This document shows positions 1 through 64,000 of a stretch of 64,000 nt of DNA, one piece after another. A program made the translations under genes and the position numbers. This DNA is from Octopus vulgaris (taxonomy: Eukaryota), in the NCBI GenBank assembly GCA_951406725.2, contig OX597823.1:102424001-102488000 (forward strand). Direction: 5' to 3'. Position 1 is the stretch's first letter, and each line of letters opens with the position of its first letter. The notes beneath the pieces are model-generated. The model saw nothing but the letters and a program-made list of their open reading frames with translations, was not told the DNA's origin and searched no databases.

Positions 1-1112
1 ATACACATATTAGCAGTACTATATATTAGGTGTACCTTTGTATTTATCTTAATTTGTTTTCTATGGTATTTATCTATTTATTTATTCATTTATTTATTTA
101 TATGTAGATATATACATACATATCCATTATTTATTATTGACTTATATATATATGTATACAAGCTTTTACTTATATTTTCATTTTAATTTTAATTATTTCA
201 TCTTATTTTATTTTATTACATTTTAATTTTAAGTATAATTAATTTAATTTTTGCTATTTACTTATATACTATTTATTGGTAAGTCCTCCACTGATATTAT
301 TTAATGCTAAATCCTGTTAATTATTATATATGTATTTATGTGTCCACTGATGCTTATAAATATATATATATATAAGTACTACGAATGTTTACACGCACAT
401 CATATGTGAAAATATATGGTGTATGTGTATGTCTGTTGTTACACATGAGTATACATATGGACATGTAGATGTGAGTGTAATTCTATTAGTTCGTTGGTGA
501 GGGTTTAAATAGAAAAATATTAGTATTGTAATAACATTGGATTTATTACATAGGGATGCTATCTGTTTATGCTATAAGAAGTTATTTTGATTATATATCT
601 TAGAATATTAGCGTATTTTGACTTCTTACAATTAATCTCTTATAATTTAATTATTATAAACCGTTGTTAACTTAGTATATATATATTTTTATGTCTTTTG
701 ATAGTCAAACAGAAATGGGTATTCTATACTTTATAATTTAGCGAATGTTTGAATAAAGCATAGCGGTTAAGTTAGCGGACTTTTTAGTTATAAAATATTA
801 TGTTTACGAAAATATGGTGTCATATGAATTATGTACCTTATGAAATATTACATTCTCTATCTGGATATAATTATATGTATGTTTGCATTTACTGTTTTAT
901 GGAAATATGTGAGTGGATCTACTTAGTTAATACCACGGCCATGGTATCGTTTGGGGTGGCTTGATATCTGCATGCACGTATGTGCAATCAGTTGGGTTCC
1001 TCTGTTTTGCATGTGTATAGTTGCGATTCTACCTCTTATATTATTTATTTATTTATTTATGATTTGGCTGTCTATGTGGCTATGTATGTGTGTATGTGTG
1101 TAGGTGTGTGTG

Positions 1113-1340
1113 TGTGTATACATATAACTAGGTATGTATGTGCGCACGATCTGTGGATGTGCGTGTACGTGTGTGTATGTGTGTGGGTGTGTGTGTGTGT
1201 GTATACATATAACTAGGTATGTATGTGCGCACGATCTGTGGATGTGCGTGTACGTGTGTGTATGTGTGTGGGTGTGTGTGTGTGTGTATACATATAACTA
1301 TGTATGTATGTGCGCATGATCTGTGGATGTGCGTGTGCGT
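1113..1340. repeat. ~86-bp tandem repeat (~2.5 copies) built on GT microsatellite
   Basis: tacatataactaggtatgtatgtgcgcacgatctgtggatgtgcgtgt recurs at ~1118, ~1204 and ~1290. Confidence 0.85.
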
Positions 1341-1815
1341 ATGTATGTTTCTTGGCTAACTAACCGTAAAATTTCCATTGTGATTCAAATTTAAAACTAT
1401 AAGCCAATCGAATCTATCTATGAAAATCAATACCAAGCGGACAGATGAATTCGACTTATTGAGTATATATGTGGATGTCCGCTTGCTTTACATGGTACAA
1501 TCATGCTTGTTATTATTATTATTATTATTAATATTAATATTAATTTTATTGACTTTTTGTGTGGTTATACATTTTAATAGACTGGACTGTTAAATATATA
1601 TGCCTGCTTGAAATTTAAATGTGAGTGTACATGTATTTCCTTGATGTTGGTTATAGAACTATGAGTTCAATATGGAACATTATTGTGTTTGTTAATGTAT
1701 ATTGATATATATTGTTTATATTGTATTATTGTGTATATATATATGTGTAGAATTATGAGTGTCTATGCACACATTTTTATATTTATATGTAAATGTTTTT
1801 CATACTTACATTAAA

Positions 1816-1926
1816 TTCTCTGAAGAGGCCGTGAGACATTCTTGTTAATGTCCCATTTATACCTGCTTTATATGGCTAATAGGTTAAATGGGACATACCT
1901 GTCTTCACGGCCGAAACAGCTGTCAG
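1816..1926 (+). ncRNA. Type I hammerhead ribozyme motif with very long stem II
   Basis: CTGAAGA (1820-1826); stem II ggccgtga-gaca...tgtcccattta...taaatgggaca...tgtc-t-tcacggcc; GAAAC (1913-1917); palindromic stem III acagctgt; GTC triplet (1922-1924). Stem I is weak. Confidence 0.75.
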
Positions 1927-2112
1927 CTACAATGTAATTGTATTTTCTATTTCTATTTCTATGTCTAGTTATATTTGTAATATATTATGTATAATGTCTT
2001 TGCTGTTGTGTAATGGTTTAATAAAGTATTGATTGGGTATTATCTGATGGTTGATGATTGATTTAGGTATGTTTCTCCATTTTCTCATTTTGTATATATA
2101 TATATATATATA

Positions 2113-3899
2113 TACATGAATAAAATATGTATCTTATTAGGGAGAGAATTTGCTTAGATGAGATGCAGTTTGCTTTTGTGCCAGGTAGAAGCACCGCTGA
2201 TGCCATATTCCTGGTTCGACAACTGCTGGAGAAATACCTAGCTAAAGATAAACCCCTCTACATAGCTTTCGTGGACTTGGAGAAAGCTTTTGACAGGGTC
2301 CCCCAATCCCTTATCTGGTGGTCGATGCAGAAACTGGAGATTGACGAATGGCTAATAAGGGCTGTACAGGCCCTATACAGAGGTTAGGATTGGCAATGGG
2401 TATAGTGAAGAATTCCAGGTAGAAGTAGGTGTCCACCAAGGTTCAGCCCTCAGTCCCCTTTTATTCATCATAGTCCTCCAGGCAATAACAGAGGAATTCA
2501 AAACAGGTTGCCCCTGGGAGCTCCTCTATGCTGATGACCTGGCCCTCATAGCAGAATCACTACCGGAGCTAGAAAAGAAATTTCGGGTGTGGAAGCAAGG
2601 TTTAGAATCAAAGGGCCTTAGAGTAAATGTAGCAAAGACCAAAGTTATAGTAAGCAGAAAGGCGAACTCATCACACACCCCCTTGGACAGGTGGCCCTGC
2701 TCGATCTGTAGGAAAGGTGTAGGTAGAAACTCCATAAGATGTACCCAGTGTAAGCTATGGACACATAAGAGGTGCAGCAACATCAAAGGGAAATTAACTG
2801 ATAAGATAGCTTTCATGTGCGGCAGATGCACAGGGACAATAGACACCACAGATACTCAGAAAACAGATTCCATCACACTCCAGGGGAAGAAACTAGAAGT
2901 AGTTGATAGTTTCCACTACCTAGGTGACCAAGTTAGTAGTGGAGGTGGATGCTCAGAGAGTGTCACCACTAGAATACGAATAGCCTGGGCAAAGTTTAGA
3001 AAGCTCCTACCCCTACTGGTAACAAAGGGTCTCTCGCTCAGAGTGAAAGGTAGATTGTATGATGCATGTGTGCAAACCACACACGGTAGTGAAACATGGG
3101 CTGTGACTGCAGGGGACATACGTAGACTTGAAAGAAATGAAGCTAACATGATCCACTGGATGTGTAATGTCAGTGTGCACGCACGACAGAGTGTAAGCAC
3201 CCTGAGATAAATGCTGGACATAAGAAGCATCAGATGTGGTGTGCAAGAGCGACGCTTGCGATGTACTGCGGATGGATGAGGAGAGATGTGTGAAGAAGTG
3301 CTGCTCCTAAACAGTTGAAGGTATCAGGGGGAGAGGTAGACCCAGGAAGACATGGGATGAGATAGTCAAGCATGACCTCCGAGTGTTGGGCCTCACAGAG
3401 GCAATGACGAAGGACCAAGATCTCTGGAGATATGCTGTGACTACAAAGACCCGGGCTGCTTCCTGCACCAGTTCCACATAGCCCCAGCCCATTCAAAGTA
3501 CCTTGGATTGCAGAACGACCTGCTGTGCTTGAGAAGACCTACTGAGCATCAAAATAAATATCAAATGGAAATAGTAGTTGTGCCAGTGGCACGTAAAAAG
3601 CACCATCTGAACGTGGCCAATGCCAGCGCCGCCTTGACTGGCTTCTGTGCCGGTGGCATGTAAAAAGCACCAACCGATCGTGGCTGCTGCCAGCTTCCCC
3701 TGGCACCTGTGCCAGTGCCACGTAAAAAGTACCCACTACACTCATGGAGTGGTTGGCGTTAGGAAGGGTATCCAGCTGTAGAAACACTGCCAGATTAGAC
3801 TGGAGCCTGGTGTAGCCTCCTGGCTTCCCAGACCCCCGGTTGAACCCTCCAACCCGTGCAAGCACGGAAAATGGATGTTAAACGATGATGATGATGATA
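2113..3899 (+). mobile_element. 5'-truncated RTE-clade LINE (RT C-half + 3'UTR + (GAT)n tail), disrupted
   Basis: RT motifs QFAFVPGRSTADAIF, FVDLEKAFDRV, GVHQGSALSP, LYADDL (YADD at 2527-2538), FHYLG, HGSETW, RGRGRPRKTW. Frameshift near 2385, stop at 3208, (GAT)n at ~3883-3899. Confidence 0.92.
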
Positions 3900-4646
3900 T
3901 ATACATACATAAACACACACACACACATATATATATATATAGTACATATTTTATTCATTAATAATGTTATTGATGATGTTGCTGATGGTGTCAACAGTGA
4001 TGATGACAATGGCATCGAGGACAACAGTTTGCCTCATATCTTTCTTGAGTAGAGAAAATAAATTCCAGTCTAGTCTGGCATTGGGAGGGGTGCAATCAAT
4101 CTAGCTGTTCCTCTTCTCCAAAATGGGTGGACATTGTTGCAGTGTTAGAAACCAAATAATGATAATAATGCACAATATTTTTCCCATCTTCCCCTGCCTC
4201 GTTCATTGAAAAGTTTATGTAGGAACTGGGAAAACTATTCTCATATTAAATCCACATTAAATTTCTGTCTGTTCTCCATTCTGTCACATATTTCACAATA
4301 ACCAAACCAAACTGGGTGTTTTTTATAGTTCTTCAATGAGCTTTGTATGCTTCAGGATGGTGGGGTGTGGTTTAAAGGAGATCTGGCAGTTATGTCTAGC
4401 ATGTTGAAGGGTCACATAAAGGCTTCATTGTTGGTCTGTCCTCGCTTAGTTGTAGGGACAGCTGAGATTGTAGAAAGCCCCAATTGATACTTTTTTATGC
4501 ACTTGTCAATGCCTTATGTTTCATGGGCCTAAATCTGGTATTGATTGATAGCAGTCTAGTTTCATGCACCTTAGGCAAGTATCTTCTATTATAACCCCAG
4601 GCCAACCAAAGCCTTGTGAATGAATTTGTAAATGGAAACTAAAAGA

Positions 4647-4750
<104 letters not shown>

Positions 4751-4981
4751 TTGCATCACACGATTGTTGTAAATGAATATGACTTATTTCCAATATTCTG
4801 CAAAATATGTTCGGCCATGGGAGAAACATTACTGGGGAATCAGATAAGGGTCGGCAGCAGCAAAGGTATATGGCCATAGAAGATCTACCTCAATAAATTT
4901 TGTCAAGTTGCTAAAGTGATGATGACGATAAATAAAGATGTGATTTTTTTTTATTTAACACCTCTCTATCACTGTTCACAG

Positions 4982-5111
4982 GTTAATACAGTATAATGAT
5001 GTGACAGGCAAAGAGTCAAGGTACCCAATTGACTGTGTCCCTCCAAAGCTGGAAAAGAAGAAAAAGCTCCTTTTACTCTTTGCTCGTTACATGGATGAAT
5101 ATCTCATCAAG
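4982..5111 (+). CDS. Polo-like kinase, internal exon (end of polo box 1)
   Basis: ttcacag acceptor and aag|gtaagg donor. Translation LIQYNDVTGKESRYPIDCVPPKLEKKKKLLLLFARYMDEYLIK resembles PLK1 LQYIERDGTESYL...MKKITLLKYFRNYMSEHLLK. Confidence 0.9.
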
Positions 5112-5472
5112 GTAAGGGTCATCTTTAACCTTTATTTATCATTTGTCTTTTACTTGTTTCAGTCATTGGACTGTGGCCATTGTGAGGCACTTATTTTTAA
5201 AGTCTGGTACTTATTCTATCAGTCTCTTTTGCTGAACTGCTAAGTTATGGGGTGGGGGCGTAAACAAACCAGCATACATGCATGAAAAGCTTCCTCACAA
5301 TTTTCATCAACCAAGTTCACTCACAAGGCTTTGATCAACCCAAGGCTACAAAAGAAGACACTTGCCCAAGGTGTTGCCACACAGCTCACACTATCTTTGG
5401 TCACATAATTCTTCATGTTTCCTCAACTACTGTCAATTTTTTCAGTCACCACAAAAAAAAAAAATTCTTATA

Positions 5473-5860
5473 GGCACAACCATGGCTGTGTGGTACAAAG
5501 CTTGCTTCCCAATCTCATGGTTTCGGGTTCAACCCCTCTACGTGGCACCCTGAGCGAGTAAATGTCTTCTACTATAGCCTTAGGCTGACCAAAGTCTTGT
5601 GTGTGGATTTGGTAAATGGAAACTCAAAGAATCCCTTGTGTGTGCATGTGTGTGTTTGTCCCCCACCACTACTTGACGATCAGTGTTGGTTTGTTTACGT
5701 CCTTCTTAGTGATTTGGCAAAAGAGACCAATATGATAAGTACCAGTCTTAAAAATAAAACAGGAGTCAGTACTTGGATTGATTTGTTCAACTAAAACTCT
5801 TCAGGACAGTGCCCCAGCATGGCCACAATCCAAATGAGTGAAACAAGTAAAAGATAGAAG
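5473..5860 (+). mobile_element. tRNA-derived SINE (family A), diverged
   Basis: tggctgtgtggt A-box-like and gggttcaaccc B-box-like head; body gtcttctactatagcc...gtggatttggta; tail ccccagcatggccac...gaaacaagtaaaaga. Confidence 0.8.
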
Positions 5861-6377
5861 ACACCTCATCATTATCATAACTAATATTGCTATCTTACAC
5901 CCATTTCTCTATGATGGCATGGTGGGATGGGCAGACCTGTCCAGAACGACATCTCACCACTTGTCTCAGTCCTTCCTAGTGTAATACTCACAACTAATCT
6001 TTATTATTAAGTCGGCCGTGTATTAATTGGCATTGTCTTGACAGTTAGATGCTTTTCCTATCACCAACCACTTCACACCACCATGGTCCAGGTGTATTTT
6101 CCCTTGTCATCTGTACCTGAGAAGTTGTTCTTTCAGGACTCAAGTGTCCCTTTACACCCTCCACCCTGCTTCACTGTTTTTTCAGTGTCACTGGGGTGTG
6201 ACTGTGTGGTTAAGAAGCATGCTTCCCAACCATGTGGTCTCAGGTTCAGTCCTACTGTCCAGCACATTGTGCAAGTGTTTTCTATTATAGCTTTTGGCCA
6301 ACCAAAGCCTTGTAAGTGGGTTTGGTAGAAAAAAATTAAAAGAAACCCATCGTGTATGTATATATGTATATATGTTG

Positions 6378-6582
6378 ATTCACTAGAATCTGCACGCATT
6401 TTTTTTCTCTCCTTGTTTCTCTCCGTGTTTCTTTTCTGTGTATCTTTCTGTTGAAGAGCGTAGGCTCGAAATGTGAAAGACTTGTTTTATTTATATTCCT
6501 GAGCGCCATACTAATACAATTGTTTGTTTGTATTCCACCTGCCTTCATCTTTTGTTTATTTTCATAAAGCTTCCCGTTATAT
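6378..6582 (+). mobile_element. PLE-tail remnant carrying a degenerate minimal HHR (6443-6480)
   Basis: tcttt-CTGTTGA-a-gagc-gtag-gctc-GAAAT-gtg-aaaga; related copy on the - strand at 21432-21625. Confidence 0.6.
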
Positions 6583-7034
6583 ATGTACATACATACACAC
6601 TAATATCGAACAGTGAGAATGAGTGCTCAACCCTGCATTGATGGATAAATATTCTTTATTTGTGGGTTAACAAGGCTACCATTGGGGATGTGCCCTGTGG
6701 CAGGTTTGATAATTGCTGAGAATTCTCGATATGAAACCAAAGGTATCTTTGTTAACACACAAAACAAAGGTGTGCATGCGTATGTGTGTGTATGTACCCT
6801 TGTCTAAACATCACGAGAATTTTGAAAACAAGAGCCATCATCACACAAGTGAGGTTGTTCATTTCTAGACTTCCCTGCTTGAAAACAAGTGAGGGCTGGT
6901 GAGAGGAAAGGCATCCAGCTACAGAAAATCTGCTTCAACAAACTCTGTCTTACCCATGCAAGCACAGAAAATAGGATATTAAATAATGACAATGATTACT
7001 ATTTGATTAAAACAAATTAAATGTTGACTTTCAG

Positions 7035-7154
7035 GGAGGAGAATTCACTGATTATTCAGTGTTAACCGATTCACCAATGTCTGGCTTATATCTGAAGAAA
7101 TGGTTTCGTACTCCCAGAGCTATCCTTATGTATCTCAGCAATGGCACCCTACAA
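7035..7154 (+). CDS. Polo-like kinase, internal exon (linker + start of polo box 2)
   Basis: tttcag acceptor, caa|gtaagt donor, 120 nt, phase 0/0. GGEFTDYSVLTDSPMSGLYLKKWFRTPRAILMYLSNGTLQ resembles PLK1 [23 protein letters not shown]. Confidence 0.93.
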
Positions 7155-7638
7155 GTAAGTAATCTTGTAATTTTTCACATATTCTTTTATATATTGATAC
7201 TAGGGACAGCTGAGGTGGGTAGGGTACTGGATAACCAGCTGAGATGATAGGGTATTGGATAACTAGTTAGAATGGTAGGATACTGGATAACTAGCTGGAG
7301 TGGTAAGTTACTAGATAAGCAGCTGAGATTATAGGGTTTTGAATAACCACTGGAGAATGTGATGGTTCCTGACTTAAATAGGTCAGTCTCAGACTGAGCT
7401 AGCTTTTAATCATGGAAATCCAACAACTACCATCTTGTGTTTTCGTTTGCAACATAGTGCATCTAGGATTACTTTATCCAAAGTATCCTTCCATTTTTTG
7501 TAGTTGTTGTTGTTTTAAAGATAGTAAGTTCTATTCTAGCAGGTCTTCTGACCATGTTGTGCTCCCTCATTGATGCATATGTATCCCTTGCATATTTGGA
7601 CAGTCTACTCTCTTCCACATTCCCTATGCTACTGGTCA

Positions 7639-7719
<81 letters not shown>

Positions 7720-8658
7720 GTATATATATATATATAATATATATATATAATGACTCACACAAATTACACCTTTAATTAACATTCAGATTACTCTGTCAAA
7801 TGTAATGCTTATTTATCCTTATTATTTGGAATTAATCATGCATTATCTTTGTGATGTTAATTAGCTTTGTGATGTTAATGATGTGATTACTTAATTTTAG
7901 AATGGCATTGTAGGGTTGGTGTTGAAGGCTGGCTCTGTCTGGTTTGAACATAGAAGGGGTAGAATATTTGGGCCAGATATAATCAGTTTTAAATGTTACA
8001 GGGTTATATGAGACAGTGAAGACGTCTCTATTTGGTTGCTCAGTTTGCTTGAAAGAGCAGACAAAGTTCCTTCATATCACACCTAAGTAACTTTAAAAAA
8101 TGGAAGGACATATTGCATAATGTAGTCTTAGATTTACAGTCTGAAGAAAAAAAATACAAGAATGTTCAAGGCCAAACCACTTTTGATCATAGAATAACCT
8201 CAACCAGAATGAACTGAGGTTAAATATCAACAACAATTGACTGGCAAGTGAACTAAAGTATGTACAATTCTGTGTACTGCTCAGATATATCATGAAATAC
8301 CAGCTCTTATTAACTCTTTAGTCATCCTTCTTTACATATGCACAAAAAAAAGACATTGCTATTTTGTTTGTTTTTATTCAGAATTGTCAGGTTTCTGTCT
8401 CATGTTTTCCAAATAATATTTTTTAAAAAATCAAGAAGAATTATTGAATCCTTAAACAACACTAGTATGAACATTATACCTAAAAAATATATCATTTTGT
8501 TAGAACTCTTGTTGTCCAGGTGACATTGGACTCCAGAATATTGTCTTAACCTAAATTCAGACTATAAATAAGACTCTTTCGTCTCCTTTGCATTAAAATG
8601 TCACTCTGGTTTCCCATTACAATAAAACCCATTTTCTGGGGGTTTTTTTATTGCTTTA

Positions 8659-9027
8659 GACGTAGGAGTGGCTGTGTGGTAAGTAGCTTGCTTACCAACC
8701 ACATGGGCAAGTGTCTTCTACTATAGCCTTGGGCCGACCAAAGCCCTGTGAGTGGATTTGGTAGACGGAAACTTAAAAGAAGCCCGTCGTATATATGTAT
8801 GTGTGTGTATATGTTTGTCTGTGTTTGTCCCCCCAACATTGCTTGACAACCGATGCTGGTGTGTTTATGTCCCCATAACTTAGCGGTTCAGCAAAAGAGA
8901 CTGATAGAATAAGTACTAGGCTTACAAAGAATAAGTCCTGGGGTCGATTTGCTTGACCAAAGGTGGTGCTCCAGCATGGCCACAGTCACATGACTGAAAC
9001 AAATAAAAGAGTAAAAGAGTAAAGAGT
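8659..9027 (+). mobile_element. tRNA-derived SINE (family A)
   Basis: Closely matches the full copy at 35299-35707 with a head deletion; (aaaagagt)n tail. Confidence 0.88.
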
Positions 9028-9152
9028 AATGTCTCTGTATTGGAAGATAGAAGAGATGAGTAAGTTCTATTTGAAGGCATCTTTCACTTTATGCACCTTG
9101 TTGTAAATGTTACATGACCAAATTGATTGATTTTCGTTTTATACAGCTGAAT

Positions 9153-9422
9153 CCAGTGGTTTTCAAAGGTCCCACCACCATCACCAAAATATTAAGGAAA
9201 CTTATTCCTCTTCTCTATTTGTTAATGAGAAAACAAAACAGAGTTAGCATTCATACAAGTCTTCTTTCTTTGCCATGGTGTTGGACAAGTTTAAAAAGTT
9301 TAAAGCCATCTTAATTTTTACTAAACAGGGCAATTTTTTTACCATAATTTTGAAAATCTCTAAAGCTCTTTCTCCCCACCACCACCCGCAATGTCTCTGG
9401 TTCCTGTCTATGAGAAACACTA
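9153..9422. mobile_element. Possible hAT-type MITE
   Basis: Ends cagtggttttcaa ... tgagaaacacta resemble hAT/Charlie CAGTGTTTCTCA termini; degenerate. Confidence 0.35.
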
Positions 9423-9597
9423 GTCCAGTTAGAAGGGTGTGATTGTGAGCCTTTGCTTGACCTCTGAGACTAGTAAAACCGATGCTGAGTTTTAACCCTT
9501 TAACACAGAAACTTGTGATAACTGGCCAAAATATTCTACCTGTTTTATGTCCAAAATGACCAGTTCCAACTTCTCACTCCTACCCTACAATGTCATT

Positions 9598-9860
9598 CCG
9601 GTGGCACATAAAAAGCACCAACCGATCATGACCGCTGCCAGTCTCCCCTGGCTCCTGTGCCGGTGGCACGTAAAAAGCACCCACTACACTCATGGAGTGG
9701 TTGGCATTAGGAAGGGCATCCAGCTGTAGAAACACTGCCAGATCAGACTGGAGCCTAGTGTAGCCTCCTGGCTTCCCAGACCCTGGTCAAACCGCCCAAC
9801 TCGTGCAAGCACGGAAAACGGACATTAAATGATGATGATGATCATCATCATCATCATCAT
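9598..9860 (+). mobile_element. RTE LINE 3'UTR fragment with (GAT)n/(CAT)n tail
   Basis: Very similar to 3650-3899 (gtggcacgtaaaaagcacc...ggcatccagctgtagaaacactgccaga). Confidence 0.85.
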
Positions 9861-10984
9861 TGAAATCCCTTAGCTACAGGATTGATTCAAAACAATGTGA
9901 ATAAATAAGTTTACTTTTGAATTTCTAAAAAGTTAGATTTTGCTTGAACATTTGTAAGTCGATGGCTGTAGAGAAAACATGATAATGATGGAAATAGGTG
10001 ATGGTGGGGGGGGGGGCGATCTACTGGTAGGGGTGAGTTGGATAAAGGGGTTAGTATAGACCTAATGACAAAAGGTCAAAAGGTGAAGGCAATATGTATA
10101 AAAAAAACACACACACACACATACGTCTGCATAGAAATATACATATACACATAGAGAGAGAGACCAAGTGGGACATTACATATACATACAAACAAACTAG
10201 ATGCTCATATGCATAAATAGAAAGACAGAGGTTGGGAAAAATGAGAGAAACATCAAAATGTCTTGTGTTAAATAAGTCAGCATTGAATCAGTGATGCCAA
10301 ATAAGCAGCACCGAAATAGCTGTGCCAAAACATCGCACCCCTTCTTTGACTATAGGCAAGGGATATGAGTGTCTAATGGTACCAATCATTGTAGAGAGTT
10401 CAGAATGACAACAGATATGGTTTCTGTATGAGTAATGTTTGTGTGGTTGTTTCATGGGGACTGAGAGGGGTTGTGGATGTTAGTCATTGAGACCAGTTTG
10501 GAGAATAGAGAGAGTGGTGATGTGACATGTATTTACTGCACACTGTGAGGCAGTGGAATAACTATTGGGGGTTAGAGAAGTTTGGAGAATAGATGGATTT
10601 AGAAGGAGCCAAAGTAAGTGGAAGTTTCTCTCGAAAATATCCACATGTGAAGTGAGAAGAAAACACACTCTCCTTGGCAGTTTTCAGAGTGAAGTTGGAG
10701 TAGTATGTAACCAAGATAGCAAAGATATACTGTAGATAATGGGTGAGAGATTTGTGTCACAGAGTGGAACATGTGGCTCTCATGTTGGCAAGAGATGGTG
10801 GAATGTGGCAGGTTGGACCAAAGCTCACAAATGATTCTAAAAACAATATAGATAGTTTGTAGGAAGATTTGGCTGCTTTTTCTATCAGATTGGGCTACCA
10901 CAAAGAGGTTTCCCTCTTAGTTCATAATTAGTTTAGCCACATCTTGAGGTTTAAATCTATTCAATCTTTTATCAAATTTCGTTT

Positions 10985-11150
10985 TTGGATTTGGTTTGCA
11001 AGATTCTTTATATGAGTTTGTGTGCTGAAGCATATTCTGTTGTGTCTAGGGAGAGTCATTTTCTTTTTGTGCCTTATTATGTAACACACTCACCGGTAAA
11101 ATTTCCACTTTTTTCTTATTTTTAAATAAGAAAAAAGTGGAAATTTTGCC
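10985..11150 (+). repeat. Dispersed repeat (copy at 42262-42470) ending in a 27-bp fold-back hairpin
   Basis: ggatttggtttgcaagattcttttatatgag...cacactcacc shared with 42270-42400; inverted arms 11095-11121 and 11124-11150. Confidence 0.75.
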
Positions 11151-11233
11151 TTTTATCAAATGTTATAATGTATAACCAGTGTATAGAGATGGAAGAATTG
11201 TTTCAACTTGGTTTTTCTTTTGTTTCACTTCAG

Positions 11234-11443
11234 GTTAACGTTTTGAGTGACCACACCAAGATTATTATTAGTTGCAATCAGAACAACTATTTTGTCACTT
11301 ACATTGACAAAAGACGGCTTGCTCACACTTACAGTGTAGTTTCTATCATGAAGAACAGCTGCCAACCAGAGCTAAAGGAACGTTTGCAGTTCACTCATAA
11401 TATGTTGGAACATTTGATCAACAGTGAAGGTGAAAGCATCTGA
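11234..11443 (+). CDS. Polo-like kinase, terminal coding exon (polo box 2, stop TGA)
   Basis: cttcag acceptor, phase 0. VNVLSDHTKIIISCNQNNYFVTYIDKRR...ELKERLQFTHNMLEHL...*; the DHTK phosphopeptide pincer is conserved. PLK1 versus PLK2/3 orthology is unresolved. Confidence 0.93.
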   Translation, partial: VNVLSDHTKIIISCNQNNYFVTYIDKRRLAHTYSVVSIMKNSCQPELKERLQFTHNMLEHLINSEGESI

Positions 11444-11669
11444 TCTTGGTCATTGGTACCAATGGAAAAAATAAATTTCAAATACAGAAAGAAGATTGAA
11501 AGAGAAAAATATACAAATAGCTGAATAAATGAAACAGCAATAGGAAATTTCATTGAAATTCAGTTTAAAAGTAATTGCTTAGTTTAACAGGACTGAAAGT
11601 CAGGGATATATTATTTAAATATTTTCTATTGAATAAGAATAATAGTTAATAATTACAATAATAAAACCG

Positions 11670-11885
11670 GTCAGCTGGCAGAATCATTATGACACTGGAC
11701 ACAAATGGTTAGTGGCATTTCTTCCAGCTTTATGTTTCAGAGTTCATATTCCACCATGGTCAGCTTTGCTTTTCATCCTTTTGGGGTCAATAAAATAAGT
11801 AACAGTTAAGCACTGGGGCCATGTAATTGACTATCCTCGTCCCCAAAATTTCATGCCTTATGCATATAGTAAGTAGAAAGAAATA
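11670..11885 (+). mobile_element. SINE family B (Nin-domain-like core)
   Basis: gctggcagaatc head and ctttgcttttcatcctttt-ggggtcaataaaataagt core. Other copies at ~15295, 28800, 30233, 36178, 36408, 43490 (+) and 40260, 43915, 55850 (-). Confidence 0.75.
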
Positions 11886-12165
11886 ATAACAATTAAAACA
11901 ATAAGGTTAATGAAAGATGTATATAATGTTAGTAAATTAAATTATGTTATTTAGTCCTTAGCTTAGCGTTTCAATCTTTAACAAAAATTCATAGACATAG
12001 ATACAATGGTTCAATGACACGTTAAGCTTGCATTAGCTTGAATTTAATCATAAATGCTAATTAAGCAGGCTAAAAAAAACATTCTAAAAATTTCGCTGTA
12101 ATGCCAACTGTATGCAATCTGCAATTACAGTGTGCAAACTGTATATGATGATTGTTATTGCAAAG

Positions 12166-12201
<36 letters not shown>

Positions 12202-13695
12202 TCCACTGTTATTTGTATTATAAATTCAATAACCAGCTGAAGGAGAGAAGGTATAATTTAGCATACCTCCTCTTTCTATCTTTTAAATTTATCAATTCTT
12301 ATCTCGTTTAGCCCACCGTCATATCTCTCAAGCTGTCTCCTTCATTCTCATTCCTTCCCTACTTCTATTTTTTTTTATCCACCTTTGGTTACTTGTACCT
12401 CTCAGGGTCACCATAACCTCTTACATTCCGTTCACATTCAGTGTTATCATTTACACAGCTAATCTTCCTCTAAGCTCCAGTCTTTTTCTCTGTAAACATT
12501 TCCTGACTGTCCTTCAAAAAAATGTTCGCATTTATTTCTCAAACCTACTCTACTAGATTCAGTACACAACTTTGTGTGTGTGTGTGTGTGTGTGTGCGAT
12601 GATTTTATATCATAATGGGTGACAGTTACTTCTCAGAGGAGTTGTCTAGTTGCTTGACTAAACTTATTACTGTCACCCTTTATAATATAAAAAAAAATAC
12701 ATGTATCTACTCTATATTGTGTATTGAATTCTACATCAGATAATGCTGAGGTAACCCATTCATCCAGATATGTTAATCACTCACATTATTAATATGTATA
12801 TATGTATGTATATATATATATATATATATATACACATACATACATTCATACACCCCTGCATACATGCACACACACACATGCACAAACACGCACGCATGCA
12901 CACAATATCTAGTGACTGACTGGTTAAATCATAAGAATTCTGGGCTTTGATGACAAGGGTTACAAGCAGTAGTTGTTATAATTGATTATAATCCCGTCAT
13001 CAAATTGATCTTGTCCTTTGGTAAATTTGATCCTGATGCCTAGAGATACACTGGACAGCAGCAGATGTTCTAAGTGAATTTGTACTGAAAGAAAAGTCCA
13101 TTTCTAAAAGTAATATATTTATTAAACTTGACCTTTTTTCTTTTTGTTTGTTATTTTTTCTTTTTTTTTTCTGCTATTGGTTTTGGATGAGACAAGACTT
13201 AGTTGACATGCCTTCATGTAAAAATAGTACATTATGAAGAAGGACCTTTTTATTTATGTATTTCGTTCCTATTATCTCCTTGAAATCTCATTTGTAACAA
13301 TGAAAAGTAAAACAATGAATATATTTTATTTTTTTCTTCTGGGAAGTGGAATTGGTTCAAATAAGATTTTTTTCTTGATCTTTTATTGTTTGCAACTTAT
13401 TTCCTTCACTTGCAACTGGTTTAATTTAATAAATTGTAAAATAAGATTTTTAAAGAACTCTTACAAATTTGACAGAGAGGAATAAGTTTATGGGATCCAA
13501 TTTTACCATCAGTTTGGTTCTTGATTAAATTTGTTGGTCTGGTCTCTAAAATCAAATTATCTCTTGTCACAACTGATTTCCAATCACAAACCAAATCTAA
13601 ACAATCTTAGAATTACTCCTACTAAATTTTACTGCAATAATGGTATTTTTATTTTCTACTCATTTCAATCAATATTCTCTGTGTTTGCTTTTAGG

Positions 13696-13697
<2 letters not shown>

Positions 13698-13764
<67 letters not shown>

Positions 13765-13808
13765 CATATGTGTATACACACACACACACACACATATATA
13801 ATATATAT

Positions 13809-13870
<62 letters not shown>

Positions 13871-14075
13871 CATATGTGTATACACACACATACACACACA
13901 TGCCTACACACACACACACACATATATAATAATTATATATATATATATATACATACATATGTGTGTATACACACACACACATATAATAATTATATATATG
14001 TGTGTGTGTGTGTATGTATTTATATGTATATGTGTGTATATGTATGTATGTATCTATATGTATTCACACACACAT
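13698..14075. repeat. Compound (TA)n/(CA)n microsatellite
   Basis: Directly visible. Confidence 0.95.
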
Positions 14076-15674
14076 TATGAAAGTCCACTCAGTGGTGAGT
14101 ATGACCATTGCTTGTTAATGAGGTGCAAAGCAAAGATTGCTTTTATGTCCAGTTGATGATCTGCAACTTTTTACACGGCCGTTGCATACAAGTTTGTTCT
14201 CTGTTGAATGCAATGTAGGATCATAACATTTGGCATTGTATGCAGACTCGTGTGTTTTCAGACAGACATATGTACTTTCATGTGGCAAAGATTTATTAAC
14301 AGATTGCTTTGGTTCATGCTTTCTCGAGTGACTAACTAGACCAGCCTTAGCCAGATAAACTCAGTTGTAAGTTGAACATTTGAAGAGGAACTATTAATAT
14401 CTATATTTCGGATCAGGAAGTGCATCTCAAGAAATTCTGTTCTGGTCAACAGATATGAACCTTAGAATAACAGACGTGAAAAATGTGATGATGATGATGA
14501 TGACATTATTATCACAGAGTAATACTATAAACCTCTGTAATTAATGTTATCAATGAGTCATGGATAGCATAAGATGCATATACTTTGGATAACACTCTGA
14601 ATCAAAAACAGACCTTGTGTTCAAGCCAAGCCAAAAAGTACATAGCAATAGGGCCCCTGGAGACAGCTGGAAAATTTACTGTCAATGTAAAGAATCGAAA
14701 CACAAAAGACGTGGTCAATAGAGCCAAAAACCAAGTTGCCTGCTTCTCTAGGATACACATTAACACAAACCTGGATATAAATTGTTAGTAGACATGGCTC
14801 TCCTTAATTTTTAAAATTCTGTGATTGAGATTTTTGTTGTTATGTATCCCACTGCGTGGCACTTGGGGGCGTTTTCCAAGCTGGCATGGGTTGGATGTTT
14901 CAACAGGAACTGGCAAGCCAGAGAACTGCATCAAGCTTCAATGTCAACTTTGGCATCGTTTCTACAGCCAGATGCCTTGCCTAATGCCAAGGGTTAACTA
15001 ATACTTTGTGAGTGAAATTTGGTTGATGGAAACTGCATAGAAGCCTTCTGTGTACGTGTTTGCATATCTTTGCATTGACACAGCGTGGGTGAGTGGTGAT
15101 GTCTGTTTACATCCTGAAGCTCAACAGTTCAACATGGGAAAAACTTATGGGACAAAGTAACTCACTTGAAAAGCAAAGAAAAGTTAGTGTCAGGAAATGC
15201 TTTCAGCTGTTTCATACTGCCTCAGAAAGTTCTGGCCAACCAATACCAGCTTGAGAAAACCAAAATGATGATAATATTATGAGAGGGGAATGTGGTGAGC
15301 TGGTAGAATCATCAGAGCATTGGATAAAATGGTTTGTGGTATTTATTCTGGCTCTTTACATTCTGAGGTCAAATCCTACTGACTTTGCTTCTCATCTCTC
15401 CAAGGTTGGTAAGATTAAAGTAATAATCAAAAACTGGGGTTGATGGTATTGACCAAATATCTCCCCTCAAGATTATGTGCCTAAACTAGAAACAGATGTT
15501 ATTATCACAAGAGGATTCTACAAACCCTTATAAGTCATGGGTTAGGTACCTCTCATCTAAATGTTTAAACATTCTACAAAAACAAAACAAACCAAACTAT
15601 AAACTTCTCAAATAATTAGTAATTATCATTAAATGAACATCAACTGGATTGCTTTCTCTCATTTTGTGTTCTTA

Positions 15675-15840
15675 CCATATTTATTCATGTATAAGTGACA
15701 CCCCTAAAATAGTGTTAAATCTTGGTACAAAATTTTTTCCCTTCATAGTTTAAGTTTTGTCCTGTGTATAAGTTGCACCCCAGTTTTTCCAGTCAAAACC
15801 AAGTGTAAAAATAGTGTGAATTACACACAAGTAAATACAG
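15675..15840. mobile_element. Small Tc1/pogo-type MITE
   Basis: TA flanks; degenerate ~20-bp TIRs ccatatttattcatgtataa / ttacacacaagtaaatacag. Confidence 0.5.
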
Positions 15841-16744
15841 TATATATAAATGAGGCTTTGGTAATTCCATTGATTTTGTTTCTTATTCTGCAGCTTTTTA
15901 TACTTAAAAATGGTTTAACTATTTTATATTTACCTGAGTTAGGAAAAAACCTTCAAAACCAATAATTTGATTGAAATCTTCCATTTCTCATCAAGAACCA
16001 GATCTAGTTATTTTGAATTAATAATATTTGAACCAAAGAGGAATGTATTTTTTTTTGTTTTTTGCCATGTGTTTATCATTTTGATTTGGTTGATTATGAA
16101 GTTTACATAAACATCCCTTCCCACCAAATCAATGCCGTTAATTTTTTGTGTTGTTCTTGTATAAAAGTGAAAAAAAAAAGGACAAAACCTGCAAGAGAAT
16201 TAACCTGAATAATTACTAACTCATGAAATATTTTTTAAAAACTATTTTTGCCTTTTCGATTTGTACATAGTTCGTGTCGAAGAAAACAAAATCCGTTCCA
16301 GCTTTTATAATTAACCTTCAATATAAATAAATAAATAACATTTCATTATTAAAGAATCTGTCACATCATTCATTCAACAAACAATTCCAAGGGAAAGCTG
16401 TTTTCAAAATCATTTTTATTCAGATTAGCAGCTTAAGAGGTATAAAGGAACTCATTAAATCATGAAATGTGTGTGTGTGTGTGTGTGTGTATAAGACCTG
16501 AGGAGTGGCTACATTGGAAAAATTCAGAGTAGGACTGCAAAGCATCTCCTTTTGTGTGAGTGAATGACTTGGACAAATGGTGACTCACACTTTGCCTCCT
16601 CTCCTGACCAGTGTCACAATGAGAACTCCCAGAAAATGGCATCAAATATCTGAGGGGGAGTTAATGACTATATTTTCATGGTAATTGACAGAAGATTCTT
16701 TGATTAAATATATATTTACCAACATCAATAAACTCTAACCATGC

Positions 16745-16954
<210 letters not shown>

Positions 16955-19900
16955 GCAAAGCTCGTCAATAATTGATTTCAAAATATGAGATTTAACTCGA
17001 AAAACGACATAACACAAAAAATATTTTAAGAAATTTATTAGCTTATATCTGTTTTAATAAATTGTTTATTCATATTTTCGCATGTATTTTATTTGATTTT
17101 CCACCCCAGTATAGGTTTTTAAGTGTTTTTTTTTTAATTTTTAAAAGTTTATGCTTTTAGATATGTTTGTGAGAACAACATAAAGTTATATAAATAAACT
17201 GGAGTTCAGATTTATTTTTTTCCATTAATTTCTTAAAAGTAAAAAGAAAACCATGAAACTATGTAAGTTGAGTTGTTGCATGTAGAGAAAGAAAGTTTCA
17301 AACAGAATAGGTCTTCCAAGTTAAAGATACATGCAAATCCAATGATGACTTCTTAATGTAAGAAGGTGGTACTATTAAGTTAGATATGGCCTGGGCCAAT
17401 ACTGGCCAAAACCTATCAAAATAACCTGCTAGTTCAGAAAATCCAACACTGAATGTCATTGTTATAAGAAATGCATGAGTAACCCTCTATGTGGTCACTC
17501 AACTTACTAGATGTAGCAGTGAAATTTCCCTCAAATCACACCCTGCCATTTTGGGAATGGGATGCATACTTAGGATAACATGCACTTCTAAAGTTACTAG
17601 ACAAGCATGGCTGGGATGTCTTTGATCATATGCCTGCTCAATAAGCTCTGACCTAGGGTCGAACAATGAGGGCATCAATATATAATAAGGAACTGTATAA
17701 CATGATTGAGAAATATCAACTTATTTGATGTTCTACTTTATACAATTTTCAACACAGAGGACGAAGTTGGTGATAATGTTATGTGTGTGTGATAGAGGTT
17801 TATATGATTGACATGAGTTAATATATAAGAGACGAGCTTTCAAAACCCATTTTGTAGAGTTTAATGCAACAAAAATGCTATAACTCTATGACCTAAGGCA
17901 GCTATAATTTTGCTTTGCTAAGTTCTGCTACATTTCATAATCATGTCCAGTAGAGTGTCTTTTTAACACTATGGAAGAAAGAAAGTGGCTAAAGCATATT
18001 TATGTGAAAAAATTCTAACTGCCCTAGGTTTTATCATTTGACTGTGTTACATATCATGTTAGTTGAACCACAAGAGAAATTGTGTACCAAGAACACCATC
18101 TATCAGGGGAAAAAAAGTAAGGGAGGCAAGTAGTGTTGGGATTGCCAATATGCTAAAAAATGTTGTTGAGTCAACCAGCTACCTGGTGTGGCTTGCATTA
18201 TAAAATCATTATATTTGTATATCTGATAAGATGTAAAGGTTATTAAAGGCGAGAAATGCATTATTCAAAACCATTTCTCAGATATCAACCAATGATATTG
18301 TTTATATGCGTGTAGATAATGATACAATAAAACTTTATTAAAACTCTTTTTTTCCTTTTTTCCTTAATCTAGTAACTCCAAATAACATTCACAAACTCTC
18401 ATAGAAAAATTTACCCAATTAATCAATGTCTACAACAATGTTTGAAGAGGCATTACCACTTTCTCTAACAATACACATTCTTATGATTGATTTGAATCTT
18501 AAATTAATAGATTGAATGATCCCCATAGCTGGCTGATAAATGTTTTATTAGTCTGTGTTTTGACAGTCCATATCCTTTTACCAATCTGAGTTATGTCCAT
18601 AGTAAAAAAACACTTGACTTTTGTAGTAAAGCTTCTACCAAAGTTCAAAACTCTCTCACCCACAATTCTAGCTTAGAACATCAGCATAGTTATATTTCTA
18701 AGCATGAATACCTACGTGAACATAGTTCGACTAATCAGAATTGGCCAAGATATAACAATTGATGTAGTGAACCTTAAAAGAAGTGCATAAATTTTCTTGT
18801 TAAATTCAACCGAAAGTTCTAGAAGTTTGACTAAGTGTTTTAAAAAAACTAGCTAACTAAACACCAGTTCCAACCATCCAGAAGTCCACATAGAGTCATG
18901 TTGTTCGGCTCTGTGAAATGGTCCCTCATCCTCTTCTATGTTTCCTTTGATGCTACATAGAACTATGTCACTCAATGCCATGACAGCTGTTCTCAATTTT
19001 TTTAATTGTTTCACCTAGAACAACCTAAGGTGCTATTCAAAGCTGCATAAGTCAGTTTTCTGATGAAGTGTTCTCATTCTTTCCACTTAAGTTGTTCCTA
19101 GCAATGATGAGCTGTCTTCATATTGCTATTAAACAAACTATTCAGTGAAAACATGTATATATTTCGTGCGATATCTCTTGAATGATGATTTATTTACTCA
19201 ACTGTTGTAAATATGTAAATACAAATGTTCTGAGATTAATAAAAACTATGGAAATGCATATAAATATCAGTGTGGTCATTATGAATGTAACATTGCAGCC
19301 ACCAGATGTCATCCATCAATAACTATTTAACAACCCTAATACCACACTAAATGTTTGATGATTTTGTTAACCAATCCAGAAATAGGTACCATATGGTCAA
19401 CAAGGCAGTCTCTGTTTGGTAACTTGATATGCTACAAATAGCAACAAAATTCCTTTCAAATCTCACCTTACGATCTTAAAACTTGAAGCAGTCTTTGAAT
19501 AATTTAATCCTGGATAATACTGTCTAAAATAAGATGGGGCAATTCTGGCTGGAATATTTTGATCTCGACTAAACAACAACACCGTATAGTTCACAACTGT
19601 AAAATCAGCAAATGTTTTGTTTCTATAACTATTTAGTTCCTGCTCAGACTCAGACTCACACTTCAACAGTGTCTCCAGCCATCTCAGTCCATCATGCATT
19701 TTTCCCGTTCACCAATAGTTTCTCTCTTCAACGTCTCCCTTTAGTACATCCTCATATGTTGATATAAGACATTCTTTGTTTTGATGCATTTGTGTACTGG
19801 ATCCCATAGCACCTGTAGGCCGGCTGGCTGGCTGGCTGGCTAGCTGGAACTCTCAGTATCTCCTACAGCGGAATTAGACGATTGGGTGCACTTGTTCAAA

Positions 19901-21099
19901 CAGTGAAGATTTGGCACAGTTCAAATCTATAAATTTTAGAACCTATAAATTTTATCTTTCTATTTGTTTTAGTCAATGGACTGCGGCCTTATTGGGTTGC
20001 TACCTTAAAAGGCAGTAGGAAGTGATTTGAGGTAGTTTGGGATGCTATTTCTAGTTGTAGATCGAGTGGCTACGTAGAGACTTTTACATTGGTTTGCGAG
20101 TATCGTCCTATCTACTCATAATAATGTTAAAGGTTGTATGCAGTCTCAGTTCAAGTACTGATCAATACTGATCAGTCTCAGATCCATAGTAAGAGTTAGA
20201 CTTTGCTTCTTTGAAACGGTCCAGTAAGTTCGAAAGGTCTTGAGTTATCTGTTTTGCTTAAAGTGCACACTCGCCACTGCATTCCATACTTAATTATACT
20301 GAATTAAAATTTCAGGGTTGTCTCCCTCTGTGTGTTTTAACCAGAATTAACCAGTTAGATAAAGAGTTATTCTCATCAATAAGAGTATGATTTTGATAGA
20401 TTAAAATTTGTTGGTTTATTATATTAAGTATGCTAATGTCTACTTTACTATGTAGTTTTTATGCAGCTGGCGTTTCAGGCTATCTTTTCCCGTCATTTAC
20501 ATACTGTAAAACACGCATTTCCCGAGAAGGTTGACTGGTATATTGATGACTAAAACCAGCTATGAAATAATTTTCATTGTTATTAAATCTTAGCTCAGTC
20601 CTGCTCGAGCAGACCTATGACAAAAGCATTCTATTTGTAGCCATCGAACCATTTTCATTTCTTTTTTTGTCTTACATAATGTATCTATCACTCCATTATC
20701 CTATGTATCCCAACTTCTTTAAGACGGTAATATGTGATGTGAAGGAAAATTTTGATTGGTACTTCTAGAATGTAGTGCGATCTCATAGAGGCTCCACTGT
20801 TGGCTCATGAAATGACTTTCGTTGCTGAAAAGAAGAGAGAAAGAGAGGGAGGATAATTTAATAGAAATCAACCAAATTTTAATGGACACTTTCACTCATC
20901 GACTTAGCTAAAGTAGTGAGATGTGATTTAAATATCCATATTCTTGCTTTCATTTTAAGTGATTCTAATTAACATAGCAGTTCTTAAACTTCTCTCTGAA
21001 CAAATATACTAAGAATAGACGTCTCTTTTTTTTATTTCATTTATTTATTTTTTAACGAAATGTCAGTTTCATAAATGGTTTTCTTGTTACATAACTGAT

Positions 21100-21110
21100 G
21101 ATAGACAGAC

Positions 21111-21197
<87 letters not shown>

Positions 21198-21200
21198 TAG
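21100..21200. repeat. (GATA)n(GACA)n tetranucleotide microsatellite
   Basis: Directly visible. Confidence 0.95.
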
Positions 21201-21431
21201 ATATTACAATTTTCAATAAATTGTAAACCTGAATCCACTTCCCCCAACCCTTCTCTCTTTAGAATTTAAATTTTTATTTGCTGAATTTCTCTTCTGAAAA
21301 CACCTCTTGATTTACAACAAGCTCTTAGCATTCAGATTATTATTTATTTTACATTTAAAATTATATTTAGCTGAATCTGTGAGATCAGGCAGGTACAGAA
21401 AACCTGACGGTATCTTATATATATATATATA

Positions 21432-21625
21432 TAGTTGAAATTTACAGAAAAACAAAAGACGAAGACAGGTATATGAACAACAATCCAGTGTATTAGTTTG
21501 ACGTTCGGGAAAGTGAGAAAGTCTTTTATGTTTCGAGCCTACGCTCTTCAACAAAAAGGAATAAGAGAAACTAAACCGAGAGAGAGAGAATAAAAAAGCT
21601 TGTAGATTTAGCAATCAAGCATGGC
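21432..21625 (-). mobile_element. PLE-tail remnant with degenerate minimal HHR (21522-21560)
   Basis: Reverse complement reads ttgttga-a-gagcgtaggctc-gaaacataaaaga; abuts (TA)n. Confidence 0.6.
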
Positions 21626-21749
21626 AAAGAAAGACAATTAGAAGCCACCTTTGTATTCTCCTATGACTGTTTCTTTGAGAAGTTCTATTGCTAAGGAAAT
21701 CACTGAGGAATCGATCGTTGATCTGATGGTTAAGGAGAGATTGTGTCTG

Positions 21750-23935
21750 AAGCTTTACACGTCACTAATTTCTGATCCGTGTAGGATATATAAATAAACT
21801 GTGAACAGCTAAAGGAGGACCTGTCTCTAGTATTCACTACTATCCTGTCCATATGAGACCTGAGAGATCCGTCGTTATTACTCCAAGTCTACATTGAGTC
21901 TGAATCGATCTGCCAACCTAAATCGCTTCAGCAGATCGATGAGACGTGAGTTACGTTTCCAACCGGTTGAGCCAACGTTATCTAAGCGTGCGTCTAGAAT
22001 AGTGTTAAAGTCTCCTAACATTACTATTGTCTTTGACGTCACTAGAAAGTCCTCCAAGCGTCGATAGAACTCATTCCGTTTTCCTGCTGTGCAAGGTGCG
22101 TAAATGCCAATCAACCTGAAGATTTTACCACTGAAAGTCAGATCCAGAACGACTGTATCACATTCCAGGTCTACAAAGATTGCACTTGTCTGCAGAGCCA
22201 AGCTTTTTCCGATCAGAACCACAACACCACCCCATCCCTCTGTCCGACTAGGAGACATGATTTTCTCATAGTCAACTTGGTCTCTGTAGCAACCATAATA
22301 TCAATTTTGTGACCTGAGGTCGTCGAGGAAACAGGCTTGCTTCCACTTCGAACTCATGCCACGCACATTCAGACAGCCTAGTGCAGCCATGTCAAAAATC
22401 AAGAAAAGAAGGAAATTTGCCTGCCTTAATCCAGGGGGATCGTTCTCTGTATCACTGAGACTTGGACCACCCACTTCGTCTCTTCTAAGGTAGGTTCCTT
22501 CGGCGGATCGAACACTTTGGGCATGTCTATTAGTTCAGCTATCTCTTTTGAATATCTGTTTTTCAGATCTTTGTAAAGATCTCGGGGTATTTTTGCGATA
22601 CTGTTTGGGTTTTTGGCATGACCAGTCCGGTAAATGTTGCATTTTAAGTGGGGCTTGATTATCCCCATCATGGTATTATTAGTGTTTTTAAACACTACAG
22701 TGGTCCTTTCCTTTAAATTATGAGTGATGTCTATTTTTTGAAAGGCTCGTAATTTTTTCTTCTCTTTCTTTTTTCTTTCCTCCGGGTTGTTTTTCTTTCT
22801 TTCCTTAGTTTTCGAAGCTGCTTCTTTGCTTGGTGACTCCGTTACTTTTTTAGGCCTTTTTCGCGACACCGTTTCGAAGTTCATTTCTTCTACTGACGGT
22901 GCCGCTTCGGCCGGCTCCCTTTCGGGTTCTAATTCGGTGGTCGCCCTCTGTGTAACTGTATCCGTGGCCAGGGGCACCGCATCCTCTGTATTCTCCACTC
23001 GTTCGTTCTCCTGTACCTTTTCCCTTTGTGGAGGGAAGCATTTTGACCTCAGGTGCCCCTTTTTTCTACATTTGAAGCATCTGGGCTTCCTCCCCTCCAC
23101 GTGTACTGCTAGCACGATATCCTCACCGAACAGAATCCTTTCAGGCAAATTTTCCAAATCAATCATGGCAGCTTGAACCAGGACCTCCAGCTCTGTGCTG
23201 CGTCTCTTGTTATTTGTATGACACCCATTTTATCCTCCCTCTCGCAAAGCAGCGTGGCCAGTATCCATACCACTTCCACCTCCGGCGGGATATTCTTAAT
23301 TTCAATCCGAGACGCTCCACATTCCAGATATAGTGGTAATATCACAATCCCACCATTTTGCAAGGTTCAAGTCGATAATTCTTTGGCCTTCTCAACCGAC
23401 TCGAACCTTGCCTTCACTGTTGCGAATCTTGTACCTTATCTGGCCCGAGACAGCCCCCCATTGCACCCTCTTCCAGGTGCTCAAAATGCTCCTTCTCGGC
23501 GTTGCAAGTCTTATTCACAATTGAGCTAGTTATTGGTTCTGCTCAAAATTTCGCTGGGGCGCAATCCCACATTTGCTGTACGAGGCCTGAACTTCCTCCC
23601 CCTTCTATGTGATTATTTCACTTCTTCCCACAACGGAGGAACTTCCCCCCACTGAAGACACCCGTTTTCAAAAGCCTTCACAAAAACAACAACAAAGCAC
23701 GTTCCAAAATGGAACACAGCCCGCACAAAATAAACAATAATTTCAACAATAACTTACTGCAAAATCAACTTTACAATGCTTCCCTTACGGGAAATCACAA
23801 CAAAAAAATTAACAATTCCTTCAAGCAGGCAACAATAACACCAACCTTACAGGTATAACAGCTTACACTCAGTCCCAGCCAATAACTAGCTCAAACAAAA
23901 GGTTCACGCTAACTGACTTTGGCTTACGGAGTTCT
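21750..23935 (-). mobile_element. Tx1/L1-like LINE, 5' part only (5'UTR, ORF1 with CCHC knuckle, APE endonuclease), disrupted
   Basis: ORF1 22426-~23650 contains VEGRKPRCFKCRKKGHLRSKC. EN starts at 22390 (GCLNVRGM, IYAP, LGDFN) and continues after a break as DGSLRSHMDRI...SYTDQKLV to ~21750. No RT. Confidence 0.88.
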
Positions 23936-24053
23936 TGTTCTTATAACTATCCAAAACTAGCCAGAAGGATAGACATATTGTTGAGAACAATAGATTTCGT
24001 TAGCAGTCTGTTATCAATATCTGTTTCAACACATCAAAAATCTTGCAAAACAA

Positions 24054-24124
<71 letters not shown>

Positions 24125-24228
24125 TAATCCAAACAAGAAAACACAGAAAAAAAGAGAAAAAAACACACCAACGCGAGGACGTGGAACAATTAAAGTATTA
24201 TTGACGCTCAGGAAAGAAGGGAAGGAGG

Positions 24229-24263
24229 GTTTAACGTTTCGAGCGGAGCTCTTCGTCGGAAAC
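24229..24263 (-). ncRNA. Minimal type I HHR (U4C variant)
   Basis: Reverse complement: gttt-CCGACGA-a-gagc-tcc-gctc-GAAAC-GTT-aaac. Confidence 0.65.
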
Positions 24264-24409
24264 AAGGAGAAGGAAAGATCCCAAGAAGGGAAGACAGAGG
24301 AAAAAATATTTTTGCTGGTGGTGCTTAAGAGATCACATGTTGAAAGAACAGAAGTTGAGAGGTAGACGAATCATGATTTTTAAAAGCAAGAGAGTTTTAA
24401 AAAAAAGGG

Positions 24410-26795
24410 AATGTGTGTGGGTGCGTGTGTGTGTGCAAGGGTGACAAGTGTGTTTGTGCGTGCGTGTGTGTGTGTGTGTGTATGTGTGGTGAATAATAAG
24501 CAATGGCAAGTTAGCTGTCACAAGGCACTCCTTTATGACAGCTAGCTTGTTTGTATCCAGCCAGGTCAAAAAACAAAGGGATATATGTATCATGTGTGTG
24601 TGTTGTTTGTAGTGTGTGTGTGTGTGCATGTGTGTGTTCGTGTGTGTATGCGTAGAGTGTGGGTGTGTGGCGAGTAACTGCTTAACCTAGTGTATGTGTG
24701 CGTGTGTGCTTGTACGTGCGTGTGTGTGTAGGGATGTGTGTGGGTTCATTTGTGTGAGTATGTATGTATGTACGTGTATGTGTGTGCGTGTATGTGTGCG
24801 TTTGTATGTGTTTGTGTGTATGTGTGCGTGCGCGGATAGGTGTATATTGTGTATGTATATCTATCGGTGTGTATGTGAGTTTGTGTGTGTTTGTACGTGT
24901 GTATGTGTGTGTGAGTGTATAGTATATATATGTAAATGTGTGTGTGTGTGTGCGTCTGTGTGTATGTGCGTGCGAGTGAATGTATGTATATATGTGTGCG
25001 TGTGTGTACAATGTAGAGGCTTATATGTGTGTTTATATGTGTATGTGTGTATGTGTGTATGTATGTGTATGTATGTATGTATATGTATGCGTGTGTGTAT
25101 GTATGTATGTGTGTATGTGTGTGTGTATGTATGCGTGTGTGTATGTATGTATGTGTGTATGTGTGTGTGTATGTGTGTATGTATGTATGTGTGTGTATGT
25201 ATGTGTGTGTATGTATGTATGTACGTACGTATGTATGTATGTGTGTGTATGTGTGTAAGTGTGTGTATGTATGTATGTATGTATGTACGTATGTGTGTAT
25301 GTATGTATTTATGCATGCGTGTATGTGTGTATGTGCGTGTGTGTACATATGTATGTATATGTATGTGTGTGTATGTATGTATCTATGTATCTATGTATGT
25401 AGTGTATGTATGTGTGTGTATGTATGTATATATGTGTGTGTATGTATGTATGTACTGGTGTATGTGTGTAAGTGTGTGTGTATGTATGTATGTACTGGTG
25501 TATGTGTGTAAGTGTGTGTGTATGTGTATGTATGTATGTATATGTACGCGTGTGTGAATGTATGTATGTGTGTATGTGTATGTGTGTATAGTATGTATGT
25601 GTGTGTATGTAAGTGTATGTATGTATGTGTGCATGTGTGTATGTGTGCATGTGTGTGTCTGTATGTATGTATGTTTATGTATGTGTGTGTGTATGTATAT
25701 ATGTGTCTATGTATGTATGTGTGTATGTATGTGTGTATGTGTGTGTGTATGTATGTGTGTGTGTATGTATGTAAGTGTGTGTGTGTATGTATGTGCGTAT
25801 GTATGTGTGTATGTATGTGTATATATGTATGTATGTGTGCATGCGTGTATGTGTGTATGTGCGTGTGTGTACGTATGTGTGTATATGTATGTGTGTGTGT
25901 ATGTATGTATATGTATGTGCGTGTGTATGTGTGTATATATCTATGTATGTGTGTATGTGTGTGTATGTATGTGTGTATTCGTGTATGTGTGTATGTGTGT
26001 GTGTATGTATGTATGTATGTATGTATATGTATGTGTGTGTATGTGTGTATGTGTGTGTATGTGTGTATGTATGTGTATGTGTGTGTGTATGTGTGTGTAT
26101 GTATGTTTGTGTGTGTGTGTATGTGTGTATGTATGTGTGTATGTATGTATGTATGTATGTGTGTACGTGTGTATATGTATGTATGTATGTGTGTGTATGT
26201 ATGTGTGCGTGCGTGTGTGTGGGGGTATGTGTGTGTATGTATGTGTGTATGTATATGTATGTGTGTGTATGTATGTATGTATGTATGTATGTATGTATGT
26301 ATGTGTGTATGTATGTGTGTGTGTGAATGTGTATGTGTATATGTGTGTGTGTGTATGTATGTGTATGTATGTGTGTGTGTATGTATGTATGAATGTATGT
26401 ATGTATTTATGTATGTATGTATGCGTGTGTGTGTATGTATGTATGTATAAATGTATCTATGTATGTATTATGTGTGTGTACGTATGTATGTGTGTGTGTG
26501 AATATATGCGTGTGGGTGGTTGGAGTTGTGTGGGCGTAAGGTACATGCGCGTGCTTGTGTGCGTGTGTGCGCTTACGTGCGTGTATTTGTGCGTCTCAGC
26601 TAGGTGTTTATAGGAGTGTGCGTATCTGTATGAGTATTGTCCCTGGTGTGTGTGCACGGGCATGTGTGTGTGTGCGCGTGGGGGGGTGTATAGGTGTGGA
26701 AGTATGTGTGCGTACATGTGCATGTACGTTGTGTGTGTGTGGTGTGTTGGGAGTAGGTGTGTTCGTGGGTACGTGAGTATGTGTGTGTGTGTGAC
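24410..26795. repeat. ~2.4-kb compound (GT)n/(GTAT)n microsatellite
   Basis: Directly visible; source of the spurious CVCV/THTH ORFs. Confidence 0.95.
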
Positions 26796-26889
26796 TGCTT
26801 AAGGACAATTATAAAAATTAAAAAATATAAAATAAAAAATAAATAATAAATAAAAAAAGATGCTAGTGGGGAGAAGTGGAGCGCAGTCA

Positions 26890-27355
26890 CTAAGAGGAGG
26901 GGGCTGTGTTGAGTCCGTGTGGGGTTAGAGTCTGTAGAAGGAATATGAGCCGTTGCTCCAAGTGAAGCCTAGATTGTGGAGAGCCGTTGTGTGGGACAAG
27001 ACCAAACACCGAGATGTCATCAGGGGAATGGCTGGCCGAGCAGTAGTGACGTGTAACGGGAGAATTGGAAAGTAGACGAACATCCCTCAGATGTTCGGCG
27101 AATCGGTCTGACAACCGGCGTCCCGTCTGTCCTATATACAGCATTCTGCAGCGGTTGCATTTAATGCAGTATATGAGTCCAGACGAGGTGCACGTAAAAG
27201 AATGCCTGATACGTACAGTTCGCCGGTTGGAACCGGTGACAACAGTGGTGTTGGTGATGAAGGGGCAGGTGTTGCAGCGGGATCTGGAGCATGGGAAGGA
27301 TCCGAGTGGGGCCGAGGGGTAAGAAGGAAGGGTGCTACGGACCAGGAGGTCGCAT
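26890..27355 (-). pseudogene. GIY-YIG endonuclease domain with Cys-rich Zn motif (PLE ORF remnant)
   Basis: LIY...YIG, catalytic R (DRFAEH), E (HLEQ) and GLN motifs; upstream C-x4-C-x2-C typical of Neptune PLEs. Confidence 0.9.
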
Positions 27356-27549
27356 GTATGTATGTGTGTGTGGTATCCAGAAGATCCAAAAGGCAGGTAA
27401 GGCTATGTAACGCGGGTCGTGTGTGAGCGTGTACAGGATGGAATATCTTTTATATTCCTGAAACAGCTGTAAGACTACCTTTCTCCTTATAAAATGTCCT
27501 AGAAATTTCACACTGCCTTGGATTTGTTGACTCATTTTATTTGACCTAT

Positions 27550-27740
27550 GTGCGTGTCGATTCTTTTTCACTCTCTTCTTTTTCTCTTGGACTTTCATCT
27601 GTCTCCCGTTTCTCAAGAAGAGCTTTGCTCGAAACGTAGAACTGCCCTTCTTTCCTTCCCTGAGTGTCTGTTAATACTTTGCATGTACCACGTCCTCGCG
27701 TTGTTGTTTTTGTGTTTTTCTTCGTTTTTTTTTAAAATTT
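27550..27740 (+). mobile_element. PLE-tail remnant with degenerate HHR (27608-27642)
   Basis: gttt-CTCAAGA-a-gagc-ttt-gctc-GAAAC-GTA-gaac. Downstream ctgagtgtc...ccacgtcctcgcgttg is homologous to the 24120-24300 tail; near-identical partial copy at 33196-33305. Confidence 0.65.
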
Positions 27741-27742
27741 TA

Positions 27743-27779
<37 letters not shown>

Positions 27780-30766
27780 ACGACGGGCTTCCATCTACCA
27801 AATTCACTCCCTAGGATTGGTCGGTCCGAGGCTAGAAGAAGAAGGTACAGCACTCGGAGACTGAACTCCAAACCTCGTGGTTACGAAGCGAACTTCTTAC
27901 CCTCACAGCTATGCCTGCGCCTTTAACAATGATAAAATAAAACGTACAAATAATCCAGCTGCAACCAAGCTGTGTTTTTCTGTTTGCTAAATTGTGACTG
28001 AAACCAATAAAGAATTAAATTCACACACGTCACAGAAATGCAACCGTAGTCATTGTAAATATATTCACCGCCATGTTATCTGGTGCAATTAACAAATGGA
28101 TCTTGAAGTCACTTTTAAACTGTTAGTAACTCTCCGACTAATAAGAAAGCGTGTTCTTTCTTAAGTTAAAAGGAGAGAGAGAGAAAAAAAAGAAAGACAT
28201 TACTGGGTTATAGTTAACTTCTAAACAATATTAAACATTCTTAAGTCGGCCATTTCCTTTATGCTCACTCACTCATCTTGTATCTACTAAGCTAATTACT
28301 CCGTCTTGCACGAAGTACATTCATTTAAAAACACTGACGTCATTCAAACAATTGTGTTTGCAATTATGTCACAATCGACATAGTTTTGTAGCAAGGTTCT
28401 CGCCTCAAGCATCTAATTTTACACATAGTTACCACTTAGCAACATTTTGGTTTCTATTTAAAGGTGAGACAGCAGACACTTGACTAAATAGTAAGAACAG
28501 CAACTATTAATTGTCTCGATTTCCAGTGTTACACAACATTGTTGTAAATCCTTTACAGCCATGAACAGTAAGTTTGTCATCTTCTGGCGAAATGAATAAT
28601 TATGTAATGTTATTTTTAAAAATGACAAAGGAGGGGTGGGGTGAAATACACAGAAACGCCATCTGCGTGATAAATAAAGTAGGGGCTAGCCTAATGAAGC
28701 GAACTACGTGATTTTACGCTTGTAGTGAGGAGGGAAAAGCCATGATCTTTATTAAATTTTGTCAAGAAAGAGAAGGGAGACAACTTCGTAGTTTAACATT
28801 GAACGCAAATGTCGAGCGGCAGTTTTTCGGGCACTTTACGTTCTGAATTAAAATTCCGCCGAGGTCTACTTTGCCTTTAAAATAAGTGTCAGTTGAGCAG
28901 CAGAGTCGATGTAATAGACAAGCCCCTCCTCTCATAATTACTCTCATAATTAGTCATGTATCAAAATTAGAAAGGATAGTACCTCCGAAAAGAAAGTTGA
29001 AATATTACTTAGTTTCGTTGCCGAATACTGTGTCTTTGAATTCGCCTATATCACATTCCCTTTAAACAAATCTTGGTTATTCCTCTCCCACTTGCTTAAC
29101 TAAATGCATCAAAAACTTGTAGAAGTGAAGATCAGGATTTTTATTTTCAGATAGAATATGAAGACACATTATGCGTACGAAGTGTTAACTGCCTCTTCCA
29201 ATCATGAAATTACCGAATATAAAACTACTAACTCCTGGGTCGTGAGTTCATGCCCGCTGCAAACGTTTATGTTTCATTCATTTTCATTCATTTTCATTCA
29301 GACTTAAATTTATGCATTTGCTCGACTTACAAAGATAGTAACCATATCTCTCTCAAAAAATAGAAGGAAGAACATTTTGATTTATGTAGTTCTAGGCATA
29401 TAAAAATACAGGACGGTCAAAGCTGGAACATCTCTGATCATAGGTATGCACGCGCAGAACTGATCTGGGGTTAAACATGTTCAGTTCATTTTGTTGTGAG
29501 GAAATAAATCTTTCACAAAGTGGCGGAGCGTGGGTTTAGGCCGATCACTGTGCTAACCAAAATGGCCTCTCTCTTCCTTACAAATAGCATACCTTTGACT
29601 GCAGCAAACATACTTATATAAAGTGGCTGTTCTGTGCAGTGTACACACTCGACCTTATACCACTAATAGACTAGCGTTCCATCCAATAGTTTCATAGTTT
29701 CTCATCACTTTAACACATATCTTTCTTTACATTTCGGCTCCATTTTGGAAATGGGTGTCGACTGGGACAACGATTGGAAGGTTGTTTGAGACAGAAAATC
29801 TATGAGATTGAAGCAAAAAGTCATGTTGTTTAATCATGTTTTATTTACAGGTCAGCCCATATAAATGCCCACGATCAAAGGCGTCCAATTAACGGTAGAC
29901 TTGAAAGTAAGTTTTGTGAATTTTCCCCCTAAATGATTCTGCCGGAGCTTCTAGAATTTTTGACTTAATGTTATAAAGGCTAGGATATTGAATTAACAAG
30001 AGATGCACGAAGCAGTGTTGATTGAAACAGACATGTACAATAATCTAATACGTTCGTGTGCACTTGGATGTGGAAAGATCTTCACTGCAGAGACTGTCTT
30101 GGGATAAATTTTCCTCTTACAGACAGTGTATGGCTGCTCCATGTGCCTCTAGTTAATTCCACTTTGACCAAGCTTTGCACACATCAGAAGACCAGTGCTT
30201 ATAGAAGAATATCTTTTTTATTTACATACGATGGCGAGCTAGCAGAATCGTTACCATACCAGGCAAAATGCTTGGAGGCATTTCTTCCGACTCTTTACAT
30301 TCTGAGTTCAAATACTACCGAGGTTGACTTTGCCTTTCATCCTTTCAGGGTCGATAAAATAAGTATCAATTGAGCAGTGGGGTCGATGTAATCTCTTTCC
30401 CAAAATCTCAGGTCTTGTGCCTTTAGTAGAAAGAAATATATATATTAATAGTTATCGCCATACTAATATGGCAATCTTATAAATATAAGACTAAAGCTGT
30501 CGATGATTAGCTCCAAGAGGCCACCGCCTCAAGCTAGCTATTTGACACACAATCTGCGTCCATTATAGACTTTCGAACAGGGGAGGTCAGCCGCTTCATC
30601 CTGCTAGTCAGACAGCTGCAGACGCGTTTCAGGGTAGTTGCCCTTTATCACTGCAGCGTAGTCAGACCCAGCTTTAGTCTTATATTACGTTATTGTTGAG
30701 TGGAGGTTGTGAGATCGAATGAGTTGGTGGAAGCGGTTGCGGCATTGAGGGATTTTTTTCTCAAAA

Positions 30767-32129
30767 ATGCAAACCCAAACGTATGCAGGAGCGGCAAGCA
30801 AGGACCTGGCTGCAAGCGAAATACAGTTGGAAGAAGTTACAATCGAGAAGGAGATTTTGAAGAATTATTTCGACAGCTTGAAAAGAGAAGGTGACTGTGT
30901 AAGGATCACACCACCTGAAGAAGAAGCTAAAGAAGCTGAAAAACGTATTATAACATACAGAACGTGGAATGTGGCTTCAAAGAAAATAGAATTGGCAGAA
31001 ATTGCGGAGATTGAGTGTTGTCTGCAGAGACTTTTTAAAATGGACGACCACTGTTGCATATTTTCTACCTCTGTTATAGAAGGTAGGTACCTTCTATAAC
31101 AGAGGTAGAAAATATGCAACAGTGGTCGTCCATTTTAAAAACGAAGAAGAAGCGAAGAAGAACGCTACGCAAATATTGAAAACAGAAAAATTGATGTTAT
31201 TACCAAGTTATCGTGGGAAAAGAGCAGTTAGAATACGAATCAGTAAGATTTCGCCAGAGCTGAACATGGAAAGAATTTTAGCAGCAGTGGTATTCAACTG
31301 CAAAGAAAGCGTTGAAATATTAAATGTTAAAAAATCAAAAGATGTACAGTGGTGGGGTTATGCAGTGCAGGTTTTGATTCATATAACCATACCTGATCTG
31401 TATAAAATCCCAGAGGAGTTGTTGTTCCCCGACGAGACTCCACTCAGAGGCGTGGTGGAGGGGAGACCACCCGTGTGCTACAAGTGTAAAATTAGAGGCC
31501 ACATGAAAGATGTGTGTCCGACTAGAACATTGAACACTCGGACAGAGATAGTGCAAATGGAGAATGTAGAATGTGTAAACACAGAAAATGTGGAAAGTGG
31601 TGACGAGTTGGAGAAAGAAAAGGAAAAAACAGAAGTCAAAGAAGATAGAAAAAGAGCGAGGGTGGAATCACCACCTAAAGTTCAAAAAAAGAAAAAAACG
31701 AAAAATAAGACTACAGACGAGAAGGATGATAGTATGTGCGAAGATAAGAATATAAAAGAGACAGAGAGAGAACCGGAAAGTTTAACGGTAGACCAAAAAT
31801 GGAAAAGAAGAGCGGCAGAGAAGTTAAAAGTATGCAAAGAAGGAAGAAGACCCGAAGGAAAAAATCTTAAGGTAGTAATATTGTATATGAAAGACAAAGA
31901 AATCGAAAAAAGACTGGCAGGTAAGAAAGGTTTAATCAGAGTTAGGCTAAACCCAGAAATGTTTGATGATCGAGTGAAGTCGGCGGTGATAGATAAAGAG
32001 ACATTTTTAGAATTGAAAAGTGTGTTTTCAACTGTTTGTGCAATGCAATATATCCGTTACGACAGTTTGCCTGCAATAATAGATCAGAAGGATTTGATAA
32101 AATACATTACAGATGAACGCCCAGTATAA
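30767..32129 (+). pseudogene. Tx1/L1-like ORF1 (gag-like, CCHC zinc knuckle), split into two frames by an inverted duplication
   Basis: PSYRGKRAVRIRISKISPE and VVEGRPPVCYKCKIRGHMKDVC, homologous to the ORF1s at 22426-23650 and 48610-50140; frame change at the 31032-31141 hairpin. Confidence 0.85.
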
Positions 32130-32334
32130 CAAAACTGTATTTTAAATGAAATTACGAGTTTTGGGGGGCTCGTAAACATTCTATATAATTCATTATATAT
32201 AATTCATTTTCATATCATATTTTTATTTTTAAATTTATGTACCCCACGTCCTGTTTTTGTAATGTCCTCTAAATTCGGGCCATCGTGCCTATAATAAAGA
32301 TAGTAGTAGCGACACCTGCTGGGTCTGACTACGT

Positions 32335-32373
32335 TGCATTGATAAAGGGCAACTACCCTGAAACGCGTCTGCA
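32335..32373 (+). ncRNA. Minimal type I HHR, U3:A8 variant (mirror copy on - strand at ~30617-30655)
   Basis: tgca-TTGATAA-aggg-caacta-ccct-GAAAC-gc-GTC-tgca. Confidence 0.65.
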
Positions 32374-32647
32374 GATGTCTGACTAGCAGGATGAAGCGGC
32401 TGACCTCCCCTGTTCGAAAGTTCATAATGGACGCAGATTGTGTGTCAAATAGCTAGCTTGAGGCGGTGGCCTCTTGGAGCTAATCATCGACAGCTTTAGT
32501 CTTATATTTATAAGATTGCCATATTAGTATGGCGATAACTATTAATTTCCAGTAACGCTGCCGTAATCTCTTTTATAGAGACTTAGTAATTTTAATATTT
32601 CTATTAAATATATATATATATATTTAACAGCAGTAAGAGATCTTATA

Positions 32648-32810
32648 TATCAGGCTGAGTAAAAAAGTAAGCAACGTTTTGAAACATGAAATTCATCACA
32701 ATATATTTCAACAATGCGGCGGAAATTTTATTCATCAAAGTAAGTACCATTACAATCAACACATTTTTGCCAACGAGTTACAAGTTTGTTTATTCCGGTA
32801 ACATAAAAAA
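32648..32810 (-). mobile_element. Mariner terminal fragment (paralog of 36650-36812)
   Basis: tatcaggctgagtaaaaaagtaagcaacgttttgaaacatg shared with 36650. Confidence 0.75.
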
Positions 32811-33041
32811 ACAACCTCAGGTGCTACACAGAGTTCTGTAAGTACATTTTATGATGAAGTGTTCTCGATTTTTCCTACCTATGTTCTCTTTAATAATCAC
32901 ATACAGTTTTCATATAAATAACTAAAATATTTTATGCAATGAGGCCGTCACATTCACTATTTCATATACGCTGTTTTACTGAAACGATTGAAGCACATAT
33001 ATAAACGCAAATGTCCCAGATAATAGAAAATGGAAACGTAA

Positions 33042-33535
33042 GCGCAGGCGTGGCTGTGTGATAAGAATCTTGCTTCCCAGCCACATGGTTCCGGTTTCAG
33101 TCCCACTATAGCCTCGGGCCGACAAAAGTCTTGTGAGTGGATTTGGAAGACGGAAACTGAAAGAACCCCATCGTACATATGTATGTATATGTATGTGCTC
33201 GAAACGTAAAACTGCCCTTCTTTCCTTCCCTGAGTGTCTGTTAATACTTTGCATGTACCACGTCCTCGCGTTGTATTTTTGTGTGTTTTTCTTCGTTTTT
33301 TTTATTATTAATTATATATGTGTTTGTCCTCCACCGTCACTTGACAACCGGTGCTGATGTGTGTGCATCCCCGTAACTTAACGGTTCAGCAAAAGAGTCC
33401 TAACAGAATAAGTACCAGGCTTAAAAGAAATAAAATAAAATACTGGGATCGATTCATTCGGCTAAAAATTCTTCAAGGCGGTGCCCCAGCATGGCCACAG
33501 TCCAATGACTGAAACAAGTAAAAGAATAAAAGATA
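33042..33535 (+). mobile_element. SINE family A interrupted by a PLE-tail fragment (33196-33305) in its internal microsatellite
   Basis: SINE head and tail flank a copy of 27626-27730. Confidence 0.75.
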
Positions 33536-34004
33536 TAAAAAAATCGTGTGGTCATTCTCACCTTTCCATGCAGCCTTCCCATTATTGTGTTCTACCAAGG
33601 ACGAATAATGACTAAGACCTATTACAATGATGACTACCACTAAAAATGTGTCTGGGAAAGTTTGATTAACATAACACTCGTTATTTCTGAGTAAACATCT
33701 GACGTAATCTGGTCGAGAGCGGAAAAGACGGAGAAAAGAAAGCAAAACAGTTAAAATTCAATATTTAACAAAAGCATTTTTTAGGAAATTCATTTGGCAA
33801 TGGCGGCATAGGTGTTGTGGCTGAGAAGCTTATTTTGCGATTGCGTGGTTTTGTATTCAGCCCCATTCCGCAACCCTTTCGGGCAAGCGCCTTCTGTTAT
33901 TGCCCCGGGCCAACCGATGCTTTGGTGAGTGGATCTGAAAACGGAAACAGTGCGGAAGTCCGTCGTGTGTGTGTGGGGGGGGTATGAGCGTGTGTGTGTG
34001 TGTA

Positions 34005-34851
34005 GGAGCAACGAAGCTAAAGCACACAGACTGAAGCCGCTTGGCACAGATTGACCTTGAACTCTGTTGTGCATGCGTACTAAGTTTTAATGTTCTAGCT
34101 CACTTCCGCTATTTACAGCAGTGCTTTGAAGGAATGTATTTAGCGTGTGATCGTCGCAATTACTAACATAGAGAAAGTTGAGCATAGAATCTACATCATA
34201 TTTTGACAAAAGCTTGGCGATACCTGCTCAGAGGCCTATGTAAAGTTTCCAAAAAGTTTTCATCGTTCTCGACACAATCAAGGAGATCTTGTGCAACTGA
34301 AACCCGAGTGTCCTTTTGGTCAGCTGAAAGCGGTTTTGGCACAAACTTAGCAGACATGCGTCCCATACCCAAATCTTCAGCAATGATGGACTGAACTGAG
34401 CCGTAACTAATCTGCACAATCTCTAATAACACATGGATGGTGATTTGACGATTCTCCTCAAAGTTGCACGCACATCTGCGATGTTTTTCTTGGTTCTGTT
34501 GGTTGAGGGTCTCCCTGAACATTCGTCAATATTAACATCTTTTCAGCCATATTGGAAACGTTTGAACCACTCGTACACTTATGTGCGGCTCATACACTCC
34601 TCACCATACACTTTCTGCAGCTTTGCGTAGGCGTCTGAGCAGACAACTTTCTCACAACTTTCTCTGTCATGGTCAATGCGATGATCACACGCTACACACT
34701 TTCCTTCCAAGCACTGCTGTAAACAGCGGAAGTGAGCTAGAATGCATGCACAGCAGAGTTCAAGGTCAATCTTTGCCAAGTGGTTTCACTCTGTGTGCTT
34801 TAGCTTCGTTACTATAACAACAGTCCGGATACTTATTGGTCAGATCTCGTA
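34005..34851 (-). mobile_element. Mariner derivative made of two inverted 5' ends
   Basis: Transposase N-terminal peptides (AYAKLQKVYGEECMSRT; IAEDLGMGRMSAKFVPKPLS). 34005-34250 is an inverted homolog of 34615-34812; TIR tacgagatctgaccaataagtatccggactg on - strand. Confidence 0.8.
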
Positions 34852-35182
34852 TGAACTAAGAGGTCAACATGTAATCTTTTATTGTATATCTTTTTCCTTG
34901 GTGATATTGTGTTCGTATCTTATAAATGCATATTTAAAGCATAACTTTGTAATTTATTTAATGAGCACAATTGATACAGCTGTAGGGAGTATGAAATATC
35001 AATTTCTTCATAAATAATTATTAACTTTTAACACTCCATTTTCTTTTCTATTAACTGAATACCGATTATATGCAAAATGCATACCTATTGATTTAGGGAA
35101 ATTTTATTTCTCAAAAATATTAGGTACAGAAGCAGTGCTTTCTTGGATGTAATCATCCCTTTAAGAGGTTGATATACCCTCT

Positions 35183-35707
<525 letters not shown>

Positions 35708-36649
35708 ATATAAAATATAAAATGTTCGTTCGACTAAAATCATTCAAGGTGGTGCCCCAGCATGACCGAAACAAGTAAAAAATGTTTAGTAATCTACTTG
35801 ATGAAAGAAAACGAAAATAAAAAACGATTATTGCACGCAACGAAGTTCTTTTTCTCCCCCCCCCCCAAATATCCCTTTTTGTTAGAAGGAAGAGGAAAAA
35901 CTGTTCAAGTAAAATAATTTTCTATTCACTATAAACAAACACTGAAGGTCAGACTACAATTTTCGGAAGAGTCTTTACATTTGAGAAGCAATATTTAAAA
36001 TGTATTTCAGACTGGATTGCGTTTGTCTGCAGACGTCATCATATCTGCAACCAGTTTACACTTGATTACTGCTCTTTTGTTGTGAGCGAAAACAAAGACA
36101 ACCAGAATGGTTCTTAAACTAAAATACATAAAACTATTATGGACGCCTTATTACTATTATTATTATGCTTTAGGTTAAGGTGGAGATCTGGCAGGATCAT
36201 TAGCACGCCAGACAGAATACTTAATGGCATTTCTTCCGGCTTTACGTTCTAAGTTTGAATATCGCCCAAGTCAACTACTTTTTGTCGTTTCCGAGTCGAT
36301 TAAATAAATACCAGTCATATACTGGGGTTGATGAAACCGACTTCCCCTTTCCGAAAATTTCAGGCCTTGTGCCTATAGTAGAAATTTTTTTTTTATCTAC
36401 ATACGACGGCGAGCTAGCAGAATCGTTACCATACCGGGCAAAATGCTTGGAGGCATTTCTTCCGACTCTTTACATTCTGAGTTCAAATTCTACCGAGGTT
36501 GACTTTGCCTTTCATCCTTTCGGGATCGATAAAATAAGTATCAATTGAGCAGTGGGGTCGATGTAATCTCTTTTCCAAAATCTCAGGTCTTGTGCTTTTA
36601 GTAGAAAGAAATATATATATTTTTTTTAACAGCAGTAAAATATCTTATA

Positions 36650-37000
36650 TATCAGGCTGAGTAAAAAATTAAGCAACGTTTTGAAACATGAAATTCATCA
36701 CAATATATTTTGGCAATGCAGAAATTTTATTCATCAAAGTAAGTACCATTATACGACCAACACATTTTTGCCAATGAATTACAAGTTTTTTTATTCCGGT
36801 AACATAAAAATCTGGAGTTCTGGAGCTGATGAACTCTTTGAACGCACTTTCAGCATCGGTTTGATTTTTGAACTCCTCTCGCAGGAAACCATCAAGGTGC
36901 TTGAAAACGTGGTAGTCGGTAGGAGAAAGGTCAGGAGAATAATTTTGGTGGGGAAGAAATTCGTAGCCAAGTGTACAACAAGGCGTGAATTTGGATACTT
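36650..37000 (-). mobile_element. Mariner (DD34D) 3' fragment
   Basis: YSPDLSPTDYHVFKHLDGFL...GIKKLVIHWQKCV followed by a TIR and TA. Confidence 0.88.
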
Positions 37001-37389
37001 GAACTAAAATTTGGATCCTTGAAAGCCTGGCTAAACTCGCCAAGTTGATGATGATGAACATTTCACAAAATTCCTCCACAAAATTACTTGATCCACTGGT
37101 CTATGAAATGGCTTAAGTATTCTCGTCAGCACTCCAATATTTCTTAGTCATTCAATAGAGATGTGCTACCTGATGACTTGTTCTTGTGTCATGGTACAAT
37201 TCCTGGGGCCGTAGAGTGTCTTTATTGCATCATAGAAGCTGTATATGTCAAGTCTGACTGCATGCATCTAGATTTCTTGAGCTTTTGAAATTAATATTTT
37301 TTTTCGGTATAGGAAGTGAGGAGTGAGCCTTACACCAAAGAACTGACGAACCCTTTTTTAGCGCGATTTCTACAGCTACTCTGTTGTCT

Positions 37390-37700
37390 AGGCGGTTCCC
37401 AACGTTTTTCTGCACCACAGACCAGTTTCATGCGAGACAATTTTTGTACGAACAAAAGCATCATGCACATAACAACGTACAATAAAGTGTATAATATATA
37501 TAATACATACGTAATGCAAAAACATTTGTACACTGCGATACCCAATAAAATACAAATGAAATATAAAATTTGTTCTTTCCGTGTAGTCCAGCACCAAATG
37601 ATTCACGCCCAATGCTTGGGTCCCTCTGGTCAAGTATATGTCATTCGGGGGTATGTTGTGTTGGAATTCTCATTGAACCACTCTTCCTGTCTCTTTTTCT
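37390..37700 (+). mobile_element. hAT-type terminal fragment
   Basis: gcggttcccaacgtttttctgcaccacagaccagtttcat resembles hAT/Charlie MITE termini. Confidence 0.4.
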
Positions 37701-37912
37701 TCTTCTTCTTAAATTTGATGGTTTCAGAGACAGTATCATACTATATACAACCATTTGTCATCCATGTCATCTCCCAAAGTTTTAAGTGTTTCTGAAGTTT
37801 TAACTTTAATATTTAAAGAGTGACAAACGTCTTTACAAATATCGGGTCACTTGATGTTTAGTGCTATTAAAAGCCGTAAGGAGCACACTTACAATCTGAT
37901 TTTTCTTAGTAT

Positions 37913-38507
37913 TGTAACGAACTTAGTGTGAATATATACTCTTGTACTTTCGGGGTACAAGAAAGCAATCACTAGCCGTTGCTTTAATAATCCAGAATTC
38001 TGCCAGTCAGAAACAACAAGACGCAGACGTAAAAGATATATATACTACTTTATTCTCTAATGTGGTAACAGTAACAATAAGTGGTTATCTGGTGTCCTTG
38101 GTTCTGGGCGCGCAAGGCTGAAAGTTAATCGATTGTAATATTTACAATGTTCAGCCGCTAAAACAGAACGGGTTAAAGATGGCGTCCGTCATTATGTTGA
38201 TGTGGTCGGCAACAATTTGGTGAAAACCTTCAGCCGACTGCTATCAGAGCTGGACAGCGAGAAAATATACGTCCGTCGCCTTCGGTCGCTGCTGTCCCAA
38301 GTCGTTGGCTGCTGCTGCTAGCGGTCAAACGTTCTACGACCCCCTTGCCTTGGCTAACTACCACGTAGGCAAAAGGGTCGTGCTTCCGGTGGTTCGCGCA
38401 TGCGCGAGAGGGACCTTCCTTTCTGTGCCTTGGTGAAGGCACCAACACTCGCACGCGCGAAATAGAAAATGGACGGTGCGCGCGCGCGCACCGTTAGGAT
38501 CACTACA
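37913..38507 (-). mobile_element. Solo LTR (Gypsy-like) with 4-bp TSD GTAT
   Basis: gtat|TGTAAC ... ACTACA|gtat; AATAAA on - strand at ~38048; CpG-rich interior. Confidence 0.75.
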
Positions 38508-40404
38508 GTATCATGTGATTGCCTGACTAACAAAAACAGTAACAACAACTGAGATTGCCGAAGATATATTACATCTTTTAAAAATTTTAAATTAACCAAT
38601 TATTTATTTTTCCGAGGATGGCAACTCATTAAATATGATGAATGTGGCACTGGTTTCACTAAGATGGAACAGAAATTAAATCACACTTTACTATGAACCG
38701 TTTTACTCCAGTCTGATGTCAATATATACGAAATAGTTTTCAAGTACAAAATAAAATAATATATACTTTATAGTTATGTAAGACAAATATAACAAAATTA
38801 TTTTATTGCTATAAGTAGTTGCGTAATATATAGACGGAAATATGGCTTCTTAGAGTTTTAATATGAAATAGAAATTGAAAATTCTTAAACCGTAAGCAAT
38901 ATGAAATATATAGCTATATGTGTACACACACAAACACACGTGAGTGTGTGTGCGTTCAGTTTTCTTTTGAATAGACACCTTTATTTTATGGCTTTGTCAA
39001 CTAATTCATGCGTTTGATTAATCGCACACTATGCTGTTTAGCCCTAGGTCAGAACTGATCCAGCATGCTTACGATCACAGGTTTTCATTCGTACCCCACC
39101 ACCCGGTTTATTTACAGGAATTGTTTCTGGGACTACACTATGGAATATGCCCTTACTCACTATTCCCCATGGTAGAAGAATGTCGTTTGAGAGATATGGT
39201 GCTTTCATTTCTAGAGACTACCACATTGTTCAAGGGACCAAACTCTCTCAGAATCCACTAGGTCTTCGCGGGAACTAAATAACCAAAATGACAACAGCAA
39301 AATTGAACTCAGAACGAAAAGACTGGAGCAAAGACCGCCAAGCATTTCTGTGCGACGCTCAAACGATTCTCTAATGCTTCGCCTTTTTGAATACGACTCT
39401 GGTTGTGAGAATGGAACAACTTGCAGTTTCAATACATTCTACAAATATGCTATGTTTATATATACCACTGTATATACAAGTATGTGTTTGTTTGTTTATG
39501 TACATGTGGAAACATGGTGTTGGTGGGTGGTAGTGTGTGTATGCGTGACCTCTTTCGAAATCTACTTTTCCTTTAGGATGGTTTTTCCTAAACACAACAA
39601 TTCAGATAAATGTACGTTACGTAAAAATTAGAAACTATTGCATTCATACAAATAAAACTGGGCATAATAACTTTTTGTAAAAGAGGACAATAAAAGAACC
39701 TTGAGAGGTTGAGGGGCGTGCCTTCCGTGTGATTAACCCAATCATATACTAATTATTAAATGTGCACAAACAAACTTAATATAACGAGCCAAGAAATATC
39801 AATTTATTTATATTAGACTCCTTGTGGGGAAAAACAGCCCACGTTTTATTTTTTATTAAATTCGATCAATTTAAATTTGAGAGTTGTCTCCCCCTATTAA
39901 GAAATATAAATTCATAAATGAAAATTGCATTCGTAATCTTTTATCTTTTTATTTGTTTTAGTCACTGGACTGCGGCCATACTGAACACTGCCTTGAAGAG
40001 TTGAGTCGAACAAATGCTCCCACCGTACTTATCTTGAGGACTCTATCGCCACACCCCTTCAAGGTATAGTGAACGGGGAAGCTGGATGGGTGGAATATTT
40101 CTTGGCAGGTAATGGGGGAGAGAGCTCCGACGTTTGACCAAATAAAATTTAATGAATAAAATAACGGGGACATGCTCTCCTCATTACAGGTATGAATTTC
40201 ATTGATAAACATTAATTAGTAGAAGAGACTTCCTAATAAGACCCTAATCTATCGCACACTGGAGTGATATTTTATTTCAACAATCCCCGGAAGGATGAAA
40301 GGCAAAGTTGCTCTCAGTAAGATTTCAACTCAGAATACAAGACATTTTCTACATCACTCGAACGATTCTGCCAATTCGCCATCTTGATGTAAGTAGATAA
40401 GTAT

Positions 40405-40650
40405 TACCTCGAGCCCTAGGACTCGTATGAGCCGATTTCTCCGCTTTCCATTGGTGTATAAATTACCGAGATGACACCTCCACTAAACGGAACGCTACTT
40501 CTTCGTAGGATAACTCATTGACAGCTGAGTGATCTGAAGCACTTAAGTGTTTTGCTCAAAAACACAGCGCACTGTCCGGTCCGGGAACCGAAACCACGTT
40601 CTAGCAATCGAGAATGCAATGCCTCTAACCACTAGGCTACGCGACTTCAT
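40405..40650 (-). mobile_element. tRNA-derived SINE, diverged
   Basis: Reverse head gaagtcgcgtagcctagtggttagagg...ggtttcggttcccggacc and core tgtttttgagcaaaacactt. Confidence 0.65.
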
Positions 40651-40855
40651 TGTCGTCATGTAATTTTAATTTTAATGCTCACTACATTTAAGTATTTTAG
40701 TACCAACTTAGATATTTGTTTTTCCTGCAGAAAGCGCCACTGGGCACTTGCACTCTTCCACCGATAAACCTTCTGACTTACCGAGTCGATGTTGTGTAGA
40801 ATAACTTCCCCGTTTTACGATTACAGTGTGTTCATAACCCATCTAGCTCATTGGT

Positions 40856-40914
40856 GCAAGGGATTCTGGGACACCGTTGTTTCGACATGTGTCTCGTCAG
40901 CCGGAACTACCCCG
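40856..40914 (-). ncRNA. Type I hammerhead ribozyme with intact catalytic core
   Basis: Reverse complement: ggggtag-ttccgg-CTGACGA-gaca-ca-tgtc-GAAAC-aacggt-GTC-ccagaa-tccc. All three stems can form. Confidence 0.8.
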
Positions 40915-41305
40915 TTCTTTTGAGTTGAGCGTGTTATTAACACACTGTCATCGTGAAAAAGAAAAAAATGTTCTGCGACGTATACAACAGCGAATAGCGT
41001 ATTTGCATTTGTATCTGCTGGAATGTATTAAGAATAAACATGCAAATCATCGTTTCAGATCTTGCTGTTCACAGTACAAATAACAATTTTTAAATAAGTC
41101 TAAGAAAACTGGAAATTGAAGTTAGCTAACATTGATGAAAAGCCATTAACTCTCTCTTTTCCGTTTCTTTATTCAAATGTCATCTGATATTTCCCTCTCT
41201 GCATTATCGCTATCTCGCCGTCTTTCTCTCTTTTTTTCTTCTCTTTAACTCCCTTCTCTCTTGCCTCAGACTCCTTAGATAAGACAAACACACATACACA
41301 TACAG

Positions 41306-41369
<64 letters not shown>

Positions 41370-42028
41370 CCTCATTCTAAGCGCTTCTCTTCTTCATTTT
41401 CACTCACGTTATCTCCCTATTCCTCCCGTCGATGCCTCGTTCTCTATTATCTCTCCTTTTCCTTCTACCTCTTTCTTTCTTTCTTCTCGTTTTCAGTTCT
41501 CCAGTTTTCGACTTTTTACTGTCTTTCTTTCTCCTAATATTGATGAAATGAAGATGACACAACTGTTGACTCAGTCAAATAATGATACGTCTGCAACGAG
41601 AAATAACAGAGAACCTATTAAGTTTCGGGAGAGAAAAGGGAGGGGTAGATAAATAATATGATAAAGAGAGAGATAGTGAGCGTGTAAGAGAGATAGACAA
41701 AGGAAAAGAGAGTGTGTAAATGAGAAAGAAAAACAAAGCGTAAAAAAAGAGAGACAGTTTGAGTGTGTGAGAGAGACAGAGTGCGAGAAATTGACAAATA
41801 TAAGGTGAGAGAAAGTTGACATTGCTTATTTACATTGCTGTTTGGGGAAGGAAGACCAAGTATAAAAATGATTTCTTCACCTCAGAGTCAGACTTCACAT
41901 TCTGCCGCGGGTCAATATGCCCTTCACTCTCCACCCCCACCCTTCGCTGGATTAGCCATGAAATAGGAGCCTGGGGGTGGTAAGTGGTCTAATTGAAGGA
42001 GAACGGTGGGTTGGCGGAAACGGTAGAG

Positions 42029-43390
42029 CAGAAGTTCTCGACGAGGGCGATACTGGGCCTATGGGGGCGCAGGAATTGTCGAAGGGGGCTTTAGGGGGCG
42101 GTAAGAGGAGCCGTGAGGTAACATACTAAATTTTACCTATTGTAGTAATTATATGATAAAACTAGTAATGGTTATTCAAATAAAATGAGTGATAAGTACA
42201 TATCGTAGCTAAAGACATGTTTGAACAAGAATAATTAATTGATGAATAATCAATTTCTGATATTTTGTTTTTGGATTTGGTTTGCAAGATTCTTTATATG
42301 AGTTCGTGTGTTGAAGCATATTCTGTTGTGTCTGGGGAGAGTCATTTTCTTTTTGTGCCTTATTATGTAACACACTCACCAGTAAAATTTCCATTTATTC
42401 CTTATTTTTATTTTCCTAAAATTTTCGTTGTGTCTTGCAACCTTTTCAATCGTCTTGACTCTGTCCGTTATTTACACTGTGTTCCCTTTTGTTTGTGTGC
42501 ATGTGTGTGGGTCAGTGTGTGTGTGTGTGCCTATGCATGCATGTACATATGTATGTGTGTATGTATGTATGCATGTGTATGTATGCATACATGTGTGTGT
42601 ATGCATATGTATATATGTATGTATGTCTGTGCATCTATATGTATCTATCCTGCATATTCATGTGTTTGCATGTCCTTGTTCGTGTATTTTCTATGTATGT
42701 GTGTGTATTTATAGGCACGCATTCTTCCTTGCTTTTTTTTTTTTGTATATTGTAATCTCAATTATATTTTACTTAGTGATATAATTACATACATTGTTGT
42801 GTACGTTACTCTTTAAAAAATTTAGAATGAGTGAAAAAAAAAAGTGCTGTCAACACTCGAGTGAATATTTTGAAATATGGATTTATTCCATCGATAAATA
42901 ACTACGTTTAATATGTGAAAAAAAAATTCTCAAATGAAGCAATTTACAAAATTTACAAAAAATTCATCTAGATGAAACCAGGAAAGATGAGGACTGCTTT
43001 CGCCAAATGAAAACTGATTTTAAAAACCATCTTACTCTCAGAGTTCTTTACCAAACTTTCAAGATTAATTGTGAAATGAGGGAAACCACATACTATTGGC
43101 GAAACTCATCTTTTTTCCAGCTATAAATGAAATTTTGGAAAATATGGTTTGCTCAGGTAAAAGTGCTAGAACAGCATCAGTTTCTCTCAGAAATTGTACA
43201 GTAACAGCAAGAATAGATAACATGGTAAAGGATGTGGAAAGTACAGTGTGTGGATTTAAAAAAACGAAGAAATTTCTTTACAACTTGATGAGTCTACTTT
43301 ACGCAACAATGAATCTTAGTTAATGTCCGATGTCTGTTATGTAAATTCACATTTGGAAATTATTGAAGAGCTTCTGTTTGATAAAACAAA
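42029..43390 (+). mobile_element. Degenerate hAT (Buster/SCAND3-like) transposon: 5' end and transposase fragments, interrupted at 42260-42790
   Basis: 5' cagaagttctcgac...gggggcg. Across frameshifts: KYGFIP, KFSNEA, GKPHTIGE, VSLRNCTVTARIDNM, LQLDESTLRNNES. Confidence 0.7.
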
Positions 43391-44643
43391 ATGGTACTTG
43401 ACATGAACGACAACCGCTTCACCAAATTTCTAATGTTGAGCCTACGTTAGAAACAATTATTATTTATAGATGTGAGAGAGTTGGATTAACCAAGTCCTTA
43501 GAGTATTAGACAAATAATACCTTGCAGTATTTGTTTTAGTTGTTCACATTTTGAGTTCAAATCCTGCCGATGTCAACTGTATCTCTTATCTTTCTGGTGT
43601 CGATGAAATTAGGTACCAATCAAGAAGTGAAATCCATTCAATCGACAAATCCCTCCCACCGAATTTCTGACTTTTTGCCTGATAATATCATTAGAGTTGG
43701 AAAGATATACAGAGAGGTTGCACAACTTTGCAGCAACAGGTCATTAGAAGAGAGACTCTATACTTACAAGCAAAAAAGTTGTGCATGGATATATCTACAG
43801 AAGTCTTCGAAGTGATAGCGTCAGCGACATTGCAAACCCCAGAGTTGTCTATCCTGGATTAACAAACACTATATTAGCTCTGACTTCGAAGGATATGTTT
43901 TTGCAATATATATTTCTTTATTGCCCACAAGGGGCTAAACATAGAAGGGACAAACAAGGACAGACAAAGGGATCAAATCGATTACATTGACCCCAGTGCG
44001 TAACTGGTACTTTATTTATCGACCCCGAAAGGATGAAAGGCAAAGTAGGAGCTGGAAATAACCACGAAATGCATGATGCACAGATGGGATACCGATGCAA
44101 GTAAATCACCTAAATGTGACAATTGATTCAGGCTTTATGGAATTAACTTTTTCTGTTAAAACCACACACACACACACACCTATGTATGAATGCGTATATA
44201 TGTGTATGTGTCTGTATGCGTATGTACGTGTATATATAAGTAAAAATACACACACACACACACTTCAAATCTGTTACACATTCATATAAACACAAATTCC
44301 GAGATGCAGTGATAAACACACAAACCCTTAATAGTGTTTCAAATTCCAATAATTTCTTATATATAGAATGTGCTTCCCCCTTTCTCCCAGCCACCTAGCC
44401 CCATGCCTCTCTTTAACCTATTTTATTATAAAGGAGCAATTAAACTTCAGCCATCGCCATAATTCCTTTCGGTTCACCGCATTCTATATTATTCTTTAAT
44501 GTTTAGGAATATCAGTTTCAGCGCGATTTAAATGCTCAATCTGTCGTCGTCGTCGTCCCGTTCTCAATAAACTCGCGTCGAATAAATACACTATGATGAA
44601 ATGTTTTCTATCCATAAGCATTCAGTTAGCGTTTTTATTTTTA

Positions 44644-44998
44644 CTAGCAGTATCGCTCGGCGTTGCTTGGGTTTGTTTCGACCCTTTAGAATTGGAATTT
44701 TTGAAAAGTAAAAATTTTGCATTATGTAGCTTGTTATTCTCTTTAAGTGAACATTTTTCTGGTTGAAATACACCGAAAAATGGCGACACAGCAGTCAAAA
44801 TAATAGTAAAAAATAGGAATTTTCATAGAAAAAAAGCACCTTTTTGATGTAAATAATTTTTGGTGTTAACATGGTCCGATTTGATTTTTTTTTCCTACGG
44901 AACGAAGAGCAAACCTTCTTCTATCATACTCTCAATTTTGGTCAACTTGCGCCGCAGGGTCTCGGAGGAGATAGTGTTAGTTGAAGGCTACCAAACCT
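44644..44998 (-). mobile_element. Non-autonomous Helitron-like element (3' part; resumes at 50384-~50419)
   Basis: Reverse complement ends cccaagcaacgccgagcgatactgCTAG|t (subterminal hairpin + CTAG). Confidence 0.6.
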
Positions 44999-45215
44999 TG
45001 ATTTTTTATTATCCATAATGACATACATAGAATGGACGATACAATTACGGATGATTTTACATTTACAGCGCAATTTGGGGTCGATAAAAATTTAACATGA
45101 TTTTATATAAAGCGAATGGATAAATAACACAATGGACATTTTTTAAACAAATGGAATGGGGCGGGTTTACGGACCCCACGAACCCCGCCTCTCACTGACC
45201 TCGTTTTTGGGGGGC

Positions 45216-48200
45216 TTATCTCGCATCCACGAGAGACCTTTTATACACGACATTCTTCCATCTTTCATCAAACACTTTCTTACTCAGGCACCTCCTCTCC
45301 GGTCCTGTTTGTCTCTTTAGGTGGAACATAAAAAATTCCACCAAACCAAGACCAGAAATGAAGTTGCCTGACATCAACTCTCTCATCGTTGTCTCCCATA
45401 CTACCTGCTTCGCAGCTGCTACCACAGAGAGAAAACAATTCTTACCTTCTTTCGTTAAGAAATCCGGCGGGTCAATTTTCACTATGGATTCAGTTGATAG
45501 CTGTGCTCTTCCTCCACCTGACAACAGTTGTTCGGCACAAACCTGCATGTCTGACACCTCTGGACACTGCACAATCGCGTGCGAGACAGTTTCCCTGTCT
45601 CGCCCACATCTTGGACAGATCGGGGTGTCGTTGCCACCATGCCTTGTGAGTTTATCCCGAACAGGTAAGGCACCTCGGTAACACTGCCATGCCAAGGACT
45701 TCTGAAAATTATCCTGGGTCCTCGGCTCGAATGTACGTTGGAACATTCTGGCCAGCTGATTATCGTCAAAACCTAGGGTCTCCCTTAATGTATCATTGCA
45801 ACCGGCCTCTACAAACCCTCTATAGAAAACAGCGGTAGAACCACTGCTGCAGGCATTGCCCGAGCGACAGGAGAGTCGGAGTGCCTTACGGCACTCCGTG
45901 TACCACGTACCCAACTTCGAGCTACGATTATACTAGGCTTTCCGTCCACCGAAACTGGTGAACCTGGGAAACATGTTTCGCCATCGGAGACCACACCCGT
46001 TCACCATCCAGGTAGAGCCACAGATGCCTTAACCTCAGCGCATTTCTGCGCATCATTAGCCACGGCATCCCTAGTCCACCCTTTAACGGTCGTTGACAAC
46101 AAACAGAGCGTTTCACAAGCGGTTTCGAGCTCTTCCACAGGAAGCGGAAGAGCTGTCTTTCCAGCTTGGTTAACCACGAATCCGGACAAGGCACGACGGC
46201 AAGGCGGTAGGTGATCACCGATGCGATAAACACATTGGCTACCTCCGCCCTTCCTTTCAGGGATAGCCACCGCCAAGACCAGGTCTTGACTGCGTGGGTC
46301 ACCCTGCTCATTACCTCGTTCCAGTTCTTCTCTATTTGGAGGTCTGGTCCGAACCAAACCCCGAGCAACTTAATCGGACCCTCCGTCCAACATCCCATGA
46401 CGCTGTCTGGAGGCATCGACTTGCCTCTCCAGGTGCCGAGTTGCAAGTCGACTGACTTTTCGCGATTAACTTTTGCTCCTGCCACCGTCTCGTAAGCCTC
46501 TATGGCCTTGCCTACTTTACGTAGGAGGTCCACTTCGGTCACGATGATACTGATGTCATCCGCGTAAGCTGAAACCGACATTCCACAACCTGGTTGTCTC
46601 GGGATGCCGCTCAGTTTTCGTAGCAATGGCTCAAGAGCCACTATATACAAAAGCGGGGAGGGCGGACACCCTTGACGAACCGAGCATTTGACACTGAACA
46701 GCTTAGACAGAAAGCCGTTCACACGAACTACCGAGTCGACGTTGTCATACATTTCAATGATCCACCTGAGGAAGCCAAGACCTAGGCCGAACTGTGCCAG
46801 AACGGACACCAGGTAATGATGGTCGACCCTATCAAAAGCTTTCGATTGGTCTAAATGGACCACTGCCCCTCCCTTGCCGGAATCGTTATTCATTCCATCT
46901 ATGGTGTATCTAATAAGATGGAGATTATCCTGAATGGACCTGCCGGGTACGGCACATGTTTGTGCCTCCCCGATTAGTCCATCCGCGACACGCGCCAATC
47001 TTTTCGATAACACTTTGGCCAGTCTTCAGCTCTGCGTTTAGCAGAATGATGGGCCTAAAATTATCAATGACGTCCCCCTTGTCCGGGTCCTTCCTGACTA
47101 GTGTCACTACTCCCCGGCGCACAGATCTGGGAATAAATCCATTCTGCTGCCAGCTCGCGTAGACGTTCGCCAGTAAGTCCCCGAACAAGTCCGGCATACT
47201 TTTATATAGCTCGTAGGGTAGACCATCCAGTCCCGGCGCTTTACCCGCGCTCCAGTCAGCCATGGCCTCTATTACTTCCCCAGGCGTGATCGGCTCCTCA
47301 CTACACTTCGCATCCCGCTCCGAGAAGCGCGGCAGCCCGTCGAGGAAGTCCGTTAGGTCCCTCCTCCTATCCGGTCCGTCGCTCCCCTCAAAGCTGGGCG
47401 AAGTGGTCCTGAAAAGCCTCACACATTTCCTCGGGCTCGTCTATCAACTTACCTTGTTGGTTCGTCAAAGATCGAATTGTGGCATCGTTGCCACGTTGGG
47501 CTTCCACCACTCGGGCCCATCCCGCGGCATTAATTCCTTCGCTCCCCATTGCACGTTGTCTAGACCCGACAATATAACCCACGTGTTTGGCTTCGAGGTG
47601 CTGGTTCAAAACCAGTCTCTTGACCTTCACCTGGGCTGCCGTGCCAGTTCGCATTGCTTCTTCTAAGTCCTTAACTATTGCTGATTCCCTTCTAGCCTCT
47701 CTAGCTACTAGACCTATACTATATCTAATAGCCTCATATCTGATGGCTCGCTTGAGGGCATACCACCGTTTGTTGTTAATAATGGATCGGTCAATGCCCT
47801 CTGAATCAGTAACTTAATCCGGCCTCTGTACTCCTTAATCGCCAAAAGGGACGTATTAAGTTTCCAGTAACCGGGACCTCTATATAACTTATCTATGTCG
47901 AGCCTACAGGTGACCATCTTGTGATCACTGTAGCTGACCATGTGAAGCTGTGGACGCTTAGCTATTTTTCTATCTACTTTTCTAATTAATATTCTGTCTA
48001 TGTACGATCTGGAAGATCCGTCGCTGTTTGACCATGTCCACAATGGAGCGTTCGGATGTTCCAGTCTATATGGATCTACCAGCTCGAAACGTCTTAGTAG
48101 ATCCTGGAAGCAAGCATTTCCTTTCCTATCAGGTCGCGAGCCTACACAGTCTACCCGCACATCGTAAATTGTGTTGAAGTCTCCTAGTATAGCTAAAGGA

Positions 48201-48607
48201 TGCGATGTACTAAGAAACTTTTCCAGGTTCCGAAAATATTCGCTTTGCCCCGCTGTTATTTGGGGTGCGTAAATCGCAACCAGTCTGATTGTCTTACAAC
48301 TGCTTAAAGTCAAGTCAACGACGACCAGTCTACCTTCTGAATCTGAAAAAATCAACCTTTTCTCAGAAACCCGGTTCTTTTTCCATAGGACCAACACCCC
48401 ACTTCCGCCGGACGGACGGCCCGGAGAGATAATTCTCTCGTAACCGTCGAACAGCGGGAGCAGATCTCTTGGCCCCTTTAACCAGGCTTCTGTGGCAACA
48501 ACAACATCTAAATCCTGTGACCTGATATCATTTAGAAAGCGCCCTTGCTTCCAGTTCGACATCAGGCCACGCACATTTATGCACCCTACATGAATGCGAG
48601 ACATCAC
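45216..48607 (-). pseudogene. LINE ORF2 (APE endonuclease - RT - zf-RVT)
   Basis: EN GCINVRG/IYAP/LGDFN/YIDRI/SDH (47714-48607); KAPGLDGLPYELY; RT LDQSKAFDRV, VRQGCP, AYADDI (45928-47013); CPRCGRDRETVSHAIVQC. At least four frame breaks. Confidence 0.95.
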
Positions 48608-48609
48608 CT

Positions 48610-50140
48610 ACCTTAAACGGTCGTCTTTGTTTTTCCGGCTGTTCGTGGGGTGAAATTCTGACTTAAGTCCTCGAACAACGACTCATGTAAGTCGTGTCGA
48701 GGACCGTAGATGTCTGCTTTATATTTTGAGCGAATGATATTTAAATTTAACATATCAATTTTATATATGTCTACATGTGTGTTTGTATCTGTAAGGCTGA
48801 TGGCGTGCTATTAATATCATTTTCTTTATTAATGGCCATGTACACCATGTTAAGAGTCACATTTTCTTTTCCTGGGCTTTGTGGGGGTGATGGGGTGAAC
48901 GGTGGGGTGGGGTCTTGGAGGGGAGGAAATTGTTCAACACTGAGGGGTGGGTGGGGGTGGTTATCCGGGATGGGATGGGGGTGCTTTACTTTTTTTCCTT
49001 TTTGTGGGGAACCGTGGTGGGGTGGGGTAGTTTTTTCCTGTGTGTTTGCTGTATTGGTTTTTTTTCTTGTTTGTGCTTGGGGTGGGTGGGGTTAAATCTT
49101 CATTCCTCCTTTTCGGAGTCTTTCTCTGTCTCACCGGAGTGAAATCGTTTTCCTCTTCGGCGTCCTTTTGTTTTTCTCTTCCGTCTCCTTTCGCCTCTTC
49201 TCCTCCGCTTCCTTTTTTCTTCCTCTTTTTTGCGGGTGGAGCAGTCCACTCGAATGTGGCCCTTTTCTCCACAATCGTTGCACCGGGGTTTTCGCCCCTC
49301 TACCACCACCCGCAAAGTGATTTCTTCACCAAAGTTGATATTCTCAACAATTTCTTCCAGTGTTTCCGGTGCCGCCTAGATAGTAACTTCAAGGCTCTGG
49401 CCTCGCCAGTTTTGTTTCAGGACCTTTGTCACTTCTACAATGTTTATTTTTTCTTCCAGCCCCATCAGTAAGGCTGGAAGCAACCATGCCACTTCGATTT
49501 CCGGCGAAATCTCTTCAATTTTCACTTTGGCGGTTCTCCTTCCTAAGTAGGTTGGTAATAAAATGATTTCATTTATTTTGATGGGTTTTAGGGAGTGGAG
49601 TTTTGCCTTGTTTTCGTTTTTGAAATATACTACTATTGTGGCATATTTCTTCCCTCTTGTTAATTATTCGATGTCGTTCCAAATCGGCTGCAGGCACTTC
49701 TCTGCCTGCTCATTCGTTACTTTCTCCATTTTTTTTTTGTCCTTTATCACAAAGGATTTATATACAATAATTCTTTCTTGTGTCTTTTCCGGATTTCATT
49801 TGGAAGGGTGGCCTTTGCATCGGTCCCCTCCCTCGTGTACATGTCTTTGAATTTCATGTACTCATTTTTTTCCATTTTTATGACTTCTGTTTTTTGGACC
49901 AGCCGCAGCTGCGAAGTTGAATGCTTTGGTTTCTTTTGAAGACGAATCTTCTCTGCTTGCTTGTTTAGCTGAATTGGTTGCTTGTTTTGGTAAATTTTCT
50001 TTGGTTTGCTTCGATAAATCTTTTTCATTTTTTAATCCAGAAGGCGAACCTTCAATGGCTTCAAATGAAGGCGAACCTTCAACAGATGAAACTGACAGTG
50101 TTTCCACTGCATACATTTTTTTTGAAGAAGAAGACAACAT
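48610..50140 (-). pseudogene. LINE ORF1 (CCHC zinc knuckle, Lys/Glu- and Pro-rich tail)
   Basis: NFAAAAG, PTYLGRRTAKVKIEEISPEIEV, RVVVEGRKPRCNDCGEKGHIRVDC; multiple frameshifts. Confidence 0.85.
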
Positions 50141-52231
50141 GTCTTCCTTGTTCATTTTTTTCCACAGAGTTATAATATTTTTGTGTATATGTATGCGAAA
50201 AAATGCAACACTTTTCCCCTCCGTAAGGAGGGGAACAACAGTTTTTTTTTTGTCTGTTATACAACAGACGCACAAAGTTTAACAGCAACAATAAAATTCA
50301 ACAATTTTCAACAATATTCAACGCTAAACAATTTCTCACAACAACACTCCACTTCGAGAATAACACAGTCAACCACGTGACGAGAAGGCTACCAAACCTG
50401 CCATACACAGACAACTTCATTTGTTCGACTAAATGCAGTGCTCCAGCATGGCCGCAGTCAATTGACTGAAACAAGTAAAAGAATAAAATATATACTAAAT
50501 CTAAAGAAATGAATTCAGACAGAATACAAGAGTTGCCTCCCTTTAAAATTATTCATTAGACAAATGATTGATTGATTATTTTGATTAAATAAAAACTTAG
50601 TCATTGGACTACGGCCAATGACTTGAGTAAATGATATAAATAAGGGTTTAGTTAAAAGAATCAACCCCAGAACTTATTTTATTATAGCCTAGTACTTATT
50701 CTATTGGCTGTCTTTTGTAAACTACTAAGCCACATGAATGTAAACAAACCAGCACCGGTTGTGAAGCGGTGGCGGAGAACAAATGCTATACACAAACACA
50801 CACATACATATGGGCATGAGTGCATGCATTTTTGTGTTTGAGTTTATTCCCTCACCACTGACTGACAACCACTGTTAGTTCATTTACGTCCCTGTATCTT
50901 AGCGGTTCAGCAAAAAGAAGCTGACAGAAAAAGAAAAAGAAAAAAAGCTGTGCCCCAGCATAGCCGCAGTCCAATGATTGAAACAAATAAAACACTCAGA
51001 TACGACGCACTTATGCACAATTCCCATTAATCCGACAACAGTTGCCCAAAAATCCGCGGTGTAGAGTCGAGCCTGAGAGAACGTGGTTGCGACACGAATC
51101 ACTTAATCACAGAGCCATACTTGGTTTTCGAAAAATAAAGTGTTCTGCTTCAAACATTTGTTATTTCTTCTCGCTCTGCACTAACATACATACTTTTGAG
51201 AACGTTTGCTCTTTGGTTGCTTTCTTCGAAGAATTTCCCATTTATTTTACTCTTTAAACATATTTGTATATAGAATGAAGTTATTAAATCCACAACCCTC
51301 TTCAACAAGGGTAGAGACACTTTTCAGAGCTGGGTCGTATTACATGGTCACAAGAGCCTGTTAAAGGCTACACCCTTATTGAGAGAAATGAAGAACGTTT
51401 ATTACCGTCATGTTTACAGATGTGGGTTCGAGTCCACCGGGCAGCAACAACTTTTTCTAATTAAAGTATTTTCAATTCAATATTTACACGCTGTTATTTA
51501 TAGCTTTATCTGATTCGAGATCTACAGTTCTAAAAAAGAATATTCAATTAAATTTTACAAATCCATAGGTATGCCACGTAAATTTTTCGGAATGACACAA
51601 ATATTGTATTACTTATATCAAATTCCTTACTCAGAAACATGGATATTTTAGAAATAACGTCAACGAATAACTTCAAATTTGAGTTATCGTGATATTTCGC
51701 CGGCCCGTGAGGCAATTATCCGTCCTTGCTTTACATTTCATCCAGGCATCGATCTATACATGTTCTAACTGAATATCAGTTGCATCACCATTACAGGAGG
51801 ACTTACAAAAGTAATGGTCACTCTATTTGTTTGCCTAACTGACATTAACTAATTAATTAGTAAACTACAATAATAGCAGCAGTTTTATCTATGGGAATCA
51901 ACGGTTACTCAGACTGTGACACAGTTTTTTGATAACCGGTGAATCTTAATCGTTACGTCACTAATGCTCTGGGAAAGACTTAACAGCACTTTTCTCCTTC
52001 TTTACAGAAAAGTTAACCTCATTACTCATAACTTTATGACACTGATGCTGGACTAGCGAGAAGACAGCGTAGTAACAGACGAGAGGTCGGGTAGAGCATT
52101 CTTCGTCGTTTTGTGTTCAAATCCCACTGAACTTTGCCGTTCATCCCTTCAGGATCAGATTATTTATTTTAATATTTTTTTATGCGCCCTTTTTAAGCTT
52201 AGCTAGGCTTGTATATATATATATAAAAGCT

Positions 52232-52423
52232 TTTTATCTTTTACTTGTTTCAATCATTAGACTGCGATCGTACTGGGGCAATACCTTGACGAATTTTTTA
52301 GCTGAATGAAACGATGCCAGAACTTTTTTAAAGTCTGGTACCTATTCTATCGAATCTTTTACCGAACGGCTAAGTTACGGGGACGTAAACACACCAACAC
52401 CGGTTATCAAGCGGTGGTGGTGG

Positions 52424-52504
<81 letters not shown>

Positions 52505-52780
52505 TTAATAAGAAGAATGACCACTAAAGTGGATTCCTATACACTAGAGATAGACGTCAAATTGCCTTACCACAAAGAGTGTGTTCTCAAGAAGAAAAAA
52601 ACCTACATATATATGACGGGCTTCTTCAGTACGCAACAGGTCTTGGCATTTTAAGTAACAAGGCTTTGGTTGGCCCGAGGCTATTGCAGAAGACACTTGC
52701 CCAAGGTGTCACACAGTGAGACTAAATCAAGAAACATGATGTTAGGAAGCAAGCTTCTCGTCACACAGCCAGGCCTGCGC
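52232..52780 (-). mobile_element. SINE family A (reverse) with internal insertions
   Basis: Tail ttttacttgtttcaatcatt, body gacacttgcccaaggtg, head cacacagccaggcctgcgc. Confidence 0.8.
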
Positions 52781-55364
52781 ATAAATATATAGATATAATG
52801 TTTAGGTGGCATTAATTACAAAGTGATTCAAAGGCCAAGAGTTTCATGCATGGCTCTGATGCACGAAATTCTCGGACCTTGAGTCACTTTGCAATTAATA
52901 TCGATTTGTATTGTTGTCTCACTAATCTTACTAAAAATCTATCTCCATCGGTTTCGATCATAAGTATTCAATTGTTTGATCAACTGAATTGTACCTCCTC
53001 ATTGAATTTACTTTTTATGTGGCTGTGTATTCCACAGACAAATGTAAGATTAACGTAATTCTCAGACAGAATCAGCATGACACAGTACGCAACAGGTCTT
53101 GGCATTTTAAGTAACAAGTACAATCCATCCGGAAAGTTTCCGCATCTACCCAGTTATACTCAAAAGACTTGGGATGACACGAGGCTGTGGTGGTAAAAGA
53201 CACTTCCCTAAATTGGCAGGCTGTGGAATCTAACCCGGGGCCTTACGTATTCCTAAGTATTCGCCCATGCTGCTTGTAAGTAAAGACGAAAACTGATCTA
53301 ACTTTCGCTTCTTCCATATCCAGAATGTGTGTAGGAACCAACAAAGAAGCTTTTATGCCAGTCGTGGGCAACTTATCTTCAAGCAGCGGGACCCACTACT
53401 AAATAAATTCAAGGAAATTTTTCGTTAGGCGTACCATGCAAAAAGTCTCGTGGGCCGCAGTTTTTTTCCATGACTCTTCTATGCAGTTACTTAACCTGCT
53501 AGAAATACCAACCAAATTTCCTTCCAAACACACTCTGCAATCCTTTGAAAAGGAAGGATACTGTGGATAATGTTGTCCTTGATAAATGTGGGACTAAAAA
53601 TAACAACGTTATACTTTCGTGTTGAATATACTCAAATCACACGCGCGCGAATATGAACGCATACGCACGCACTCACGATGTTTGATTGATTGCTCGAAAT
53701 CAATTTTGAATAAGATCAGGAAGAAATAAAGTTAGCTTACTAGCAAGCAAGGGAAACAACTCCTAGCATTTCTGCTCGTCGACAGTAAGGAAGGGAGATA
53801 ATTCCTAGCGTCTCGCTTGCTGAACCTGTTGTAACAGTTAATTATATTAAAATATTCGTTAAAAAAATATTAATATTAATTATTGCCTCAAAATGTAATT
53901 AAATGCTATTTTATTTAAAAGGCCACTGAATAACACACTGATATTTTTCTAATCTTTGTACCCAAAGCCATCTCTTTTTCTTATGTAAATGTACTTGTAT
54001 GGTGTCTTTATAATTTTACATATTCGATCTGCGTGTTTTTAGAAGTATATAAATATACTTTATATATTCATTTAGTCAAAAGTTAAATTTTACTCCATCG
54101 CTACACTAAAATTTCCTGCTTCTGTTACAGTCTTCAGTTGCTTTTAAGAACAAATAGAGATTGGAAACAGAATAGCAAGACGTTAGGAGTCTTAACTTTG
54201 AATGAATAAATAAACTCTACTACGTATTTTAAATACTTTCTCTTCCATTTGTAAAAACACACACACACACACACTTTCCAAAAGAAAGAAGGAATTATAT
54301 GTATATTATATAGAAATGTAAGATAAATATATGGACATGTGTTTTTAGTAAACCTATTTTAGTACCATTGTTAAAATGTAGGCATCAAGGTTTTCTGTCA
54401 CTGTGTCTAGAAAAAGAGATTGACCTGACTATTTTCAGGTTTTATTAAATCCATATCAGAGAACAACTACTCTTCCTTGACCACAAAAAGAATAGTAACT
54501 TAAAACTCTATATTGTATACAGAAACTGAGACAGAACTGAATTGGTTTGCCTAATTTGCATATCAGTACAAGTTATTGGCAATGTGAATCAATTAATTTA
54601 TAGAAGTTCTATACAACATTTAAGGTAAGTGGTAAACTTATGAGCTCATGTTTTTAGTAAGCATACATTGTAACTTTGCTGTTAAAAGTGGTCCTTGTGA
54701 TGGAATCATAGGACTGTCTTCTCTGTCCAGAAAAGACAATGATCTGATGTCCTTTTCATTGGCTGCCTCACTAGTCCAAGCCTGTTCTCATAGTTTCTAT
54801 GACTGGATGTCCTTCCTATCACCAACCACTTTACAGAACATAGTGGATACATTTTATTGTGGTACCAACCCTAAAATGATAGGCATGTTTTGACAAAACA
54901 AAGAGGCTCCCTCCACCTAACATTGTCTCCGCTTGGTTGGCAACAAATTTACAGAGCATGCTAACTGCATTTTATAATGGCACCTACACTAGTTGTGTTG
55001 CCTCATAAAATTAAAGAGTCTTCATTAGTCTCTGGTGTGTTCATTCATTTAGAGCAATATGTTCAAGAAGGTGAATGGAAGATAGAGAAATTGCAGAACC
55101 AGGATGGGTGGGTGAAGTGAGTTAGGGTATGTTGGTGAGATTAGTTATTTCTTCCTAACCACAGAGAGAATAGTAACTTAAAGCTTTTCACAACAAGATT
55201 AAAATGCATGTTTACTAAAGACGCATGCCCAAACATTTACCTTACATTCCCACTTATTCTAAATGCTGTGAAGTGTTTCTATTAATTAATTCATTCACCT
55301 TGTCAATGCTAATGCTGTGATACAAATTGCAGACCCTTTAGTTCCATCCATGTGCATGTATACA

Positions 55365-55760
55365 TTGTTGTTGTTGTTGGCACTCCGTCACTTACGACGA
55401 CAAGGGTTCCAGTTGATCTAATCAACAGAAGAGCCTGCTTGTGGAATTAACGTGCAAGTGGCTGAGTACTCCACAAGCACGTGTACTCTTAATGTAGTTC
55501 TCAGGGAGATTTAGCATGACACAGAGTGTGACAAGTCTGGCCTTTTGAAATACAGGTCCAACAGAAACAGGAAGAAAGAGAGAGAGAAAGTTGTGGTGAA
55601 AGAGTACAGCAGGGTTCGCCACCATCCCCTGCCGGAGCCTCATGGAGCTTTTAGGTGTTTGAGCTCAATAAACACTCACAACACCCAGTGTAGGAATCAA
55701 AACTGTGATCCTATGACCACAAGTCCACTGCCCTAACCACAAGGCCATTGCGACTCCACG
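55365..55760 (-). mobile_element. Near full-length tRNA-derived SINE (family C) with (CAA)n tail
   Basis: Reverse head gtggagtcgcaatggccttgtggttagggcagtggac...gttttgattcct; tail seen as (ttg)n at 55365-55379. Confidence 0.8.
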
Positions 55761-56216
55761 TGTATACATTAAACACCTATAAGTTACTCTTCTTTCTTCA
55801 ACTAGGTTTGAATAATAAGAGAATTTCAATGAGATTTTAATAAAATATTGATTTAAAATTTTGGCACAATGCCAACAATTTCAGGGGAGGGAGTAAGTTG
55901 TTTATATTGACCCAAGTGTTTGACTGGTACTTATTTTGCTGACCCCAAAACAATGAAAGGCAAAGTTGAGCTTGACAGAATTTGAACCCAAAATAAAAGA
56001 TGGGTAAAATGCTGCTAAGCAATTTTTCTGGTATACGAACCATTCTGGCAGCTGACTGCCATAATATTTAAATAGAAATATTGAAACTACTCTGGACACA
56101 AAGAAAAAATCCTGTGGTTTAAAAAACAGCAAGAATATAATGTACGCTTACCAAACCTACATACTTATGAGTTTTATCTTTCATTTGCACTTATGACAAA
56201 TGTGGTCGAGTACTTT

Positions 56217-56265
<49 letters not shown>

Positions 56266-56378
56266 TTGTTTTGCAAGATTTTTGACGTGAAATCGTGTGT
56301 TGAAACAGATATTGTTGTATTTAGGAATGGTCATTTTGCCATTTATTGGCTAAACTGGCAAAATGACCATTCCTAAAT

Positions 56379-56423
<45 letters not shown>

Positions 56424-56780
56424 GCATACACACACATGCACACACACACATGCACACACACACACACATGCACATGCACACACACATATACACACACACA
56501 CACACATGTATGAACATGTATGTATGACAGGCTTCCTCCAGTTTTTCTTTACCAAATCGACTCACATGGCTTTAGTCAGCCCAAGGCTATAGTAGAAGAC
56601 ACTTGCCTAAAATGCTAGCCAGTGGGTGAACCTGGAACCATGTGGTTGGGAAGCAGACTTCTTCCAACACAACTATGCCTACACCTGAATTGATATGTAT
56701 ATATCCAATGAAAAGAAGACAAAGAAAATTCTTTAATACATTTGCTATATATCTATATCTATATATATATTTGCTATTTG

Positions 56781-56822
<42 letters not shown>

Positions 56823-56854
56823 GTATATATGTATATATATATATATATTTATAC

Positions 56855-57295
56855 ATTTGATTATCCCATAAATAATGCGGTTTTTTCAATAGTATGAACT
56901 CAAAGTCAGATGGGGATAGGATGAACTACCTGCATCAACTTGCTATAAAAGCCGGTAGTAATTTTACTCCTTACTTATTCTTAGTGCAAGTTTTGGAGAG
57001 TGCAGTTCCATTTTAACAGTTATTTTTTCAAAGCTATAATAGACATAACAAAGGAGCATATTTGGCATATTTTGTTTTATGGGCTCTATAAAAGCAACAA
57101 CGCAACGAAAAGTGTGAAGGATATTAATGCAGTATACGGGGATCAGATAATAAGTGTAAGCCAGTGTCAGCAGTGGTTTCAGAATTTCTGAGCCTGAAAT
57201 TAAAGCCTAGAATATCCTGGAAAATCTGCAGAGCTTGACGAGGATGTCCTACAAACTCTGGTGGAATAAAATCCCATTGTAAATGTTGAAGAATT
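56855..57295 (+). mobile_element. Mariner 5' fragment
   Basis: KEHIWHILFY...NATKSVKDINAVYGDQIISVSQCQQWFQNF (mariner HTH), preceded by a TIR-like cccataaataatgcgg. Confidence 0.8.
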
Positions 57296-57770
57296 GACCT
57301 TACAATGTAAGCATGGCCACTCCACTAGCAATGTGCACCAATTCCCCATGACCATCTCTCAAGTTTGCTGAATCTTCTTGTCAGTGGTGGAGGTTGACGG
57401 GTGCCCTGCTCTCTCTTCATGCGTCACACATGTCCAACCATTTTTAAATGTCTCATCCCACTCATACACACTTCAAAGTAGTCGTGCACTGTCCCCATAT
57501 TATGCTAAAAGCCGCTGATGAATTTCAGTACCTGACATACCTTCCAATCAAAGAAATCAGATCACTGCTCTTGGTTCTTCTTTGGTGCACATTGCTAGCA
57601 GAGTGGCCATGCTTAGACTGTAAAACCAGAAAGAAAAATGGTGCAATCAGGTTCAAACTTAGATCAAATGACCACATTAGCAGCAACTATAAGCACGCAT
57701 GCTCAGAAGGCAGTGTGACAATAATAAAGATATGTGATGATGAAAGTGCAGATAATTCTTGACTTCCATA
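57296..57770 (-). mobile_element. Second mariner 5' fragment
   Basis: Reverse translation TKEEPRAVI..EGMSGTEIHQRLL..YGDS..SVYEW..FKNG..EERAGHPSTSTTD. Confidence 0.75.
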
Positions 57771-57778
57771 TATATATT

Positions 57779-58232
57779 TGTGTAAATAATGGGCTTTTCT
57801 TTATTTTTGTTCATTTTGTTCTTTTTGTTCTTCGTGTAGTTCAGGCTTCCGGCAGGCAAAGAGGGAAGACTTCAAGTACAAATGCTATTTACAAGTGGTT
57901 TATTTACAGGATTCACAGGATAGGTGTAGTGTGCTGCTCTCAGCTACCATCTTTAGCTGTGTGCATTGTGTAGTAGCTCCATTAGAGCGGGCGCATTGCC
58001 TCTGGAGATACAATATATAGACAGGACCAGCCCGCGTTGGTGGTCACAAAGTGGTGCCAAAAAGAGAGAGATTTGGATCAAGTTTTCCCTTTATATAGTT
58101 CTCCATCGCAAGCCTCATTTTGATCTCACACATGCCAAATGTATACAGGTGAGGTCTCGCACCAGTCTCGAAAATGGCAATGGTTGCTGCGAGATCTCAT
58201 CCAATATGGCGCTGACTGCTTGTGCCACTACA
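57779..58232 (-). mobile_element. Probable solo LTR
   Basis: TGT...ACTACA termini in TA-rich context; - strand TATA (ctatataaag ~58090) and AATAAA (~57800); TSD ambiguous. Confidence 0.45.
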
Positions 58233-58234
58233 TA

Positions 58235-60682
58235 TCTCTATATTATAAATCTGAAATGCGAAAAGTTTGTTTCTTTGTTTGTCTGGTTTTGGCATAGAGA
58301 ACAGGTTAAAGGCCACTAGATCCCGTCGGATTGACTCCAAAATTTACAGGGACATGTAAAATGAGGTGAGGGTGCTAGGTTAGAAATCCCCATCTTAAAA
58401 GGTGTCGTTGCTAAGGCCAAAAACGCACTTTGACAAGTCTACTCTCATTCTTTTATGTATCTGTCTTCCTCCATCACTCATTCTCTTTCCTCCCTTCCCA
58501 TCACTTTCTATATATAACGTCATTTCACAGCGTCTATCTCCCTTACCTTCACTTTCTCTTTATGACGTCGTTTCACAGCGTCCTCAAACTCCCCCTCCTC
58601 CCCACCTTCGACAGCGCTTTCACACACTCTCACTCTCTACGTCTGTCTGCATTCATAGAGAGAATTATCATCACCACTACCACCACACAATCATGAGAAC
58701 AAATATTATGAATCAGATATTTATTGGGTTAATTTATATATGTGTGTGTGTGTGTTCTATATATATGTACACTACCGTCAGAAATTAATTAGCACCCTTG
58801 ATTTGCTCTTCACTCAAGGTATTTGCTGTCACCTAGTGGCCATATCTCGAACTATTGCTTTGTTGTGAGTTCACTGTTGTGCAGAACGATGACGTAACTT
58901 TGTTTGCAGAGCAGTTTGAGAGTCTACAGCCTAATGATGTGGACATAGCAGTGCAGCAACAACTTGGAGTGCGGATGCAGACAAATCTTCCTTTGTTTAA
59001 TAGATATAGGTAGCGCCTCGCAAGGACCGATATCACACCGTACTAAGTTTTCTCATCGCGTAAGACGTTTTGAACAGCTCGTAGGTTAATTGATTTGTGT
59101 ATTTGCAAGATTTTTTTTTCCTCACAAATCCTCCTACACTCTGCTTGATGATGTCACTTCCGGTTCACAAAACTTTCTGTTATACATCAAATACGGTGAG
59201 AAATTCTGCTTTCTTTCTTTTTTGTTTAATGAATAATAACTCATAGCAGTTTTGTTATAGCATAACATTATTCAAATGAATAGTTTTAATGAAAATAACT
59301 GGTTTTTATCGTTCATTTCTAGATGGGCCCAAGACCTCGCATGACCTTGGAGAGACGGTACGAGGCTCTCTCGTGGCGTGGGAAGCTGTCGGAGGCTGCA
59401 ATAGCCAGAAAACTTGGTGTAGCCAGGCGCACAATTCAGTGCTTATTTAAGAAATACGAGGAAACCAGATCAGCAGCCGACAAAAAGGGTAGGGGACGGA
59501 AGAGGCTGAGGACCCAGCAGGAGGACCGGATGCTGATCCGAAAGTCACTGTACAACCGAAGGGCAACGAGCCGGCAACTGGCGGAGGAGATGCAAAAGAT
59601 GACAGGGAAGCAGTTGTCTACAACCACCGTCAAGACCAGATTACTGGAAGCCGCTCCTTACAGCCCAAAACCGGAAGAAGCGGCTGCTCTGGGCCCGTGC
59701 AGCAGTGGCAGACAGTGATGTTCACTGACGAGTCGTGATTCAGTCTCGTCAGTGACAAGCCTGTCCATGTGCGACGCCGCAGGGGTGAGCGCTTCAACAA
59801 AGACTGCATTGCTCCCACCATGAAGCATGGTGGGGGTGGTCTGATGGTGTGAGGGGCGTTCAGCTACAGTGGTGTTGGGCGGCTCTATGCCGTCGAAGGC
59901 AACATCAACGCAGCAAAGTACATTGAGATAGTACGGGATACCTCTTTGGTGGCGAGGAGTACGTGCTCCAGCAGGACAACGCGCCTTCCCACACAGCCAA
60001 GCTCACAACCGGTTTCTTCAAGGACCATGGGGTGACGGTCATGGACTGGCCTGGCCAGTCACCTGACCTGAACCCTATTGAGAACCTCTGGAGTCGATTG
60101 GGTAGGGATTTGAATGTGCAGCAATACAGGAACCGACACGAGCTGTTTGGGGCACTTCTTGCTGCATGGAGGGCCATCCCTGCACAGTACCTGCAGGCAC
60201 TCATAGACAGTATGCCGACCTGCGTAGCAGCTGTCATTGCTGCCAAAGGAGGAGCAACAAGATATTGACTAAATTTCACGATTAATAACAATTATGTGGT
60301 GTGCTGGGATATGTTTTAATAAATTTTTGATTAAAAACGAGTTCGTTTCTGATAATAAGTTAATTAAATTAAGAAAATGTAAGAAAATGTAGAAATTTGA
60401 GAAGTGCTAATTAATTTCCGACGCAAGTGTATATATAATGTATATATACAAAGTGTATATATCTGTATTTATGTATATTAAACTTTTTAATACTTTTTGA
60501 TAGTTATATATATTTTTAAACAAATTATAAATATAAATTAATAATTTTAATTTTAAATTTAAATAATTTAAATTTTTTAATTTTATATTTTACATATTTT
60601 GTACATTATATTTTTACTTTTATGTTTTGGGTTATGTTTTTCGCTGTTTAATTTGCCTAATAGTGGTTTTATCTCTAATTTA

Positions 60683-60715
<33 letters not shown>

Positions 60716-61671
60716 ATTTGTATACATTTGTATATATAATGCGTACACACACACACACGCATATACATATAATGCGTATATATATATATATATATATAAT
60801 GTGTGCATTATGTGGTCGGTTGTGCTGAAAATATGCACACCTATGTTAAAAGTGCTGGCAAGTTTGCATGACAACTATTTTTTTCCTCAAATGAAAGGCG
60901 TCACCTCTAGGACAAAATTCCTCATCTTATAAAATGTGGCCCGAGTAGACCCGAATGAAATCGGGTTACATTAACCAAAATGTGAAAAGGGGTCTAAATG
61001 GTGATTAAAATTTACAGGAGCGGGTGTTTAGCAATTCTCTGTTACATCAAGCTAAAAAATTTGCGCTAGCCTTTAAATCGTTAATGTGTTGTCGTCCATG
61101 ATGAATAAGTTTTGAATGCTTGCCATGGTGAGTCTACTGTCGTGAGAAAGAATCAATTCAAAACTTGGTGTTTAGGAATTTTCTTTTACAAGTTCAAAAT
61201 TTTACGCCAGCCGTTAAACTGTCAATACGTTGCTGTCTGTCATTAAGAAATGCCAGCCATAGTGACTCTACAATCCTCAGATTCTATCCCTTCAAACTTT
61301 GGTTTCCAATATTTTTTTTTTTTAATTTTTATTCAGCTCGCAAGTTCGTCTGTCCCTTTTAAATGTTAGTGTTTTGCTGTCTGCCTTGAAGCAGACTTTT
61401 CCATTGTCACTCCCTGATATTTATGATTGATCTTTCTAAATATTTTATTTCTCAACTTACTCAAGATCTTTTGTTGTTTATAAATGGGAGAGAGATAGAT
61501 AAAGATAGATAGTAAGAGAAAGCGAGGGAGAGTCCGAGAGAAAGGAAGAGTAAGAGAGTGGGAAAGTGAGAGAGAAAGGAGAGAGAAACAAAGAGGGAGA
61601 ATGTGGTGATAAAAAACAGAAAGTAAGAACCACACTCTTACCCGAGCGTAGAGCGGGTCACCTTAAGCTAG
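58235..61671 (+). mobile_element. Non-autonomous Helitron-like element hosting a Tc1 insertion
   Basis: a|TCTCTATATTATAAA 5' end; 3' hairpin acccg-agcgtagag-cgggt then CTAG|t at 61671. Confidence 0.55.
58770..60429 (+). mobile_element. Full-length Tc1 (DD34E) transposon, transposase inactivated
   Basis: TA flanks; TIR cactaccgtcagaaattaattagcac / gtgctaattaatttccgacgcaagtg; transposase 59323-60268 with HTH, GRGRKR, MFTDES, QQDNAPSH, SPDLNPIENLW; stops and frameshifts. Confidence 0.95.
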
Positions 61672-61695
<24 letters not shown>

Positions 61696-61705
<10 letters not shown>

Positions 61706-62194
61706 GAATTAGAGATAAAACCACTATTAGGCAACTCAAACAGTGATAGACATAAACCATAACATAAATAACAAATAAAATTTTTAAAAAAATTTTTTTT
61801 TAATTAAAAAAAATTTTTTAATTTAAAATTTTAAAACAAATTTTTTTATATATTTTTAATTTTGTAAAATTAAAAATTTTTTTTTATTTTTTCAAATTTT
61901 CTTTTTTAAATTTTTTTTGGGGAATTTTTTTTAAATTAAAAAAATTTATTTTTTTCTTTAAAAAAATTTTTTTTTTCATTTAAAAAAAAATTTTTTTAGA
62001 TATATATTATATATTATATTAATTATATTTATATTATTTGCTATTTATGTATTGGTTTATGTCTATCACTGTTTGAGTTGACTAATAGTGGTTTTATCTC
62101 TAGTTCATATTTTACATATTTATACAGTGAAATTTGATTTAATCCTAAATCTAATTTTTCCCTGTTAGTTTGGAGCCATACTCCCTAATATTAC

Positions 62195-62200
<6 letters not shown>
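61696..62200. repeat. AT-rich element with ~85-bp inverted terminal duplication between (TA)n runs
   Basis: 61698-61780 is an inverted copy of 62034-62114; related fragment at 60628-60690. Confidence 0.7.
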
Positions 62201-62232
<32 letters not shown>

Positions 62233-62235
<3 letters not shown>

Positions 62236-62592
62236 GTACTGATCCGTGATAGAAAATTCAACAAAAAAGTACTCCATCTGATGAGAGATAAATTTTATTA
62301 TTTAAAGGTCACAATACATGCATTAAAATGCTACTAATTGTTTCATATGTTGAGAGAACTCAAGCATATTCTTCAGACGTAAACCACATATTACGAACTA
62401 AAAGATTGAATAAATAGAAGAATGTTAGACTTTATATTGAGGGAAAAGGGAGGGGTGAACTAAATTTCCCTTGGCCTATTTTTGGTTGGTTATTATCCTG
62501 ATTAATACTAGAGTGGTTATGTACTACTTTATCTTAGATGCCATTAGATCTATTAATAGTGCTTTAATACATGTATTGCGACCTTTAAATAA
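62233..62592 (-). mobile_element. PLE-tail remnant with HHR motif (62327-62380) and short inverted duplication
   Basis: Reverse complement: CTGAAGA-atatg-cttgag-ttct-ctcaa-catat-GAAAC-aatta-GTA; 62297-62335 is inverted at 62555-62594. Confidence 0.65.
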
Positions 62593-62599
62593 TATATAT

Positions 62600-63180
62600 A
62601 TCATCATCATCATCATCATCGTTTAACGTCTATTTTCCATGCTGGCATGGGTTGGATGGTTTGACTGAGGTCTGGAAAGCCAGTGGTTGCAACAGGCTCC
62701 AATCTGATCTAGCAGTGTTTCTACAGCCTGATGCCCTTCCTAATGCCAACCACTCCGAGAGTGTAATGGGTGCTTTTTATGTGCCACCAGCACAGTAGTC
62801 AGTCAGACAGCCCTGGCATCAATCACATTGATATAGTGCTTTTTACATGCCACCAGCATGGGAGCTAGTCAGGGGGCACTGGCATCGGCCAAATTCGGAT
62901 GGTGCTTTTTGCATGCCACTGGTGCAGGGGCCAGTCAGGGGGTACTGGCAGCGACCACGTTCAGATGGTGCTTTTTACATGCCACCAGCACCACAGCTAC
63001 GATTTTGGTTTTACTTGACACAACAGGTCTTCTCAAGCATATCATATCACCTGATGCCTCAAGGATACTTTTGAATGGGCCGGACATGCAACACTGGCAT
63101 CAGCCATGGCTGTGATCCCACTTTAGTTGCCAGGTCTTCTTAATTACAGCATATCTCCAAAGGTCTCAGTCTCTTGTCAT
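62600..63180 (-). mobile_element. RTE LINE 3' end (reverse), (CAT)n tail
   Basis: Reverse homolog of ~3400-3899, including the ggtgctttttacatgccacc subrepeats. Confidence 0.85.
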
Positions 63181-63228
63181 TATATATATATATATATAGG
63201 AGTGGCTATATATATATATATATATATA

Positions 63229-63352
63229 GGCATAGGAGTGGCTGTGTGGTACCTTGGGCAAGCGTCTTCTACTATAGCCTCGGGCCGCCCAAAGCCTTGT
63301 GAGTGGATTTGGTAGACAGAAACTGAAAGAAGCCCGTTGTATATATGTATGC

Positions 63353-63390
<38 letters not shown>

Positions 63391-63574
63391 TTGTCCCCCC
63401 AACATTGCTTGACAACCGATACTGGTATGTTTACATCCCCGTAACTTAGCGGTTCGGCAAAAGAGACCAATAGATTAAGTACTAAGCTTACAAAGAATAA
63501 GTCCTGGGGTTAATTTGCTTGACTAAAAGTGGTGCTCCAGCATGGCCAGTCAAATGACTGAAACAAATAAAAGA

Positions 63575-63576
<2 letters not shown>
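63229..63576 (+). mobile_element. tRNA-derived SINE (family A), head deleted
   Basis: Matches 35299-35707. Confidence 0.88.
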
Positions 63577-63625
<49 letters not shown>

Positions 63626-63663
63626 TGTATGTGTGTGTATGTATGTATGTATGTATGTATGTA

Positions 63664-63694
<31 letters not shown>

Positions 63695-64000
63695 GTGTGT
63701 ACATATGTATACATTACAGCAGTATCAGTACCTAGTAGTGTTAGGTATAAATGAACTTTAGATTAATTAAAAAATGTTTGTAACATATTTCAACTTTAAA
63801 AGGCAAAGTCACTGCAGTTACCACGGAGAAAAAATTTTCCCTTATGGCTAAAAGATATAAAAGCACCACATCTGTCCAGTGCTACCCCTGTTGGATTTCC
63901 AACTGTTTAGCCATTATCAATGGGAAATACCAAAGAGACGCAAGTTTAGACAGGCTTAATTAAAGTTACAGCTTTAACTAAAACACAGTCGACCACACTG

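Follow-up and report, generated by a model that had tools for sequence, protein, structure and literature searches.

The window analyzed here, a stretch of 64,000 nucleotides from Octopus vulgaris, contains an ORF1-bearing cassette framed by inverted hammerhead repeats. As an initial annotation of this DNA had stated, the arms at 30444-30672 and 32318-32546 match over 229 nt with 5 mismatches, and the HHR-like motif that it noticed in each is, by motif, a type I hammerhead. The whole insertion starts at an AT run of the Penelope-type target kind (30434..30443, no strand assigned). The left arm (30444..30672, minus strand) is, by comparison of the arms, a partial, 5'-inverted copy of retrozyme family A covering monomer positions ~17-241; its hammerhead (30615..30657, minus strand), assigned from motif and stem comparison, has the variant core GUGAUAA and is likely inactive. 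The 229 nt given for the right repeat holds for the arm match; the repeat itself is a direct family A copy (32305..32606, plus strand) that begins at the inferred start site, stops where copies of the family usually have their 3' end, and is followed by an AT run. The right hammerhead (32333..32375, plus strand) has the core UUGAUAA, a 4-bp stem II, and a palindromic stem III (ACGCGU), with cleavage predicted after 32369. Neither the full length of the right repeat nor the break in ORF1 described below appeared in the initial annotation.

At the left junction, an 18-nt retrozyme piece in direct orientation (30669..30686, plus strand) matches 32491-32508 exactly, as first reported. The switch from inverted to direct retrozyme copy at this piece passes through CAGC, and the piece is joined to the cassette via a 3-nt microhomology, ATT (30684-30686). 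The cassette (30687..32304, plus strand) is a Tx1-type ORF1-only element missing its first ~35 nt; we agree that it contains no EN or RT. Its ORF1 (30767..32129, plus strand) comprises an RRM-like region, a CCHC knuckle (31476-31517), and a C-terminal domain; the knuckle had been noticed before and is real, with a zf-CCHC profile E value of 0.015, below the cut-off. A perfect 54-nt foldback (31032..31141, no strand assigned) breaks ORF1 into frames of 110 aa and 349 aa and stands in place of 11 nt present in the nearest cassette copy, which is 97% identical and lies on C19. We rejected the foldback as a family-wide trait, because its reverse matches are produced by the inverted segment of the query itself and only the window copy carries it; Rfam miRNA matches on it were artefacts. 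The 3' UTR (32130..32304, plus strand), with the AATAAA already reported (at 32293), terminates in AATAAAGA and a 4-nt tail without poly(A). Next comes the right-hand target-site sequence (32305..32319, plus strand), which equals retrozyme +1 to +15; it is duplicated around sister copies, and its left copy has been lost here, in line with the earlier remark that the locus has no target site duplication (TSD). With a 5' junction found once in the genome, promoter and left TSD lost, and ORF1 broken by a private foldback, the window cassette copy is dead.

The cassette is a multicopy non-LTR element (1.6 kb in the window), with 77 exact matches to its 3' end in the genome and 0 in the control. 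Sister copies span ~1.6-1.8 kb between TSDs, which are usual and about 11-22 bp long, and have a single ORF1 (intact ORFs of 434-459 aa) and no ORF2; L015 and L200 are examples with an intact ORF1. Besides the TSDs, 5'-truncated copies exist, a pattern typical of target-primed reverse transcription. Selection on ORF1 is purifying, with dN/dS of 0.18-0.36 by dS bin (19 intact copies; pairs non-independent). By these features of sequence, namely, the single ORF1, the TSDs, and the selection on ORF1, the family qualifies as an ORF1-only, HAL1-like non-autonomous LINE. HAL1, HeT-A, and Ag-Sponge likewise have ORF1 only, TSDs, and dependence on an autonomous LINE, which the cassette would share (excerpts of PMC5786205 and PMC5753468). 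They differ in belonging to the L1, Jockey, and CR1 clades, whereas the cassette is Tx1-type, site-specific, and without poly(A), and its ORF1 is only ~30% identical to that of the LINE at the same site. A search for ORF1 homologs yielded none among 7,997 candidates. The AlphaFold model of ORF1 has a mean pLDDT of 38, with moderate confidence limited to ~346-428; Foldseek returned nothing at E<=0.001, and the best VIA-align Z was 5.6, so we make no claim of fold or tethering for ORF1 from the model.

Full-length LINEs with ORF1, EN, RT, and zf-RVT share the cassette site (L191-L193, L204, and L205). The endonuclease of this partner is of the APE type, its ORF1 has RRM-like domains and a CCHC knuckle, and several top matches have an RBD_ZCCHC3 plus RT architecture. 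We take ZCCHC3-type ORF1 to be linked to the Tx1 clade, and the domain set of the partner fits that clade, a putative assignment made by domains. Cassette and LINE have in common the site, the AATAAAGA end, and a homologous ORF1. At the DNA level, they share one 22-nt match and almost nothing else; given this and the ORF1 identity of about 30%, the pairing is circumstantial. The full-length relative likely supplies the enzymes to the cassette.

The hammerhead repeats look like non-autonomous retrozyme monomers: they are tandem, non-coding units of 358-364 nt, each with a type I hammerhead whose stems I-III stay paired throughout the repeat families despite sequence changes (covariation). The Rfam hammerhead model had zero matches in the window at E<=1 and zero in 16 loci at the gathering score. 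Non-LTR retrozymes and Penelope pLTRs are described, in the excerpts of PMC7229834, bioRxiv 10.64898/2026.07.22.740005, PMC3846280, and PMC11167929, as similar tandem units of ~360 nt that hold one type I hammerhead and TATA plus Inr, with 5' inverted arms, AT-rich targets, and co-mobilized foreign sequence framed between them; for pLTRs, PMC3846280 reports the TATA and Inr, the inverted 5' arms, and framed foreign genes. Those excerpts present retrozymes as non-coding, whereas here a second retroelement class parasitizes them at one site and the composite is re-copied. Among the loci fetched, no Penelope ORF with RT and GIY-YIG adjoins the repeats, and the one PLE family checked, an abundant one present at 26890-27402 of the window (30 loci), is unlinked to them.

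Cassette insertion into these repeats is recurrent. Fifty-eight of the 77 cassette 3' ends (57 found by pattern and L095 by eye) lie at one homologous site in several diverged retrozyme-type families of ~360 nt, the hammerhead core following ~25-36 nt downstream; the genome also holds 132 empty target sites. Among 47 TSD-defined insertions, hand-picked out of 118 3' ends, 43 have a TATA-like 8-mer (TATAWAWR with at most one mismatch) at -34 to -22 from the TSD, an interval set after data inspection, and 4 lack it. The background is 13% of random window positions. Hammerhead targets are homologous and therefore not independent; per distinct target, the box is found in 13/17 (shuffle mean, 2.0; 13 reached in 0/5,000 shuffles), and non-hammerhead targets have it in 7/7 (shuffle mean, 0.87; maximum, 5 in 20,000), with the sliding-window signal maximal at -36 to -20. 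Since the non-hammerhead targets share this TATA spacing, the hammerhead is ruled out as the targeting signal. The sequence at the cut site varies from target to target. One copy, L009, terminates 6 nt ahead of a full U2 snRNA, abutting U2 +1, with no TATA-like box at that position. The shared spacing despite differing cut sequences, together with the U2 copy, suggests that the target is likely the transcription start site, a reading that rests on the motifs and on U2.

Thus, we conclude, with a probability of roughly 70%, that the ORF1-only element and Tx1-type LINEs insert with a TSD ~25-30 nt past a TATA-like box, at what are likely transcription start sites and mostly in retrozymes, and that the window holds a broken copy. 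It is unlikely that the endonuclease merely cuts loosely, that only copies landed at start sites are transcribed, and that their RNA, with host leader and read-through sequence attached, pairs with homologous repeats, whereby selection and homology make the pattern. An off-target background exists (12/77 ends belong to 5'-truncated copies located outside retrozymes), multicopy targets hold most insertions, and several loci have element-borne variants of the target sequence at their left junction; yet two single-copy sites with a TATA-like box, tested as such and lacking hammerheads (L008 and L207), hold full-length insertions, and copies that are close relatives (branch lengths, 0.004-0.06) occupy unrelated targets with unchanged spacing. 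The single-copy targets lie at C6:83.99 Mb and C20:16.65 Mb. Off-target truncated copies with 16-20-bp TSDs have the box at the expected position in 0/7 cases, and two full-length copies, L006 and L007, have no convincing TSD or promoter. In favor of the start-site reading, the first nucleotides of L006, which lies in an unrelated flank, match the 5' end of U2, and L029 starts with the TSD of a different target.

In the excerpts of PMC4494074, Tx1-type target choice is, as a rule, ascribed to the endonuclease, and the spacing is fairly tight, as it would be if the endonuclease of ORF2, or some other domain that binds DNA, recognized a bendable, AT-rich motif lying a set distance from the cut, with no transcription factors involved. 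We consider this quite improbable: the genome is rich in AT runs, yet insertions do not lie beside microsatellites, U2 +1 is used without the box, and the nick sequence is unconserved. Tx1, Keno, Tx1-Mar, and SINEU resemble the family in favoring multicopy targets, including transposons and U2, and in their U2-derived 5' additions. In the same excerpts their targets are sequence defined, whereas cassette targets are unrelated in sequence and share promoter geometry alone; retrozymes and pLTRs are not among the Tx1 targets listed there.

For insertion at start sites, we propose that the LINE ORF2 would provide endonuclease and RT in trans and that ORF1p would act in cis. Promoter position would pick the site, with tethering to the preinitiation complex as the probable means, a tentative idea to which we give somewhat less than even odds. 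The analogue is Dictyostelium TRE5-A, for which tethering through ORF1p and TFIIIB has been proposed; its ORF1p is described as cis-acting and as binding TFIIIB subunits, including TBP, and TRE5-A.1 and TRE5-A.2 form an autonomous/ORF1-only pair at a fixed distance from the promoter complex (excerpts of PMC3159450 and PMC5911963). TRE5 elements differ in having a promoter module of their own and in inserting, oppositely oriented, ~50 bp upstream of Pol III tRNA genes, whereas the cassette family lies in sense at the inferred +1, behind TATA-like promoters and at U2. Yeast Ty3 also integrates within a few nucleotides of the transcription start via TBP-containing complexes but is an LTR element with an integrase and uses yeast Pol III genes (PMC5911963, in part). 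Insertion by promoter position is established for Ty3 and TRE5, both at Pol III genes. Our literature search found no report of the targeting described here and no animal LINE targeting TATA-type start sites or hammerhead repeats; Repbase entries and supplements, outside its scope, may list such a family. If confirmed, the reading would explain the retention of ORF1 in ORF1-only elements (as a cis-acting targeting factor), place the retrozyme promoter, as yet unmapped, with a precision of a few bases, show one RNA being passed on between two classes of retroelement, and offer a young family, with near-identical intact copies, suited to direct assay.

A host promoter would transcribe the element from +1, so that its RNA would carry the first ~15 nt of the host at its 5' end, and transcription would read through into the hammerhead repeat. 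Penelope-type machinery would sometimes reverse-transcribe such RNA, producing AT-flanked, TSD-less insertions with 5' inverted arms. Cassette-retrozyme composites have been re-copied in Penelope style: one direct-orientation junction is common to 4 loci on 4 chromosomes, and cassette sequence lies within inverted arms at L099, L129, L116, and L005. We lean toward such an origin for the window locus, in which inversion, 5' microhomology jump, and foldback would be one sloppy copying event; no donor locus for its composite was found. A competing account, which we take seriously while giving it about one chance in three, keeps the family and its targeting but has the cassette enter a pre-inverted retrozyme, with ~200 bp lost and the foldback gained later by DNA repair. 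The ~200 bp lost would comprise the promoter, the left TSD, and the 5' end. Retrozyme copies without a cassette show similar head-to-head inversions, L127 and L101 are inverted with promoter, TSD, and cassette intact, the window's left junction is unique, and the retrozyme around the nearest cassette is only 90% identical. On the other hand, two independent later rearrangements would be required though the arms differ by only 2.2%, and composite templates are shown elsewhere, with L132 arranged like the window locus but in a different repeat family.

The initial annotation had weighed a chimera of PLE ends and Tx1 ORF1 against an ORF1-only LINE nested in a pLTR, possibly once only. Composites are indeed copied as units, but the element does not have the inverted repeats as its own ends; the cassette is indeed an independent element with its own TSDs elsewhere and a unique left junction here, but nesting is no one-off, given the recurrent use of the same hammerhead-repeat site. 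That the inverted repeats are constitutive ends of a self-contained, coding retrozyme family is largely refuted and very improbable. Copying of composites as units would suit it, as would L131, L145, and L150, where the cassette lies between two direct hammerheads. However, most cassettes have their own TSDs, the window's left junction occurs once while a different, direct one recurs at 4 loci, and among the best 30 repeat matches (29 loci) the cassette end adjoins the window's two arms only.

A more speculative extension, which we regard as doubtful, is that this animal LINE pair finds Pol II start sites via ORF1p tethering, parasitizes retrozyme promoters, and stacks in TSD-separated arrays, and that two flanking hammerheads yield a ~2-kb protein-coding circular RNA spread by Penelope elements. 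If true, this would be a parasite system with three levels and, in nature, an integrator that seeks out promoters. By eye, the order within stacks is ambiguous as to whether the youngest insertion lies beside the promoter; the TSD-separated stacks themselves are present in the genome.

A DNA search with the ORF1-only, Tx1-type cassette (30687 to 32304, plus strand) gave 268 candidates, of which 40 were scored, and a 24-nt pattern of its 3' end had 77 exact matches, versus 0 in the control. Among the loci fetched, 19 distinct copies, five of them nearly identical, have an open ORF1 of 434 to 459 aa, with pairwise dN/dS of 0.18 to 0.36 by dS bin (the bins cover 162 of 171 pairs, which are non-independent). 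Proteins resembling this ORF1 are of the CCHC and ZCCHC3 types, the latter a type linked to Tx1. Directly or via a stack, 58 of the 77 ends (57 by pattern and L095 by eye) lie at the same position of a hammerhead-bearing, retrozyme-type repeat, and TSDs at cassette insertions are about 11 to 22 bp. The cassette is thus shown to be an independent element family that uses a fixed site (probability for both jointly, about 0.95).

The host repeats have monomers of 358 to 364 nt between adjacent target sites, with one hammerhead apiece, and pairing in stems I to III is kept across repeat families despite sequence change. The window's family (A) has 2,296 candidates, and a search allowing ≤1 mismatch found 132 target sites that are empty; head-to-head inverted arms are present in many cassette-free copies. 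Family A and the diverged family B3 align chiefly over the stretch 5' of the target site (71% over 77 nt). In the loci examined, the repeats had no Penelope ORF attached. Across many copies of families B1 to B3 (e.g., L018 and L140), the hammerhead core is CCGAUGA, with C at position 4, and stem III is longer than in family A.

LINEs share the site. Any AATAAAGA end at one repeat family's site was found at 10 loci, three with RT upstream; these three and two more (L191 to L193, L204, and L205) are LINEs that contain ORF1, endonuclease, RT, and zf-RVT and measure about 5.4 to 5.7 kb where both ends are covered, with every frame broken. Several of their best database matches come from fish, frogs, and lancelets; most of these proteins have ZCCHC3-type RNA-binding domains and RT. 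LINEs and cassettes stack in either order, with TSDs between them. ORF1 identity between site LINE and cassette is about 30% and DNA similarity is limited to one 22-nt match, so the LINEs are only putative trans-mobilizers of the cassette.

What marks the site is probably a transcription start, since nick bases vary from target to target while an upstream motif recurs. From 118 3' ends (some loci duplicated), 47 insertions were hand-picked for a credible TSD and a left flank that is not the tail of another element. An 8-mer like TATAWAWR, which we take as the TATA-box consensus, occurs with ≤1 mismatch at −34 to −22, an interval set after data inspection, in 43 of the 47 insertions and 13 of 17 distinct targets (shuffle mean, 2.0), compared with 13% of random window positions. 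In sliding windows, the motif peaks at this interval and falls to 0 to 2 of 17 far away. All seven non-hammerhead targets, two of them single copy, have it at this spacing (shuffle maximum, 5 in 20,000). The upstream flanks of L112, L198, and L209 are a multicopy promoter target with CCAAT-like boxes and TATAAAA, and at L009 (C7, 33.74 Mb) a cassette ends 6 nt before a full-length U2 snRNA copy (L009:1304-1494). L006 starts like the U2 5' end, yet its flank is unrelated, and L029 starts with the TSD of another target, suggesting RNAs that begin at a host +1. In one published pLTR, TATATATA lies 20 bp ahead of an Inr (PMC3846280). Against a start site count the 12 of 77 ends that are truncated off-target copies, the lack of a TATA-like motif in off-target copies with a long TSD (0 of 7), and two full-length copies that fit no pattern.

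ORF1p could be tethered by protein contact to the promoter machinery, a tentative proposal by analogy with TRE5-A, which has an ORF1-only derivative (TRE5-A.2), a cis-acting ORF1p, and TFIIIB binding (PMC3159450, PMC5911963); structure prediction supported tethering in neither direction. The polymerase would be Pol II rather than Pol III because the element opens with T runs. A cassette lies between two hammerheads at L131, L145, and L150, where a coding circle is structurally possible. Already known are ORF1-only LINEs (PMC5786205, PMC5753468), Tx1 elements with U2 or other transposons as targets (PMC4494074), and the derivation of retrozymes from PLEs (PMC7229834; bioRxiv 2026.07.22.740005); the literature searched, outside Repbase, subscription papers, and supplements, yielded no animal LINE that has TATA-type start sites or hammerhead repeats as its target.

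Composites of cassette and retrozyme are themselves copied. One deletion junction between the two recurs on chromosomes C1, C9, C10, and C15, with cassettes 95.5 to 96.9% alike; on C15, it is fused directly to an inverted arm inside an AT run. Among 23 loci whose ends were inspected, chosen mostly for want of a clean left TSD, L099, L129, L116, and L005 carry cassette sequence inside inverted arms, and the layout seen in the window recurs at L132 in family B3; such arrangements must descend from composite templates. Penelope elements reportedly flank foreign genes with pLTRs in both direct and inverted orientation (PMC3846280), and are reported to use RNA that has not been cleaved, internal initiation, and targets rich in AT (PMC11167929).

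At the window locus, the main features of the initial annotation held up: inverted 229-nt arms (30444 to 30672 and 32318 to 32546) with five mismatches, an exact 18-nt direct piece of the right repeat at the left junction, a hammerhead-like motif in both arms, and an ORF1 with a CCHC knuckle. The motifs are of type I, and ORF1 starts at 30767. The left-arm core is altered (GUGAUAA), and an Rfam search of the window gave zero hammerhead matches. A perfect 54-nt foldback (31032 to 31141), in place of 11 nt that the nearest cassette copy retains, breaks the frame. The right repeat spans 32305 to about 32606, an AT-run end point common among cassette-free copies. The locus lacks the promoter, the left TSD, and ~35 nt of cassette sequence, the gap spanning a 3-nt microhomology; the nearest cassette (97%) is hosted by a retrozyme just 90% alike. 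We lean toward a single Penelope-type copying event on a composite RNA. Nesting of the cassette followed by two later rearrangements seems somewhat doubtful; the one-off nesting envisaged at the outset agrees with a left junction unique in the genome but not with 58 of 77 ends sharing one repeat position. Under either origin, the window copy is dead.

Elsewhere in the window, a decayed Tx1-type LINE with EN and RT (~44900 to 50385, minus strand; 16- to 17-bp TSD) has 65 to 69% DNA identity to the retrozyme-targeting LINE over ORF2; the 5'-end likeness to the cassette noted near 50383 is a short motif common to both. A second decayed Tx1-type fragment (21878 to 23529, minus strand) retains ORF1 with a knuckle and part of EN. 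The GIY-YIG end at 26890 to 27402 (minus strand) belongs to a Penelope-like family that is very abundant, with 16,066 candidates, and that has many long open frames; a pattern search near its 3' end found no hammerhead. At 34007 to 34813, long inverted ends (76- to 88-nt arms) surround transposase fragments, presumably mariner-like.

Young, near-identical ORF1-only copies (at least five) form head-to-tail arrays at L196 (C4, 70.04 Mb) and L198-L199 (C4, 27.05 Mb), downstream of a TATA box, in targets that lack a hammerhead; some arrays terminate in another LINE family, with ORF1 ~38% identical. An abundant SINE-like repeat inserted in L016 has a 3' end that matches the 3' tail of this young subfamily (3' ends of L016 and L196 to L210), which suggests that the repeat uses the same LINE machinery.
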